A DNA stretch of 64,000 bases from the NCBI GenBank assembly GCA_050187355.1, contig JBFWXO010000010.1, forward strand, positions 12,586-76,585. The letters run 5' to 3'. How positions within the stretch are numbered: position 1 is the stretch's first letter; every line of letters starts with the position of its first letter. Shown one piece after another: positions 1 to 64,000 of the stretch. The translations under genes and the position numbers were made by a program. The notes under the pieces were generated by a model that saw only the letters and a list, made by a program, of their open reading frames with translations, was not told the DNA's origin and did no database searches. This stretch comes from Vicinamibacterales bacterium (GTDB lineage Bacteria; Acidobacteriota; Vicinamibacteria; Vicinamibacterales; UBA2999).

Positions 1-11
1 GGGACGGCAGC

Positions 12-1655
12 GTGAGGAGCAGCCCCACCCAGAGGGCGATGCACGCGGCGAGCACTGCGGCCGATCATACCCCGCGGCCTTCGACCCGCCGCGCCGCGGC
101 CGCGCCTCGCGACGCTGGTGTACTGTCTTGGCGGATGTCCTGGAGAGACGCCGCCGTGGGCGCGTTGCTGGCGGCGCCGCTGGCCGCGCTGTGCCTGGTC
201 CACGGCCACGCGGTGGGCTACTACGCCGCCCTCAACGACTTCTGGGGAAACGCCTTCGCGGCCAACACGTGGGCGCCGTCCGCGCACGCGCTCTGGAACG
301 GCTTCTATCCGCCCGGCTATCCCACGCTGCTCGCGTGGCTGCCGGGCAGCCGGCTCGTCGTGAGCGCCTACGCGGCCAACGTGGCGGCCGGCTGGGTGCT
401 GCTCGCCGTGGTCTTCGCCGGCGTCGCACGGCTGGGCGGCCGGTGGGCGGCCGCGGGCGCGCTCGGCCTCGTGGCGCTCCATCCCGACGTGGCGACGCAG
501 GTGCTGACGACGGGCGCCGACGCGCCGTTCGTGACCCTGGCCGTGACCGGCGCCCTGCTGCTCCATCGGGCGGCGACGTCCGGCTCGACGGGCGCCGCCG
601 TCGGCGCGGGGCTGTGCCTGGCCGCCGCCGGCTGGACGCGGTATCACGGCTTCGTCTTCGCGTTCGGCGCCCTCGCGGCGGGCCTGGCGGTGGGCGGCAG
701 GCGCGCGGTCCGTCCGCTGGCCATCGCCGCGTCGATCGTGGCCGCGGCGGGCGTTGGCCTGCTGCTGCTCGGCGCCGCGGCCGGCGACATGGGACGCCTG
801 CAGCGCGCACAGGCGTTCAACGTGTTCAAGGGACACGTCGGCGCCGTGAACTGGTACCACCTGGACCCGGGGACGCTGCCAGGCTCGGTCGGCGAGGCGA
901 TCGCGCGCGATCCGGCGGCCTTCCGGAGGAGCTATCTCGCCTATCTCCTGCCGCACGCCTGGCTCGCGGTGCTGCCGCTCGTGGCGGCGCTGGCGGCCCG
1001 CAGCCGGGAGGTCCGCAGCTTCGCGGTCTTCGCGGGCGTGACCGCCGCCGTGTTCGCGCCGCTCGTGGATCTGGGCGCGAGTCCCCGCGGCGTCGCCGCC
1101 GCCGTCCCCGTCGTGCTGGCCGCGGTCGCGCTCGTCGTGGGCGACCTGGTGCGTCGTGTACCGGCCGGCAGGCGCACGGCCGCCGCCGGCCTCGCGGCCG
1201 CCGCGCTCGCGGGATACGCCGCCGTGGCCTGGGTGCCCGCCACGCGGGGCTTCCTCGCGGACGTGCGGCAGCAGGCGGCCACCGCGCGTGCGCTCGACGC
1301 GCGGCTCACGGCCGATCGGGTCCGGATCGGCGTGCAGGTGTTCACGGACTTCGACTTCTATTTCCTGGACGCGCCAGGCTGGCAGGTGACGTCGTACCAT
1401 CCGCGCGCCATCGGCGGCTGGCCCAGCCTGGACCTGGCGGGCTACGCGGACACGTTCCCCGCGCCGTCCACCGCCAGCCTGGACCGGTTCCTCGACGACT
1501 GCCAGGCGATGGGCGTCACGCACCTGGTGCTGACGCCGAACGCCGCGGCCATCCAGCCCGATCTCGGACGGCTGGCGACGGGGGAGCGCACCAGTCCCCG
1601 GGTACTCGAGGTGGACGGCATCCCCGGCGTCCGGATCTTCCGCCTCGTCGGCTGA
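12..1655 (+). CDS. Polytopic membrane protein, possibly ArnT/PMT_2-like glycosyltransferase
   Basis: 547-aa ORF. The N-terminal ~400 aa are consecutive hydrophobic helices with a FYPPGYPTLLAWLPG-type loop, followed by a soluble C-terminal domain. The start codon is uncertain (GTG at 12 or an internal ATG). The family call rests on weak motif resemblance only. Confidence 0.4.
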   Translation: MRSSPTQRAMHAASTAADHTPRPSTRRAAAAPRDAGVLSWRMSWRDAAVGALLAAPLAALCLVHGHAVGYYAALNDFWGNAFAANTWAPSAHALWNGFYPPGYPTLLAWLPGSRLVVSAYAANVAAGWVLLAVVFAGVARLGGRWAAAGALGLVALHPDVATQVLTTGADAPFVTLAVTGALLLHRAATSGSTGAAVGAGLCLAAAGWTRYHGFVFAFGALAAGLAVGGRRAVRPLAIAASIVAAAGVGLLLLGAAAGDMGRLQRAQAFNVFKGHVGAVNWYHLDPGTLPGSVGEAIARDPAAFRRSYLAYLLPHAWLAVLPLVAALAARSREVRSFAVFAGVTAAVFAPLVDLGASPRGVAAAVPVVLAAVALVVGDLVRRVPAGRRTAAAGLAAAALAGYAAVAWVPATRGFLADVRQQAATARALDARLTADRVRIGVQVFTDFDFYFLDAPGWQVTSYHPRAIGGWPSLDLAGYADTFPAPSTASLDRFLDDCQAMGVTHLVLTPNAAAIQPDLGRLATGERTSPRVLEVDGIPGVRIFRLVG

Positions 1656-1665
1656 CCCGGAGCGG

Positions 1666-2799
1666 CTAGGCCGGGGTGGCCTGCGCGGCGGCGTGCAGCG
1701 CCCCCACGTAGCGGGACGACGGCCGGATGATGCGGTTCCCGCGGGTCTGCTCGAGCACGTGCGCCATCCAGCCCACGACGCGGCTCACGGCGAAGGTCGG
1801 GGGATAGAGGGCCGGCGGCAGGCCGATCTCGTGCAGCACGATCCCGGCGTAGAACTCGACGTTGGTCCGCAGCTTCCGCTCGGGATACTTCGTGTCGAGC
1901 AGGTCGAGCGCGATCCGCTCGACCTCGACGGCCAGGTCCACCATCTCGCCGCCCAGGGCGAGCGCCGTCGCCTTGAGCACGGCCGACCGCGGATCCTCGG
2001 TGCGGTAGACGCGATGGCCGAAGCCCATGATCCGCTGGCCCGAGGCGAGGCGGTGCTCCACCCACTCGCGGGCCTGGTCGCGCGTGCCGATCTCGCGCAG
2101 CATGTCCACGACGCGGCTCGGCGCCCCGCCGTGCAGCGGGCCCGAGAGCGCGCCGACGCCCGCGACCGCCGCGGCCGCGACGTCCGCGCCCGTGGAGGCC
2201 ACGACCCGGGCGGTGAACGTCGAGGCGTTGAAGCCGTGGTCGATCGTGAGGAGGAGATAGCGCTCCACGGCCCGCGCGGCCTCGTCGCTCGGCGGCGCGC
2301 CATGGATCATGCGCAGGTAGTCGGCCGCGAGTCCGAGTGACGGATCCGGGGCCACCGGGGGCTGCCCCTGGCGCACGCGCCACAGCGCGGCCACGAGCGT
2401 GGGCGTCATCGCGGCGAGGCGGAGCGCCTGATGCTCCCGTTCCCCGGGCGTCTCGTCCAGCCACGGCCGCAGGTCCTGGCCCGCGAGCGACAGCGCCGTC
2501 CTGAGCGCCGACATCGGCGGCCCGACCCTGGCGATGGCGGGCAGGGCGTCGAGGACGAACGCCGGCAGCGTCCGAAGGGCCGCGGTCTCCCGCCGGAACG
2601 CCGCCAGGGCGTCGGCATCCGGCAGCGTGCCGTGGTGCACGAGGTGCCACGCGGCCTCGAAGGGCCGGCTCAGGGCCAGCGCGGGGGCCGAGTAGCCGCG
2701 GTAGTGGTAGTAGCCTTCGTCGCCGCGGACGTCGCCGATCGACGTCTCCGCCGCGACGACGCCCTCGAGACCGGCCGGAGCGTCGATGAGGTGTGCCAT
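1666..2799 (-). CDS. Citrate synthase (short, dimeric type; could also be 2-methylcitrate synthase)
   Basis: 377 aa. Signature motifs seen: GPLHGGAPS, GFGHRVYRTEDPRS, NVEFYAGIV, and a WMAHVLEQ-like C-terminus. Confidence 0.92.
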   Translation of the reverse strand: MAHLIDAPAGLEGVVAAETSIGDVRGDEGYYHYRGYSAPALALSRPFEAAWHLVHHGTLPDADALAAFRRETAALRTLPAFVLDALPAIARVGPPMSALRTALSLAGQDLRPWLDETPGEREHQALRLAAMTPTLVAALWRVRQGQPPVAPDPSLGLAADYLRMIHGAPPSDEAARAVERYLLLTIDHGFNASTFTARVVASTGADVAAAAVAGVGALSGPLHGGAPSRVVDMLREIGTRDQAREWVEHRLASGQRIMGFGHRVYRTEDPRSAVLKATALALGGEMVDLAVEVERIALDLLDTKYPERKLRTNVEFYAGIVLHEIGLPPALYPPTFAVSRVVGWMAHVLEQTRGNRIIRPSSRYVGALHAAAQATPA

Positions 2800-2822
2800 G
2801 GCGGTATGATCCGGCCGTCAAT

Positions 2823-2852
2823 GAGATTGATCAATCTTGATTGGAGATCAAG
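2823..2852. promoter_or_regulatory. Putative operator cluster in the 56-bp divergent intergenic region
   Basis: Perfect palindrome TTGATCAA (2827-2834). Inverted repeat CTTGAT-N5-ATCAAG (2836-2852). GAGAT(T)GATCAA / GAGATCAAG half-site repetition. It lies between the two citrate-synthase-family genes and overlaps the GGAG RBS of the HTH-fused paralog. Confidence 0.4.
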
Positions 2853-2855
2853 CTG

Positions 2856-4052
2856 ATGACGAACCCGGCCCTGGTGCCCGCCCGCGAGGCCGCCGCCCGC
2901 CTCGGCGTGAAGCGCGCCACGCTCTACGCCTACGTCTCGCGCGGGCTGCTGACGCGGCACGCGCTGCCGGGCCGGCGCGGCAGCTGGTTCGATCCGGTGC
3001 AGCTCGACGGGCTGTCCACGCGGGCCCGCGAGCCGCAGGAACGCCGGCCGGATCTGCGCATCACCTCCGCCGTGACGCTCATCGATCGGGGGCGGTACTG
3101 GTATCGCGGCCAGTCGCCGGACGCGCTCGCGGCCACCCGTTCGTACGAGGCGGTGGCCGAGTTCCTGTGGTCCGGCCTGGACGACGGGGCGCCGCCGGCA
3201 TGGCCGCCCGTGGACCGCGCGGTGGAGCAGGCGCGGCAGGCCGTCGCGGTGCTGCCGTCCGGCGCGGCGCCCACCGATCGCCTGCGCGTCATCACCTCCG
3301 TGCTCGGCGCGTTCGATCCGCTGCGGCTCGATCTGCGTCCGGCCGGGGCGCTGGCCACGGCCCGACGGCTCGTGGCGTCGGTGGCGGCCGTGGTGGCGCG
3401 GCGGCGGGGCGGGTCGGTGGCCGCGCAGGTGGCGTCCTGGATCGGCGTGCCGCGCGGCCGGTCCGACGCGGTGGACGCCATCGACGACGTGCTGATCCTG
3501 CTGGCCGATCACGAGCTGGCCGCCTCGACGCTCGCCGTCCGCGTGGCGGCGTCGTTCGGCGCCGAGCCCTACGCGGCCGTGGGCGCCGGCCTGGGCGCCA
3601 TGTCCGGCACCCGCCACGGCGCCGCGAGCCGCCGCGTGGAGCAGGCGTTCGCGGCCATCGCCCGCGGCACCTCGCCCGCCGATGCCGTGGGGCCGCTGTT
3701 CCTGGATCCGGCCGCCGTGCCGGGATTCGGCCATCCGCTGTATCCCGATGGCGATCCGCGCGTGCCGTCGATCCTCGCGCTGGCGAAACGGGTGGGCGAC
3801 ACGCGGCCCGTGGAGCCGCTGCTCGAGACGATGCGCCTCCAGGGAGTCACGGGACCGAACACCGACTTCGCGCTGGCCGCCTTCACGTCGGCGCTGGGTC
3901 TGCCGCCCGGCGCCGGTGAGGCACTCTTCACGGCGGCGCGCCTGGCGGGCTGGCTGGCCCACGCGCAGGAGGAGTACGCGGCACGGTCCGACTTCCGGAT
4001 GCGCGCCGTCTACACGGGACCGCGGCCGCACGTGCAGGGGGATGCTTCATAG
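2856..4052 (+). CDS. Citrate synthase-family protein with N-terminal excisionase/MerR-like HTH domain
   Basis: ATG at 2856, preceded by GGAG at 2843-2846. The ORF track's TTG at 2841 is less likely. The N-terminus AARLGVKRATLYAYVSRGLL is a typical HTH_17-type helix-turn-helix. The remainder aligns to citrate synthase and keeps the catalytic-position residues (RHGAAS, GFGHPLYPDGDPRV, NTDFALAAF). Confidence 0.8.
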   Translation: MTNPALVPAREAAARLGVKRATLYAYVSRGLLTRHALPGRRGSWFDPVQLDGLSTRAREPQERRPDLRITSAVTLIDRGRYWYRGQSPDALAATRSYEAVAEFLWSGLDDGAPPAWPPVDRAVEQARQAVAVLPSGAAPTDRLRVITSVLGAFDPLRLDLRPAGALATARRLVASVAAVVARRRGGSVAAQVASWIGVPRGRSDAVDAIDDVLILLADHELAASTLAVRVAASFGAEPYAAVGAGLGAMSGTRHGAASRRVEQAFAAIARGTSPADAVGPLFLDPAAVPGFGHPLYPDGDPRVPSILALAKRVGDTRPVEPLLETMRLQGVTGPNTDFALAAFTSALGLPPGAGEALFTAARLAGWLAHAQEEYAARSDFRMRAVYTGPRPHVQGDAS

Positions 4053-4112
4053 CGGCTAGCGGCTAGCGGCTAGCGGCTAGCGGCTCGGGGCTTGGGGCTT
4101 GGGGCTCGGGGG
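4050..4112. repeat. Heptanucleotide tandem repeat (TAGCGGC x5 degenerating to TYGGGGC x4)
   Basis: Read directly: tagcggc x5, then tcggggc, ttggggc, ttggggc, tcggggg. The first unit contains the stop codon of the upstream gene. It sits in a convergent intergenic region. Confidence 0.9.
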
Positions 4113-4128
4113 CGGGATCCGCCGGGCG

Positions 4129-4911
4129 TCACTGCCCGCCCGCCACCTGCGGGCCGGAGGTCCGTGCCAGGTAGTAGAGGGTGCCGGGCACGGTGCCGTC
4201 TTCCACCAGCGCGAAGCCGGCGTCCGTGAGCTCGGTGCGCCAGCGCTCGGCGGCGGTCTGCGGGCCGAAGTAGCCGTGGTGCGCCAGGAACGGGAACACG
4301 CCGCGGATCCACCGGTCGTTGTTGATCACCAGGAGCAGGAACTCGCCGCCGGGCCGGATCACGCGGCGCATCTCGGCATAGGTGCGCTGGCGATCCGCGC
4401 GGTTCAGGTGATCGATGGCGAAGGCGCTCACGGCGCCGTCGAAGCTGGCCGCTTCGAAGGGCATCTCGCGCATGTCGCCGGTCGTGACGTCCAGCCGGTC
4501 CTCGGCGCCGGCCGCCCTGGCGTTGGCCCTGAGCCGCGCCTCGGTGTTGTCGCTGATGCCGTAGGTGGTGGCGAAGATGTCGAGCGCCGTGACGCGGGCC
4601 CGCGGCCGCGACAGGAGGACCATCAGCGTGGATCGGCCCGATCCGGCGCCGGCGTCGAGCACCGTCACGTCGCCGCCGGGCAGGAAGCGGTCGGTGGGCA
4701 GCGGAATGGGCACGCTGAACCCCATGACGGCGTTCACGACCACGGCGCTCGCGAACGCCCAGACGGCCAGCGCCCCGAGTCCGGCGCACCACCAGACGGC
4801 GCGAGTCCTCCAGGCCGCCCACGCCGCCAGGGCGAACACGGTGCCGGCCAGCGCGTGGCCGTAAGTCCACGGCCAGTCGTACCCGAAGTCGTAGCGGAAG
4901 AGGTCCATCAT
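4129..4911 (-). CDS. Class I SAM-dependent methyltransferase with N-terminal transmembrane helices
   Basis: VLDAGAGSGRST (motif I) and a Methyltransf_11-like core after two hydrophobic helices. The start ATG at 4911 overlaps the upstream stop as ATGA, which suggests translational coupling. Confidence 0.8.
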   Translation of the reverse strand: MMDLFRYDFGYDWPWTYGHALAGTVFALAAWAAWRTRAVWWCAGLGALAVWAFASAVVVNAVMGFSVPIPLPTDRFLPGGDVTVLDAGAGSGRSTLMVLLSRPRARVTALDIFATTYGISDNTEARLRANARAAGAEDRLDVTTGDMREMPFEAASFDGAVSAFAIDHLNRADRQRTYAEMRRVIRPGGEFLLLVINNDRWIRGVFPFLAHHGYFGPQTAAERWRTELTDAGFALVEDGTVPGTLYYLARTSGPQVAGGQ

Positions 4912-5129
4912 CGCGTCACCGTGCCGTTCCATTGAAAGACGTCGCCGAGCGGCACGTCGAAGACGGCCGCGATCTGGAAAGCCATCTCGAGCGACGGCGA
5001 GTACTTGCCCAGCTCGATGGCGTTCACGGTCTGCCGCGTCACGCCGATCCGATCGGCGAGCGCCTGCTGCGTCATCTCGCCGTGGGCGGCGCGCAGGTCG
5101 CGGATGCGGTTCGTGACGGCGTGGCCCAC
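4908..5129 (-). CDS. XRE-family (YozG-like) HTH transcriptional regulator
   Basis: NRIRDLRAAHGEMTQQALADRIGVTRQTVNAIELGKYSPSLEMAFQIAAVFDVPLGDVF is a canonical short Cro/C1 HTH. The GTG start at 5129 lies 1 nt after the upstream stop, so the longer ATG-5192 ORF is unlikely. Confidence 0.85.
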   Translation of the reverse strand: MGHAVTNRIRDLRAAHGEMTQQALADRIGVTRQTVNAIELGKYSPSLEMAFQIAAVFDVPLGDVFQWNGTVTR

Positions 5130-5130
5130 G

Positions 5131-5613
5131 TCAGGCCCCCCGCCGGAAGAGCACGATCTCGGTGCCGAACTTGACGAGCTCGGCAAGGACAATGGCGAAC
5201 AGGATCGCCTGCTGCATGATCCAGGCGCTCCGCGTGGCGTGAATCACGGCAGCGCTCAGGAGCGCGCCGAGGACGAGCACGGGGAAGGCCAGCCGCGTAG
5301 CGCGCATCTCGATGAGCCGCTCGCGCTCGTCGCGGGGCGAGCGCGCCTCCTTCGGCGCGCGGATGGCGATGACCGCGTGCAGGACGAGCTCGAGCACCAC
5401 GAACACGGCGAGCAGCGTGAAGGCCGTGGTGGTGCCCTCGCGGCGCCCCATCCGATCCGTCAGCGTCAGGTAGGAGTAGTAGAAGAACGGCGTGAACACC
5501 ACGAGAAGCGACAGGAAGGAAATCCACGCGCTCTTCTCGCGGAAGGACATCTCGTCGAGCATGTCAAAGATTCTAGACACGTCGGGCCTCCGGGTGTCAA
5601 GAAAATTGGACAC
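5131..5613 (-). CDS. Small 4-TM membrane protein (DUF2178/DUF2975-like partner of YozG-type regulators)
   Basis: 160 aa with four hydrophobic helices and an SPRDERERLIEMRA loop. It is the usual upstream partner of a short XRE regulator. Its GTG start codon (5613-5611) lies inside the IS left inverted repeat. Confidence 0.65.
   Translation of the reverse strand: MSNFLDTRRPDVSRIFDMLDEMSFREKSAWISFLSLLVVFTPFFYYSYLTLTDRMGRREGTTTAFTLLAVFVVLELVLHAVIAIRAPKEARSPRDERERLIEMRATRLAFPVLVLGALLSAAVIHATRSAWIMQQAILFAIVLAELVKFGTEIVLFRRGA
5600..5607. repeat. Target-site duplication (left copy), AGAAAATT
   Basis: Identical 8-mer at 8164-8171, immediately outside the two inverted repeats. Confidence 0.8.
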
Positions 5614-5630
5614 AATATACTTGGCTAACC
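5608..5630. repeat. IS left terminal inverted repeat
   Basis: GGACACAATATACTTGGCTAACC. It matches the reverse complement of 8141-8163 (GGACATAATATACTTGACTAACC) at 21 of 23 positions. Similarity continues weakly (CTAG) for ~7 more bp. Confidence 0.85.
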
Positions 5631-5704
5631 TCTAGATCTGGAAGCGTGGTAGGCTTCGCCGCCCTCTTCCGGAGCCGTTCGAGCGAGAACCGAATAGCCC
5701 GATA

Positions 5705-5718
5705 ATGCAATATTGCAT
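5705..5718. promoter_or_regulatory. Perfect 14-bp palindrome ATGCAATATTGCAT, putative TA operator
   Basis: It lies 22 nt upstream of the toxin ATG (5740) in an AT-rich stretch. This is the typical position for autoregulation by an HTH antitoxin. Confidence 0.5.
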
Positions 5719-5739
5719 ATTCGCTACGGGAACGCTAGG

Positions 5740-6168
5740 ATGCCGGGATGGCGGTTGCTTGAGTACGAAGACGAACGAGGGCGGCGCCTCTTCACGGACT
5801 GGTACGAGAACCAGCCTGCGGATGCTCGCGCCGTCTTCGAACCGGCTTGGAGCTTCTTGAGCGCGAAGCTTGATCCGGCCGACTGGCTCGCCTTCGGGGA
5901 TCGGTTCCTAGAGTGCAAGAAGCAGCATCTTGGGCTTCACGAGATCAAGTTCAAGTGCCCAAAGAATTTACGGATAGGGCGATTGGCTGATTGCCAGTAC
6001 CGGATTGCCGGGCACTGGCGTCCTCACGAGAGAGAGTTCGTTGCGCTACGCGGATGCTTTAAGGCTGGGCGACAAGACTACGAACCAGCGAACGCGTTTG
6101 ACGATGCGCTGAAACTTCGACGCAGACTGCTTGCTGGCAAGGGAGCAACACATGAGCGCAGATTCTGA
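5740..6168 (+). CDS. RelE/HigB-superfamily toxin, Gp49-like (DUF891-type)
   Basis: The pattern WRLLEYEDERGRRLFTDWY...GLHEIKF...YRIAGHW...EFVALRGCFKAGRQDYEP...A..LRRRL matches the Gp49/HigB-like killer-protein layout. The toxin-first gene order is typical of hig loci. ATG at 5740 is preferred over the TTG at 5713, which overlaps the palindrome. Confidence 0.6.
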   Translation: MPGWRLLEYEDERGRRLFTDWYENQPADARAVFEPAWSFLSAKLDPADWLAFGDRFLECKKQHLGLHEIKFKCPKNLRIGRLADCQYRIAGHWRPHEREFVALRGCFKAGRQDYEPANAFDDALKLRRRLLAGKGATHERRF

Positions 6169-6706
6169 CCTTTGGGAGCGTTGGGCGCAGAGCAAGGAGT
6201 TCCGCGATCAGTACGTTGAGTCTCACATGAGACAGTCGATTCCATTCCAGGTGCAGGAGATGCTGAAGGCGCATGGAATGACTCAGGCTCAGCTTGCCGA
6301 GGCCGGTGGCTTGAACCAAGCATCCGTGTCGAGAGCTGTCGATCCGGACTATGGCCGGATGACCCTGACCTCAATTGCGAGAATCGCCAACGGATTTGAT
6401 GTGGCGTTTCTGGGGCTCTTTGTGCCTTTCAGCAAGCTCGAAGAATGGACTAGATCGCTACCTGGGCAGGCTGTCGCGCCCGCCAAATTCTCTCAGGAAG
6501 ACCGACGTCGGCGGCCGGTGAAGAGAGAGTTTGTGGTGGTTTCCAGCAGCAACAGCCCTCGGGCTCAGGGGGCACTGAATTTTTCAGACCCACTACGTGC
6601 CGTGCCCAATCACATCGTCGAAGTCGAGGCGAGCGGATCGGTTGATTCGGACGAAGTACTGGGGACTAGCGACGACGTTGAAGTCGCCGTGGGGGCCGCA
6701 TCGTGA
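6152..6706 (+). CDS. XRE-family HTH antitoxin (HigA-like) with ~90-aa C-terminal extension
   Basis: ATG at 6152 with a GGGAG RBS (6141-6145). It overlaps the toxin 3' end by 17 nt. HTH: MTQAQLAEAGGLNQASVSRAV...LTSIARIANGFDV. The long non-HTH tail ends ...REFVVVSSS...LNFSDPL.... Confidence 0.7.
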   Translation: MSADSDLWERWAQSKEFRDQYVESHMRQSIPFQVQEMLKAHGMTQAQLAEAGGLNQASVSRAVDPDYGRMTLTSIARIANGFDVAFLGLFVPFSKLEEWTRSLPGQAVAPAKFSQEDRRRRPVKREFVVVSSSNSPRAQGALNFSDPLRAVPNHIVEVEASGSVDSDEVLGTSDDVEVAVGAAS

Positions 6707-7014
6707 AGAATCAGAAACTTGAGCGGCGGCAGGAGATTGATACCGCCGCGTCGTTCGTGTCCACCTACGCGAACAACGTTCTTCTGGCGATGTCCCCATG
6801 GGATTTCAGACTGACGTTTGGCGTGATCGTTGAGGGCACCAAGCGGCTGCTGCGGATCAAGAACGAGTGCGAGGTCTACATGTCTCCACAGCACGCCAAG
6901 GCGTTCCTAAGGCTCCTTGAGAGTCGAGTCGCTGACTACGAACGAAAGTTCGGCCCTATTCCCATGCCGCCGCAGCCTAAGGACGATGAGGCCGCTGAAG
7001 GGGACGCTTCGTAG
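6703..7014 (+). CDS. DUF3467-like small protein (third gene of the cassette)
   Basis: 103 aa. The GTG start overlaps the antitoxin stop (GTGA). The pattern YANNVLLAMSPWDFRLTFG...VYMSPQHAKAFLRLLESRVADYERKFGPI matches my recollection of the DUF3467 consensus. Confidence 0.55.
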   Translation: MKNQKLERRQEIDTAASFVSTYANNVLLAMSPWDFRLTFGVIVEGTKRLLRIKNECEVYMSPQHAKAFLRLLESRVADYERKFGPIPMPPQPKDDEAAEGDAS

Positions 7015-7155
7015 AAACAGGTTGTTGGTGGCTGCTCTTTGATGACGAGAGCACCCTTCGAAGACCCTCCGAGAACCGCTGGAACGCTCCCACTTCATCA
7101 TCTGCGGGAACGTCTACGGCCGCGTCTCTTGTAGGGTCTGGCTTTGGCTTCTCTC

Positions 7156-8115
7156 TCACGTTTGCGGCAACTCCGAGCCGGTGAGCGCGCTGTAGGTCAG
7201 GCGCTTGCCGAGGATGCCCGACAGACCGAGCTTGAAACGCTCGGCGTCGGTGGTCTTCCGCTCGTTGAATCGGAACGCCTGTTCATCGAGGTAGCGGAAC
7301 AGGTGGAACGGCTCCACGCTGATGTAGGTACCGCCGAGAGTCCGCTTGAGCATCGACCAGTAGGACTCAAGACCGTTGGTGTGAACCTGCCCGTCAACGT
7401 AGTTCTGCGCGTGGTCGACGACCTGATGCTCGAAGTCGTGCTTGAGCACGTCATAGGAGTGCAGGGCGTCGGTGTAGACGTTCGAGCCAGCGGCGACGTG
7501 GCGGTCAACGTGGGGCAGCAGGTCGCGGCGCTTGTTGCCAGCCACCACCACGGTGCGGACGCGCGACGCCTTGCCCTTGCCGCGCTCCAGCAGGCCCATC
7601 ACGGCGGTCTTACCCTTGAAGCCGCCACGCGCCATCATGGCGCGGCGCTTCGCTGGATGGACGTTGCGAGCCTTGCCGCCGATGTAGGTTTCGTCCACTT
7701 CGACATCGCCGCCCAGCTTGCCACCATCCTCGCCCTGCAACGCAAGGCGCAGACGCGACAGCATGAACCACGCGGTCTTCTGGGTGACGCCCAGCGCGCG
7801 GGCCAGCTCGTAGCTGCTGATGCCGTTCTTGCAGTTGGTGAGCAGCCACAGCGCGGGCAGCCACTTCTCGAAGCCGATGGCCGAGTCCTCGAAGATGGTC
7901 CCGACCTTGAGCGAGAACTGCGCGCGGGCGTGGCCCTCGTAGCACTTGTAGCGGCGCTGCTTCGCCAGGTAGGCCACGCGCTCCGAACCGCAGTGCGGGC
8001 ACACCGGCTTGCCGTCCGTCCAGCGCACGGCCTCAACGGCAGCACGGCAGTTCTCGTAGTCCGAGAAATACAGGATGGCCTGCTGGAGGGTCTTGGGCTC
8101 GGCGGCGGCGTTCAT
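7156..8115 (-). CDS. IS1595-family transposase
   Basis: 319 aa. N-terminal zinc ribbon (CPHCGS...YKC), an HTH (ISSYELARALGVTQKTAWFMLSRLR), and an ISXO2-like DDE domain (VEVDETYIGGKARN...). Confidence 0.93.
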   Translation of the reverse strand: MNAAAEPKTLQQAILYFSDYENCRAAVEAVRWTDGKPVCPHCGSERVAYLAKQRRYKCYEGHARAQFSLKVGTIFEDSAIGFEKWLPALWLLTNCKNGISSYELARALGVTQKTAWFMLSRLRLALQGEDGGKLGGDVEVDETYIGGKARNVHPAKRRAMMARGGFKGKTAVMGLLERGKGKASRVRTVVVAGNKRRDLLPHVDRHVAAGSNVYTDALHSYDVLKHDFEHQVVDHAQNYVDGQVHTNGLESYWSMLKRTLGGTYISVEPFHLFRYLDEQAFRFNERKTTDAERFKLGLSGILGKRLTYSALTGSELPQT

Positions 8116-8140
8116 GAGCCAAGTCTGGCAGGAAGCTAGC

Positions 8141-8163
8141 GGTTAGTCAAGTATATTATGTCC
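8141..8163. repeat. IS right terminal inverted repeat
   Basis: GGTTAGTCAAGTATATTATGTCC, the reverse complement partner of 5608-5630. Confidence 0.85.
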
Positions 8164-8171
8164 AGAAAATT
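8164..8171. repeat. Target-site duplication (right copy), AGAAAATT
   Basis: Identical to 5600-5607. Confidence 0.8.
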
Positions 8172-8288
8172 GGCCACATGGTTCGGCGAGATGCGGGACG
8201 CGAGTCATCGGCGCCGCCCACCTCGAGCTGCCCCGGACCCCCAACCGACGCCGGCGCGACCGGGGCGGACCCGCGCTGCCCCTCGTCG

Positions 8289-9221
8289 CTACCTGCCGTA
8301 CCGGCCGACGATGTGTTCGATGCGTTCCGCCAGTCCTGCCTTCAGCTCGCGTTGCGTCTCCCAGAACAGCGTGGGCAGGTCCTTCAGATCGAACGGCAGC
8401 TCCGTGCCCTTCCTGGCGATGAGGATGACGTCCTTGCCGAGCCCCTTGGCGTAGCCGACCTCGTAGAACACATTCGAGCTCAGCTCGGTGACGTCCGCGA
8501 TGACGAAGGCGCTGTTCCGAATGCCCCGCAGGATGCGCGGAAGAATCGGTTCCGACGACGCCGACTCGTCGGTGCGCTCGGCGTCGAAGTGGTACGTCTG
8601 GCACGCGTCCTTGCAGGAATCGAACACGTCGATGAACTCGGGCTTGAACGACATGATCGTGAAGACGCTTCGCGGCAGGACCAGCCGCTCGGCCAGGCGC
8701 ACCACCTGACTGGCGTAGTCGGTCATGTCGTCGGTGATGACGTTGAGCGTTTCATAGTCGTCACCGTCGTCGGCGTTGACCTCCCTGAGCCGCACCTGCT
8801 CCCGGGCGTAGATCTTCTGCGCGGCTCCCCCGAATCGTGGAATGCCGAGAATGCGCTTCCTCGCGAGCTGGGCCCAGTTCTTGGCCCAGAAAGTGCCTTC
8901 ACCCCCCGCCACGAGGATCACCGCGTCGGCCTGGTCGATCTGCTCGGGAACGACCAGGTCGGCGTGGTTCATGCCCCAGTCCGACAGCGCGGAGCGACGG
9001 ACGGTGCCCACGGAGTGGGCCGGCGTGTCGGTCTCGAGGCAGTAGCTGACGATCCGGTCCTTCGGACTTCCCGCGTTGCCCTTCAGCCACCCTTCCGCGG
9101 CGGTGGCGATCTCCCGGTCGACCGATCCCCTGCACCCGGTCAGCAGGACATGGCCTCGCGAGGCAATCGCCGTCCCCAGCGCGGCGACGAACTCCCGGCA
9201 CAACTCTGGATCTCGCGGCAC
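8289..9221 (-). CDS. SLOG (LOG/DprA-like Rossmann) domain fused to DNPH1/nucleoside 2-deoxyribosyltransferase-like domain; N-terminus disrupted
   Basis: N-terminal half: HVLLTGCRGSVD, DAVILVAGGEGT and ILGIPRFGGAA, which is the SLOG/LOG glycine-rich layout. C-terminal half: SVFTIMSF...FVIADVTELSSNVFYEVGYAKGLGKDVILI, matching the G-x-x-Y-E-[LV]-G-x-A nucleophile motif of DNPH1/Rcl and NDT-like domains. The first beta strand (MKIYVGG) with a GGAG RBS is encoded from ATG 9252 in another frame. G+C is lower than in the otsA neighbour. Confidence 0.6.
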   Translation of the reverse strand: MPRDPELCREFVAALGTAIASRGHVLLTGCRGSVDREIATAAEGWLKGNAGSPKDRIVSYCLETDTPAHSVGTVRRSALSDWGMNHADLVVPEQIDQADAVILVAGGEGTFWAKNWAQLARKRILGIPRFGGAAQKIYAREQVRLREVNADDGDDYETLNVITDDMTDYASQVVRLAERLVLPRSVFTIMSFKPEFIDVFDSCKDACQTYHFDAERTDESASSEPILPRILRGIRNSAFVIADVTELSSNVFYEVGYAKGLGKDVILIARKGTELPFDLKDLPTLFWETQRELKAGLAERIEHIVGRYGR

Positions 9222-9231
9222 GTCGCAAAGA

Positions 9232-9237
9232 CCCCCC
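9232..9237. repeat. C6 (G6 on coding strand) homopolymer at the frameshift point of the SLOG-NDT gene
   Basis: Read directly: ATG AAG ATT TAC GTC GGGGGG TCT.... With five G the ATG-9252 frame runs straight into the 310-aa ORF. Confidence 0.9.
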
Positions 9238-9416
9238 GACGTAAATCTTCATGGTGCTCGTTCTCCAAGCCGGAGCGCCTGGCCAGGGCATGGAAGGCCA
9301 CGCGCCTCTGGCAGACCCACGCGTACGGGAGTCTAATCCCGGTGCGGTCGGGCCGGAGGGGATCACGGCGGGCGCCGTGCTTCGATCGCCGTCGACCGGA
9401 ACGGGGCGGCGGAGGC

Positions 9417-11630
9417 TCAGGCCGCAGGCGTCGCGCGGTCGTCGTCGGTGACGAACGATCGCAGGGCGGTCCTGACCGCGGCGGGGCTGCGCACCGAGAA
9501 GCGGGCGTGCTCGCTCGGCGTACCGACGGCCACGGTGACGACGCTGGCCGGCAGGGCGCGGAAGAGGTCGTCGTCGGTCCGGTCGTCGCCGAAGGCCAGG
9601 ACCGCGGTGTCCGGCGTGACCACGCTGGACACGTGGCGGCCCACCACGGCCTTGCTGACGCCGCGCAGGCGCACCTCGATCACCTTCTTGCCCTCGAGCA
9701 CCTCGAATGGCTGGTTGCTGAGGGCGTCGCCGAGCAGCATGCGCAGTTCGTGCGCCTGCCGGGGGCCGAATTCGCGGTGCGCGCGCCGGTAGTGCCAGGC
9801 GATCGACGCGCTCTTCCGCTCGACGAACGCGCCCGGCGTCGCCTCGGCGAACTGCGTGAAGATCGGCACGAGGCGCTCGAGCCACGCCGGATCGAGGTCG
9901 GACGTGGGCTGCCATTGGCCCGATCCGACCGGGCGCCACCAGAAGCCGTGCTCGGCCCACAGCGAGACCGGCAGTGCGCCGAGCCACGACTCGAGCGTGT
10001 CGCGCGGCCGGCCGCTCACGATCTCGATGTCCGTCCCGGGCCGGCCGCCGAGGTCCCGCAGCAGATCCACCAGCTCGTCGTCGGGCGCCGCCAGTCCGGG
10101 TGAGCGGGCGAACGGGACGAGCGTGCCGTCGTAGTCGAGGAGCAGCCGGAGCGACGGCGCCCGGCGGGCCTCCTCGAGCGCCGTGGACAGGCTGGGCCCC
10201 GGGGCCGCCGCCGGCCGTGGCAGCACGGCCGGGCGCACCTGGCCCATCGCCTCCATGAAGGCGCCGGCCCAGGCGTGAACGTCGTGGCTGGCCACGCGCT
10301 GCCGCATCTTGGCCATGCGCGACCGCCGCTCGGCGTCCGGCATCGTCAGGGCGCGCCTGATGGCCTCGGCCACTCCTTCCACGTCGTACGGGTTCACCAC
10401 CAGGGCGCCGTCCAGCTCCGCGGCCGCGCCAGCGAACTCGCTCAGGATGAGGACGCCCTCGCCGTCGACGCGCGAGGCCACGAACTCCTTCGCCACCAGG
10501 TTCATGCCGTCGCGCAAGGGCGTGACGAGCATGACGTCCGCCGCGCGGTACAGCGCCGAGAGCTGTTCGGGGGCGACCGACTGGTGCAGGTAGTGCACGG
10601 GCGCGGACCGCGGCGTCCCGAAGCGCCCGTTGATGCGGCCCACGGCCTCCTCGACCTGCGGCCGGAAGCGGCGATAGGCGTCCACATCGCCGCGGGAGGG
10701 CACGGCCACCTGGAGGTAGCGCAGGTCGTCGCGGAGGTGGGAATCCTGTTCGAGCACACGCTCGATCGCCTGGAGGCGCCGGGGAATGCCCTTGGTGTAG
10801 TCCAGGCGATCCACGCCGAGCACCAGGTGGCGTTCGCCCACGTCCTGCCGGATCTGCTCGACGTTGGCCGCCACCCGCTCGGAGCGCGCGAGCCCGTCGA
10901 ACCGGCCGGCGTCGATACCCATCGGGAACACGCCCAGTCGCGCCTCGCGCGCGCCGAGACGCACGCGGAACACGTCGGCCTCGACGCCGTCCACGTGGAG
11001 CAGCGATGCCAGGAAGTGCCGGAGGTAGGCGAAGGTGTGGAAGCCGATCAGGTCCGCGCCCAGCAGGCCGTGCAGGATCTGGCGGCGCCACGGCAGGATG
11101 CGGAACACCTCCGAGGACGGAAACGGCACGTGCAGGAAGAACCCGATCGTGGCCTTGGGCAGGCGCTCGCGCAGCATCGCCGGCAGCAGCATCAGCTGGT
11201 AGTCGTGCACCCAGATGAGGTCGCCCGAGCGGTAGTGATAGGCCACCACGTCCGCGAACGCCTCGTTCACCTGGCGGTACGCCTCCCAGCCCGTGGCGTC
11301 CACCGGCACGCGGTCGATCAGGTAGTGCAGGAGCGGCCACAGCACGCGGTTGGCGAAGCCGTGGTAGTGCCGCTTCACCTGGTCGCCCGACAGGTAGACG
11401 GGCACGATCGCGCGTTCCTCGAGCATCTGCGACAGCCCGGCCAGCTGCTCGGCCGAGTACGACGAGACGTCGCCGGGCCACCCGATCCAGAGCCCCTGGG
11501 AGCCGGCGTGCCACGGGCCGAGCCCGGTGGCGAGTCCGCCGCTGGAGGCGACGACACGTACGCCGTCGCCGTGCCGCTGGGCGGTCACGGGCAACCGGTT
11601 CGACACGATCAGGAGCCGCCCCGACGTCAT
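9417..11630 (-). CDS. otsA: Bifunctional trehalose-6-phosphate synthase / trehalose-6-phosphate phosphatase (OtsA-OtsB fusion)
   Basis: 737 aa. The GT20 N-terminus ([10 protein letters not shown]...[18 protein letters not shown]) is followed by a HAD-type trehalose phosphatase C-terminus ([11 protein letters not shown]...[12 protein letters not shown]). Confidence 0.92.
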
Positions 11631-11655
11631 CGACGCATGCTACCATCTCGTTAGT

Positions 11656-12183
11656 TTGAGCACAAACCATCGGCGTCCCCGTCATGCGCCCCTCACTCCG
11701 GAACTCGATTTCCTGCAGCTCCTGTGGGCCGTGGCCCATCGCCTCGAGACCGCGTCCAAGCGGATGCAGTCGCGCGTTGGCGTCACCGGTCCGCAGCGGC
11801 TGACGCTGCGCCTGATCGGGCTGCGCCCGGGCCTGTCCGCGGGCGAGCTCGCCGCCGCGCTGCACCTGCACCCCAGCACGCTCACCGGAGTGCTCCACCG
11901 CCTCGTCGCCCAGGGCCTGGTGGCGCGCACCGGCGATCCGGACGATGCCCGGCGGGCCGTGCTGCGCCTCACGCCGCGCGGCGCCGCCGTCAACGCGCGG
12001 CGGTCCGGCACCGTCGAGGCCGCGGTGGCCGAGACGCTCCACGCGGTGGGCGAGCGCGACCGGCGGGCCACCACCCGCATGCTCGAGTACCTCGCGGGCC
12101 GTCTCGGCGAGGCGGACGCCGAGCGGCCGGCGCCCGCGCGGCGGTCGGCCGCCCGCACGGCGCGCCCGGCGGCATCCCGATGA
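11656..12183 (+). CDS. MarR-family transcriptional regulator
   Basis: Winged-HTH pattern GPQRLTLRLIGLRPGLSAGELAAALHLHPSTLTGVLHRLVAQGLVARTGDPDDARRAVLRLTPRG. The start is uncertain: TTG at 11656 is proposed because the ATG at 11527 would overlap otsA by about 100 nt. Confidence 0.75.
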   Translation: MSTNHRRPRHAPLTPELDFLQLLWAVAHRLETASKRMQSRVGVTGPQRLTLRLIGLRPGLSAGELAAALHLHPSTLTGVLHRLVAQGLVARTGDPDDARRAVLRLTPRGAAVNARRSGTVEAAVAETLHAVGERDRRATTRMLEYLAGRLGEADAERPAPARRSAARTARPAASR

Positions 12184-12235
12184 GATCTCCCGTCCCGCCG
12201 CCGCGCACCCGCGGCGCCATCGATTCGGGGCTCGC

Positions 12236-13231
12236 GTGATCTGGCTGGAGTTCGTCGTGGTCGCCGGCCTCATCGTGGCCGGCGGCGTGCGCCTGGCGCG
12301 CTACGGCGACATCCTGGGCGAGAAGAGCGGCCTCGGCCGGACGTGGGTTGGCGCGGTGCTCCTGGCCGCCACCACGAGCCTGCCGGAGCTCTTCACCGGC
12401 TTCGGCGCCACGGTGCTCCACGACCTGCCCGACATCGCCGTGGGCGACGTGCTGGGGAGCTGCATGTTCAACCTGTTCATCCTGTCGTTCATGGACGCGG
12501 TGCATCCCGAGCCGCTCAGCACCCGCGCGCACCAGGGGCACGCCCTGTCGATCGGCTTCGGCGCGCTCGTGGTGGCCGTCGCCGGCATCGGGATCGTGGT
12601 GGGCGTCCGGACGCCCACCGCCGCCGGGATCGGCATCTGGTCGGCGGCGCTCGTCGCGCTCTACTTCGTGGGGATGCGCGTCATCTTCGCGCACGAGAAG
12701 CGCCGCATCCACCGCGAGGCGCAGGAGGTGGCCGAGGAGCTGCACTACGCCGACGTGGCGACGCGCAGCGCCGTCCTGCACTACGCCGGCGCCGCGCTGG
12801 TCGTGGTCGGCGCGTCGCTGGCGCTCCCCGGCCTCGCCGGCGACCTGGCGGAGCAGACCGGCCTCGGCACGGCGTTCGTCGGCAGCCTGTTCGTGGCCAT
12901 CACGACCTCGCTGCCGGAAATCGTGGTGTCGATCTCGGCGGTGCGGATCGGCGCCATCGATCTCGGCGTCGGCAACGTGCTGGGCAGCAACCTGTTCAAC
13001 ATGCTGATCCTCGGCCTCGACGACGTCTTCTATCGCGGCGGCTACCTGCTGGCCGACGCCACGCCCGGCCACGCGGTGTCGGTCCTGGCCGTGATCGCCA
13101 TGTACGCCCTGTTCCTCATCGGCCTGACCTACCGCGTGATGACGAAGCGATTCGCGGTGGCGTGGGATACGAGCGCCATCGCCGCCGTGTACGTCCTGGC
13201 CGTGGGCCTCGTCTACGCGCTCGGCGGCTAG
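12236..13231 (+). CDS. Sodium/calcium exchanger (CaCA, YrbG-like) membrane protein
   Basis: GTG at 12236. Both alpha-repeat signatures are present: ATTSLPELFTG... and ITTSLPEIVVSISA...GNVLGSNLFN. Confidence 0.85.
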   Translation: MIWLEFVVVAGLIVAGGVRLARYGDILGEKSGLGRTWVGAVLLAATTSLPELFTGFGATVLHDLPDIAVGDVLGSCMFNLFILSFMDAVHPEPLSTRAHQGHALSIGFGALVVAVAGIGIVVGVRTPTAAGIGIWSAALVALYFVGMRVIFAHEKRRIHREAQEVAEELHYADVATRSAVLHYAGAALVVVGASLALPGLAGDLAEQTGLGTAFVGSLFVAITTSLPEIVVSISAVRIGAIDLGVGNVLGSNLFNMLILGLDDVFYRGGYLLADATPGHAVSVLAVIAMYALFLIGLTYRVMTKRFAVAWDTSAIAAVYVLAVGLVYALGG

Positions 13232-13782
13232 GCTCGCCGCGGCGGCGGCGGCCCGGTTTCCACCTCGTCGCGCAGGATCGCGTAGAGCAGCTGGTCGGTG
13301 ACGCGGCCGTCCTTGATGGCGGCGCGGCGCAGCCGGCCCTCGAGGCGGTAGCCGGCCTTCTCGAGCACCCGCGCCGACGCGGCGTTCCAGGCGAACGGCA
13401 GCGCATACAGGCGCTCGAGGTCCGCGTGCTGCCTGAACGCGTGCCGCGTCACGGCGCCGACGGCCGCCGTCGCGATGCCCCGATTCCAGTACGCGGCCCC
13501 GAGCCAGTAGCCGAGCTCGGCCGACACGCGCTCGACGTCCGCGTGCCGCTCGAAGCCGATGCCGCCCACGGCCGCGCCGTCCACGACGATGGCGAACACG
13601 GTCGGCGGCGATTGCCGCCCGGCGGCCGCGATGAAGGTCTCGGCGTCGCCGAGGCCGTAGGGATGCGGAAAGCGGTCGCGGAGGTTGAGCCAGACGCGGC
13701 GATCGTCGGCGTGGCGGGCGAGCGACGGCGCGTCGGCCGCCAGGAACGGGCGCACGGTCCCGACGGGCAGCGTGAGTTCCAT
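13228..13782 (-). CDS. GNAT-family N-acetyltransferase (RimJ/RimL-like)
   Basis: AELGYWLGAAYWNRGIATAAV...ASARVLEKAGYRLEGRLR is the typical Acetyltransf_3 core. Confidence 0.85.
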   Translation of the reverse strand: MELTLPVGTVRPFLAADAPSLARHADDRRVWLNLRDRFPHPYGLGDAETFIAAAGRQSPPTVFAIVVDGAAVGGIGFERHADVERVSAELGYWLGAAYWNRGIATAAVGAVTRHAFRQHADLERLYALPFAWNAASARVLEKAGYRLEGRLRRAAIKDGRVTDQLLYAILRDEVETGPPPPRRA

Positions 13783-13816
13783 CGCGTCGCCTCCTTCGCC
13801 TGGTCGGCGCCGCTGT

Positions 13817-14212
13817 CTAGCCGCGCCGCTGGTAGAGCTGAATCAGGTTGCCGCAGGTATCGGCGAAGACCGCGATCGTGACCGGGCCGGCGTCGGTGGG
13901 CGGCTGGGTGAAGGCCACGCCGAGCCCCGTCAGCCGGCGCCATTCCGCCTGGATGTCGTCCACCTCGAACGCCGTGAGGGGGATGCCCTGGGCGAACATC
14001 GCCTCCCGGAACGTCCGGGCCGCCGGGTTGGCGTTCGGCTCGAGCGTGAGCTCGACCCCCGGCGCGCCGGCCGGCGACGTGACGGTGATCCACCGGTACT
14101 CGCCCACGGGGATGTCGTGGTGCTTCTCGAACCCGAGCACGTTCGTATAGAAGTCCAGCGCCTTCTGCTGGTCGTCCACCATCAGACTCGTCAACGCGAT
14201 TCGCAGGGCCAT
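13817..14212 (-). CDS. VOC / glyoxalase-bleomycin resistance family protein
   Basis: 131 aa. MALRIALTSLMVDDQQKALDFYTNVLGFEKHHD...YRWITV is the typical VOC beta-alpha-beta-beta-beta module. Confidence 0.85.
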   Translation of the reverse strand: MALRIALTSLMVDDQQKALDFYTNVLGFEKHHDIPVGEYRWITVTSPAGAPGVELTLEPNANPAARTFREAMFAQGIPLTAFEVDDIQAEWRRLTGLGVAFTQPPTDAGPVTIAVFADTCGNLIQLYQRRG

Positions 14213-14700
14213 CGATGTCGTGTGCCTCCGGGCCGCACTGTGCCATTGGACGGGGCCGGCGCGCTTCTCGAAAACTGCGGCCACGCCGGCAGCGCCGCCA
14301 TGAGCGACAGGCACCCGGGGTGCCGCGCGGCCGGCGGCCGGCCCGGGACGGCGACGACCGCCCGCGCCCGGCGCCGGTAGGCCGAGGGCGACTCGCCGAA
14401 CGCGCGGCTGAAGAGGCTGCTGAAGCTGCCGAGGCTCGAGAAGCCCACGTCCAGGCAGACGTCGGTCACGGTGCCGCCCGCCGCCAGGCCGTCCTTCGCG
14501 CGCTGCAGCCGGGTGCGGACGCGGTACTGGTGCGGGGTGGCGCCGAACACCGCGTCGAAGCGCCGGATGAAGTGGAACGGCGACATCCCGACCGCCGCCG
14601 CGACCGCGTCGACGGTGAGGCCGTGGCAGGAGCCGTCGCACAGCAGGTCGCGCGCGGCCGCGAGGCGGCGAAGGCCCTCGGGAGAAACGTGCATCGGCAA
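14191..14700 (-). CDS. AraC-family HTH protein (DNA-binding domain only)
   Basis: Two AraC HTH motifs (LTVDAVAAAVGMSPFHFIRRFDAVFGATPHQY; VTDVCLDVGFSSLGSFSSLFSRAFGESPSAYRR). The tail looks non-protein-like and overlaps the VOC gene by 22 nt. Confidence 0.75.
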   Translation of the reverse strand: MPMHVSPEGLRRLAAARDLLCDGSCHGLTVDAVAAAVGMSPFHFIRRFDAVFGATPHQYRVRTRLQRAKDGLAAGGTVTDVCLDVGFSSLGSFSSLFSRAFGESPSAYRRRARAVVAVPGRPPAARHPGCLSLMAALPAWPQFSRSAPAPSNGTVRPGGTRHRWPCESR

Positions 14701-14742
14701 CAGTATGCCCGGTGGCCGTCCCGAAGGCGATCGCGCCCCGCC

Positions 14743-15762
14743 TTAGAGGATGATCGGCGGGGGCTTGCAGCCGTCCACCAGCGGGTGGACGACCCAGCCG
14801 TTCGCGGGGTCGTCCCCGCTCCCGCCGTCCACCGCGTCGTCGGCGTCCTTGATGCCGGCGCACCAGCGCTGCACGAACGCCGTGATGCCGGCGTCGGTGT
14901 CGAACGGCGGCGGCCACGTCACCGGCGGATCGTGGATGACGTCCATCTTGGGCAGCGGGAGCCGTCCGACGACCTCGCACGCGAGCACCGGGTGCATCTC
15001 GTTCCAGCCGTGGTGCAGCGAGTCGTAGACCCACGTCCCCTTCACGGCCACGATGTCGCCTTTCCCGATGATGAGCCGCGGATCCACGTCGAGCGGGTTG
15101 CCGGCGCCCTGCAGCGCGGGCGGGGCCGTCACCACGTCCACGATGTTCACGAGGGTGAGGAACACCGCCAGCAGGATCAGGATCGCGCGCAGGACGTCCG
15201 GCACGAAGAGCGCCGCGATCAGCAGGGCGAGGATCACCTTCGCCCACTTGAGGAGCTCGGCGATGCCGTCGCCCTCGAACTCCGAGTGCAGCGACGTCAC
15301 GTACTGCTTGTGCCCTTCGTCCTGGACGTAGGCGCGGCCGATCGCGAGGACGTCGGGGTGCTCGGCCACGATGTGCCCCTGGACGCTCGTCCAGTACTTC
15401 TGCGTCGGCTCGGCGTAGGTGACGGGACTGCCCGCGAGCAGCACGTTCATGCTGAAGTCGTTGTCGCCGCCCTTCTCGACCGGATCGGCGGGCCCGAGCC
15501 CGGTGATGACGCCCACGACGCACTGGTCGTGCCCCAGGCAGATCAGGCGGCCGTGCAGCCACCAGTCGAGGTAGACGACCGCGGAGGCGAAGAACGCGAT
15601 CGCGTAGAGCAGGGCCGGCCCGCCGAGGAGGACCACGGCAATCCAGGCCAGGAACTCGCCGGAGAGCAGCATCAGGAAGATGTTGCGGAAGCCGATGGCC
15701 GTGAACGACAGGTCCACGTAGTCCGACGCGCTGGTGCACGAGGTGTAGTGCTTGGCGGCCAT
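14743..15762 (-). CDS. Uncharacterised 4-TM membrane protein with two soluble domains
   Basis: 339 aa with a strong RBS (GAAGGAG, 8 nt upstream). It starts 21 nt after the upstream gene. Two hydrophobic helix pairs flank a ~100-aa domain. The C-terminal domain carries GTWVYDSLHHGWNEMHPV. No family was recognised. Confidence 0.7.
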   Translation of the reverse strand: MAAKHYTSCTSASDYVDLSFTAIGFRNIFLMLLSGEFLAWIAVVLLGGPALLYAIAFFASAVVYLDWWLHGRLICLGHDQCVVGVITGLGPADPVEKGGDNDFSMNVLLAGSPVTYAEPTQKYWTSVQGHIVAEHPDVLAIGRAYVQDEGHKQYVTSLHSEFEGDGIAELLKWAKVILALLIAALFVPDVLRAILILLAVFLTLVNIVDVVTAPPALQGAGNPLDVDPRLIIGKGDIVAVKGTWVYDSLHHGWNEMHPVLACEVVGRLPLPKMDVIHDPPVTWPPPFDTDAGITAFVQRWCAGIKDADDAVDGGSGDDPANGWVVHPLVDGCKPPPIIL

Positions 15763-15783
15763 GGAGGCGCTCCTTCGCGGCCC

Positions 15784-16776
15784 TCAGGCGACGCGGGCGA
15801 CCAGCGTGACGCCGCCCGCGAACGCGCCCTCGGCGTAGGCGTTGACGTTGAAGGGCTTGTCGCCCGTGAAGCCGGCCGGCGGCGTCACCTGCACGTGAAT
15901 CGTGACCTCGTCGCCGCCCGCCAGCGTCGGCGTGGCCGGCGAGATCGCGACGGTCCAGTCCGCCGGCACGGTGAAGTCCGCGGCGCGATGCCGGGCCACC
16001 GTGCGCTGGATGCGGGCCGAGCGGAGCTCGCCCCGCGGTTCCTGGCCGCACTCGGGCAGGTCCAGGGGCGTGTAGGTGTCCACCGTGAACGAGTAGCGGC
16101 GCGCCGTCGGCCGGTCGTTCCTCAGCTGGAAGGCGAAGTTCGCCGGTGACTGGGCCGGCACGACGTCCACGTTGTTCTGGCCGAGGTTGTTGGCGGGGTT
16201 CACGTCATCGGCGCAGGTGAGCGCGATCTGGAGACAGAAGTGGCCGGCGGTCGCGGGCGTGACCCAGGGCAGCCTGGCCTTGGCCGGATGGCCGGCCGCG
16301 CCCTTGGCGCCGACATCCACGGTGGTGGCGCCGATCGGCGTGGAGGTCGTCGCGACGCCGAAGGTCAGGAACGACGCCGTGACGCCGAGGCCGATGACCG
16401 GGGCCGTGAAGGAGTTGTTCCAGATCGTGGCCTCGATCTCGTACGCGGTGTTCGGCTGGAGATCGTGCTCCGGGACGACCACGCCGTTCCTGAGCAGCAC
16501 GATGTCGGGGTTGTCCCACGTCACCGGCAGCCCGAGCTGGGTCAGGTACGCCTGGGAGTAGATGCAGGGGTCGGGCCGCCGCAGCGCCGGGTGATCCACC
16601 GTCAGGCAGTCGGCGCCGGTGTTCCGGGCGGGGTGCGGCAGGCGCTTGTTGGCGATGCGGACCTTGAGGCGGGCCCACCACCGCCGCAGGGTCTCGACCA
16701 GGCCCGTGAACCACTCGTAGCCGATGGCCCGGGCCAGCAGCACGACGACTCCAACGACGGCGCGCACCACTCTCAT
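15784..16776 (-). CDS. Membrane-anchored protein with CARDB/NEW3-like Ig-fold domains
   Basis: ATG at 16776 with an AAGGAG RBS. It has an N-terminal hydrophobic anchor (VVGVVVLLARAIG). The CARDB-like end motif is GHFCLQIALTCADDVNPANNLGQNNVDV. A second Ig-like module is present (GGDEVTIHVQVTPPAGFTGDKPFNVNAYA). Confidence 0.65.
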   Translation of the reverse strand: MRVVRAVVGVVVLLARAIGYEWFTGLVETLRRWWARLKVRIANKRLPHPARNTGADCLTVDHPALRRPDPCIYSQAYLTQLGLPVTWDNPDIVLLRNGVVVPEHDLQPNTAYEIEATIWNNSFTAPVIGLGVTASFLTFGVATTSTPIGATTVDVGAKGAAGHPAKARLPWVTPATAGHFCLQIALTCADDVNPANNLGQNNVDVVPAQSPANFAFQLRNDRPTARRYSFTVDTYTPLDLPECGQEPRGELRSARIQRTVARHRAADFTVPADWTVAISPATPTLAGGDEVTIHVQVTPPAGFTGDKPFNVNAYAEGAFAGGVTLVARVA

Positions 16777-16914
16777 GGCTGCTCCTTGACCGGTCGGGGA
16801 GGGAGGGCCAAGCGTAGTCGAACGGCTGAGGTGTCGCAAGCGTGCTCCCGGATCCCCCGGCCCGGAGGATCGGGCCGGCGCGGGGCCTGCCGCGCGGGAC
16901 CTGCCGCGTGCCGC

Positions 16915-18474
16915 TCAACGGGCGGCGCGGTACGGCGCGAAGTCCCGCCAGATCTGCTCCAGGATCTTCGGGTCGACCGTGACGGTCTCGGCCTTCCCCG
17001 GCTCCTTCTCGGAGAAGATCTCGAGCGTCACCGTGCCGCAGGCCGGGGTCAGCGCCTCGGGCGTGAAGACGTAGAGCCCTTCGTGGACGGCATCGGTCTC
17101 GGTCACGCGGCGTTCGAGCAGGAACGGGTGGATGGGCGTGACGTCTGCCGCGCCGCACAGCGCGCGCAGGCGGGCGAACCCGGGCCTGAAGTGCCGGATC
17201 GGCGGCAGCGCCAGGCCCTGCGTCATGGCGAGGCCGCGCGCCACCGTCGTCCAGAACCCCTCTTCCTGCTTCGGTGTCACCCGCAGCAGGAGGACCGTGG
17301 GCTGTTCGGCCACGTATCCGGACCAGTTCGCGTAGTCGATGGCGTCCCGGCTGGCGTACACGAGCACGGGCGTCACGAACGCCACCTCGAATCCGGGGGT
17401 GCTCGCCGCGTACGGCTTCAACGCGCCGGCCCGGCCCTGCAACTGGCCCTTCAGCGTGTCCTCGGAGATGGCGACCGCCGGCTCGACCGGCCGCGGCGCG
17501 GGACTCGGCGCGGGCGCGGATGCCATCCGCGTCCGCGCGACGGCGAGGGCCTCGCAGATCGCGTCGGCCCGCACCACGCGGGTGTCGTCGCGCGGATCGC
17601 CTTCCTTCTCGGCCAGCCGCGACGTCAGCCCCACCATGCCGCCGCCGATCGCGAACACCGGCCCGCCCAGGGTGTCGTCCTCCAGTCCGAGGTCCGCGAT
17701 CATGGTGCGGGAGCCGACCCGGCCCAGCGTGCCTTCCGTCATCCGCACGGGCCGTCCGCGGGCCCGTCCGAGCGCGACGATCGGCTGGCCGTTGGCGAGC
17801 CCGGCCGGTGCCTGCGGCGTGCAGTCGAGGGGCGCGGGCGGGGCCTGTGCGAGGGCGGCCGGATCCACCCACACGATGGCGACATCGGCGGCCGGATCGG
17901 CCACGAGGACGCGCCCCTCGCGCTTGGTGGCCGGGTCGATCTGCGCGTCGACGACCGGCGCGTCGCCCACCATCTGCCGGCTCGTCGCGATGAGCCCGGC
18001 GGCGTCCACCACGACGCCCGACGCGTGGGTCGTCGGCGCCCACACGGCGACGACGCTGCGATCCCAGGCCAGGAGGACGTCGGTCGCATCCGGCGGGCGA
18101 GGGGGCCGTCCGGCGGTGTCCGCGGCCGTGGTCGCCTCCGCGTTCGCGGCGGTGAGGGCCAGCGTCGTCTCCGCGCCCGCCTTCACGTCGACGGTCTGCA
18201 TCCACGAGTACGCGGTGCCGCCCAGCACGACGGGCGCGTCGGATTCCACGGTGTAGTTGCCGGCGGGCAGGCGCAGCGTGGCCGTACCGTCGGCGCCGGT
18301 CACGAGCCGCCGCGGGCCCGTCGTGGGCGGGTTGTCGCTCACGAGGAGGACGTGGCGGGCCAGCGGCCTCGGCGTCAGGCCCGGTCCGGCCACCGTGACG
18401 CTCACGCGCAGCACGCCCGGCGGCTGTCCGGCCGCAGCCAGCACCGCCGCCACGATCAGCGATACCCGCCACAT
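16915..18474 (-). CDS. Secreted protein: carboxypeptidase-regulatory-like domain + trypsin-fold (S1C-like) domain lacking catalytic His and Ser
   Basis: ATG at 18474 gives a signal peptide (MWRVSLIVAAVLAAAG). The TGADGTATLRLPAGNYTVES segment is CarboxypepD_reg-like. The protease-like core reads ASGVVVDAAGLIATSRQMV...DVAIVWVD...DDTLGGPVFAIGGGMVGLTS, where Q sits at the His position and L at the Ser position of GNSGGP. Confidence 0.65.
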   Translation of the reverse strand: MWRVSLIVAAVLAAAGQPPGVLRVSVTVAGPGLTPRPLARHVLLVSDNPPTTGPRRLVTGADGTATLRLPAGNYTVESDAPVVLGGTAYSWMQTVDVKAGAETTLALTAANAEATTAADTAGRPPRPPDATDVLLAWDRSVVAVWAPTTHASGVVVDAAGLIATSRQMVGDAPVVDAQIDPATKREGRVLVADPAADVAIVWVDPAALAQAPPAPLDCTPQAPAGLANGQPIVALGRARGRPVRMTEGTLGRVGSRTMIADLGLEDDTLGGPVFAIGGGMVGLTSRLAEKEGDPRDDTRVVRADAICEALAVARTRMASAPAPSPAPRPVEPAVAISEDTLKGQLQGRAGALKPYAASTPGFEVAFVTPVLVYASRDAIDYANWSGYVAEQPTVLLLRVTPKQEEGFWTTVARGLAMTQGLALPPIRHFRPGFARLRALCGAADVTPIHPFLLERRVTETDAVHEGLYVFTPEALTPACGTVTLEIFSEKEPGKAETVTVDPKILEQIWRDFAPYRAAR

Positions 18475-18483
18475 CGCCCCATC

Positions 18484-19728
18484 TTGGCGGCCTTTGCCGC
18501 GAAAGGGAAGCCGGCCGGGCGGCGCGTCCGCGCCGCCGCCGATCCTGATAGCCTGAAGCGCCTGCATGTCACTGCGAACCAGCGCCACGACACGGACCGC
18601 CACCCGGCGCTCCGGGCGCCGGCGGGTCGCCGCGCCACTCGTCCAGCCCGGGCGGTCCTGACCAGCGTCGAGAGCGGCCTCCGCTACCGCGTCGGCCCGC
18701 CCCTCGGAGAAGGAGGCTTCGGCCAGGCCTACCTGGCCGTCCGCATGGGCAAGAGCACCCGCGTGCCCGGCATGGTGTGCGTGAAGGTGAGCACGAAGCA
18801 GGACGGCTGGCTGCGAGAGGCCTACTTCGGGCTGCTGCTCCACCAGCATCCGCGCGCGGTCGCCGTGTTCGATGCCTTCCCCGTGGTCGACGGCGGCGGC
18901 CGCCTGCTGTACTGCCTGGCGACCGAATACGCCCGCCACGGTGACCTGGCGTCGTACCTCGCGCGGCATCCCGCGCCGTGGCGCGAGCGCGTCGTCCGGC
19001 GCGAGATCGCGGGCGTGCTGCAGGTGCTCGGCCGGCTCCATCGCGGACAGCTCCTGCACCGGGACCTCACGCCCATGAACGTCTTCGTCTGCGACGCGCT
19101 CCGGCTGAAGCTCGGCGACTTCGGCATCGTCCGGCAGCAGGGCGACAGGAAGGGCGTCGCGGCCCGCACGCTGAACCCGCTGATGGCGCCGAGCGACGTC
19201 TTCCGGGGCGCGGCCCCGAAGTGGCAGGCGCGCGACGACGTCTACCAGGTGGGACAGCTGATCGGGATGCTCGTCAAGGGCGACGCCAGCAAGCGCATCC
19301 GGACCTCGGAGGTGCGCGACCTGCCGTGCACGGACCACCTCAAGGAGATCGTCTACCGCTGCATCGGCGAGCGGCGGAAGCGCTACGAGAGCGCCGACGA
19401 GCTGGTGGAGGCCCTGACGACGCCGCCCCGCGCCGTGGCGCCCGGCCGCGTCGCGACGCTCAAGGGCGCTCGCCTGGTGTTCACGGGCTTCCTCGGCGTC
19501 ACGCGCACCGAGGCGGCCCGGGCGGCGGCGAAGGCCGGCGCCGCGGTGCAGTCCGGGCTGTCGGCCCTCACCACCGTGGTCGTGCGCGGCCGTCCCAACC
19601 GTCTGCAGGCCGCCGGCCGGGATGGCGGCAGGAAGCTGCTCGAGGTGAAGCGGCTCCGCGAGCAGGGCGTGAAGGTCGTCGTGATCTCCGAAACCCGCTT
19701 CTGGACGCTCGTCGGGCGCCGCCCGTAG
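18484..19728 (+). CDS. Ser/Thr protein kinase with C-terminal BRCT domain
   Basis: Kinase motifs: GEGGFGQAY, VCVKV, HRDLTPMNVF, LGDFGI. The C-terminus LKGARLVFTGFLGVTRTEAARAAAKAGAAVQSGLSALTTVVV...VKVVVISETRFWTLV is BRCT-like, as in LigA. There is no in-frame ATG or GTG before the Gly-rich loop. TTG at 18484 is the only nearby candidate start. Confidence 0.7.
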   Translation: MAAFAAKGKPAGRRVRAAADPDSLKRLHVTANQRHDTDRHPALRAPAGRRATRPARAVLTSVESGLRYRVGPPLGEGGFGQAYLAVRMGKSTRVPGMVCVKVSTKQDGWLREAYFGLLLHQHPRAVAVFDAFPVVDGGGRLLYCLATEYARHGDLASYLARHPAPWRERVVRREIAGVLQVLGRLHRGQLLHRDLTPMNVFVCDALRLKLGDFGIVRQQGDRKGVAARTLNPLMAPSDVFRGAAPKWQARDDVYQVGQLIGMLVKGDASKRIRTSEVRDLPCTDHLKEIVYRCIGERRKRYESADELVEALTTPPRAVAPGRVATLKGARLVFTGFLGVTRTEAARAAAKAGAAVQSGLSALTTVVVRGRPNRLQAAGRDGGRKLLEVKRLREQGVKVVVISETRFWTLVGRRP

Positions 19729-19734
19729 GCCGCC

Positions 19735-20502
19735 TCAGAAGTCCCGACGTTCGAACCGGCGGCTGCCCAGCGCCAGCAGCGCCGCCGCTGCGGCGCCCGC
19801 CGTGAGCAGCCCGACCCACGGCAGCGCGGCATGGCGGAGGTAGCTCTCGCCGCTCATCGTGGTGAAGACACCCGGCCAGGGCACGACGTATTCCAGGGCG
19901 CCGAGCGCGACGGCCCCGCCGAGCGTCAGCAGGAGCGGCCGCCAGACGCCGCTCACGACGGCGGAACATCCGAGGGCCGCGCCGTAGAAGGCCGAGCCGC
20001 CGGCGAAGAGGCAGAACGCATGCACGGCGACGGCCCCGGCCGGATAGCGTTGGCCGATCGTGCCGGCCAGCAGCGGAATCGCGAGCGACGGCAGGAGCGC
20101 GAGCGCGGCCAGCCCCGCGAGGTCGGTGGCCGCCCGCACCGCGAAGATCCGGCGTCGCGACACCGGCAGCGCCGCCGTGAACAGCTCCGCCCCGCCAGGT
20201 CCCGAGGGCACCAGGCCGCCGCTGCCGAGGACGGCCGCCGCGAGCACCCACAGGTGCAGCAGGTTCTGGTTGAACCACTGGTACCAGACGTAGCCACGGA
20301 AATCGCGCTGCGTCTCCACCGCGTCCCGGATCAGGCGCGCGAGCCGGCCGTCGCCGGGGTCGAGCGCGGCGGCCGATCCGCGCAGGCGCATCATTTCCGG
20401 GTACTGGATCACCACGCCGCACGCGAGCACCGTCAGGACCGCCATCCAGGCGATGAGGCGCCACCGCGCGTCCACCCAGGCCTTGTGCCACAGCATCGTC
20501 AT
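19735..20502 (-). CDS. ABC-2-type transporter permease (6 TM)
   Basis: 255-aa hydrophobic protein. Its start overlaps the stop of the ATPase gene (ATGA-type overlap at 20499-20502). Confidence 0.65.
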   Translation of the reverse strand: MTMLWHKAWVDARWRLIAWMAVLTVLACGVVIQYPEMMRLRGSAAALDPGDGRLARLIRDAVETQRDFRGYVWYQWFNQNLLHLWVLAAAVLGSGGLVPSGPGGAELFTAALPVSRRRIFAVRAATDLAGLAALALLPSLAIPLLAGTIGQRYPAGAVAVHAFCLFAGGSAFYGAALGCSAVVSGVWRPLLLTLGGAVALGALEYVVPWPGVFTTMSGESYLRHAALPWVGLLTAGAAAAALLALGSRRFERRDF

Positions 20503-21398
20503 GCCTCCGCCGCCACCACGTCGAGGAACAGCTCCTTGAGCGGCACGGGCGAGACGTCCACCGACGCCGGCCCGAGCGCGCGCGCCTCGGCCACCACCTC
20601 GTCGACGTCCGAGAGCGCGAGCACGCTCAGCACCCGGCCCTCCCGGCGGATCCGCGCCGCCCCGGGCGAGGTGAACCGCGCGTCAGGCGCCTCGCCCGTG
20701 AACACCACCTGGACGCGCCGGACCGTATCGCGCAGGTCGTCCAGTTCCCCGCTGAGCACGGTCTGCCCCCGGTCGACGATCGCGATTCGGTCCGCCACCT
20801 GCTCGATGTCCGCCACCTGGTGCGACGAGACGAGCACCGTGCCGCCGCCGCTGCCCACGTGCGCGACCAGCGCCTGCAGCACCTCGTCGGCGGCCACCGG
20901 ATCGAGTCCCGACGTGGGCTCGTCGAGGATCAGCACGTCGGCGCCGCGGCAGAACGCGAGCAGCAGCGCCAGCTTCGCGCGCATTCCCCGCGACAGCGCC
21001 TTCACGGGCCGGTCGCCGGGCAGCCCGAAGGCGCGGCGGTAGCGTTGGTCGAGATCGCGCCGCCAGCCCGGAAAGAAGCCGGCAGTGAAGCGGATCATCT
21101 CGTCCACGCGGTACCCGTCGTACAGGCTCCGGTCCTCGTCCACGAAGGCGATGCGGCGCCGGATGGCGACGCCGGACGCGGGATCGGTCACGTCCAGGCC
21201 GCACGCCCGCGCCCTGCCCGACGTCGGGTGCGTGAGGCCCACCAGGACCTTGAGCGCCGTGCTCTTGCCGGCGCCGTTCCTGCCGAGCAGCCCGCAGATC
21301 GACCCGCGCGGCACCTGCAGCGTGAGGCCGCGCAGTGCGGCCACCGCTCCGTACGTCTTGTGGAGGTCGTCGGTTTCGAGATCGTAGGGATCAGCCAC
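20499..21398 (-). CDS. ABC transporter ATP-binding protein
   Basis: Walker A GRNGAGKST, signature LSRGMRAKL, Walker B LILDEPTSGLD. Confidence 0.92.
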   Translation of the reverse strand: MADPYDLETDDLHKTYGAVAALRGLTLQVPRGSICGLLGRNGAGKSTALKVLVGLTHPTSGRARACGLDVTDPASGVAIRRRIAFVDEDRSLYDGYRVDEMIRFTAGFFPGWRRDLDQRYRRAFGLPGDRPVKALSRGMRAKLALLLAFCRGADVLILDEPTSGLDPVAADEVLQALVAHVGSGGGTVLVSSHQVADIEQVADRIAIVDRGQTVLSGELDDLRDTVRRVQVVFTGEAPDARFTSPGAARIRREGRVLSVLALSDVDEVVAEARALGPASVDVSPVPLKELFLDVVAAEA

Positions 21399-21795
21399 GG
21401 CGGGGTCCTCGGGAGGTGATGCCGGCGAGCTCGGCTTCGAACAGGCGGCGGATTTCCTCGTCGGTCACCGACCGGCGGCGCAGGCGCTGGATGGTGTCCG
21501 ACACGAGGGTCTGTGCCGCCCGCATGGCGTCGGTGACGTCGGCGCGGGGCGCGCGGGCCCGGACGAACGCGCCGGCGCCGTGCCGAAGCTCGATGACGCC
21601 CTGGTGCTCGAGCTCGCGATACGCCTTGGCCACCGTGTTCGGGTTGATGACGAGCGTCTCGGCGAGCGGGCGGATGCCCGGGAGCTGGTCGCCCGCGGCC
21701 AGCGCGCCCGTGTCGATGGCGTGCTTCACCTGCTCGATGATCTGCAGGTAGAGGGGGATGCCGGATCCCGGGTTGGGGCGGAGCAGGAGCGTCAT
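21391..21795 (-). CDS. GntR-family (YtrA-subfamily) transcriptional regulator
   Basis: 134 aa. IPLYLQIIEQVKHAIDTGALAAGDQLPGIRPLAETLVINPNTVAKAYRELEHQGVIELRHGAGAFV. The short C-terminal helices are typical of YtrA-type regulators that precede ABC transporters. Confidence 0.88.
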   Translation of the reverse strand: MTLLLRPNPGSGIPLYLQIIEQVKHAIDTGALAAGDQLPGIRPLAETLVINPNTVAKAYRELEHQGVIELRHGAGAFVRARAPRADVTDAMRAAQTLVSDTIQRLRRRSVTDEEIRRLFEAELAGITSRGPRRG

Positions 21796-22850
21796 GCCAC
21801 CGCCCCGGCGCCGGCGGCCGGCACCCGGACCGCCACGATCGTGATGTCGTCGAACTGCGGGGTGCCGTCGGCGTGCCGATCGGCCGCCGCGAGCACCTGC
21901 TGCACGACCTGCCCGGCGGGCAGCCGGCCCGCCGCCTGGAGCGTCTCGTGCAGGCGCGATTCTCCCCAGGTGTCGCCGACGGCGTCGAGCGCGTCGGTCA
22001 CGCCGTCGCTGTAGAGCAAGAGCAGGTCGCCCCGATCCAGCCGGAGTGCGCGGACGCCGTAGGTCGCGTCGGGCACGAGGCCCAGCGCGGGGCCCGTGAC
22101 GTCGAGCGCCCGGATCGCGCCCCCCGCGCAGCAGAGCGGCGGCTGGTGGCCGGCGTTCACGTACTCCAGGGTGCGCGCGCCGGCGCGCCACCGTCCGCAG
22201 AAGAACGTCGCGAAGCGGTTCGGCGCCGATCCGTCATACAGGCGGCGGTTCAGATGGCCCACGAGCGCCTCGAGCGGCAGGGCCTGTTCGAGGTGCGCGT
22301 GCAGCGACCCGCGGAGGGCCGCCATCAGCAGGGCGGCGGGCAGGCCCTTGCCCGAGACGTCGGCGATGACCAGCGTGGCGTCATCGTCCGGGCCCGGCAC
22401 GACGTCGTGGTAGTCGCCGCCGACGCCCAACGCCGGCCTCGACACCGCCGCCACGTCGAGTCCCGCGACTGCCATTGACGCCGGCAGCAGCCGCTGCTGC
22501 ACCTCGCGCGCTTCGGAGAGCTGCCAGGCGAGGTCCTGGCTCCGGGGCGATGGCGCCGGATCGGGCCGCCGGCCGGACGGCGGGGGGGCGGCCGCCGCCT
22601 CCGCGCCGTCGCCGGTCACGCGGACGCGGCCGCGTTCGTCCCGGCGGAAGACGCCACGGTCGGCGAGCAGGGCGTACGCGCGCTCGACGGCTCGCGGGTG
22701 GACCACGAGGTCCTGCGCGAGGGCCCCGGGCGCCGGCAGCGCATCGCCGGGCCGGAGCATGCCCGAGGCCGCCGCCGCGCACAGCTGCGCCGCGATTTGG
22801 CGGTAGATCGGGTCGCCCGAGGACACGGTCGTGCGCAGGTGCAGGGTCAT
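21792..22850 (-). CDS. GntR-type winged-HTH fused to PP2C/SpoIIE phosphatase domain
   Basis: ATG at 22850. N-terminus: DPIYRQIAAQLCAAAASGMLRPGDALPAPGALAQDLVVHPRAVERAYALLADRGV. C-terminus: GGDYHDV, IADVSGKG, LYSDGVTDA, DDITIVAVR (PP2C metal-binding Asp motifs). The stop overlaps the next gene's ATG (ATGA). Confidence 0.8.
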   Translation of the reverse strand: MTLHLRTTVSSGDPIYRQIAAQLCAAAASGMLRPGDALPAPGALAQDLVVHPRAVERAYALLADRGVFRRDERGRVRVTGDGAEAAAAPPPSGRRPDPAPSPRSQDLAWQLSEAREVQQRLLPASMAVAGLDVAAVSRPALGVGGDYHDVVPGPDDDATLVIADVSGKGLPAALLMAALRGSLHAHLEQALPLEALVGHLNRRLYDGSAPNRFATFFCGRWRAGARTLEYVNAGHQPPLCCAGGAIRALDVTGPALGLVPDATYGVRALRLDRGDLLLLYSDGVTDALDAVGDTWGESRLHETLQAAGRLPAGQVVQQVLAAADRHADGTPQFDDITIVAVRVPAAGAGAVA

Positions 22851-22869
22851 CGACGGGAGCCGAACTGAA

Positions 22870-22889
22870 CTACTGATATAATACAGTAG
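22870..22889. promoter_or_regulatory. Inverted repeat CTACTG-ATATAATA-CAGTAG overlapping a -10-like box
   Basis: It lies 20-39 nt upstream of the ATG at 22850, in the only AT-rich stretch of the divergent intergenic region. The TATAAT/TATTAT hexamer sits inside the spacer. Confidence 0.45.
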
Positions 22890-23030
22890 AACTGTTCGGG
22901 AAGTTCCGCCCCTCCGCGGCCCCTCGACCCGGCGGCCCCGCGGTCCCCGATCTTTCCTGTTGCGGCCGCCGCGATTCGGACGGATGATGCGCCCCTTCCC
23001 CCGGCGCGCCTCCAGGATGGAGGAGCGGAC

Positions 23031-24683
23031 ATGAAGCGGACCACTGTCGCGATCGCGGCGCTTGCCGCCTGCGTCGCCGTCGTCAGCACCCGGCCCGTCG
23101 TCGCCCAGCACCAGGGCACGGCCGTCTTCCGCCTCGTCGAGGCCACAGTGGCGGACGTCCAGCACGCGCTGCAGACGCGGCTCATCACGTCGGAGCAGCT
23201 CGTCCGGATGTACCTCGCGCGCATCGCCGCCTACGACGACGCCGGCCCGGGCGTGAACGCGTTCATCTACGTGAACCCGAACGCGGTCGCCGAGGCGCGC
23301 CAGCTCGATCGCCTTCGGCACCCGGGGCGCGCGCGCAGGCCGCTCGACGGCGTTCCCGTGGCGCTCAAGGACATCATCGACACGGCCGACATGCCCACGA
23401 CCGGCGGGTCGCTGACGCTCGTGGGCTCGACGCCGCCGAAGGACGCCTTCATCACGAAGAAGCTGCGCGCCGCCGGTGCCGTCATCCTCGGCAAGCTGAC
23501 CCTCACGGAGTTCGCCAACTTCATCACGACGGGCATGCCCGCCGGCTACAGCGGCTACGGCCAGTACGGCTTCAACCCCTACGATCCGCGGCCGCTGCCC
23601 GGCGGCGACGGGCGGCCGGTGCTGACACCGGGCGGCTCGAGCTCGGGCTCGGGCATCGCCGTGAACGCGAATCTTGCGACGCTCGCGGTGGGCACCGAGA
23701 CGTCGGGCTCGATTCTGAGCCCCGCGAATGCGAACGGCGTCGTGGGCATCAAGCCCACCGTGGGCCTCGTCAGCCGGACCGGCATCATCCCGATCACGGC
23801 GGACCAGGACACGGCCGGCCCGCTGACCCGCACCGTGGCCGACGCCGCGCTGCTGCTCGGCGTGCTCGCCGGCTTCGATCCGGAGGATCCCGCGACCGCC
23901 GCCTGCCTCATTCCCGGCATCGGCCACACCGACTACACGCAGGACCTCGACAAGAAGGCGCTCACGCGCGCGCGGATCGCCGTGCCGCCCTTCCCCGCCA
24001 ACCGCAGCGACATCATGGTGGCCGCCATCGACGCGCTCCGGGCCGAGGGGGCCTACGTGGAGCTCATCCCGGCGCTGGCGCCGCAGCTCGGCATCTGCGT
24101 GAGCGTCCCGGCGCCGGCCGGCTGCTCCACGGTGCTGCTCTACGGCCAGAAGCGCGACATGAACGCGTACCTGGCGCGGCGGGGTACCGCGCCCGTGCAC
24201 ACGCTCAGCGACATCATCGCGCTCAACAACGTGATTCCAGGCGCCCTCAAGTACGGCCAGGTGATCTTCGAGGCCGCCGACATGCTGGACCTCTCCCCCG
24301 GCAGCCCCGACACGCTGCGCTACCTCGACGACCGCGCCCAGGACCTCCTCCTGGCGCGCGGCGCGCTCGATGGCGTCTACAGGGGGGCCGACGGCGCCTT
24401 CGGCACCAGCGACGACTTCGACGCGATCCTGCTCTCGGGGAACAACCAGGCCGGCACCGCGGCGAAGGCGGGCTATCCCAGCGTGAGCGTGCCCGGCGGC
24501 TTCCTGCCCCCGGCCGATCCGGTGGAGAACCCCTTCCCGTCCACCGTGACCTTCACGGGCACCGCCTTCTCGGAGCCGCGCCTCATCGCCCTGGCCTACG
24601 CCTTCGAGCAGGCGACGAAGCACCGCGTGCCGCCCGACAGCACGCCGCCGCTGCCGACCGACGTCGTGCGCCGTCACGACTAG
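23031..24683 (+). CDS. Secreted amidase (amidase-signature family)
   Basis: Signal peptide [21 protein letters not shown] motif [32 protein letters not shown]. Confidence 0.9.
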
Positions 24684-24696
24684 CGGCGGACCCGCC

Positions 24697-24724
24697 GGCC
24701 GCGCGTTCCTCGGGACGCGCGGCC
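24697..24724. terminator. GC-rich hairpin between convergent genes (possible bidirectional terminator)
   Basis: GGCCGCGCG-ttcctcggga-CGCGCGGCC: a perfect 9-bp stem and 10-nt loop. No clear U-tract. Confidence 0.45.
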
Positions 24725-24742
24725 GCTGGCCTCGGCCGTCCG

Positions 24743-27700
24743 TTAGAAGAGGACCTTCGCGGCCAGCTGCAGGACGCGCGGATCGCCCGCGGTCGTGATG
24801 CTGCCGAAGGCGGCCGACCCGAACACGCCGTTCGGTTGACCGAAGGACGGCGTGTTGGTGACGTTGAACGCCTCGACCCGCAGTTCGAGCGCCGTCGCGC
24901 TGCCGAGCGGCACCCGCCGGATCAGCGCGACGTCCAGGTTCCGGTGGCCCGGGCCGCGCACCGGATTGCGCGAGCTGCTGCCGATCGTGAAGGCCGGCGC
25001 CTCGGCAAACGCGCGCGTGTCGAACCAGCGGGCCGCCGAGCGCTGGCCCGCCGGCAGCCGGGGATCCCCCACGAGGTTGGGCCGCTGCGTGCCGAAGCCC
25101 GCGAAGCTGTTGTTGTTGGTGGCCTGCGTCACCGCGACCGGCATGCCCGACTGCAGCGTCACGGCGCCGGTGAGGATCCAGTCGTTGACGACGGCGCCGA
25201 CCACGCCGCGCGGCGCCCACGTGCGGTTCGCCCCGAACGGAAGGTCGTAGATCGCGGACGCGGCGAAGACGTGGGGAATGTCGCCCGTCGAGTAGTCGCG
25301 CTCGAGGCGGCGGTTGAACGTGTCGGCCACCGGGGAGTTGGCCACCGGGCCGGTGAGGATCGACGCGTCGAACACGGACGAGGCATCGTCCATCAGCCTC
25401 GACCGCGTGTAGCTCACGAGGCCGGACAACCCCCGCGAGAGGCGCTGCTCCAGCTTCACGTAGGCGCCGTGATAGCGCGTCGTCCCGACGTTGTTGCGAT
25501 AGAGGCTCACCGTCGTGTACTGGGGAAACGGCCGCAGGAGCTGCCCGGCGGGGATGGTCGGGCCGCCGAGCGACGACGAGCGCGGGACGATCCCGAAGTA
25601 GGGGTTCGGCACCCGCGCCTGCAGCGCCGGCCCCAGCGCCAGCTGGTCCACCGTGAGCTGGTTGAGGTTGGTGTCCGGCAGCCCGACACGCGTGATCGTC
25701 GAGCCGATGTAGGCCAGTTCGAGCGACAGGTTCGAGGTGAGCTCGCGCTGCACCGACGCGTTCCACTGCTGCACGTAGCCGGAGCCGAGGTCGCGGTCCA
25801 CCGAGAAGACGCCCTGGCCGAGGCCGGCCGTCGGCGTGAGGGGAATCGGCGCCACGCTCGGGCCGTCCGCCAGCACGAACGCCGGCACGATGTCGTCGAG
25901 CGACCGCTGCGACACGGTCTGCAGGAACGGGAAGACGGGGGCCGTGAAGGGCGTGGTGATGCCGGCCATCTCGATCCACACGACGCCGTAGCCGGCCCGC
26001 GCCAGCGTGCGATCCCCGATCCGCCCCACCACGCCCAGGCGTGGACCGACGTTGTCCGTGTGCAGCACGCGCGCGGCCCTGGGGACGCCGTTCCGTCCCG
26101 CGTACTCCAGCAACTGCGTCTGCAGGTTGAAGACCGCCACCTGGTCGCTCGCCTCGGTGGACGGAAAGTTGAGCGTGTAGCGGACCCCGGCATTCACCGT
26201 GATCCGGTCCGTGAGGCGCCAGTCGTCCTGGAGGAAGTACTCCTGGATGTGCGCGCGGTGCCGGATCTCGTCCCGCTGCAGATCGATGGAGAAGCTGTTG
26301 ACGCGGCCCAGGAGGAAGCTGGCCAGCGGCGTGCCGGTGCCGGGTGTCCCCGGCAGGTCGGTGAACGTGGCCGTGAAGGCGAAGGCGCCGGTGGGTGAGG
26401 GCGGCTGGATCACGTCGAGTCGCTCCCACCGCAGGTCCGCCCCCGCCTTGACGGTGTGCGCCCCCGCCATCCAGGTCAGCGTGTCGGCCGCCTGGGTGAC
26501 GCTGGTCCCGAAGTCGGACGCCGTGTTCGCCGGCGAGCCGAGCTGCTGGTAGCCGGCGACGGCGAAGGTCGGCAGCGTGGTCGGAAATCGCGCGCCGGTC
26601 GGGATGCCCGGCAGGCCGAGGGTTGACGAGACGGTCCCGCTCAGCTCCGCGGCACGGCGGCGCACGCGGCGCCGCGTGTCACCCAGACGCAGCTGGTTCA
26701 GCACCCGATCGGAGACGGCGCGCTGGTGGCTCGAGGCGAACGACCAGGCGGTCGTCGTCTGTGGGCCGCGCGTGCCGGCCGTCACGCCGCTGCCGTCGGG
26801 CAGCGGCGTCACCGGGAGGACGCGCTCGCGGAAGCGCGTCAGCCGCGCGAAGGCGAGATCCCGGGCCCCGAACCGGTGGTCCAGCCGGACGCCCAGCAGA
26901 TCCTGATCGACGCGCTCGTCGGCCACGCGGCGGTAGTTGTTCGCGGTGCCGGCGCCGGTCGGGAGGGGGTAGCGCTCGAGGAGCGCCCGCGCCACCGGAT
27001 CGAACCGGGCCGCCGGAATCGCGTTCCCGGGAAACGGGATGCGCGTGGCGGCCGTCGCCCCGGTGGCCGGGTCGTAGATCACGGGCACGCGCCCGCCGAT
27101 CGCCTCGGTGAAGATGCCCTGGCGCTGCAGCACGGTGGGCACGGTGGAGATCGCCGTGCGCCCGATGGTCTGCCGCTGCCCCTGGTAGTCGGCGAAGAAG
27201 AACGTCCGATCCCGGGTGACGGGACCGCCGGCGACGCCGCCGAACTGGTGGCGCCGGAAGCGCGGCGCGGCGGCCCCGGAGGGGGCGAAGTAGTTGCGGG
27301 CGTTCAGCGCCTCGTGGCGGAAGAACTCGAACGCGCTGCCGTGAAGGGAGTTCGTCCCGGCCTTCGTCGTCAGGTTGACCACGCCGCCGTTGAAGCGGCC
27401 GAATTCGGCGGGCGGGCTGTTGCTCTCGATCTTGAATTCCTGGATGGCGTCGAGGTTCGGGAAGAACGCCACCTGGCCGGGCTCCGGCTGCAGCACCGAG
27501 ATGCCGTCGAACAGGTACTCGTTCGTGCGCGGCCGCCCGCCGTTGATGCGCGGCAGCAGCGAGCCGGGCGGCAGGGCGACGCCCGGGACCAGGCTCGCGA
27601 GCGTGATGAAGCTGCGGCCGTCGAGCGGGACGGCCCCGAGGGTGCGCGCCCCGACGACCTGGCCCAGCGAGGAGGTCTCCCGCAGCAGCGGCGCGTCGGC

Positions 27701-28072
27701 CGTGACGGTGATGGCTTCGCTGACGCCGCCGACCTCGAGCCGCAGGCTGAGGCGAATCGTCTCGCCCGTCGCGACGCGGACGCCCTCGCGCGCGACCGGC
27801 CGGAAGCCGCTGAGCGCGGCGGCGACGCGGTAGACACCCGGGGCGAGCCCCACCGCCACGAAGCCGCCGTTCGCGCCGGTCACGACCGTGCGCGACCGGT
27901 TCGTGTCCACGGCGGTGGCCGTCACGACGACACCGGGCAGCGGGACCGCGTCCGGTCCGATGACGGTCCCCGCGATGGCGCCGGCGCCGATCTGGGCCGC
28001 GGCCGCCGGAGCCAGGCCGCCGAGCACGAGGGCGCACGCGCCCGCTGCCACCCGTCCGCGCCATCGCGTCAT
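24743..28072 (-). CDS. TonB-dependent receptor-like outer membrane protein with N-terminal carboxypeptidase-regulatory-like domain
   Basis: 1109 aa. It has a signal peptide, a CarboxypepD_reg module (GVVVTATAVDTNRSRTVVTGANGGFVAVGLAPGVYRV), a plug-like region (INGGRPRTNEYLFDGISV), and a beta-barrel that ends in the aromatic terminus ...AAKVLF. Confidence 0.88.
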   Translation of the reverse strand: MTRWRGRVAAGACALVLGGLAPAAAAQIGAGAIAGTVIGPDAVPLPGVVVTATAVDTNRSRTVVTGANGGFVAVGLAPGVYRVAAALSGFRPVAREGVRVATGETIRLSLRLEVGGVSEAITVTADAPLLRETSSLGQVVGARTLGAVPLDGRSFITLASLVPGVALPPGSLLPRINGGRPRTNEYLFDGISVLQPEPGQVAFFPNLDAIQEFKIESNSPPAEFGRFNGGVVNLTTKAGTNSLHGSAFEFFRHEALNARNYFAPSGAAAPRFRRHQFGGVAGGPVTRDRTFFFADYQGQRQTIGRTAISTVPTVLQRQGIFTEAIGGRVPVIYDPATGATAATRIPFPGNAIPAARFDPVARALLERYPLPTGAGTANNYRRVADERVDQDLLGVRLDHRFGARDLAFARLTRFRERVLPVTPLPDGSGVTAGTRGPQTTTAWSFASSHQRAVSDRVLNQLRLGDTRRRVRRRAAELSGTVSSTLGLPGIPTGARFPTTLPTFAVAGYQQLGSPANTASDFGTSVTQAADTLTWMAGAHTVKAGADLRWERLDVIQPPSPTGAFAFTATFTDLPGTPGTGTPLASFLLGRVNSFSIDLQRDEIRHRAHIQEYFLQDDWRLTDRITVNAGVRYTLNFPSTEASDQVAVFNLQTQLLEYAGRNGVPRAARVLHTDNVGPRLGVVGRIGDRTLARAGYGVVWIEMAGITTPFTAPVFPFLQTVSQRSLDDIVPAFVLADGPSVAPIPLTPTAGLGQGVFSVDRDLGSGYVQQWNASVQRELTSNLSLELAYIGSTITRVGLPDTNLNQLTVDQLALGPALQARVPNPYFGIVPRSSSLGGPTIPAGQLLRPFPQYTTVSLYRNNVGTTRYHGAYVKLEQRLSRGLSGLVSYTRSRLMDDASSVFDASILTGPVANSPVADTFNRRLERDYSTGDIPHVFAASAIYDLPFGANRTWAPRGVVGAVVNDWILTGAVTLQSGMPVAVTQATNNNSFAGFGTQRPNLVGDPRLPAGQRSAARWFDTRAFAEAPAFTIGSSSRNPVRGPGHRNLDVALIRRVPLGSATALELRVEAFNVTNTPSFGQPNGVFGSAAFGSITTAGDPRVLQLAAKVLF

Positions 28073-28088
28073 GTGCCGCGACGGACTC

Positions 28089-28138
28089 TAGAACGTTCTA
28101 TTTCGTGAATCAAATCGCATTGAAGCGTATTGAAGCGA
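28089..28138. promoter_or_regulatory. Palindrome TAGAACGTTCTA plus tandem decamer ATTGAAGCGW x2 in the divergent promoter region
   Basis: Perfect 12-bp palindrome at 28089-28100. Direct repeats at 28119-28138. This is the only AT-rich patch between the OMP gene and the ceramidase-like gene. Confidence 0.35.
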
Positions 28139-28229
28139 ATCACCTGAACCCGCTGGCCCGACAGCGCCCGGCCGCGTATACTGCCGCCGCCCCGCGGCGT
28201 GGCCCTGACGCCGGCCCCGGGCACAGGCG

Positions 28230-30299
28230 ATGCCGCAAGGTGCTGACCGCGTGCCGACGGCCTGGATGCCCCGGGCCACCGGGCCTGCCCGGGCGACGCC
28301 GGCCCTGACCGCCGCCGCTCTGGCCCTGGTGCTCACGGCCACGGCGAGCCAGGCCGGCCAGACGCCGCGCCTGCTGGCGGGCGCGGCCGTCGAGGACATC
28401 ACCCCCGTTCCGGGCTTCGCCAACGGCGGCCACTCCCGTGAAGGCGCCGTCGCTCGCGGCTACTGGGGCCGGCTGACGGCGACGGCCCTGTACTTCGAGA
28501 CGGACACCGGCGACGGGCTGGCCCTGGTGTCGTGCGATCTGTTCGCCGTGGCCGCGGGCCTCCACGCGATGGTGGCGGAACGCCTGGCGGCGCCGACGGC
28601 CGGTCCCGCCCTGCGCGTGCCGCGCGAGCGTCTGGTGATCGCCGCCACCCACACGCACCACGGTCCCGGGAACTTCCTGAGCTCGGCGGTCTACAACAGC
28701 CAGGCCTCGGCCCGCTCCGGGTACAGCCCCGCGCTGCGCGAATTCCTGGCCTCGCGCATCGTCGAGGCGGTCCGCCGCGCCGCGGCCGACGCGCGCGCCG
28801 GCGCGGCCTCACGGATCGACGTCGCCACGCACGAGGTGAGCCCGGAGCTGTTCATGAACCGATCGCCGAAGACCTTCCTGCGCGACGGCGCGCACGCCGA
28901 GATCCTGGCGGCGCTCGGCGGGGGCATCAGCGGCGACGCGGACGCCTGCGCGGCGGCGCGGCGCGACGGCGAGCCGCGGTCCGACTGGCGGCTCGACGGG
29001 TGTCCGCGGCTGCGGGCGGTGGACCGTCACGTGACGGCGCTGCGGGTGTGGCGCGCGGGACGCCTGCACGCGGCGGCCGTGTTCCTCAACGTGCACCCAA
29101 CCGTGATGCGTCCGGGCACGCCCGTCACCACCGCCGACGTGTTCGGCGTGGCCCGCGCGCGCCTGGCGGACGTCGCGCCGGTCGTGGCGTTCTTCAACGG
29201 CACCGAGGGCGATGTCGTCACCCGCCGCCGGGCGCGGCACGCCCGCGACCTGGCCGGCCTCGGCCAGGCCCTGGCCGACGAACTGAGAGTGGCGCTCCAG
29301 ATGCCGGGCGACGCGATCGATGCCGGCGGCGGCGTCGCCGGCCGCCTGCACTTCGCCGCACCCGGGGACGTCGAGCAGGACACTACCGGGACGTGGCGGC
29401 TGGCCGGCGAGGCGATGGCCGGCGTCGCCACGCTGGGCGGGGCCGAGGGCGACCGCACGATCTTCTGGCGCCTGGGACTCGTGCGCCCGGCCGCGCGTCG
29501 CCGCCCGCGCGGCGAGCACGGCGTGAAGGTGCCCGCGCTCGGCTGGTTCCGCCGGTTCATCGCGGCTCCCACTGACTTCCCGCAGGCGCTGCCGATCGGC
29601 GTGCTCACCATTGGCGGCCTGCGCCTGGCCACGGTGCCCACCGAGGTGAGCACCGCGACGGGCTGGCGGATCCGGCAGGCGGTCGGCGCGCTCCCGTACG
29701 GCCGGTTCGAGATCGTGGCGCTGGCCGGCGAGTATGCGTCCTACACCGCGACCCGCGACGAGTACGGCGCGCAGGACTACATGGGCGCGTCCACGTTCTG
29801 GGGGCCGGAGGAGGCGGGCTTCCTGGCCGCGGCGGTCGCGCGCCTGAGCGCGGAAGCGCCCGGCATGTCCGGCACGCCCGGGCCCGATGCGCCCGGCCGC
29901 TGGCGGGAATTCGGACCGCGGGACGTCGGCGGCCGCCGCTCGCGCGTGGTCGACGGCTTTCGGCGCCTTCTCGACGGCGGCCTCGTGAGCCGCCGTGAGC
30001 TGCCCGTGTTCGAGTGGTGCGAGCCGCCGCCGACGACGGTGGGCGCCGGCGTGCGGACCGTGACCGTCGTCGAGACGGGCGGTGGCGGAACGGCGGACAC
30101 GGACGTCCTCGTCGTGCTCAACGGCCGCCCGGCCACGACCGGCGCGCGCTGGGCCGCGATCTGGCTGACGCCGCTGTGGGCGCCCGCGCCGGCGGCCTAC
30201 CGCTTTCGTGTCACCACGCCCGCGGCCGCGCTGGAGTCGGAGCCATTCACCCTGGGGCACTCGCCGCCCGGCGCCTGTCCGCCTGCCGCGTTCCACTAG
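28230..30299 (+). CDS. Neutral/alkaline ceramidase-like hydrolase (secreted)
   Basis: AGAAVEDITPVPGF...ARGYWGRLTATALYF...LVSCDLF and VIAATHTHHGPGNF resemble the Ceramidase_alk N-terminal domain signatures. It has a signal peptide. The exact start is uncertain (28230 or 28266). Confidence 0.6.
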   Translation: MPQGADRVPTAWMPRATGPARATPALTAAALALVLTATASQAGQTPRLLAGAAVEDITPVPGFANGGHSREGAVARGYWGRLTATALYFETDTGDGLALVSCDLFAVAAGLHAMVAERLAAPTAGPALRVPRERLVIAATHTHHGPGNFLSSAVYNSQASARSGYSPALREFLASRIVEAVRRAAADARAGAASRIDVATHEVSPELFMNRSPKTFLRDGAHAEILAALGGGISGDADACAAARRDGEPRSDWRLDGCPRLRAVDRHVTALRVWRAGRLHAAAVFLNVHPTVMRPGTPVTTADVFGVARARLADVAPVVAFFNGTEGDVVTRRRARHARDLAGLGQALADELRVALQMPGDAIDAGGGVAGRLHFAAPGDVEQDTTGTWRLAGEAMAGVATLGGAEGDRTIFWRLGLVRPAARRRPRGEHGVKVPALGWFRRFIAAPTDFPQALPIGVLTIGGLRLATVPTEVSTATGWRIRQAVGALPYGRFEIVALAGEYASYTATRDEYGAQDYMGASTFWGPEEAGFLAAAVARLSAEAPGMSGTPGPDAPGRWREFGPRDVGGRRSRVVDGFRRLLDGGLVSRRELPVFEWCEPPPTTVGAGVRTVTVVETGGGGTADTDVLVVLNGRPATTGARWAAIWLTPLWAPAPAAYRFRVTTPAAALESEPFTLGHSPPGACPPAAFH

Positions 30300-30393
30300 C
30301 GCCGGGGAGAGAATCCGCGCGCCGGGTCCGTCTGACGACCAACGCTCGGCAACCCGGCACGCACGCTGACGAGGGGGCGAAGGGAGATGCACG

Positions 30394-32439
30394 ATGGTCC
30401 AGACACGTTCTGCTGAGGGCGCGGCGCTTCGCGTCCGGATCGCGGCCCTGTGCCTGCTGGCGCTGGTCGCCGGCCCGCGCGCCGAACGCCGGCCTCCGCC
30501 GCCGCCGTTCCCGCCGGCGGCCGCGCCCGACGCGCCGGCGGCGTGCTCGACGCGTCCGGCCCTCGCTCGGACGTGGGACGCGGCGTGGCACAGCCTCGGC
30601 ATCGCGCCCGCCGAATCGCCTGAGGCCCTCGGCGACTTCGCCGCGACCCGATGGTTCGGATCGCGCAACTGGTTCCCGGTGGACGGCCAGGCCCACCTGT
30701 TCTGCGGGCGCTTGTCGGAATGGAGCCTCTACGACGGGCAGCCCTTCACGGCGCACGAACTGGACATCCACCCCAACATCGTGCCGGGTGCGGGCTTCGA
30801 GTACCTCATCGACGATCTGCCCTCACGCGCGCAGCACGCCGTCCGCCGGTGCCGCGACGGCCGCGATCGGTCCTGCATCTACGGCGAAGCGACGGCGTCG
30901 ACGGAGATCACGACGTGGCTCCTCGGCGCCACCGATCCGGGTCGGATCGCGACGGACCGGTACCAGGACTCGGCGGCATGCATCTACGGGCCGTGGGTCA
31001 TGGAGCGCGTACACGGATGGCTGCCCGAGATTCACCCGTTCCGCCAGTTCTGGGCAGCCGAGGACCGCGGCAGCACGGAGCGCGTCGCGCTCGTGCTCAC
31101 TGGGGACTCCTCGAATCGCTACGGCGACCCGGACCAGTTCAAGGCCTATGGCCCGCGGCCGCAGCCGCGTCCCTGGACGCGCCGGGGCCTGCGCGAGCGC
31201 CTCGGTCTCGCGTTCGAGATCGCGGCCGGCGGACGTGGGGAGATCGCGATCGCCGAGTCGAAGGTTTTCGGCCTGCGCCGGGGCGCGCCGCCCCCCACGG
31301 TCACCCGGTCGTTCGGCGACGCGACACTGCGCCTCGACATACCGGCGTGGATGTCGGTCGACCGCACCGAGGCGTGCTCGGCCGAGGTGGAGGGTCGCCC
31401 CGTCGTGCGCGGAGTGGCGTGGCTCGACGCCGCGCTGGACCCGCCCCTGGATTCCAAGCCGAACGAAGCGGCGGGGGCGGCGCTGTCCATCAGCCGGCGC
31501 GGTTTCGCGCGACCGGTGCCGTCCGCCCATCTGGCCATTGCCCCCGTCTCGCCTGAGCCGCCGACGCCGGCCGCTCCGCCGACCGACGAGGCGCGCGAGC
31601 CGATGCTCACGATGGAGGTCCTGGACCTGCGGACCACCGACGCCGGGCCGTACGCGGAGCCGCTCCAGCGCACCGCCGCGGCCTGGGGCCTCGAGCCCAC
31701 CGCTCGCGACTGGCACGCCCATGGCCGCCAGACGCTGACGGTGCGCGCGTACTACACGGGGCGCTCGGTGGAAGCCCGCGAGAAGGCGGCTGAGCTGAAC
31801 CGTCGTATCGGCGACGGGCAGGGGAGCCTCGTCGATGTCACCTGGTCCTTCGAGCCCGTGCTGCTGGACCCGGACGGGGCCGCTCGTCCGTCGGTGGGTG
31901 GTCGCGCCGGTCCGCAGCAGTACGGCATCCTCGTGGCGGGCGGCGATGCGATTCGCACGCACGTCACGGGCATCGGCGGACCCACCGCACTCAAGGGATC
32001 GCGGGAGGGGATGTGGCGGTCGCTCGTCGAGGTCACGCCGCCGGGCCGGGCCCTCGGCGGCGTGCCCCGTTGGTCGCCCCGGCTGCGACTGACGGCGAGA
32101 CTCGCGGATCGGGAAGGGCGCTCGGGCACGTTCTCCTACGACCTGCACACCTACCTGCCTGTGTTCGCCGAGGTGTCCAAGCGCCAGGAGCCGCCCGCCA
32201 CCTTCCTCCTGGCGGTGGCCAGGCGGGTGAATCGCCCCGCGGTGCCGCCGGCGGAGATCGCGCGAACGCTCGGGCGGGACTGGGCGACGCCCGCCGGCCC
32301 GGACGATGCGGCAGCGCGGCGCGCCCGGATCTTCCGCACGGCCTACCTGACCGCGGCGCGCGACAACGATCTCGATCCCGACGAGTGGCTGGCCCTGCTC
32401 GACCACGCCCGGCGCTACGCCGACGCGCGCTGGCCCTGA
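30394..32439 (+). CDS. Orphan secreted protein, 681 aa, no recognised family
   Basis: Long ORF with protein-like composition and a hydrophobic N-terminus (IAALCLLALVAG). It contains GPWVMERVHGWLPEIHP, a motif also seen in the 14743-15762 protein. Confidence 0.6.
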   Translation: MVQTRSAEGAALRVRIAALCLLALVAGPRAERRPPPPPFPPAAAPDAPAACSTRPALARTWDAAWHSLGIAPAESPEALGDFAATRWFGSRNWFPVDGQAHLFCGRLSEWSLYDGQPFTAHELDIHPNIVPGAGFEYLIDDLPSRAQHAVRRCRDGRDRSCIYGEATASTEITTWLLGATDPGRIATDRYQDSAACIYGPWVMERVHGWLPEIHPFRQFWAAEDRGSTERVALVLTGDSSNRYGDPDQFKAYGPRPQPRPWTRRGLRERLGLAFEIAAGGRGEIAIAESKVFGLRRGAPPPTVTRSFGDATLRLDIPAWMSVDRTEACSAEVEGRPVVRGVAWLDAALDPPLDSKPNEAAGAALSISRRGFARPVPSAHLAIAPVSPEPPTPAAPPTDEAREPMLTMEVLDLRTTDAGPYAEPLQRTAAAWGLEPTARDWHAHGRQTLTVRAYYTGRSVEAREKAAELNRRIGDGQGSLVDVTWSFEPVLLDPDGAARPSVGGRAGPQQYGILVAGGDAIRTHVTGIGGPTALKGSREGMWRSLVEVTPPGRALGGVPRWSPRLRLTARLADREGRSGTFSYDLHTYLPVFAEVSKRQEPPATFLLAVARRVNRPAVPPAEIARTLGRDWATPAGPDDAAARRARIFRTAYLTAARDNDLDPDEWLALLDHARRYADARWP

Positions 32440-32497
32440 AGCCGGGCGCAGCTGCCAGCGGGGGCGTTGCGGCACGCGGCGGCGGCCGGGGCGAAGG

Positions 32498-33202
32498 TCA
32501 GGCGACCGTCGAGGACGCCGGCGCGGGGGCCGGTTCCCCCGCTGTCGGCGCTCCCGCCCCGGGCGCGGGGGCGTCCGGCGTCCCGGCCTGGACCCACGCG
32601 TAGCGCTGCACGGCGATCGAGACGACCGTCAGGCTCACGGTCGCCGCGGCAGGCCCGGCGGGAGCCTCCTGGGGGTCGGCCGGCGGCGCCGCGGCGCCCC
32701 GGCGGCGGGCGTCCACGGCGGCGAGGGCCTGGTTGAGCTCGTCCTTGCCGATGACGCCGTCGCCGTCGGCGTCGACGCGGTCGAATGCGCGTTCGAGGCG
32801 CCGCCCGAGGCGGCCGACTCCGTGGCCGTGGTGGTGGTCGTGACGTCGCGAGTCCTCGGTCCGGCCGTAGCCGCCGCGGAGCAGGCGGCGCGCGCCGGCC
32901 CTGAACTCGTCCTCGGTGACGGCGCCGTCCTGATTGGCGTCCAGCGCCCCGAAGAGCGCGTCGGCGCGGTTCGGCTCGCGCGGCACCGGCGCGCCAGGCA
33001 CCGGGGGCACGGCGCCATCCTCGGACCTGGCCGCGTCCGGCGCGTTGGCCGGGGCGGCGGGGGCGTCAGGCGGCGCCGCGCCGCCCGACGACAGGGTGAC
33101 GCGATCGACCGGGGCGGCCGGGGCCGCCAGCCCGAACGACGACGACACGGTCAGCTGCACGGCCGAGAAGGAGAACGTCTGCGCGATGCCGTTGATGGTC
33201 AC
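32498..33202 (-). CDS. EF-hand calcium-binding protein
   Basis: GTG at 33202 with a GAGGTGA RBS 5 nt upstream. ATG 33379 would abut the divergent gene. There are two canonical 12-residue loops, DANQDGAVTEDE and DADGDGVIGKDE, separated by a His-rich segment (RRHDHHHGHG). Confidence 0.7.
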   Translation of the reverse strand: MTINGIAQTFSFSAVQLTVSSSFGLAAPAAPVDRVTLSSGGAAPPDAPAAPANAPDAARSEDGAVPPVPGAPVPREPNRADALFGALDANQDGAVTEDEFRAGARRLLRGGYGRTEDSRRHDHHHGHGVGRLGRRLERAFDRVDADGDGVIGKDELNQALAAVDARRRGAAAPPADPQEAPAGPAAATVSLTVVSIAVQRYAWVQAGTPDAPAPGAGAPTAGEPAPAPASSTVA

Positions 33203-33381
33203 CTGATCACCTCGCTGCCCGGCCCTGGGGACGGCCTGGCCGCCTAATCGGCGGCCATTTCCGTGGCTGGATGTCCTGAATGGGGACACCCGGTCGTCCG
33301 CGGCCGCCGCAGCTCGGACCGGCCTCCGAGGCCCGATGGCGGGATCCGCCGCCAAATCGCGATTCATGGGCAGGTGCACCC

Positions 33382-34209
33382 ATGACCCCCCGGACCCTCA
33401 CCGTCGTGACCGCCCATCCGGACGACGAGTCCCTCGGATTCGGCGGCGCCATCGCCCGCTACGCGGAGGCGGGCGCCGACGTCACCCTCGTGACCGCCAC
33501 GCGCGGTGAACGGGGCCGCTGGCGCGGCACGCCGTTCGGCGCCGATGGTCACCCCGGGGCCGACGCGCTGGGTCAGCTCCGCGAGGCGGAACTGCGCGCG
33601 GCGGCCGGGGTGCTGGGCGTGCGGCGCGTGGACCTGCTCGGCTACGGGGATCAGGGCGTGGACCGGGTGCCGCCGCAGTCGGCCATCGCCGCCATCGCCG
33701 CGCATCTGCGCCGCGAGCGCCCGTCGGTGGTCCTCACGTTCGGTCCCGATGGCGCCTACGGGCACCCCGACCACATCGCCATGTCGCAACTCACGTCCGC
33801 GGCCGTCGTCGCCGCCGCGAATCCCGCCTTCGACACCGGCGACCCCGACGCCGGCCGGCCGCACGCCGTGGCGAAGCTCTACTTCCTGGCGTGGCCGGAA
33901 GAGGCCTGGGCCGCCTACCAGGCGGCGTTCACGACGCTCGTGAGCCGAGTGGACGGGGTCGAGCGCCGCGCCGTGCCATGGCCGGACTGGGCCATCACCA
34001 CTACGATTGACACCAGCGCCGTCGCCGACCGGGTGTGGCGGGCCGTGCAGTGCCACGACTCGCAGATCTCGGGGTACGAGGCCCTGCGCCGCGTTTCGGA
34101 TCGCCACCGGGACGCCATCTGGAGCCGGCTGTCGTTCTACCGCGCGTTCAGTACTGTCAATGGCGGGCGCACCACCGAGCGTGACGTCTTCGAAGGACTG
34201 CCCTCATGA
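33382..34209 (+). CDS. PIG-L/LmbE-family N-acetylglucosaminyl deacetylase
   Basis: VVTAHPDDESLGFGG and HPDH motifs. Confidence 0.88.
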   Translation: MTPRTLTVVTAHPDDESLGFGGAIARYAEAGADVTLVTATRGERGRWRGTPFGADGHPGADALGQLREAELRAAAGVLGVRRVDLLGYGDQGVDRVPPQSAIAAIAAHLRRERPSVVLTFGPDGAYGHPDHIAMSQLTSAAVVAAANPAFDTGDPDAGRPHAVAKLYFLAWPEEAWAAYQAAFTTLVSRVDGVERRAVPWPDWAITTTIDTSAVADRVWRAVQCHDSQISGYEALRRVSDRHRDAIWSRLSFYRAFSTVNGGRTTERDVFEGLPS

Positions 34210-35711
34210 ACTCCGTCGTTCCGACCACCTCGTCCGTGCGCTCGTCCGCCGCGCCGCTGGCGATGACCGCCGCCGATTTCCGCGCCCTCGGCCACGGCCT
34301 GGTGGAGCAGCTGGCGGATCTCCTGGCAGCCATCCCCTCGGGTCCCGTGACCCGGGACGCCACGCCGTCGCTCGTCCGCCGGGCGCTCGACCTCGAGGGC
34401 CCGCTGCCCGAAGCGGGCACGCCCGCCGCCCCCCTGCTCGCCGACACGGCCGCCGGGCTCTTCGCCCATTCGCTCTTCAACGCGCATCCCCGGTTCTTCG
34501 GGTACATCACGTCGTCGCCCGCGCCAATCGGAATGCTCGGCGACCTGCTGGCGTCCGCGCTCAACGCGAACGTGGGCGCGTGGGCGCTGTCGCCCGCGGC
34601 CACCGAGCTCGAAGCGCAGACGCTCCGCTGGATTGCGTCCTTCATCGGCTATGGCGCCGGCGACGGCGTGCTCGTGAGCGGCGGCAACATGGCCAACATG
34701 GTGTGCTTCCTGGCCGCGCGCGCGGCCAAGGCGCCGTGGAACGTCCGCGAGGCCGGGATCGCCGGCGAGGGCCGCACGCTGCGCGCCTACTGCTCGGCCG
34801 AGACGCACACCTGGATCCAGAAAGCCGCCGACATGTGCGGCCTGGGGACGGCCTCCGTGCGCTGGATCCCGACCGACAGCCGGCAGCGCATGGACGTCGC
34901 GGCGCTGGTCGAGGCCATCGACCGGGACGCGGCGGCGGGCGACGTGCCGTTCCTGGTGGTCGGCACGGCGGGGTCGGTGAGCACCGGCGCCATCGATCCG
35001 CTGCGTGAGATCCACGCCGTGTGCCGCGCCCGGAACCTGTGGTTCCACGTGGACGGCGCCTACGGCGGCGTCGCCAACGCCCTGCCGGACGCACCGCCCG
35101 ATCTCGGCGGGCTCTCGCTGGCCGACTCGATCGCCGTGGACCCGCACAAGTGGCTGTACGCGCCGATCGAAGTCGGGTGCGCGCTCGTGAAGGACGCCGA
35201 CGCCCTGACCGGCGCGTTCTCCTATCACCCGCCCTACTACCACTTCGGGGAGGAAGCGACGAACTTCCTGGACCGCGGTCCGCAGAACACGCGCGGGTTC
35301 CGCGCGCTCAAGGTGTGGCTGGCGCTGAAGCACGTGGGCGCCGCGGGCTACCGCGCCATGATCGGCGACGACATCGCCGTGGCCGGGCACCTGTGGGACA
35401 CCGTGGCGCGGCACCCCGAGCTGGAGGCCGTCGGGAAGAGCCTCAGCATCGTCACGTTCCGCTACCTGCCCCCGGCGCTCCGGGCCGGCATCGGCCAGCC
35501 CGAGACCGAGCGGCGCCTCGACGCCATCAACCGCGAGATCCTCGACCGGCTGCAGCGGGGGGGCGAGGTCTTCGTGTCCAACGCCGTGGTGGACGGCCGC
35601 TACCTGCTGCGGGCCTGCGTGGTCAACTTCCACAGCACGCCGGCCGACATGGAGGCCGTGGCGGAAGTTGCCGTGCGGCTGGGGCGGGACGCGGCCGCGA
35701 TCGCCCGCTGA
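34206..35711 (+). CDS. PLP-dependent group II decarboxylase (aromatic amino acid / glutamate decarboxylase-like)
   Basis: 501 aa. The SIAVDPHKWLYAPIEVG motif carries the PLP lysine. The start overlaps the upstream stop (ATGA). Confidence 0.88.
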   Translation: MNSVVPTTSSVRSSAAPLAMTAADFRALGHGLVEQLADLLAAIPSGPVTRDATPSLVRRALDLEGPLPEAGTPAAPLLADTAAGLFAHSLFNAHPRFFGYITSSPAPIGMLGDLLASALNANVGAWALSPAATELEAQTLRWIASFIGYGAGDGVLVSGGNMANMVCFLAARAAKAPWNVREAGIAGEGRTLRAYCSAETHTWIQKAADMCGLGTASVRWIPTDSRQRMDVAALVEAIDRDAAAGDVPFLVVGTAGSVSTGAIDPLREIHAVCRARNLWFHVDGAYGGVANALPDAPPDLGGLSLADSIAVDPHKWLYAPIEVGCALVKDADALTGAFSYHPPYYHFGEEATNFLDRGPQNTRGFRALKVWLALKHVGAAGYRAMIGDDIAVAGHLWDTVARHPELEAVGKSLSIVTFRYLPPALRAGIGQPETERRLDAINREILDRLQRGGEVFVSNAVVDGRYLLRACVVNFHSTPADMEAVAEVAVRLGRDAAAIAR

Positions 35712-35869
35712 CGCCGGGCGGCACGAACCTGCGTCTGAGAATCGCGCCACGATCGTGCTCAACCGGACGGCGTCGGTCGCGAAGTCGCGATGGCATTGTG
35801 GGTCGGCAGCCGTCTCGGGCCGCAAGCGATCACGGGCGCGACGCCCGGGGTTCTCCTATACTGCGGCCA

Positions 35870-36382
35870 ATGGATGCCGCACCGCTCCTGGCGCAAATCG
35901 GACGTGCGCTGGACGACGTCGGCCTGGAGGCCGTGCTGATCGGCAATGCCGCCGCCGCGCTTCAAGGTGCGCCGGTGACGACCGTCGACTTCGATTTCCT
36001 GTTTCGGAAGACGCCTCGCAATCTCTCGAAACTGAAGGCGCTGGCGCGGGCGCTCAGGGCCACCATCCTCCGTCCCTACTACCCGGCGTCCGACCTCTAT
36101 CGCGTCGTCAGGGACGACGACGGGCTGCAACTGGACTTCATGGGGACGGTCCACGGCCTGCGCTCGTTCGAGGGCGTGCGTGACCGGGCGTCGGTCGTCG
36201 AGGTGGGCGGCGCACGGATACTCGTCGCCGCGCTCGCGGATATCATCAAGAGCAAGCGCGCGGCCGGCAGGCCTCGCGATCTGGCCGTGCTCGACGTGCT
36301 GGAGATCGCCCTTGAAGAAGCGCCCAAGCCGCCGCCGTCGCCTCGCCGCACTCGCGCGCGAAAGCCGTCGCGAACTTCGTGA
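35870..36382 (+). CDS. Nucleotidyltransferase-fold protein (MNT/AbiEii-like minimal NTase)
   Basis: 170 aa. IGNAAAALQGAPVTTVDFDFLF matches the G-x-x-A...T-x-D-x-D pattern. The C-terminal LADIIKSKRAAGRPRDLAVLDVLE helix is typical of this small NTase group. Confidence 0.5.
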   Translation: MDAAPLLAQIGRALDDVGLEAVLIGNAAAALQGAPVTTVDFDFLFRKTPRNLSKLKALARALRATILRPYYPASDLYRVVRDDDGLQLDFMGTVHGLRSFEGVRDRASVVEVGGARILVAALADIIKSKRAAGRPRDLAVLDVLEIALEEAPKPPPSPRRTRARKPSRTS

Positions 36383-36413
36383 TCGCGTCAGGCGATGGCT
36401 CGCGCTGCCGGTG

Positions 36414-37560
36414 TCACGGCGCACCAATTTTCTGAGGACGCGCGTGCGTTGGCGAGGCAGCGCCCTGTAGAGAGCGGCGCGCACGACCATCGCAGGCCCA
36501 CCGGGCCCGTCGGGGCGAGGCACGACTCCCGCCACCTGTGTAATACCAGCCCCCGTGGGCGCGCCTACCGCGCGACGGCGCAGCCAGGGCCTGCAACCGT
36601 GCTTCCAGTCTGGCCAACTGCGCCCGCAGCGCCGCGTCCGTCGCCTGCAACGCTTCGACCTGACGACGAAGCGCGGCGATCGCGGGCGATGAGTCCTCAC
36701 TGGTCGGGGCACTCGCCTGACTGCCAACGGTCCCTGTCCCTGTTGCGACCGGTGCCGTCAGCGTGCCGAGCTGGCCGTCGGCATCCACGAACACCTGGAC
36801 GGCCGGTCCGCTGAGCTGCGTGCCGTGGATGCCCGCGATGAACGTCCGGTTCTGGCCGGCGCCGCCGCTGTACGGCAAACCGAGGCGCATCGTATTGGCA
36901 TCCGTGGCCGTCCCGACCACCTCGGCGCCCAGGAACACGTTGTACGACCCCGCCGTGGCGTTGAGACCCGCGTTGAACCCCACAGCCGTGCCGAACGATC
37001 CCGTGGTGTTGGACGCGCCGGTGCCATTCGATCCCAGGGCCTGTTCGCCATCGGCGGTGTTGTAGGCGCCCGTGGTGTTGGCGTACAGCGCGGCGCGGCC
37101 GCTCGCCGTGTTTAAGTAGCCGGTGGTGTTCAGGCTGAGGGCGTCCTTGCCGACTGCGGTGTTGTAGGTCCCAGTGGCGTTCGCGACGAGGGCTCCAGTG
37201 CCGATCGCCGTGTTGGGTGTTGTCACTACCAGCGCTGTTCGAATAGAGGGCCCGGCTTCCCATCGCCGTGTTGAAGAATCCATCGCTATGGTTCAGCGCG
37301 GCGATTCCCACGACCGTGTTGTCGGGCCCACTGATGTTGTTGCGGAGCGCCCACCCTCCAATGGCAGTGTTCCTCTTGCCTGTACCTGCAGGTCGTGTCC
37401 AAAGCCTGTGCCGGTAATCGGGAGCACCCCGTCGAACGGATGCACCGTGACGCGGTGAATCGTGGGAGGCGCCACGGTCTGCGCGGCCGCCCCGGGAAGG
37501 CCCGGTGCCGCAATGAAGCCAAGGATGACAAACGCGGTCAGCGGGTGTCGCAGGTCTCAT
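36414..37560 (-). pseudogene. Frameshifted repeat protein (YadA-head / tail-fibre-like NTA-x-G-x-x-AL repeats, C-terminal coiled coil)
   Basis: The signal peptide (..LTAFVILGFIAAPGLPGAAAQ), the first repeats (NTAIGGWALRNN...NTVVGIAAL...NTAMGSRAL) and the main body (NTAIGTGALVAN...NTAVGKDAL...NTASGRAAL...NTADGEQAL) lie in three different frames. A 7-bp imperfect tandem duplication, GTGTTGG/GTGTTGT, sits at 37210-37223. The 3' end is uncertain. Confidence 0.6.
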
Positions 37561-37819
37561 CTCCAGCGGCTGGCCCTCGGCGGCGCGCAACAGCGCCCGC
37601 GACTTCCACGGTTGAGGTGGCTAATCGACGTCCGACAATAGACGAACACAGGCCCGACGCAAGGCGACGTCGGCAACGAATGAACCCCTGGTCGTTGATC
37701 GGAACGGCGTCCGGGCCATGGAAGTCATCGTCCCAGGTAAACCTTTCCCCGCGAGACTCCGTCTATTACTGTCGGTTGCTGAGAGGAGTCGTATTTCTCT
37801 CCAAAATAGTGGCGAAACC

Positions 37820-38152
37820 ATGGGAATCGACGCGGGGCTCATCAAGGGCACCCTGGATCTGCTGATCCTGAAGGTGCTGTCGCTCGAACCGATGCACGGC
37901 TGGGGCATCACCCAGCGAATCCAGGCCCGGTCGGGCGACACGCTGCTCGTCCAGCAGGGCTCGCTCTATGCCTCCCTGCACCGGCTGACCCGGGAGGGCC
38001 GCATCGCGTCGGAGTGGCGCGATACCGAGCACGCCCGGCGGGCCCGGTACTACCGCCTCACGCCGGCGGGAGAGGCCAGGCTCACGGCCGAGGTGGAGCA
38101 GTGGGAGCGGCTGTCCCGCGGCGTGGCGCTGGTGGTCGGCGCGACCAACTGA
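37820..38152 (+). CDS. PadR-family transcriptional regulator
   Basis: GTLDLLILKVLSLEPMHGWGITQRIQARSGDTLLVQQGSLYASLHRLTREGRIASEW...RYYRLTPAG. Confidence 0.92.
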   Translation: MGIDAGLIKGTLDLLILKVLSLEPMHGWGITQRIQARSGDTLLVQQGSLYASLHRLTREGRIASEWRDTEHARRARYYRLTPAGEARLTAEVEQWERLSRGVALVVGATN

Positions 38153-38304
38153 GCCCGCCGAGCTCGACTGGGTGGCGCACGGATGACCCCTTCGTCCGGC
38201 GGAGATGATCGTACAGCGTCAGTTGGCGAAGCCGGAGGAAGGGGTCGTCCGGGCGTCACCGCCATCGACGCACAGGGCCCGAGCGGCCCGGCGGAGGTCT
38301 TCCG

Positions 38305-40929
38305 ATGCGGCTCCTCTCCGACATGCTCTTCCGGCTGCGCACCCTCGTCCATCGCACCCGCCTCGAGAACGAGCTCGACGAAGAGCTCGCGTTCCACCTG
38401 GAGATGGAGGCCCGCGCCCTGCGCGAGCAGGGGTGGACGGCGGAGGCGGCCGCCTCGGAGGCCCGGCGCCGCCTTGGCGTCCTGTCGCGCGAGACGCAGC
38501 GCGCGCGCGACGCGTGGGGCCTCGCGCCGCTGCTCGATCTCGCCGCCGACGTCCGCGTGGCCCTTCGCCAGCTGCGGCGCCGCCCGGGCTTCACCGCGAT
38601 CGGCGTCGGCACGCTGGCACTCGGCCTGGCCGCGTCGGTGGCCCTGTCGAGCGTCGCCGTCGGCCTTCTGGTCCGCCCGATGCCCGTCACCGACGAAGCG
38701 CGCCTGCAGGTCTTCTGGAGCGACTACAACTGGCGCGGCGAGGAGTTCGACTTCGTCAAGGAGCGGCAGCGGGCGTTCTCGGGCCTGGCCGCGTTCTCGA
38801 ACGAAGGCTACACGCTCCGCGTCGGCGACCAGAGCGCCACCGTGCTCGCCACCGTGGCCTCGGCGGAGCTCTTCGACGTGCTCGGCGTCCGGCCGCTGAT
38901 GGGCCGCACGTTCCACCCGGGGGAAGATCGGCCGGGCGCCGCGGCCGTCACCGTGGTGAGCTACGGCTTCTGGCAGCAGGAACTGGGCGCCGACCCGGAC
39001 GTGCTCGGCCGCCGCCTCGACATCGACGGGGCGCCCGTCGAGGTCATCGGGGTGATGCCGCCCGGCTTCTACTTCCCCTCGCCGCTGTTCCGCATCTGGC
39101 GGCCGCTGCGGCTCGACCCCGCCGATCCCGCGTACGCCGGCAACGGCTGGCTGGTGCTCGTCGGCCGGGAGGGCCCCGGCCTCACCCGCGGCGAACTGGA
39201 CGCCGACATCCAGCGGATCGCCGCGTCGCTCGGGGATCGCTTCACGTACCCCGAGGCCTGGGACAAGACCAAGGGGGCGTCGGTGCAGCCGCTGCGGACC
39301 TACACCCGCGGCGCCGTCGGGCCGGCCGTGCTGCTGCTGCAGGCGGCCGTGCTGCTGGTGCTGGGCATCGCCTGCGCGAACGTGGCGGCGCTGGTCCTGG
39401 CGCGGACGACGGATCGCGGCGAGGAGCTCGCCGTGCGCACGGCGCTCGGTGCCGGCCGCTGGCGGCTCGTGCGGCAGATCGCGGCCGAGTCGCTCGTGAT
39501 GGCCGGGCTGGCCGGCGTCGTCGGCGCCGGGCTGGCCGTGGCCGTCTTTCGCGCGCTGGTGGCGCGCCTGCCGCTGCCCGACGGCCTCGAGGACACGCTT
39601 GCCGTCGACTGGGGCATGTTCGCCGTCACCGTGGGGCTCGTCGGCGTCGTGGGCGTGGTGGTGGCGCTCGCCCCGGTGCGCGCGGTGCTGACGGGCAAGG
39701 TGCAGGGACCGGGGCGCGAGCGCTCGTCCGGCGGCCTGTCGCTGCGCGCGCCCCGGCGCGTGCACGATGCGCTGGTGGCCGCCGAGGTCGCCCTCGCCGT
39801 GGCGCTTGTCGCCGGCGCCGCGCTCTTCACGCGGTCGGTGAACCACCTCTACGCCATCGACGCCGGCTTCGACGCGAGCCACGTGGCCGCCCTGGATCTC
39901 GTGGCGCCCACGCAGGTCATGCCGGCCGAGGCCCGCGCCGCGTTCTTCGACGCGGCCATCCGGCGCGTGCAGGCCATCCCGGGGGTGCGGGCGGCGGGCG
40001 TCGTCACCCGCCTGCCGCTGCGCGACGGCGGCTGGCAGGGCACGGTGACGATCGAGGACAGGCCCGACCTGCGCGATGGCCGCGAGCCGAACGCCCTCTT
40101 CCGGATCGTGTCCCCGGGCTACTTCCCGGCCATGGGCATCGCCATCGTCCGCGGCCGCAACTTCGAGCAGGGGGACGGCGCCGGGGCGCCGCCCGTGGCC
40201 CTGGTCAGCGCGTCCTTCGCCGAGCGGATGTGGCCGGGCCGCGATCCGATCGGGCGGCGCCTCCAGCACCGCTTCGAGGCCGACCCGCGGTGGCTGACGG
40301 TGGTCGGCGTCGTCGAGGAGACGCGGATGACGAGCATGACCGGCGACAACCCGATCGTCCTGTACGTGCCGCTGGCGCAGTCCTCGGCTCCCGAGGGCCC
40401 GGTGCTCGTCGTGAAAGGCGACGGCGCGGACCCGCCGCTCGCGGCCGTGCGCGCCGCCGCGCGCGAGACCGATCCGCGCGTGGCGGTCGGGCGCGTGACG
40501 ACGCTCGATGCCGTCGTCGCCACGTCCGTCGCCGAGCCGCTCCGCCTGCGCTTCTTCCTGGCGGTGCTGGGCGGGCTCGCGCTCCTCATCGGCGCGGCCG
40601 GCATCTACAGCGTCGTGTCCTACTCGGTGACGCGCCGGCGGGCGGAGTTCGGCGTGCGGCTGGCGCTCGGCGCCTCGCCAGGCCGCATCCTGGGCGACGT
40701 GCTGGGCGGCGGCCTGCGGCCCGTGGCGCTCGGCGTGATCGCGGGGCTCGCCGTCACGCTCGCCGCGGGCGGCGTGGCCGCGCGCTTCCTGTTCGGGGTG
40801 GCGCCGTCCGATGCCTCGAGTCTCGCCGCGGCGGCCGCCGTGCTGCTGGCCACGGGCGTGCTCGCGGCCGTCGTGCCGGCGGTGAGCGCGGGAAGGACCG
40901 ACCCCGTGGAGGCGCTGCGGACCGAGTGA
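38305..40929 (+). CDS. ADOP-family duplicated FtsX/MacB-like ABC permease
   Basis: 874 aa. The N-terminal LRTLVHRTRLENELDEELAFHLEMEA leader is characteristic of the acidobacterial duplicated orphan permease family. It has two FtsX-type 4-TM modules and the usual PadR partner upstream. Confidence 0.88.
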   Translation: MRLLSDMLFRLRTLVHRTRLENELDEELAFHLEMEARALREQGWTAEAAASEARRRLGVLSRETQRARDAWGLAPLLDLAADVRVALRQLRRRPGFTAIGVGTLALGLAASVALSSVAVGLLVRPMPVTDEARLQVFWSDYNWRGEEFDFVKERQRAFSGLAAFSNEGYTLRVGDQSATVLATVASAELFDVLGVRPLMGRTFHPGEDRPGAAAVTVVSYGFWQQELGADPDVLGRRLDIDGAPVEVIGVMPPGFYFPSPLFRIWRPLRLDPADPAYAGNGWLVLVGREGPGLTRGELDADIQRIAASLGDRFTYPEAWDKTKGASVQPLRTYTRGAVGPAVLLLQAAVLLVLGIACANVAALVLARTTDRGEELAVRTALGAGRWRLVRQIAAESLVMAGLAGVVGAGLAVAVFRALVARLPLPDGLEDTLAVDWGMFAVTVGLVGVVGVVVALAPVRAVLTGKVQGPGRERSSGGLSLRAPRRVHDALVAAEVALAVALVAGAALFTRSVNHLYAIDAGFDASHVAALDLVAPTQVMPAEARAAFFDAAIRRVQAIPGVRAAGVVTRLPLRDGGWQGTVTIEDRPDLRDGREPNALFRIVSPGYFPAMGIAIVRGRNFEQGDGAGAPPVALVSASFAERMWPGRDPIGRRLQHRFEADPRWLTVVGVVEETRMTSMTGDNPIVLYVPLAQSSAPEGPVLVVKGDGADPPLAAVRAAARETDPRVAVGRVTTLDAVVATSVAEPLRLRFFLAVLGGLALLIGAAGIYSVVSYSVTRRRAEFGVRLALGASPGRILGDVLGGGLRPVALGVIAGLAVTLAAGGVAARFLFGVAPSDASSLAAAAAVLLATGVLAAVVPAVSAGRTDPVEALRTE

Positions 40930-41040
40930 TCGCCGCCTGCGTCGGGCGGTGCCGACGGCGCACGCGCCGGTTGCCCGCGCGCGCCAGCGCTCCGCGCCTT
41001 ACACCACGCTACCTTCGGTGGTATACCATGGTGTAACGCC

Positions 41041-41310
41041 ATGGCGCTGAATCTCAAGAACCCGGAAGTCGAGAGGCTGGCCGCCGAGATCGCGCGGCTG
41101 ACCGGAGAGACGAAGACCGAGGCCATCCGGAAGGCGCTGGCCGAACGGCGCCGGCGCCTGAAGGGCACCGGCATCGAGGAGCGGCGAGCCCGTCTGCTGC
41201 GGCACCTCCGCACCAGGGTCTGGCCGTCGATCCCGAAGGAGCAGCTCGGCCGCCGACTGACCCGCGACGAGGAAGACGCCCTGCTCGGCTACGGCCCCGA
41301 CGGCGTATGA
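41041..41310 (+). CDS. vapB: Type II antitoxin, VapB family (Rv0623/PSK-like)
   Basis: MALNLKNPEVERLAAEIARLTGETKTEAIRKAL... The gene overlaps the PIN toxin start by 4 nt. Confidence 0.85.
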   Translation: MALNLKNPEVERLAAEIARLTGETKTEAIRKALAERRRRLKGTGIEERRARLLRHLRTRVWPSIPKEQLGRRLTRDEEDALLGYGPDGV

Positions 41311-41693
41311 CGCTGGACACATCCGCGCTCATCGCCGTCCTCTTTGCCGAGCCCGGCTACCTGGGTCTCGTCGACCGCATCCTGCAGGCAGAGACGGTCC
41401 GCGTGGGGGCGCCCACCCTGGTCGAGGCCGGCATGGTGCTCGCGGGCCGCCGCGGCCGCCCCGGGCCCGAGCTGGACGACCTGGTGAAGGAACTGGCGAT
41501 CACCGTCGTGCCGTTCGGCGAGGCCGAGTGGCATCGTGCGGCCCATGCGTTTGCGACGTTCGGGCGCGGCCGCCACAGGGCGGGACTGAACTTCGGCGAT
41601 TGCCTGGCCTATGGCGTGGCTGCGGCGGCCGGCGACGCGTTGCTCTACGTCGGCGACGACTTCGCGCACACCGACATCCGAAGCGCACGCTGA
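41307..41693 (+). CDS. vapC: Type II toxin VapC (PIN-domain ribonuclease)
   Basis: MTLDTSALIAVL (first acidic residue), ...NFGDCLAYGVAAAAGDALLYVGDDF. Confidence 0.9.
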   Translation: MTLDTSALIAVLFAEPGYLGLVDRILQAETVRVGAPTLVEAGMVLAGRRGRPGPELDDLVKELAITVVPFGEAEWHRAAHAFATFGRGRHRAGLNFGDCLAYGVAAAAGDALLYVGDDFAHTDIRSAR

Positions 41694-41724
41694 AAGCGGG
41701 CGGCTCCGCTGCCGGTCCGGGGCG

Positions 41725-43143
41725 TCAGGCCTGCATCAGATCGCGATCGATGGCGGCGGCGGCCTGCCGCCCGTCGGCGATCGCCCACACGATGAGCGAC
41801 TGCCCGCGCTGCATGTCGCCGGCGGCGTAGACGCCGGGGACGCTCGTCTGCCACGCGTCGTCGCGCCACACGCTGCCGCGCTCGGTCATCCGCACGCCGA
41901 GATCGGCCAGCAGACGGCTCTTCACGGGGCCGGTGAAGCCCATCGCCAGGAGCACGAGGTCCGCGGGCAGGGTGAACGCGCTGCCGGCCACCGGCTCGAA
42001 GCGCACGCGCCCGTTCGACGAGATGCCCGAGACACGCTCGGCGTGCAGGCGCCCGACGCGTCCGCCGTCGCCCGAGAAACCCGTCGTCGCCACCGAGAAC
42101 TCGCGCGCGCCGCCCTCCTCGTGCGCCGTCGAGGTGCGATAGACGAGCGGCCACAGCGGCCAGGGGTTGTCCGCGGCACGTGCCGCCGGCGGCGCCGGCA
42201 GCAGTTCCAGCTGCGTCACCGACGCCGCGCCCTGGCGGTGCACCGTGCCCAGGCAGTCGGCGCCGGTGTCGCCGCCGCCGATGATCACGACGTGCCGGCC
42301 CGCGGCGCTCATGGCCGGGGGCGGTTCTGCGCCGTCCTCGCAGGCGCGGTTCTGCGCCGTGAGGTAGTCCATCGCGAAGTGGATGCCGTCGAGATCGCGG
42401 CCGGGCACCGGCAGGTCGCGCGGCTGGCCGGCCCCGCCCGCGAGCAGCACCGCGTCGAAGTCGCGCGTGAGGTCCCGGGCGGCGACGTCCTCGCCCACGT
42501 GGACGCCCGTCCGGAACACCACGCCCTCGGCCTCGAGCAGCGCGAGGCGCCGATCGAGGACGTGCTTCTCCAGCTTGAACTCCGGGATGCCGTAGCGCAG
42601 CAGGCCGCCGATGCGGTCCGCCTTCTCGAACACCGTCACCGTGTGCCCCGCCCGGTTCAGCTCCGCGGCGGCCGCCAGGCCGGCCGGGCCCGAGCCGATC
42701 ACGGCCACCTTCTTCCACGTGCGCGTGACGGGCGGTTCGGGGGTGATCCAGCCCTCGTCGAAGGCGCGGTCCACGATCGCGAGCTCGATCGACTTGATGG
42801 TCACGGCCTCGCGGTTCAGGGCGAGCACGCACGAGCCCTCGCACGGCGCGGGGCAGAGCAGGCCCGTGAACTCCGGGAAGTTGTTCGTCGCGTGCAGCCG
42901 GTCCACCGCCGCCCGCCACGCGCCGCGGTAGACGAGGTCGTTCCACTCGGGGATCAGGTTGCCGAGCGGGCACCCGTGGTGGCAGAAGGGCACGCCGCAG
43001 TCCATGCAGCGCGCGCTCTGGCGGGTGAGCTCGTCGGCCTGGTAGTGGAGCTGCACGTGCCGGAAGTCGGCCACGCGGTCGGCGACGGGCCGGGCCGGCG
43101 CCTTGACGCGCGCGTAGTCGATGAAGCCGGTGGCTCTGCCCAT
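41725..43143 (-). CDS. gltD: Glutamate synthase (NADPH) small subunit
   Basis: RCMDCGVPFCHHGCPLGNLIPEWNDL, VAVIGSGPAGLAAA, VVIIGGGDTGADC. Confidence 0.95.
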   Translation of the reverse strand: MGRATGFIDYARVKAPARPVADRVADFRHVQLHYQADELTRQSARCMDCGVPFCHHGCPLGNLIPEWNDLVYRGAWRAAVDRLHATNNFPEFTGLLCPAPCEGSCVLALNREAVTIKSIELAIVDRAFDEGWITPEPPVTRTWKKVAVIGSGPAGLAAAAELNRAGHTVTVFEKADRIGGLLRYGIPEFKLEKHVLDRRLALLEAEGVVFRTGVHVGEDVAARDLTRDFDAVLLAGGAGQPRDLPVPGRDLDGIHFAMDYLTAQNRACEDGAEPPPAMSAAGRHVVIIGGGDTGADCLGTVHRQGAASVTQLELLPAPPAARAADNPWPLWPLVYRTSTAHEEGGAREFSVATTGFSGDGGRVGRLHAERVSGISSNGRVRFEPVAGSAFTLPADLVLLAMGFTGPVKSRLLADLGVRMTERGSVWRDDAWQTSVPGVYAAGDMQRGQSLIVWAIADGRQAAAAIDRDLMQA

Positions 43144-43147
43144 GACG

Positions 43148-46100
43148 CTAGGCTCCGACCAGGTCGCCCGAGGCCGCGTGCGCCTCCGGCGCCGCGGCCC
43201 CGGCCGCCATCACGCGCTTGTAGTCCCTGGGCGCCACGACCACGAAGGCGCCCGTGACGGCCGGCCAGGCATCGAGCAGGCGCGAGGCCACCTCGCTGCC
43301 GGTCAGCACGACGTGACGGGCGAGCAGCTCGTGCACCAGCGCCACGTCCGCCTCCTGGACGAGGGGATCGAGATCGACCATCTCGAGGTTGCAGCGCCGG
43401 GCGAACCCGCCGTCGCCGTCGAGCACGTAGGCCAGGCCCCCGCTCATGCCGGCGGCGAAGTTGCGGCCGGTGGCGCCCAGCACCAGCACGCGCCCGCCGG
43501 TCATGTACTCGCAACCGTGATCGCCGACGCCCTCCACCACCGCGTGCGCGCCGGAGTTGCGGACGGCGAAGCGCTCGCCCGCGACGCCGCGGATGTAGGC
43601 GTCGCCGCCCGTGGCGCCGTAGAGGGCCACGTTGCCGATGATCACGTTCTCCTCGGCGGCGAAGCGGGCCTCCGCCGGCGGATGCACCACCAGGCGGCCG
43701 CCCGACAGGCCCTTGCCCACGAAGTCGTTGGCCTCGCCGACGAGGCTCAGCGTGATCCCGCGGGGCAGGAAGGCCCCGAAGCTCTGGCCGGCCGAGCCGG
43801 TGAGCGCCACCCGGATGGTGTCGGTGGGCAGCCCGAGACCGCCGTAGCGGGCCGTCACCTCGTAGCCGAGCAGGGTGCCGGTGGTGCGGTCGGTGTTGCG
43901 GATCGGGTGCGCGATCTCCACGGGCTGCCGCCGCTCGAGCGCGGGTGCGGCCTGGGCGATGAGCGCGTGATCCAGCAGGTGCCGCAGGTCCGACTCCTGG
44001 GCGCGAGTGCGGCGCCGCGCCGCCGCCGCGGGCAGGTCGGGCTCATACAGCAGGGGCGCCAGGTCCAGGCCGCGGGCCTTCCAGTGATCGACGGCGGGGG
44101 CGACGTCCAGGCAGTCCACGCGGCCGACCATCTCGTCGAGCGAGCGGAAGCCGAGGCCCGCCATCAGCTCGCGCACCTCGTCGGCCAGGAAGCGGAAGAA
44201 CGTCTCGACCACTTCGGGAGTGCCCGTGAACGCCTTGCGCAGCTCCGGATCCTGCGTCGCGATGCCGACCGGGCACGTGTTCAGGTGGCACACGCGCATC
44301 ATCACGCAGCCCATCACGACCAGCGGCGCCGTGGCGAAGCCGAACTCCTCGGCGCCGAGGAGCGCGGCGACGACCACGTCGCGGCCCGTCTTCATCTGGC
44401 CGTCCACCTGCACCACGATCCGGTCGCGCAGGCCGTTCATCCTGAGCACCTGCTGGGTTTCGGCCAGGCCCAGTTCCCAGGGCACGCCCGCGTGCTTCAG
44501 GCTGGTGAGCGGCGAGGCTCCCGTGCCCCCGTCGTGGCCCGAGATGAGCACCACGTCCGCCCGGGCCTTGGCCACGCCGGCCGCCACCGTGCCCACGCCC
44601 GACTCGGCCACGAGCTTCACGTGGACGCGGGCCGTCGGGTTGGCGTTCTTCAGGTCGAAGATGAGCTGCGCCAGGTCCTCGATCGAGTAGATGTCGTGGT
44701 GCGGCGGCGGCGAGATCAGCCCGACGCCGGGCGTCGAGTGCCGCACCTTGGCCACCCACGGGTACACCTTGTGGCCCGGGAGCTGGCCGCCCTCGCCGGG
44801 CTTGGCGCCCTGCGCCATCTTGATCTGGATGTCGTCGGCGTTGACGAGGTACTCGCTCGTCACGCCGAAGCGCCCCGACGCCACCTGCTTGATCGCGCTC
44901 CGCCGCGAGTCGCCGTTCGCGTCGGGCGTATAGCGGGCCGGGTCCTCGCCGCCCTCGCCGGTGTTCGACTTGCCGCCCAGGCGGTTCATGGCGATGGCCA
45001 GCGTCTCGTGCGCCTCCTGGCTGATGGAGCCGAACGACATGGCCCCGGTGGAGAAGCGGCGGAGGATGGACTCGGCCGGCTCCACCTCGTCGAGGGGCAC
45101 GGGCGGACCGGCGGGCCTCAGCGTGAAGAGGCCGCGCAGCGTGGCCCGGCGCCGGCTCTGGTCGTCCACCAGCCGGGTGTACTCGCGGTAGATCTCGGAG
45201 CGCTTCGCGCGCGTGGCGTGCTGCAGCCGGAAGACGGTCTCCGGATTGAAGAGGTGCACCTCGCCGTCGCGGCGCCACTGGTACTCGCCGCCGCTCTCGA
45301 GCTCGATCGGCGCGGCGGTCCGGCGCGCGAACGCGCTGGCGTGGCGCCGGCGGACCTCCTCGGCAATCGTGTCGAGCCCCACACCGCCGATCCTGGACGG
45401 GGTGGAGGTGAAGTAGCGCTCGACCAGGGCGGCCTCGAGTCCCACGGCCTCGAAGATCTGGGCGCCGCAGTAGCTCTGCAGCGTGGAGATCCCCATCTTC
45501 GACATCACCTTCAGCACGCCCTTGTTCAGGGCCTTGATGTAGCCGGTGACGGCCTGGTCGTGCGTGACGCCGTCCAGCAGGCCCTGGCGGATCATGTCGT
45601 GCAGGGACTCGAAGGCGAGGTAGGGGTTCACGGCGCCGGCGCCGTAGCCCATCAGCAGGGCGACGTGGTGCACTTCCCGGGCGTCCCCGCTCTCCACGAG
45701 CAGGCCGCAGCGGGTGCGCTCTCCCTCGCGGACGAGGTGGTGGTGCACGCCCGCCGTCGCGAGCAGGCTCGGCATGGGCGCGTGCGTGGCGTCCACGCCG
45801 CGGTCCGACAGGATGAGCACCGCGTAGCCCGCCTTCACCGCCGCGCTCGCCTTGCGGCACAGCTCCGCCATCGCGCGTTCGAGCCCCGCCCCGCCCTCGG
45901 CCGGGTTGTACAGCAGCGGCAGCGTGGTGGACCGGAAAGGCGAGCCGGTGGGCAGGTGGCGCAGCTTGGCGACGTGATCGTTGTGGACGATGGGATAGGC
46001 GATGCCGATCTGACGGCAGGAGTCCGGCCGCGGGTCGAGGAGGTTGCCCTCGGGCCCCAGCGTCGAGGCCATCGTGGTGACGATCTCCTCGCGGATGGCG

Positions 46101-47689
46101 TCGAGCGGCGGGTTGGTGACCTGCGCGAAGAGCTGCGCGAAGTAGTCGTACAGCAGGCGCGGCCGGTCCGAGAGCACCGCCAGCGCCGTGTCGGTGCCCA
46201 TCGAGCCGAGGGGTTCCTCGCCCTTCGCCGCCATCGGCCCGAGCACGATCCGCAGGTCCTCCTGCGTGTAGCCGAACGCCTGCTGGCGGACCAGCACGGT
46301 CTGATGATCGGGACGCTCGGCGCGCGCCGCCGGCAGGGCGTCGATGTCGACGAGGTTGGCGCGCAGCCAGTCGCCGTACGGGCGGGCCGCCGCCAGTTCG
46401 CCCTTGATCTCGGCGTCGTCCACGATGCGGCCCTTCGCCGTGTCGACGAGCAGCATGCGGCCCGGGCGCAGCCGGTCCTTGCGCACGATCCGGTCCGCCG
46501 GCAGGTCGAGGACGCCCACTTCCGAGGCCGCGATCACGAGCCCGTCGGTCGTCACGCAGTAGCGCGAGGGCCGGAGCCCGTTCCGGTCCAGGACGGCGCC
46601 GATGACGGTGCCGTCGGTGAAGGCGATCGACGCCGGGCCGTCCCACGGCTCCATCAGCGACGAGTGGTACTCGTAGAACGCGCGGACCGCGGGATCCATG
46701 CCCGGGTTCCCGCTCCACGGTTCCGGGATCATCATCAGCACGGCATGGGGCAGCGAGCGCCCGGCCATGACCAGGAACTCCAGCACGTTGTCGAACGACG
46801 CCGTGTCGCTCCCGCCCGGCCGGATGACGGGCAGCACCTTTCCCAGGTCGTCGCCGAGCACGTCCGACTGGAGCAGGCCCTCGCGCGCGCGCATCCAGTT
46901 GACGTTGCCGCGCAGCGTGTTGATCTCGCCGTTGTGCGCGACCATCCGGTAGGGGTGCGCCAGCGGCCACGAGGGGAAGGTGTTCGTCGAGAAGCGCTGG
47001 TGCACCAGGGCGAGCGCCGAGGCCAGGCGCGGATCGACCAGGTCCGGGTAGCACCGCTCGATCTGGGAGGCTGTCAGCATCCCCTTGTAGATGAGCGTCC
47101 GCGACGAGAGGCTGACGACGTAGGTCGCGGCGCCCGGCGCCGGGAGGCCGGCCAGGGCGCGCTCCAGGCGCCGGCGGATCACGTAGAGGGCCCGCTCGAA
47201 CGTGGCGGCGTCGTCGCCGTCGGCGGCGGCGAGGAACACCTGCTCGAAGGCCGGCGCGACGGCGGCGGCCGAGGCGCCCACGGCGTCGAGTCGCACCGGG
47301 ACCACGCGCCATCCGAGGACGGGCCGGCCCTCCTCGCGGGCGATGTCCTCCACCAGCGTGCGCACGGCGGCCCGTGCCGCCTCGTCCGTCGGCAGGAACA
47401 GCAGACCGGCGCCGTAGCGGCCGGCCTCGGGGAGCGCGAACGGCACGACGGCCCGCAGGAACGCGTCGGGCATCTGGACGAGGATGCCGGCGCCGTCGCC
47501 GGTGCCTGGATCCGAGCCCGTCGCGCCGCGATGCTCCAGGTTGATGAGGAGGTCCAGCGCCTGGCGCACGATCGCGTGCGACCGGCGCCCTTCGACGTGC
47601 GCCACGAAGCCGACGCCGCACGCGTCGTGCTCGTCGCTGGATCGGTAGAGGCCTCGTGGGGCCCGCTGGTCTCCGTCGCCTCCGTGCAT
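43148..47689 (-). CDS. gltB: Glutamate synthase large subunit
   Basis: 1513 aa. Ntn amidotransferase N-terminus (DACGVGFVA), an FMN/3Fe-4S central domain, and the GXGXG C-terminal domain. It lies 4 nt upstream of gltD. Confidence 0.97.
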
Positions 47690-47800
47690 GGCGTTCTCCG
47701 TCGAGGAGCGCCATTACAGAGAAATCCGATCAATAAGTGAAGCGCAATGTTCGAATCGAACCGATGCGTTCTGAAAATTCAGGCGGCGCGACCCGCCGCG

Positions 47801-48190
47801 TCAGCGCGGAGGAGCGCCGGCGGCCCGGGCGCGGCGTTTGTCGAACTCGCAGCGCAGCCCCTCGCCGGCCGGCGCCACCGTCCACCCGTCGTCGAGCGTG
47901 GACACGAGATAGGCGGCGAGATCCGCGAGCTGCCGCGGGCCACCCGTCTGCAGCGCGAGGAGCACCTCGAGGTCGTAGCTGAGCGTGCCGTCGGACTGGT
48001 CCACCGCCTCGAGCGCCGAGGTGACGTCGACCGGGATGTGCGAGCGCTGCGACCAGCGGGCCGCCGCGCGGACCACGTCAGCGAGCTGTTCACCCGAGTA
48101 CGACAGAGTCGCCGAGGCGCGCCAGCGAATCATGGGCAGGGGGAAACCCATCGTAGCGCGAAGCGCGTTCCCCCTTGCCAGCCGTTGCAT
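47801..48190 (-). CDS. Hypothetical protein
   Basis: 129-aa ORF on the same strand as the respiratory cluster, with non-repetitive composition. No motif was recognised and the start is uncertain. Confidence 0.3.
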   Translation of the reverse strand: MQRLARGNALRATMGFPLPMIRWRASATLSYSGEQLADVVRAAARWSQRSHIPVDVTSALEAVDQSDGTLSYDLEVLLALQTGGPRQLADLAAYLVSTLDDGWTVAPAGEGLRCEFDKRRARAAGAPPR

Positions 48191-48226
48191 GCAAACGTGG
48201 GGGCCGGGCCTGGCCGCGCCCGCCGC

Positions 48227-48910
48227 TCAGTGCATGGCCAGGGGCGCGACGCCCCGCCACACGTACCAGAGCCCCATGGCGAGCACGAACGCCTGGGACA
48301 TTCTGTCCACGGCCGCCCGCCGCTGCACGAACAGGCGGTCGGTCGCCGAGAGGCCCAGCAGAGCTGGCGCCGTTCCGACGCCGAAGGCGACGAGCGCGGC
48401 CGCGCCCGCCGCGGCGCCGTCCCGGGCCATGGCGGCCGCCACGGCCGTGTACAGCAGGCCGCACGGCAGGAGGCCCAGGAGGAGGCCGGTGCCGAACGGG
48501 TGGCCCGGCGCCCGCTTGCCCAGGGCGCCCGTGAGGCGGCCCATCCATCCCATCGGGAGGCGCGTCGCCGCCGACGCCAGCCGCGTGACGGCCCACAGGA
48601 CGAGGACGAGGCCGGCGACGACCGCGGCCGTCCGCCGCAGGCCGACGAGCGCGCCGGCGGCCTGGACGAGCCCTCCGAACGCCGCGGCCGCCGCGCCGAG
48701 CGCCGCGTAGGTCGTGAGGCGTCCCAGCGTGTACCAGGCCTGCGCCGCGCCCGTCGAGAGGCGGCCGTGCGGCGGACCATAGCGCCGCGACACGATCAGC
48801 ACGAACGGGCCGCACATGCCCACGCAGTGGGCGGCGCTGCCCAGCAGTCCCATCGTCAGGAACGCGAGCAGGTCGATCGGGACCGTGCCGCCGTGCGTGG
48901 TCAGGCCCAC
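48227..48910 (-). CDS. DsbD_2/TauE-like membrane protein (HCxGMCGP motif)
   Basis: 227 aa, about 6 TM. The LLGSAAHCVGMCGPFV motif is typical of the membrane proteins found beside cco assembly genes. Confidence 0.6.
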   Translation of the reverse strand: MGLTTHGGTVPIDLLAFLTMGLLGSAAHCVGMCGPFVLIVSRRYGPPHGRLSTGAAQAWYTLGRLTTYAALGAAAAAFGGLVQAAGALVGLRRTAAVVAGLVLVLWAVTRLASAATRLPMGWMGRLTGALGKRAPGHPFGTGLLLGLLPCGLLYTAVAAAMARDGAAAGAAALVAFGVGTAPALLGLSATDRLFVQRRAAVDRMSQAFVLAMGLWYVWRGVAPLAMH

Positions 48911-48923
48911 CAGGTGCCGCTCC

Positions 48924-50141
48924 TCACGACTGGTAGGCGAGGCACTCCGCGAGGCCCGGATCCTTCAGCGGCACGGCGTCGTGGCGGGACAGCGCCCACC
49001 CGAACACCAGCGTGAAGAGCCCGAGGAATCCCAGCGTGCCGACGAACTCCACGACCGGCAGGTGCGCCGGGACCGCGGCCTCGCCGTGGCCGACCGCCGG
49101 CGCCACCATCAGGTAGAGCTCCCAGAACTGGGCGAACAGGACCAGGATCGCGAGCGGCACGAGGCGCCCGGGCGATCGCTTCGCCTCGCGCGGCACGAGC
49201 AGCACGAAGGGCACGACGAACTTCAGCGCCGGCAGCACGAGCAGGTAGGGCAGCCAGCCCTGGTCCGCGCGCCGCAGGAAGTAGGCCGTCTCCTCGGGCA
49301 GGTTCGCATACCAGATCAGCATGAACTGGCAGAAGTAGATGTAGGCCCAGAAGCCCGTCCAGGCGAAGAGCATCTTGCCGAGGCTGTGCAGGTGGTGCTC
49401 GTTCAGGAAGCCCTTGAGCGCGCCGGCGCCGACGAGCAGGCCCGCCACGAGCGCGACGAAGGCCGTGCCCGTCTGCATCGTGTCGGTGAAGACCAGGACG
49501 GCGAACATCGTCGAGAACCAGTGGGCGTCGAGCGACAGCAGGAAGTAGAAGCTGATGATGCTGAGCGTGAGGGCGAACAGCACGAGGAACACGGCCGACG
49601 CCGTGCGCCGCGACCGCGTCGCGGCCATGCCGCCCTCGCGGTCCTGGCGCCGGGACGCGCCGACGATCAGGGTGGCGAAGGCCACCCAGATCAGTAGGCT
49701 GACGACGCCCAGCACCACGAACATCGTGAGGTTCAGGAACGGCGCCTTGTGGGTCAGGAGCGCGTCGGCGGCGACCGCGTCCGCGTCGGACCAGTGGTAG
49801 AGCGTGTGCGCGCCGAGGACGACGGCCATCGCCAGCACGCCGCCGGGCAGGAGCCACGCGGTCATCGCCTCGGGGATCCGCCGCATCGTGACCGACCAGG
49901 TGCCGCCGGACAGGTTGAGGATGGCGATCCACGCGACACCGAAGACGCCCAGGCTCAACACGAAGAACGCGCCGATGAGGTACGTGCTCCAGGCGAGCGC
50001 GGCCTCGCCGGTCGTGAACGCCCAGCCGAGAGCGGCGGCGCCCGCCAGCGTCAGGATCCCGGCCAGGGCGCGAACGCTCGACGGCAAGGCGACCCGGCCC
50101 GGCGCGGGCGGGATCGCATGGGCGTGGGACGTCGCGGTCAT
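48924..50141 (-). CDS. actF: Alternative complex III subunit ActF (NrfD-like-related membrane subunit)
   Basis: ATG at 50141 overlaps the actE stop (ATGA). 405-aa polytopic protein in the actABCDEF order. Confidence 0.75.
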   Translation of the reverse strand: MTATSHAHAIPPAPGRVALPSSVRALAGILTLAGAAALGWAFTTGEAALAWSTYLIGAFFVLSLGVFGVAWIAILNLSGGTWSVTMRRIPEAMTAWLLPGGVLAMAVVLGAHTLYHWSDADAVAADALLTHKAPFLNLTMFVVLGVVSLLIWVAFATLIVGASRRQDREGGMAATRSRRTASAVFLVLFALTLSIISFYFLLSLDAHWFSTMFAVLVFTDTMQTGTAFVALVAGLLVGAGALKGFLNEHHLHSLGKMLFAWTGFWAYIYFCQFMLIWYANLPEETAYFLRRADQGWLPYLLVLPALKFVVPFVLLVPREAKRSPGRLVPLAILVLFAQFWELYLMVAPAVGHGEAAVPAHLPVVEFVGTLGFLGLFTLVFGWALSRHDAVPLKDPGLAECLAYQS

Positions 50142-50794
50142 GACTGGCCTCCAGTGGCGGGGGCGGCGGCCGGTGCCGCCGCGGAAGGCGCGCCGGCCGC
50201 GGGGGCCGGGGCCGGGGGCGGCGGCGCGACCGGTTCCTCCGATTGCATCTGCCTGATGTAGTGCACGACCGACCAGATGTCGCGCGCGTCCACCTGGCGG
50301 GCGTGGCTCGGCATCGACCCCTGGCCGCGCATCGGGCGATGGAAGATCTCGCCGTCGGGCCAGTCGCGCACCTTCTGCGTCATCAGGCTGGGCGGCTTCG
50401 GGAAGAGCGCCGTCACGAGGCCGTCGCCGGCGGCCCGCGGCCCGTGGCACGTGATGCAGACGTTGTCGAACACGAACTTGCCGTGCGCCAGGACCTCGGG
50501 CGAACGCGGGAGCGGGTTGACGAGCTCGGCGGCCGCGAGGGCGGTCTCGTTCTGGGCGTAGGGATACGGCGTCTCGTCCGCGGCCACCGCGCCGGCGGGC
50601 GGCGCGAGCAGGCCGGTGGGCCGCTCGCCGTAGAGGTCCGCGCGCTGGGGCTTCAGCTTCGGCTGGTCGATCATGTCGAGCCGGTTGCCTTCCCGGTGCG
50701 GGGAGCGGCCGGCCGGCAGCCCCACGTCGCAGCCGGCGACGGCCAGGGCGGCCGCGAGCATCGCGGCCCGGATGGGCACGGCGGCATCACGCAT
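50138..50794 (-). CDS. actE: Alternative complex III subunit ActE (monoheme cytochrome c lipoprotein)
   Basis: Lipobox LAVAGC and a single CITCH heme motif. Confidence 0.8.
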   Translation of the reverse strand: MRDAAVPIRAAMLAAALAVAGCDVGLPAGRSPHREGNRLDMIDQPKLKPQRADLYGERPTGLLAPPAGAVAADETPYPYAQNETALAAAELVNPLPRSPEVLAHGKFVFDNVCITCHGPRAAGDGLVTALFPKPPSLMTQKVRDWPDGEIFHRPMRGQGSMPSHARQVDARDIWSVVHYIRQMQSEEPVAPPPPAPAPAAGAPSAAAPAAAPATGGQS

Positions 50795-51338
50795 GGGGGC
50801 CTCCTTCGACGTTCACCAGGCGCACGTCGTCCGCGCCCAGCGACCTGACGAAGCGCTCGGCCTCGCCGGCCTGCCACTTCGGGTCGGTCGCCGAGATCCA
50901 CAGGACGAAGCGATCCACGGTGGCGCCGGTGGGGACGAGCATCGGGGGCGGCTGCGGCACGGTGTCCTTCTTGCCGGCGACGATGGCGACGGCCGCGCTC
51001 CCCAGGGCGGCCCAGAACACCATCGCCTCGAACGTGATGGGGACGAACGCCGGCCACGAGGCGTGGGGCTTGCCGCCGAAGTTCATGGGCCAGTTCCACA
51101 CCATCACGTAGTTCTGGAGCGCCTGCGCGAACAGGATGCCGCCCAGCGCGAGGGCGCCGGTGGCCCAGGGCACCCAGGAGCGCCGCTGGCCCATCGCCTC
51201 CTCCATGCCGTGCACGGGGAACGGCGTGAGCATGTCGAAGTGCGTCCAGCCCGCGGCGCGCACCTTCCCGGCCGCGGCGACGGCGTCGCCGGGCACGTAG
51301 AAGTCGCCGAGGACGCCGGTGGTCGACGTCGGCATCAT
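50787..51338 (-). CDS. actD: Alternative complex III subunit ActD (DUF3341)
   Basis: GVLGDFYVPGDAVAAAGKVRAAGWTHFDMLTPFPVHGMEEAMG followed by two TM helices. Confidence 0.8.
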   Translation of the reverse strand: MMPTSTTGVLGDFYVPGDAVAAAGKVRAAGWTHFDMLTPFPVHGMEEAMGQRRSWVPWATGALALGGILFAQALQNYVMVWNWPMNFGGKPHASWPAFVPITFEAMVFWAALGSAAVAIVAGKKDTVPQPPPMLVPTGATVDRFVLWISATDPKWQAGEAERFVRSLGADDVRLVNVEGGPHA

Positions 51339-51340
51339 GG

Positions 51341-52834
51341 TCACACCTCCTGCAGCGCGGCCGCGGGCGCCGGCCCCGGCCGCGGACCGCCGCGCGCCAC
51401 CTCGGGATCCATCACGCCCTTCACCTCCGAGATCGCCACGACCGGCAGGACGCGCACGAACAGGAGGAACAGCGTGAAGAACAGCCCGAAGGTGCCGAAC
51501 AGGATCGCGAAATCCCAGAACGTCATCGAGTACATCCCCCACGACGAGGGCAGGTAGTCGCGGTGGAGCGACGAGACGACGATGACGTAGCGCTCGAACC
51601 ACATGCCGACGTTGACCAGGATCGACACGACGAACAGCACGAGCGTGTTGCGCCGCATCGACTTGGCCCAGAACACCTGCGGCACGATGGCGTTGCAGGT
51701 GAACATGATCGCGTAGGCCCAGCCGTAGGGCCCGAAGGCGCGGTTCTTGAAGACGAAGCCCTCCCACGCGCTGCCCGAGTACCACGCCATGAAGAACTCG
51801 GTGGAGTAGGCGAAGCCCACGAGCATGCCCGTGAGCATCAGGATCTTCGCCATGTTCTCCATGTGGTTCAGGGTGATGTAGTTCGTCATCCCGAAGTAGC
51901 CGCGCATGAAGGTCATGAGCGTGATGACCATGGCGAAGCCCGAGAAGATGGCGCCGATGACGAAGTAGGGCGGGAAGATCGTGGTGTGCCACCCGGGCAG
52001 CACCGAGGTCGCGAAGTCGAACGACACGATCGTGTGCACCGAGAAGACCAGCGGCGTCGCCAGGGCGGCCAGCACCATGTAGGCCGACTCGTAGTGGCGC
52101 CAGGCCCGGTGCGAGCCGTTCCAGCCGAAGCTCAGGGCGTTGTACAGCTTCTTCCGCCAGGGGTGCGTGGCGCGGTCGCGCACGGTGGCCAGGTCGGGCA
52201 GGAGGCCCATGTACCAGAACGCCAGCGACACGAGGCCGTAGGTGGAGATGGCGAAGATGTCCCACGCCAGCGGGGAGTTGAAGTTGATCCAGAGCGGCCC
52301 GCGGGCGTTGGGATACGGCACCAGCCAGTAGGCGAACCAGGGCCGGCCCAGGTGGATGATCGGGAACACGCCCGCGCACGCCACCGCGAAGAGCGTCATC
52401 GCCTCGGCGGCCCGGTTGATCCCGGTCCGCCACTGCTGGCGGAACAGGTAGAGCACCGCCGAGATGAGCGTCCCGGCGTGGCCGATGCCGATCCAGAAGA
52501 CGAAGTTGATGATGAAGGTGCCCCAGCCGACGGGCGAGTTCACGCCGACGATGCCCATGCCCGCGTAGAAGAGCGTGATCAGGCTGAAGACGAGCAGGCT
52601 CAGCAGCGTCAGCGCGACGCCGAACGCCAGCCACCAGCGCTTCGTCGGGAACTGCTCGGCGTGGAGGCAGATGTCGCGATCGACGTCGGCCCAGCGCTTG
52701 CCGCCCGTGACCAGCGGCTCGGGGATTTCCAGGTCGCCGCCGTACGGGCCCGCACCCGCGCGCACGATCGGCCGGCCCGTCAGCTGGCGATCGTCCATCA
52801 CCGTCGCGTAGGGACTCACGTCATGCCTTGTCAT
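51341..52834 (-). CDS. actC: Alternative complex III subunit ActC (NrfD/PsrC-like quinol-binding membrane subunit)
   Basis: 497 aa, about 10 TM, NrfD-like. Confidence 0.85.
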
Positions 52835-55800
52835 TCCGCACCTTCGTCAGGTAGGAGACCGACGGCTTGACGCCGACGGACTCGAGCAGCCGCATCGCCC
52901 GCGGGGACGACGCCTGGATCGCCACCCGGGAGCCGGGCGCGTTGATGTCGCCGAACGTGATGGCGCCGGTCGGGCAGGCCTCCATGCAGGCCGGCACCAC
53001 GGCGCCGTCGGGCAGGTGATCCTTCGGCGCGCCCTCGCGCGTGGCCTCCGCCCGGGCGGCCCGGATGCGCTGGATGCAGAAGGAGCATTTCTCCATCACG
53101 CCCCGGCTGCGCACCGTGACCTCCGGGTTGTTCTTCATCTGCATCGGCTCGCGCGTGTTCAGCTCGGCGTTCCGGGCGATCTTCGGGACCAGCCACCGGA
53201 AGAACGAGCTGTCCTGGCGCTTGCTGAGCTCCCAGTAGTTGAAGCGGCGCACCTTGAACGGGCAGTTGTTCGCGCAGTACCGCGTGCCGACGCAGCGGTT
53301 GTAGATCTGCTGGTTGACGCCGTCCTCGCTGTGCATGGTGGCCGAGAAGGGGCACACCGTCTCGCACGGCGCGTTCTCGCAGTGCTGGCACAGCATCGGC
53401 TCGAAGAGGGTCTGCGGCTCCTCGACCGCCTCCAGCGGGCCGTCCCAGACCTCCGCGTCCCAGCCGCCGTCCTTCCGCGGCGCGTCGTAGTAGCGGTCGA
53501 TCCGGATCCACGACATCTCGCGGCCGTCGAGCATGCCCTGGCGGCCCACGACCGGGATGTTGTTCTCGGCCTGGCAGCCGATGACGCACTTGCCGCAGCC
53601 GTTGCACTTGCTGAGGTCGATCGTCATCGCCCACCGGGCGTTCGGATACTCGTGCACGGTCCACGCGGACGGGCCGCCCTCGGTCTGCTCGGTCCCCGCG
53701 CGCTGGTCGGCCTCGAAGGCCGTCAGGGTCGTGGTGGGCACGAGCGCCCGCTGGGCGCGGTCGATGACGTCGGACCCCTGGCCCACGGCCAGCGCCTCGG
53801 CGCCCGCGACCCGCCGCAGGGTGACGGACAGGCCGGCCGCCACGAACGCGCCGTCGCGGAGCAGCCGCAGCGGGAACGCGTTCGGCCCGACGCCGTCGCC
53901 GATGGGCCCGCACGCCGCGCGGCCGAGGCCGAGCGGCAGCGCGATCTGGTCGTGGTGCATGCCGGCGTGCCGGTAGGCCGGCGCGATGACGCTCGCGTGG
54001 CCGGCGTCCACCTCGACGAGGTCGCCGTTGGCCAGCCCCATCTCGTCGAAGCGACGCGGCGCGATCGACACGGCGCCGCCCCACGTGATGCGCGTGATGG
54101 GATCGGGCAGCTCGTGGAGCCAGCCGTTGTTCGCGTGCCGTCCGTCGCCCAGCGCGAGGTGCGGGTACAGCTGGAGCTCGAGCCCACGCTCGCCGGCCGG
54201 CGCGGACAGCGAACCCAGGAGCGCCAGGGCCGGCGGCGCCAGCACGCGGGCGGCCGGCGCCTCCACCGGCCCCTGCCACCAGCCCGTGCGGAGCACGCCG
54301 TTCCATGCGGCGTCGAAGGCCTGCGGGGTGTCGGCGGCCAGCCGCGCGCCCCAGGCGCCGCGCAGGTAGTACCAGGCCACGTCGGTCGTCGCCGGACGTT
54401 CCGCCGCCGTCGGGTTGGCCGGCGTCGCCGGCGGCGTGACGGCAGCCTTCACCGCGGCCGCGGCCGTCGGTTCGCCGAGCGCGGCGGCCCAGTCCACGAG
54501 GATCTCGAGCAGGCCGCGCGTGTCGTAGAGCGGCTGCACCACGGGTTGCTGCACCGCGAGGATCCCGCGCGGCAGCGCCACGTCGCCCCACGCCTCGAAG
54601 GGATGGCTCACCGGGGCCAGCACGTCGGCCAGCCGGGTCGTCTCGTCGAGGCGGTCGCCGAGCGAGACGATGGTCGGCACCTGGGCGAGGGCGTCGGCCA
54701 CCTTCAGACCGGCGGGGGCGTCGTAGACCGGGTTCGCGCCGGCGACGATCAGCACCTCCACGCGGCCGTTCGACATGTCGTCCACGAGCGCCGCCAGCGC
54801 CCCCGGATCCCCGGCGCCCGTCGTGGCGGCCGGGGCGTCGTCGAAGAGCCCGGCCTCGAAGGCGCCGAGGGCCGTGTTCAGGAGCAGCGCCGTCAGTTCC
54901 AGGGCCGCTCCCGAGGCGGCCGTGCTCGCCGACCCGCCCGCCATCACGATGGCGCGGCCCGAGGAGGCGACGAGCTCCGCCGCGAGTGCCTTGAGCGCCG
55001 CCGCGTCCACGCCCGCGGCCGGGGCGACGGTGTCGATGGCGAAGGGCGCCAGCGCCTGCGTCACGGCCGGATCGCCGGCCAGGGCGCCGTGGGACCGGAC
55101 CACGAGGATCTCGTGCGCCAGCGCGGCGCCGATCCGCGCGAGATCGGAGTCGCGCACCCGCAGCCGCTGGTCGGCGTTGGCGCCGGTGAGCGTCAGGCGG
55201 CCTTCGAGCTGGACGAACCGGTTCATGCGCGCGCCGAGGCCCGGCTCGGGCGTCCGCCGCGCGGCGAAGTCGCGCTCGAGGCCGTCGGCGGGCCGATCGA
55301 GGAACTCGGCGCCCAGCCCGACCACCAGGTCGGCCCGGTCGAGCCGCGGGCGGGCCGGCCCGGCCTGTCCGAAGGCGGCCGTCCAGGCCCGCGCGCCGGC
55401 GTCGGCCGCCATCGGCGCCCACACCACGTGGCGCAGGCCGGTCTGGGCCCCGATTGCCTGGATGACCGCGCCGAGCGCCGGGCTCGTCACCGGCCCCGTC
55501 AGGAGGACGGCCCGGCTGCCCGCCGCCTTCACCTTGGCCACGGCGTCGGCGCTGACGGCCTGCCAGTTCGTGGCCACCGCCGTGTCCACCCGGCGGCGCA
55601 CCGCGATCGGGCCGCGCGCGCGGTCCGGGTCGTACAGGTCCATGAGCGCGGCGTGGTGGGCCAGCGCGAGGCCGCGGCCCGTGGGGTCGTCGGCGACGGG
55701 CGTGACCAGGATCGGCCGGCCCTCGCGGGTGCGGACGCGGACCGGCGAGCCCTCGAGCACCGTGTGGAAGAAGCGGGCGTGGCCCATCCCGTCCACGAGG

Positions 55801-55961
55801 TTCTCGGGCATGTCGTGAAAGGGCACCGACGCTTCGGGCGGCACCTGGCATCCGGTGCTCGCCAGGGCGCTCGCGGCCGCCACCGCGCTCGTCAGGCGCA
55901 GGAACTCGCGACGGTCGACGCGCGTGGCGTCCCGCGGCGTGCTGGTCTCGTGTGCGCTCAT
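52821..55961 (-). CDS. actB: Alternative complex III subunit ActB (molybdopterin-oxidoreductase-like + 4Fe-4S ferredoxin fusion)
   Basis: Tat signal [19 protein letters not shown]. The C-terminal half has multiple Cys clusters: [40 protein letters not shown]...CMEACP. Confidence 0.9.
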
Positions 55962-55971
55962 CGTCGTTCCC

Positions 55972-56595
55972 TCACCGGTGGCAGGTGACGCAGTCGGTGG
56001 AGGCCTTGATCTCGGGCTTCCGGTGGCAGTCCAGGCACCACTGCATGTTGAAGGGCTGCTGCACGGACACGATGTCCATCTCCTGCACCTTGCCGTGGCA
56101 GGTCTGGCACTGGGGCATCGGCTGGCCCGCCTCGTCGACCGCCGGCAGCTTCGGATGCCCCTCGGCGTCCTTCGCGTTGAGGTGCGCGGAGTGGTCGAAG
56201 TAGACGAAATCCGGCAGGTCGTGCACCTTGACCCACGGGATCGGCTGGCCGCGGTCCCAGTACTCGCGCATCTTCAGGACCCACTCCTTGCTGAGGCCCA
56301 CCGTCGAGTGGCAGTTCATGCAGACGGCCGTGGACGGCAGCGTGGAGTGGCGGCCCTTGTAGGGCATCGTGTGGCAGTAGACGCAGGGGATGTTGTAGCC
56401 CCCCACGTTCACCTGCTCGCCCTTGTCGTTGGTCTGCATCACGGGCGGGCCGGCCATGCGTCGGTGCGAGAACGCGATCGGCTGCCGCGGCGCGTAGCCC
56501 TTGCGCACGTTGCTGAACGCGTAGGCGAGCGTGCCGCTCACCGCCACGAGGGCGATGAACGAGACGAGGCGGAAGGCGCGGCTCCTGCCGGTCAT
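55972..56595 (-). CDS. actA: Alternative complex III subunit ActA (pentaheme cytochrome c)
   Basis: Five CxxCH motifs (CVYCH, CMNCH, CQTCH, CLDCH, CVTCH) and an N-terminal anchor. The ATG overlaps the ccoS stop (ATGA). Confidence 0.88.
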   Translation of the reverse strand: MTGRSRAFRLVSFIALVAVSGTLAYAFSNVRKGYAPRQPIAFSHRRMAGPPVMQTNDKGEQVNVGGYNIPCVYCHTMPYKGRHSTLPSTAVCMNCHSTVGLSKEWVLKMREYWDRGQPIPWVKVHDLPDFVYFDHSAHLNAKDAEGHPKLPAVDEAGQPMPQCQTCHGKVQEMDIVSVQQPFNMQWCLDCHRKPEIKASTDCVTCHR

Positions 56596-56792
56596 TCGGG
56601 CACTCTCCTTGAGGGCGCGGCGGCGGGCGCCGGCGGTCGGTCGCGGCGCGGCTCCTCGTCGTCGAAGAGCATCCGGACCGCGGGGGTGTCGAGGTCGTCG
56701 TACTGGCCGCTCGTGGCGGCCCAGATGAACAGGCCGACCGCGATCGCGGCGATGAGCAGGGCGAGCGGCAGCAGGACGAAGATGGTCTCCAC
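56592..56792 (-). CDS. ccoS: cbb3 oxidase maturation protein CcoS/FixS
   Basis: ETIFVLLPLALLIAAIAVGLFIWAATSGQYDDLDTPAVRMLFDD. The GTG start at 56792 is 1 nt after the ccoI stop, with a GGAGG RBS. Confidence 0.85.
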   Translation of the reverse strand: METIFVLLPLALLIAAIAVGLFIWAATSGQYDDLDTPAVRMLFDDEEPRRDRPPAPAAAPSRRVPE

Positions 56793-56793
56793 G

Positions 56794-59319
56794 TCAGGCC
56801 TCCGCACCGCGCAGGGGGGCGGCCGCGGCCGGGCGCCGCGGCGGCACGAACGTGCGCGTGAGCGCCGACGAGAGCACGACCGTGAGCGACGAGGTCGGCA
56901 TCAGCAGGGCCGCCGCGAGCGGCCCGACGAGCCCGGCCAGCGCGAAGCTGGCGGCCCCGAGGTTGTAGGCGAGCGAGAAGCCCACGTTCCGCAGGACGAC
57001 TCCGCGCAGGCGGCGCGCGCCGTCGAGCAGCTGGACGAGCGGCTCCAGGCCCTCGCGCGTGAGGACGATGTCGGCGGCGACGATGGTGGCGCCCATGCCG
57101 CCCTGCACCGCGACGCCCACGTCGGCCAGGGCCAGGGCCGCGGCGTCGTTCACGCCGTCGCCCACCATCATCACGGCGCCCGGCCGCGGGCCGCCCGCGA
57201 CGTGCGCCTGCAGCAGGTCCCGCTTGTCCTCGGGCGTCAGGCCGCCCAGGACGTCGCCGGCCGCCAGCCCGAGCGCGTCGCCGACGCGGGCCACGGCCTC
57301 CGGATGATCGCCGGAGAGGATGCGCACGCGGATGCCGCGCGCCGTCAGCGCCGCCACGGTGCTCCGGGCGTCGGGGCGCAGCCGATCCCCGATGCCGGCC
57401 ACGCCCGCGATCCGGCCGTCGACGGCGACGAAGACGGGGCTGAGGCCCTCGGCGAGCATGGCGGCCGCCGCGTCGTCGAAGGGCGCCGTCGCCGGGCCGC
57501 CGGCGGCGCCGGCGTGGCGCCGCGTGCCGACGCGCACGTCGTGGCCGTCGACCCGGCCCGCGATGCCGAGGCCCGGCGTCTCGATGGCGTCCTCGGCGGT
57601 CCGGACGAGCGTCGGGGTGTGGCGCGACGAGCCCTGGAAGGCCCGCGCCACCCGGTGCGACGACTCGGCCTCGAGCGCGCGCGCCAGGGTGAAGGCGTGC
57701 TCGTCGCCGGTCCAGCGCGCCACCGTGGCCTGGCCTTCGGTGAGGGTGCCGGTCTTGTCCACGAACACCGTGTCCACGCGGCGCAGGCGCTCGAGGGCAT
57801 CGGGGTTCTTCACGAAGATGCCGGCGCGGGCCGCGCGCATGAGCGCCACCGACATCGCCAGCGGGACGGCGAGGCCGAGCGCGCACGGACAGGAGACGAC
57901 CAGGAGCGCGACCACGCGGGTCACCGCGGCCTCGCGTCCCCAGCCCGCCCACACCACGGCCAGGGTGCCGGCGGCCAGGACGAGCAGCACCTGCACGAAG
58001 CGGCGGGCGAGCGTGTCGGTGAGCTGGAGCAGCGCGGGCTTCTTCGCCAGCGCGTCGTCCACGATGGCCAGGAGCGCCCCCACCCGGGTCCGGGCGCCCG
58101 TCGCCTGCACGTCGACCACGAGCCGCGCGCCGAGGTTGGTGGCCCCGGCGTGCACGCGCTCGCCCTCGACGACCGGCGTGGGCGTCGATTCGCCGGTGAG
58201 CACCGCGTTGTCGAGCGCCGAGCGCCCCGACAGCACCACGCCGTCCACCGGGACGAGCTCGCCGCTCCGCACCTCCACCCGGTCGCCCACGGCCAGCGCC
58301 GCGAGCGGCACCTCGACGACGGCGGCGTCGGCGCCCTCGCCCGTGATCCGGCGCGCGAACTCCAGGAACGCCACGCCGCGCAGGCTGTCGGCGCGCTCGA
58401 GCGCCGCCCGCTGCGCGCTGCGCTGCAGCTGCCGGGCGCCCAGCAGCGCCGCGACGAGCATCGCCACCGAGTCGAACCAGAGCGGGCCCTCGCCCGCGAC
58501 CGCGTTCCACGTGCTGGCCGCGCCGCCGATGGTGATGGCCATCGCGACGGGCAGGTCGATGTGCACGAGCCCGGCGCGGAGACCCGCGGCCGCGGTCTGG
58601 TAGAACGGGCGCGCCGAGTAGGCCAGCACGGGGACGGCGACCAGGAGCGACAGCCAGCGGAAGAACGTCTCGTAGTCCGACGCCATCCCGGAGGCCTCGC
58701 CCGCGTACAACGCGCCGGAGAGGAACATCAGGTTCATGGCGCAGGCCACGGCCACGCCGAGGCGCACGAGCCCCGCCCGATCCTCGGCGCGCCGGGCCTC
58801 CTGGACGCGCGAGGCGCGGTGGAGGTGCGGGGTGTAGCCGAGGCGGTCCAGCGCGCGGGCGATCGTCGAGAGGCGCGTCTGGTCCGGGCGCCAGGTGATC
58901 TCGGCCACCGCGCTTCCGTAGTTCAGGCGCACGTCCTCGACGCCGGCCATCGCCCCGGGGAGGCGTTCGACGAGCCACACGCACGCGGCGCAGTGCACGC
59001 CCTCCAGGTAGAGGCGGGTGCGCCGCCGGCCGGGGCCGAGGGCGGTGGAGGCCTGGTCCAGGTACTGCTCGTCGTCGAGGTCCTCGAAGCTGCGTCCCGT
59101 GACCGTGGCCGGCGCCAGCGCGCCGTCCTGCCGCCCGGCGAGCCGGTAGTACTGGTCGAAGCCCCATTCGTGGATGAGCGCGTGGACCTGCCGGCAGCCC
59201 CCGCAGCAGAACTGCTGCGCGTCGCCGGGCTGGACGAGGGCCGCCGGCACCGGCGTGCCGCAATGCGCGCAGGAGGCCGGAGCGGCCGTGTCGCCGGGCA
59301 CCGCGAGGGCGGGCATCAT
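56794..59319 (-). CDS. ccoI: Copper-translocating P-type ATPase CcoI/FixI
   Basis: ATG at 59319. N-terminal Cys-rich region (CAHCGTP...CCGGCRQV), CPC motif (SCPCALG), DKTGTLT, GDGVNDA. Confidence 0.92.
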   Translation of the reverse strand: MMPALAVPGDTAAPASCAHCGTPVPAALVQPGDAQQFCCGGCRQVHALIHEWGFDQYYRLAGRQDGALAPATVTGRSFEDLDDEQYLDQASTALGPGRRRTRLYLEGVHCAACVWLVERLPGAMAGVEDVRLNYGSAVAEITWRPDQTRLSTIARALDRLGYTPHLHRASRVQEARRAEDRAGLVRLGVAVACAMNLMFLSGALYAGEASGMASDYETFFRWLSLLVAVPVLAYSARPFYQTAAAGLRAGLVHIDLPVAMAITIGGAASTWNAVAGEGPLWFDSVAMLVAALLGARQLQRSAQRAALERADSLRGVAFLEFARRITGEGADAAVVEVPLAALAVGDRVEVRSGELVPVDGVVLSGRSALDNAVLTGESTPTPVVEGERVHAGATNLGARLVVDVQATGARTRVGALLAIVDDALAKKPALLQLTDTLARRFVQVLLVLAAGTLAVVWAGWGREAAVTRVVALLVVSCPCALGLAVPLAMSVALMRAARAGIFVKNPDALERLRRVDTVFVDKTGTLTEGQATVARWTGDEHAFTLARALEAESSHRVARAFQGSSRHTPTLVRTAEDAIETPGLGIAGRVDGHDVRVGTRRHAGAAGGPATAPFDDAAAAMLAEGLSPVFVAVDGRIAGVAGIGDRLRPDARSTVAALTARGIRVRILSGDHPEAVARVGDALGLAAGDVLGGLTPEDKRDLLQAHVAGGPRPGAVMMVGDGVNDAAALALADVGVAVQGGMGATIVAADIVLTREGLEPLVQLLDGARRLRGVVLRNVGFSLAYNLGAASFALAGLVGPLAAALLMPTSSLTVVLSSALTRTFVPPRRPAAAAPLRGAEA

Positions 59320-59855
59320 GGCCGCGCATCCTCCGCCGACGCCGGCGCCGGATCGGTCACGTCCAGCCGCGCCGCGTGCACGAAGTGGAGGGCGCGCTGG
59401 TGGGTGTCGAGCCGGAACTCCCACGCACCGGGTTCGTCCACCCGCACGAGCGTCCGGTAGTGGCCGGCCGCCTCCGGGAGCTCCACGAGATCGCCGCGCT
59501 GGTTCAGGCGTCCGTCGGCCGGCCGCACGGCCAGGAGCTGTCCGACCAGGCCCGACACCGGCTGGCCCGCGCGGTCGGCCACCATCACGTCCACCGGCCG
59601 GGGCATGCCGGGCAGGTGCGGGACGTCGGCGGGCAGCTCGTACTGGACGGTCCAGCCGAGCTGCCGGCTCTCCTCCTGCACGGCCTCGTCCACGTCCCAG
59701 GCACGCGCGGCCTCGTAGTAGCCCTGAATCGGGCGCGGCGCGTCGGGCCGCGTGGCCACGTACACCAGGACGCCCGAGGCCACGATCGACATCGTCAGGT
59801 GCCCGCCGATGAAGATCGGCCAGCGGTACTCGGAGAGGACGCGCAGCACCTTCAT
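59316..59855 (-). CDS. ccoH: CcoH/FixH-family cbb3 assembly protein
   Basis: 179 aa with an N-terminal TM (WPIFIGGHLTMSIVASGVLVYV) and a periplasmic FixH-like domain. Start and stop overlap the neighbouring genes. Confidence 0.75.
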   Translation of the reverse strand: MKVLRVLSEYRWPIFIGGHLTMSIVASGVLVYVATRPDAPRPIQGYYEAARAWDVDEAVQEESRQLGWTVQYELPADVPHLPGMPRPVDVMVADRAGQPVSGLVGQLLAVRPADGRLNQRGDLVELPEAAGHYRTLVRVDEPGAWEFRLDTHQRALHFVHAARLDVTDPAPASAEDARP

Positions 59856-61318
59856 GGCGTGGCTCCGGTGCCGAACGGACCGAGCAGCAGGAAGTCGATC
59901 TCCTTGCGGAAGCCGCGATCGGACGTGACCAGGTAGTGCACGGTGAGCTGGCCGTTGCTGAAGAGCGCCCGCGGCACCGTCGTGACGGCGTTCACCGTGA
60001 GCACCTTCTCGGGCGTCACGACCACGGGCGACTCGCTGATGACCAGCGACGCCTCGGGCGGGCTCACGAGCGTCATGGTGAACCGCTGCGTCTCGGGCAG
60101 CTGGTTCGTGAACCGCACGCGCTGCTGGTTGGCGACCTCGCCGGTGTTCAGCAGCCGGTACGGCTCCCGGCCGCCGCGCACGATCTCGACCAGCGCATCG
60201 GCGCGGGTGAAGACCAGGACCCCCAGCGTGCCCCAGGCGACCAGCATCATCGCCAGGTAGGCGAGGTTGCGCGGCCGCCACAGGTGGCGGGCGGCGCCCT
60301 GCTGCTCGCTCTCCGACGTGAACTTGATGAGGCCGGTCGGCCGGCCGAGCTTGACCATCACCTCGTCGCAGGCGTCGACGCACTGCGCCGTGCCGATGCA
60401 CTCCACCTGGAGGCCGCGCCGGATGTCCACGCCCGTCGGGCACGCGCTCACGCACGCGCCGCAGTCGATGCAGGCGCCGGCGCCCGGGAGCAGCTCGCGC
60501 GCGCGGGTGCGCGGTTCGCCGCGGTCGGTGTCGTACGCGACCAGGATCGTGTCCTTGTCCGTCAGCACGTTCTGGAGCCGCCCGTAAGGGCAGGCGATCG
60601 TGCACATCTGGTCGCGGAACCAGCCGAAGTCGAAGACGATGAGCGCCGTGACGAAGGCGATCGTGAAGAGCGCGCCCGTCCACTGCTGCGGCGCGTGGAG
60701 CAGGCCCGGCGCCAGCGCGGCCCAGCCCGTGAAGTAGGCGACGAAGTTCGTCGCCATCGCGAGGCCCACCAGCAGGAACAGGCCCCACTTCGTGGTCTTG
60801 ATGGCGGCCTTGCGCGCCGACCACGGCTCCTTGTTCAGCCGCTTCTGGTTCGTGGGCCCGCCCTCGACGAGGGCCTCGATCGGGCGGAACAGGAACTCCA
60901 GGTAGACGGTCTGCGGGCAGCCGAAGCCGCACCAGATGCGTCCGAACGTGGACCCGACGAAGAACACCGTCACCACCACGCCGAAGCCGAACGCCGCCAG
61001 CAGCAGGTTGTCGGTCGGGTGGAACGTGGTGCCGAACAGGTGGAACCGGCGGGTCGCCAGGTCGAGGAACACCGCCGGGTTGCCGCCGATCGGGATGAGC
61101 GGCAGCGCGAAGAACAGCACCATCAGGGCGTACGCGATGCCCCGCCGAATCCGCCAGTAGTGGCCCTTGCGCACCACCGGGTGCATGAACCGCCGCGAGC
61201 CGTCCGCCGAGATGCTGTACAGCAGCTCTTCCGGCGGCGCGACCTCGTAGATGCGCTCGTGCCCCGCCGGCGCGCCAGGCGCCTGGCCGGGATCCCGTGG
61301 ATGGGCGGCGGCAGCCAT
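59852..61318 (-). CDS. ccoG: CcoG/FixG 4Fe-4S membrane ferredoxin
   Basis: WCGFGCPQTVYLEFLFRPIE, CTIACPYGRLQ, CIDCGACVSACPTG. Confidence 0.92.
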   Translation of the reverse strand: MAAAAHPRDPGQAPGAPAGHERIYEVAPPEELLYSISADGSRRFMHPVVRKGHYWRIRRGIAYALMVLFFALPLIPIGGNPAVFLDLATRRFHLFGTTFHPTDNLLLAAFGFGVVVTVFFVGSTFGRIWCGFGCPQTVYLEFLFRPIEALVEGGPTNQKRLNKEPWSARKAAIKTTKWGLFLLVGLAMATNFVAYFTGWAALAPGLLHAPQQWTGALFTIAFVTALIVFDFGWFRDQMCTIACPYGRLQNVLTDKDTILVAYDTDRGEPRTRARELLPGAGACIDCGACVSACPTGVDIRRGLQVECIGTAQCVDACDEVMVKLGRPTGLIKFTSESEQQGAARHLWRPRNLAYLAMMLVAWGTLGVLVFTRADALVEIVRGGREPYRLLNTGEVANQQRVRFTNQLPETQRFTMTLVSPPEASLVISESPVVVTPEKVLTVNAVTTVPRALFSNGQLTVHYLVTSDRGFRKEIDFLLLGPFGTGATP

Positions 61319-61319
61319 C

Positions 61320-61907
61320 TCACCTCCCGGGGAGGGGCTCCGCGGTGAACGGGTCGCCTTCCGGCGCGCGCGGGTTGGGCGGGTTCGTGCCCTGGATGCT
61401 GCGCACGAAGGAGACGACGGCGGCCAGTTCGTCGGGGCGCAGGGCGCGGCCCCAGGGCGGCATGCCCTTGGCCGGCCAGCCCTTGGCCACGCTCTGGAAG
61501 ATCTGCTCGACCGAGCCGCCGTGGATCCAGCGCTCGTCGGTGAGGTTCGGCCCGATGAGGCCCTGCGCCTCGGGCCCGTGGCACGGGGAGCAGGAGCGGG
61601 CGAACCGCGAGGCGCCCGTGTCCACGATCGCCGGGTTGGTGGCGCCCGCCAGCAGGTCCGCGGGCTTCGGCGGCACGAGGGGGTTCGCGTCGAAGTACGC
61701 CTGGACGTCAGCGACCGTCTGCGTCGTCTGCTGGCGGTACTCGGCGTCCATCGAGCCCTCCCCGAAGCTGAGGGCGTAGAACATCAGGTAGGCCGCCGAG
61801 AAGATGAGCGAGCCCCACCAGATGGCCATGAGCCATCCCGGCATCGGGTTGTCGTACTCCTTGATGCCGTCGATGTCGTGCAGGACCTTGTCTTCGTACT
61901 GTGCCAT
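61320..61907 (-). CDS. ccoP: cbb3-type cytochrome c oxidase subunit III (CcoP), monoheme form
   Basis: The N-terminus DIDGIKEYDNPMPGWLMAIWWGSLIF is typical of CcoP. There is a single CSPCH heme motif. Confidence 0.85.
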   Translation of the reverse strand: MAQYEDKVLHDIDGIKEYDNPMPGWLMAIWWGSLIFSAAYLMFYALSFGEGSMDAEYRQQTTQTVADVQAYFDANPLVPPKPADLLAGATNPAIVDTGASRFARSCSPCHGPEAQGLIGPNLTDERWIHGGSVEQIFQSVAKGWPAKGMPPWGRALRPDELAAVVSFVRSIQGTNPPNPRAPEGDPFTAEPLPGR

Positions 61908-61919
61908 GGCGCGATCGCC

Positions 61920-62117
61920 TCATCCCTGGGTGGTGGCATCGGTCCCGGCGCCGCGGACCGGCTCGGGTTCGTCGAGCGCCATCCGCGCGCGGGCCGCGAG
62001 GTCCTCGGGTCGAGCCAGGTAGACCCGGAGGGCGACGACGGCGTACACCACGACGAAGAACAGCAGCGACACGACGGCCAGGAACGTCGAGCTGCTCGTG
62101 GCGAGGTCCTGCAGCAT
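61920..62117 (-). CDS. ccoQ: CcoQ-like small membrane subunit
   Basis: 65 aa with one TM (FLAVVSLLFFVVVYAVVALRVY), positioned between ccoNO and ccoP. Confidence 0.6.
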   Translation of the reverse strand: MLQDLATSSSTFLAVVSLLFFVVVYAVVALRVYLARPEDLAARARMALDEPEPVRGAGTDATTQG

Positions 62118-62119
62118 GG

Positions 62120-64000
62120 CTACCTCGCGGGTCCGTGGGCCGACGCCCGGGCGGGCGCCGCCGGCGCGTCAGCGGGCCGGGCGGCCCGCGCGGCCGGCCT
62201 TGCCGCGGGGCGCGGGGTCGCCGCGGCCGCCGTCGGTGCGGCCGCGGGTGCCGGGGCCGGAGCGGGCGGCGGCGCGAGCGTGGCGGCATAGGGCGCCTGC
62301 GGCTGCGACCGCTGCCACCGGATGTCCGTGCCCAGCCGCTGCAGGTACGCGGTGAGCGCCACGATCTCCTTGTCCACGAGGCCGGTCGGGCCCTGCTGCG
62401 CCTCCACCTCGGCCGCGATGGTCCTGGCCTGCGTCTGCATCGCAGTCACCGCGGTGTCGATCTCGCCATCGGTGTAGGGCACGCCGACGGCCCGCAGCGC
62501 CCGCATCTTCGCCCCGATGAGCCCGGTGTCGAACGCATCGGTCAGCAGGTGCGGATACGCCGGCATGATCGAGCCGGGCGTGGTGGAGCTCGGCTGCTGC
62601 ATGTGGCGGACGTGCCAGAGCGACGGGTACTTGCCGCCGACGCGGTGCAGATCGGGCCCCGTGCGTTTCGAGCCCCACTGGAACGGGTGGTCGTACACGT
62701 ACTCGCCCGCCTTCGAGTACTCGCCGTACCGCTCGGTCTCGTAGGTGAACGGCCGCACCATCTGCGAGTGGCAGTTGTAGCAGCCCTCCCGCACGTAGAT
62801 GTCCCGGCCGACGACCTCGAGCGGCGTGTACGGGTGGACGCTGGCGATCTCCTTCACGTTCGACTTGTTGAAGAACATGGGGATCGCCTCGACCAGCGAT
62901 CCGACCGCCAGGGCCAGCGCCGTCAGGAGCGTGAAGGTCACCATCCGGCCCTCGAGCATCCGGTGGAACCCGTGCCGCATCTCGTGCTGCAGGCGGAAGA
63001 ACGCGTGGTCGTAGGTGTTGGCGGGCGTGACCGCGCCGGGGGCCGCCAGGTCGCGCACGAGCGGCGGCGCCACCACCTCGGGCTCGACCGCGTAGTCGGC
63101 GGGCGCGCTCTTGATGGTCTTCACCACGTTCCAGACGAGCATGATCATGCCCGTGAAGAAGAGCAGCCCGCTCATCAGCCGCACCCAGTACATGGGCACG
63201 ATGCGGACGACGGTCTCGATGAAGTCCGGATAGACGAGGCGCCCGTCGGCTTCGAACGCACGCCACATCGCCCACTGGGTGATGCCGGCCACCCACATCG
63301 AGATCTGGTAGCCGATGAGGCCGACCGTGCCGATCCAGAAGTGCGCCGTGGCCAGCCGCGTGGAGTAGAGCGTGGTCTTGTACAGCCGCGGGATCGACCA
63401 GTAGAGGATGGCGAAGGACAGGAAGGCGTTCCAGCCGAGCGCCCCGGCGTGCGCGTGGCCGACGGTCCAGTCGGTGAAGTGCGAGACCGCGTTCACCGAC
63501 TTGATCGACATCATCGGCCCCTCGAAGGTCGACATGCCGTAGTAGGTGACGGCCACCACCATGAACTTCAGGATGGGGTCCTCGCGCAGCTTGTGCCAGG
63601 CGCCGCGCAGCGTGAAGAAGCCGTTCACCATGCCGCCCCACGACGGCATCCAGAGAATGAGCGAGAAGAGCATCCCCAGCGTGGACGCCCATTCCGGCAC
63701 GGCGGAGTAGTGGAGGTGGTGGGGGCCGGCCCAGATGTAGACGAAGACCAGCGACCAGAAGTGCATGATCGACAGCCGGTAGCTGAACACCGGCCGCTCG
63801 GCCGCCTTGGGCAGGTAGTAGTACATCAGCCCCAGGAACGGGGTCGTCAGGAAGAACGCGACCGCGTTGTGCCCGTACCACCACTGCATCAGGGCGTCCT
63901 TGACCCCCGAGTAGGCGGAGTAGCTGCCCAGGAACGAGTAGGGCATCACCATGCTGTTCCCGACGTGCAGGATGGTGATGGCCACGATGGTCGCCAGGTA
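62120..64000 (-). CDS. ccoN: Fused cbb3-type cytochrome c oxidase subunits I and II (CcoN-CcoO), 5' end outside the window
   Basis: CcoN helices with heme/Cu ligating His (WAGPHHLHY, TDWTVGHAHAGALGW). A CcoO module follows (YVREGCYNCHSQMVRP...GPDLHRVGGKY...MPAYP). It ends in a ~60-aa Pro/Ala-rich tail. The ORF continues past 64000. Confidence 0.92.
   Translation of the reverse strand, partial: YLATIVAITILHVGNSMVMPYSFLGSYSAYSGVKDALMQWWYGHNAVAFFLTTPFLGLMYYYLPKAAERPVFSYRLSIMHFWSLVFVYIWAGPHHLHYSAVPEWASTLGMLFSLILWMPSWGGMVNGFFTLRGAWHKLREDPILKFMVVAVTYYGMSTFEGPMMSIKSVNAVSHFTDWTVGHAHAGALGWNAFLSFAILYWSIPRLYKTTLYSTRLATAHFWIGTVGLIGYQISMWVAGITQWAMWRAFEADGRLVYPDFIETVVRIVPMYWVRLMSGLLFFTGMIMLVWNVVKTIKSAPADYAVEPEVVAPPLVRDLAAPGAVTPANTYDHAFFRLQHEMRHGFHRMLEGRMVTFTLLTALALAVGSLVEAIPMFFNKSNVKEIASVHPYTPLEVVGRDIYVREGCYNCHSQMVRPFTYETERYGEYSKAGEYVYDHPFQWGSKRTGPDLHRVGGKYPSLWHVRHMQQPSSTTPGSIMPAYPHLLTDAFDTGLIGAKMRALRAVGVPYTDGEIDTAVTAMQTQARTIAAEVEAQQGPTGLVDKEIVALTAYLQRLGTDIRWQRSQPQAPYAATLAPPPAPAPAPAAAPTAAAATPRPAARPAARAARPADAPAAPARASAHGPAR

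Follow-up and report, generated by a model that had tools for sequence, protein, structure and literature searches.

A complete transposable element of 2,556 bp (5608..8163) was found in the window, which is the 64-kb stretch of a Vicinamibacterales (Acidobacteriota) genome analysed here. It is most probably a single-copy transporter insertion sequence (IS) of the IS1595 family, lower in G+C than its host, whose toxin-antitoxin (TA)-like cargo of three genes serves in addiction or abortive defence. Taken alone, the element is a textbook cargo-bearing member of its family and adds little. The vehicle is a known kind of IS; what is new is the form of tripartite, toxin-antitoxin-like cargo that it carries.

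Ends, transposase and insertion site

The element is bounded by terminal inverted repeats of 23 bp. The left repeat, GGACACAATATACTTGGCTAACC, lies at the cargo end on the plus strand (5608..5630), and the right repeat lies at the transposase end on the minus strand (8141..8163; reverse complement GGACATAATATACTTGACTAACC). They are identical at 21 of 23 positions, as the initial annotation had described, and the identical 8-mer that it placed at both ends was also recovered. This target-site duplication, AGAAAATT, is read directly at 5600..5607 and again at 8164..8171, flush with both element ends; the prior for a flush 8-mer match is ~1.5e-5. Seven of its eight letters are A or T, in a window of 72% G+C. 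A repeat search returned the same pair as the longest inverted repeat of the region (29 nt, 90% complementary, 5607-5635 and 8136-8164). Even when 3 mismatches are allowed, the 64 kb contain just two occurrences of the degenerate repeat pattern, and 100 shuffles contain none.

An uninterrupted gene for a 319-aa DDE transposase occupies 7156..8115 on the minus strand. Its ATG is at 8115, so that 48 nt (8116-8163) separate the start codon from the outer end, in agreement with the distance given initially. Assignment to the IS1595 family, likewise proposed at that stage, is borne out by Pfam DDE_Tnp_IS1595 (PF12762; 2.2e-40, profile positions 1-153 of 153 covered), by Pfam Zn_ribbon_IS1595 (PF12760; 1.3e-9, 38.3 bits, curated cutoff 25.4) and by NCBIfam IS1595 (NF033547; 183.5 bits, curated cutoff 75). 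The catalytic motif of the family consists of D, D, (N)E and K/R residues. Alignment of the transposase with 16 relatives showed D141, D216, N247, E250 and K257 (catalytic) and C39, C42 and C58 (zinc ribbon) to be invariant across all 17 proteins. The nearest relatives are at most 68% identical and all come from uncultured Acidobacteriota; annotated IS1595 transposases borne on plasmids reach at most 41%. With DDE domain, zinc ribbon, catalytic residues, terminal inverted repeats and 8-bp duplication all present, the element is a complete IS1595-family member with a full-length transposase. The transposase would bind the 23-bp repeats and move all DNA between them, generating the 8-bp duplication.

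The element is inserted into an AT-rich 8-mer within an intergenic spacer of 144 bp, with a SLOG/TIR-like gene on one side and a DUF2178/XRE operon on the other. G+C content is 0.55-0.66 inside the element, as compared to 0.68-0.80 in most of the flanking DNA; the adjacent gene at 8289-9221 has ~0.63-0.69. By part, the cargo genes have a G+C content of 0.58, the transposase gene 0.65 and the flanks 0.70-0.71. GC3 values are 0.63-0.73 for the cargo, 0.89 for the transposase gene and 0.88-0.94 for host genes. The low G+C relative to the flanks, together with the lower GC3 of the cargo, argues for a foreign origin of the element.

The search for further copies and empty sites proposed in the initial annotation yielded neither a second copy, in the window or in the public collections searched, nor an empty site. 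Present-day mobility, and with it the earlier view of the element as recent and probably still mobile, is for this reason something that we infer. The single copy, with no empty site or second insertion found, would also suit an immobile relic, or repeats and a duplication that arose fortuitously around chromosomal genes beside a solo transposase gene. We disfavour this explanation as highly improbable. It is at odds with a repeat pair present twice in the window and never in shuffled sequence, a perfect and flush duplication, an uninterrupted transposase that keeps every invariant residue, and a G+C content below that of the flanks over the entire 5608-8163 block. It is also at odds with the recurrence of the repeat sequence and of an 8-bp duplication in 32 relatives.

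Related elements and their cargo

Reproduction of the repeats and duplication elsewhere, on which the initial annotation had staked its reading, was seen in these 32 related elements, mostly from Acidobacteriota. They share the repeat core GGnAAtAATATACTTGAC, and each has a perfect (8/8), AT-rich 8-bp duplication with the consensus CWAATTWG. The terminal core AATATACTTG(G/A)C is common to their ends and those of the window element. Their lengths range from 1,967 to 5,408 bp (n=32), most falling between 1.97 and 4.6 kb and two at 5.2-5.4 kb. There is large variation in what they carry (1-4.4 kb), and no bare IS was found among them. A large share of this cargo consists of toxin-antitoxin or defence genes. 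Among the genes and domains carried are RelA_SpoT, Panacea, HipA, Fic, AbiEii-like AAA_21, DUF3800, methylases, type IIG restriction-modification, mad2 and PD-Lambda-5.

In a transporter IS (tIS; PMC9330008), the terminal repeats of one IS enclose non-transposition genes, which move together with it, and this architecture is read directly in the window element. Since 32 relatives with the same repeat core and with duplications also bear cargo, the element is a transporter IS of known kind. The passenger genes noted initially are usual for the clade, whose members as a rule carry cargo inside their repeats. This whole clade of IS1595 elements, mostly from Acidobacteriota, ferries short toxin-antitoxin and defence cassettes. 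Because all 32 well-delimited relatives bear cargo, it also offers a cheap, repeat-delimited source from which new small defence or addiction modules could be mined in soil metagenomes.

The three-gene cargo and its recurrence

Cargo is accommodated past the 3' end of the transposase gene, before the distal repeat. In the window element this slot holds three plus-strand ORFs (5740-6168, 6152-6706 and 6703-7014) that converge on the transposase gene, and the three convergently oriented non-transposition genes of the initial annotation are therefore present. Its description of the cassette as TA-like also holds: a RelE/HigB fold for the first product, an XRE helix-turn-helix (HTH) in the second and overlapping genes in toxin-first order fit this description, to which a DUF3467 protein encoded by the third gene can now be added. 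The overlaps are 17 nt (orfA/orfB) and 4 nt (orfB/orfC). A perfect 14-bp palindrome, ATGCAATATTGCAT (5705..5718), is located upstream of orfA, 21 nt from its ATG, and is a candidate operator for the orfB HTH protein.

orfA (5740..6168, plus strand) encodes a putative toxin of 142 aa. The protein itself gave no match in Pfam (including Gp49, PF05973), NCBIfam or PADLOC. An exhaustive phmmer search assembled a family of 93 representatives, and Gp49 was matched by 9 of 64 family members (best E 8.5e-6), so that the protein appears distantly Gp49-like. Its AF2 model (pLDDT 91.9) was compared with the PDB by Foldseek, and the top matches were RelE, M. tuberculosis HigB1 (second-best), HigB2 and RelE1. 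Probabilities were 0.95-1.0 and target-normalised TM scores 0.53-0.72, with weak E-values of ~1e-2. The model supports a RelE/HigB fold within the RelE/ParE superfamily. orfA is absent from the genes that NCBI annotated in the source MAG.

orfB (6152..6706, plus strand) encodes the putative antitoxin, a 184-aa protein whose HTH domain matches Pfam HTH_26 (1.4e-5) and HTH_3 (8.5e-5) and is followed by a C-terminal tail of ~85 aa. Its homologues (170-209 aa) share this layout, with tails of ~70-110 aa beyond the HTH domain and, as in orfB, a semi-conserved FVPFSE..W...SLEVPSF stretch after that domain.

orfC (6703..7014, plus strand), whose start overlaps the orfB stop (GTGA), encodes a 103-aa protein that matches Pfam DUF3467 (1.3e-14) and would be the third component. 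Its AF2 model (pLDDT 90.5) consists of three strands and a long helix. No informative sequence or structural match was obtained: a profile search of the PDB returned nothing, and the fold search returned weak matches, those listed being PC4/Sub1- and Pur-alpha-like only. A full-text literature search found nothing on the function of DUF3467. The possibility that DUF3467 is a SecB-like chaperone was considered and rejected, as neither fold nor sequence similarity appeared in the PDB profile search, hhalign or Foldseek. SecB was absent among the 50 PDB fold matches listed for orfC, and hhalign against E. coli SecB gave a probability of 0.2%.

In the mechanism that we propose, orfA would act as a ribosome-dependent mRNA endonuclease toxin. 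orfB would neutralise it and repress the operon, probably at the upstream palindrome, and orfC may stabilise or modulate orfB via the long C-terminal tail. The most likely function of the cassette would be addiction or abortive defence, which would put a cost on losing the element.

The RelE-like/HTH/DUF3467 triad is missing from all 80 of the nearest transposase relatives. It does recur in soil metagenomes, where 80 loci with DUF3467 genes were compared. An orfB-like gene lies directly upstream of DUF3467 in 37 of the 80, and about half of the DUF3467 genes have no HTH partner. The triad is conserved in loci L085, L087-L090 and L093. An IS1-like or IS1595 transposase gene is within 800 nt of the triad in 9 of the 10 loci with sufficient upstream flank, and three of these nine (L092, L103 and L125) are complete IS1-like elements in which the triad is accompanied by the element's own terminal repeats and 8-bp duplications. 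In the case of L101, the triad adjoins a ferrochelatase gene and no transposase is present. The presence of such cassettes inside unrelated transposable elements suggests that they regularly ride on insertion sequences, or lend them stability.

A more far-reaching reading, rather less likely than not, is that the triad forms a tripartite TA family not described before and specialised for insertion sequences, captured independently by IS1-like and IS1595 elements, with DUF3467 as a third component of a new type. DUF3467 could then be a non-SecB-like partner that stabilises the antitoxin or a sensor that binds nucleic acid, and the cassette might keep the IS from being lost while doubling as an abortive phage defence.

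A related but more doubtful reading gives the weight to phage: the triad would mainly be an abortive-infection system resembling toxin-antitoxin-chaperone (TAC) modules, DUF3467 would stabilise or sense via the antitoxin tail, and the IS would be the vehicle. It overlaps with the addiction reading, and both can hold. The order of toxin, antitoxin with C-terminal extension and small protein mirrors M. tuberculosis HigB1-HigA1-SecB, and HigB1 is also the second-best fold match of orfA. TAC systems have been reported in phage defence (bioRxiv 10.1101/2024.02.24.581848; PMC5105189; PMC6377645), sister elements carry recognised defence genes, and a TIR-like effector gene adjoins the insertion. However, none of the three proteins has a convincing PADLOC match, the profile and fold comparisons of DUF3467 with SecB were negative, and the literature yielded no experiment that ties DUF3467 to chaperoning or defence.

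It is unlikely that the triad is instead an accessory module regulating transposition, with the HTH protein controlling the transposase promoter and DUF3467 as a nucleic-acid-binding cofactor. Such a role would account for its travel with transposases of two families, and the triad lies close to transposase genes of the IS1-like and IS1595 types (67-570 nt), from which it is divergent. DUF3467 also has its best fold matches, weak as they are, among binders of single-stranded nucleic acid, namely PC4/Sub1 and Pur-alpha. Against this stand the RelE/HigB toxin fold of the first gene product and the Gp49 matches in its family. In addition, the cargo that the 32 relatives with perfect duplications bear instead of the triad is of quite another nature, the triad and the transposase gene of the window converge, with the transposase promoter far away, and the triad of L101 exists without any transposase.

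The triad thus adjoins transposases of two unrelated IS families and brings with it a conserved third gene, DUF3467. If it is an addiction or defence module, the partnership of TA systems and transposons known from Tn3 elements extends to the smallest transposons, and DUF3467 gains a testable role.

Comparison with known systems

In the ISfinder classification of Siguier and co-workers, the IS1595 family reportedly has an ISNwi1 subgroup with passenger genes. The ends of this subgroup read ggnnatTAT, and its cargo-bearing members measure 1.75-4.75 kb. Like this subgroup, the window element encodes one DDE transposase, whose N-terminus bears a zinc ribbon, duplicates 8 bp of its target and keeps its passenger DNA past the transposase gene, before the distal repeat; its short terminal repeats start with GG followed by an A/T-rich ATAT motif. 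Its length of 2.56 kb is within the above range, which two relatives (5.2-5.4 kb) exceed. The element's own ends, GGACACAAT, differ from ggnnatTAT; against this consensus, relatives' ends of the form GGTAATTATATAC or GGCAATAATATAC fit, whereas GGACACAATATAC of the window does so only loosely. As judged from these sequences, the ends appear to resemble those of the ISNwi1 subgroup. The cargo also differs, being a RelE-like/HTH/DUF3467 triad that is not in the 80 nearest relatives.

Tn3-family transposons carry type II TA pairs, including Gp49-HTH_37 (HigBA-like) pairs (Lima-Mendez et al. 2020, PMC7157771). Features of the HigBA/Gp49-HTH type are present here, namely a RelE/ParE-superfamily fold, as predicted from the model, and an HTH gene in a toxin-first overlapping operon. 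As in the Tn3-borne pairs, the gene for a putative, distantly Gp49-like toxin of the RelE/ParE superfamily precedes that for a putative HTH antitoxin, the genes are carried inside a transposable element, and cassettes that diverge in sequence are present in more than one family of elements, as would fit independent captures. Here, in contrast, a small IS (IS1595 or IS1-like) with neither resolvase nor res site takes the place of the Tn3-family unit transposon, a conserved third gene (DUF3467) is present, and the antitoxin is ~2x the usual length.

The TAC system HigB1-HigA1-SecB of M. tuberculosis (PMC5105189, PMC6377645) has the same order of toxin, antitoxin and small third protein, a HigB-like toxin fold, and an antitoxin whose DNA-binding domain is followed by a long C-terminal extension. 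The third protein differs: here it is a 103-aa DUF3467 protein with no detectable SecB similarity in sequence or fold.

The IS1-like elements L092, L103 and L125 share with the window element a homologous triad inside terminal repeats and 8-bp duplications. Their transposase is unrelated (best match IS1 family, below the NCBIfam curated cutoff), and their ends read GGTAGTG... In these elements, the transposase gene is upstream of the triad and divergent from it, whereas that of the window is downstream and convergent, and the triad proteins are 25-49% identical to those of the window.

Ends, transposase and insertion site of the element

The cargo-bearing element occupies positions 5608-8163 (2,556 bp), with a transposase gene and a three-gene triad between its terminal repeats. 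The initial annotation had described a complete IS1595-family element with 23-bp inverted repeats and an 8-bp duplication, and both end features were recovered. The left terminal repeat (5608-5630; GGACACAATATACTTGGCTAACC) matches the reverse complement of the right repeat (8141-8163; GGACATAATATACTTGACTAACC) at 21 of 23 positions, and the 8-mer AGAAAATT lies flush with both ends of the element (5600-5607 and 8164-8171). This pair was the longest inverted repeat detected in the region by a repeat search (29 nt, 90% complementarity). A degenerate form of the repeat, allowing up to 3 mismatches, occurred exactly twice in the 64-kb window and in 0 of 100 shuffles. The duplicated 8-mer is A+T at 7 of 8 positions, as compared to 72% G+C for the window. 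IS1-like ends were searched for in the window as a test for nested capture, and none were found. A promoter-like site on the plus strand (5594-5621), identified by consensus match alone, bridges the left junction and is directed into the cargo operon; its -35 hexamer (GTGTCA) lies in the flank and its -10 hexamer (TATACT) within the left repeat.

The transposase is encoded on the minus strand by a 319-aa ORF (7156-8115) whose start codon lies 48 nt in from the right end. The protein matched the Pfam profiles DDE_Tnp_IS1595 (2.2e-40, whole profile covered) and Zn_ribbon_IS1595 (1.3e-9), as well as the NCBIfam IS1595 model at 183.5 bits (curated cutoff, 75). The protein is full length beside 16 aligned relatives and keeps the invariant residues C39, C42, C58, D141, D216, N247, E250 and K257. 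Model matches and invariant residues together bear out the proposed family membership. Matches to PLSDB plasmids by tblastn were solely to genes annotated "IS1595 family transposase", at 41% identity or less, and DNA similarity to plasmids was limited to 71 bp of the transposase gene (79% identity). Opposite the 3' end of this gene, ARAGORN called an 88-nt tRNA-Phe on the plus strand (7197-7284). An Rfam search of 5000-9000 gave no family at E≤1, not even tRNA, and the call is therefore probably a false positive. Comparably odd "tRNA-Asn" calls of 90 nt were obtained just upstream of the triad in three other loci (L087-L089).

Without the element, the insertion site would be a 144-bp spacer. 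The right neighbour (8289-9221, minus strand) encodes a 310-aa SLOG/TIR-like protein with a PADLOC TIR effector match (5e-15) and weak matches to SLOG (LDcluster4) and nucleoside 2-deoxyribosyltransferase. An operon of a DUF2178-like membrane protein and an XRE regulator lies on the other side. Judging from its domain matches, the 8289-9221 product may be a defence effector, in which case the insertion may lie in a small cluster of defence-type genes.

The ends, the duplication and the transposase are all intact, which speaks for an insertion that is recent and potentially active. The earlier view that the element is recent and probably mobile is thus favoured by its intact features, but searches for a second copy and for an empty site found neither. 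Within the window, the repeat pair, the transposase and the triad were each found once, and the exact transposase has a single recorded location. An exact search for the empty site, GTGTCAAGAAAATTGGCCAC, gave 0 matches in JGI metagenome contigs, and queries with the exact proteins of the two flanking genes led back to the same insertion only and to no empty site. The left junction was identical in a Logan contig from SRR27751815. This independently assembled contig (L084) ends at window position 7312, inside the transposase gene. Such a break is expected if related transposase copies occur in the sample, and is a hint of further copies that may have stayed unassembled. The window is 99.97% identical to contig JBFWTQ010000020.1 of the Vicinamibacterales MAG GCA_050247755.1. 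Only five differences separate the window from the NCBI contig, all within 94 nt (10078-10171) of a trehalose-phosphate synthase/phosphatase gene, and at each of them the window has T or A and the contig has G or C. These clustered differences could reflect strain variation or a local assembly/consensus artefact.

Related elements and their cargo

A search across genomes, one for each species, recovered 596 transposase relatives, of which the best 80 were taken as loci for comparison. These 80 come mostly from uncultured Acidobacteriota, and their transposases are 53-68% identical. The repeat core GG(C/T)AAtAATATACTTGAC was present on both sides of the transposase gene in most of the 80 loci, and a perfect 8/8-bp duplication was found at 32. 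The end structure thus recurs at related transposases, as the proposal in the initial annotation requires. The 32 elements with a perfect duplication measure 1,967-5,408 bp and all carry cargo; none among them is therefore a bare ~1.1-kb IS. In every one (32/32) the extra DNA fills the interval from the 3' end of the transposase gene to the distal repeat, which is also the layout seen in the window. Their duplications are 70% A+T, with flanks of 59% G+C, and give the loose palindromic consensus CWAATTWG. As read from these target sequences, this IS1595 clade prefers AT-rich, loosely palindromic 8-bp targets, and the AT-richness of the window's duplication fits. In their GG..AT.ATAT ends, 8-bp duplication and possession of cargo, these elements resemble the ISNwi1 subgroup, a label that we apply to the clade provisionally.

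The cargo of 36 well-delimited relatives comprised 70 ORFs. Pfam matches among these included DUF3800 (6 ORFs), RelA_SpoT (2), DUF433 (2) and N6_Mtase (2), along with SocA_Panacea, HipA, Fic/DOC, AAA_21 (AbiEii-like) and DNA methylases. The RelA_SpoT cargo is toxSAS-like. Nested transposases, of the Mutator family (Transposase_mut) and DDE_3, were also present. PADLOC matches were to type IIG restriction-modification, type I methyltransferases, mad2, PDC-S33 and PD-Lambda-5. The clade is therefore a lineage of transporter IS, single IS with non-transposition genes between their repeats (PMC9330008), in which the variable slot often holds toxin-antitoxin or defence genes. The window's triad was not found by tblastn in the 80 nearest transposase loci.

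The cargo operon

The triad consists of three overlapping plus-strand ORFs: orfA (5740-6168, 142 aa), orfB (6152-6706, 184 aa) and orfC (6703-7014, 103 aa). The first two overlap by 17 nt and the last two by 4 nt. In the case of orfA, no match was obtained in Pfam, NCBIfam or PADLOC. The protein seemed orphan-like in a word-indexed search; exhaustive phmmer recovered 93 representatives of a family of 130-140 aa, and 9 of 64 aligned family members matched Pfam Gp49/DUF891. A confident AlphaFold model (pLDDT 91.9) had its best PDB matches in RelE, M. tuberculosis HigB1, V. cholerae HigB2 and RelE1, with probabilities of 0.95-1.0, target-normalised TM scores of 0.53-0.72 and E-values of about 1e-2. 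The orfB product has an N-terminal XRE helix-turn-helix domain followed by a tail of ~85 aa, and its homologues keep the length of this tail and part of its sequence. A toxin-like fold in orfA, a helix-turn-helix protein in orfB and overlapping genes support the proposal of a putative toxin-antitoxin-like passenger cassette. The orfA start is preceded, at a distance of 21 nt, by a perfect 14-bp palindrome, ATGCAATATTGCAT, which is a plausible candidate operator. In the NCBI annotation deposited for the source MAG, the stretch that holds orfA, from the helix-turn-helix gene to the DUF2178 gene, is left without a gene call, so that users of this annotation would overlook the putative toxin.

The cargo genes have a GC3 of 0.63-0.73, as compared to 0.89 for the transposase gene and 0.88-0.94 for host genes. 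The cargo thus looks more foreign than the transposase carrying it. By this compositional measure, the transposase looks adapted to the high-G+C host, and the cassette would have been acquired later from a lower-G+C source.

The third gene, orfC, encodes a DUF3467 protein (1.3e-14). Its confident model (pLDDT 90.5) has three strands, one long helix and disordered ends. Since the gene order resembles that of toxin-antitoxin-chaperone systems (PMC5105189, PMC6377645), similarity to SecB was tested. Fold comparison, phmmer and profile searches of the PDB and an hhalign comparison gave no support for a SecB-like chaperone. The DUF3467 profile search of PDB was empty, hhalign against a presumed E. 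coli SecB sequence gave a probability of 0.2%, and SecB was absent among the 50 Foldseek PDB matches listed for the orfC model, which included weak ones to PC4/Sub1 and Pur-alpha (E at least 0.26). The likeness to toxin-antitoxin-chaperone systems is limited to an analogy of gene order. A BFVD fold search returned uncharacterised phage proteins only, with weak scores, and a literature search found no functional study of DUF3467.

The triad in other elements and comparison with known systems

Among DUF3467 homologues from the protein database, the three-gene arrangement is kept at six loci (L085, L087-L090 and L093). A metagenome scan with the DUF3467 alignment as query added 80 further loci. 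An orfB-like gene lies directly upstream of the DUF3467 gene in 37 of these 80, and 22 have an orfA-family HMM match anywhere in the locus. A divergent transposase gene was present no more than 800 nt upstream in 14 of the 37 (11 IS1-like, 3 IS1595-type). Where orfA is recognisable and the upstream flank reaches at least 600 nt, 9 of 10 loci have such a transposase; the exception, L101, has a ferrochelatase neighbour.

Three loci contain complete IS1-like elements: L092 (2154-4618; repeat GGTAGTGGGTCAGTTTG, duplication CGGCTTGT), L103 (3047-5576; duplication CGGCCGCC) and L125 (2546-5363; repeats 25/25, duplication GAGACGCG). Each has GGTAGTG... ends, a perfect 8-bp duplication and a transposase of at least 275 aa, from which a homologous RelE-like/HTH/DUF3467 triad diverges, and at least 10 further truncated loci are arranged alike. 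The three transposases have IS1 as their best match, below the NCBIfam curated cutoff. The same kind of cassette therefore travels in two unrelated IS families. Its proteins there are only 25-49% identical to those of the window, a divergence consistent with independent captures. No convincing terminal repeats were found around the IS1595-plus-triad loci L163, L112, L148 and L132, so these were counted as adjacency only. In another Vicinamibacterales MAG (GCA_046331325.1; L091, 1941-4318), recA adjoins an IS1595-type transposase gene that carries a frameshift and whose product is 37% identical to the transposase of the window. A RelE-like ORF comes next on the same strand, and then genes for a helix-turn-helix protein and a DUF3467 protein; terminal repeats could not be recognised at this locus.

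We regard the structural and family reading, taken together with a toxin-antitoxin-type function, as probable. That the triad forms a distinct, IS-specialised tripartite system is a tentative proposal, to which we give somewhat less than even odds. Cargo-bearing IS1595 members have reportedly been catalogued already, by Siguier et al. in 2009 and in ISfinder, and as an IS the element is a new member of this known kind. Toxin-antitoxin pairs inside transposons, Gp49-HTH_37 pairs included, are also described for the Tn3 family (PMC7157771). The cargo is a new version of such pairs: it is HigBA-like with the toxin gene first, its antitoxin is extended and a third gene, for DUF3467, is conserved. 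This make-up recurs within IS1-like and IS1595 elements or next to them.
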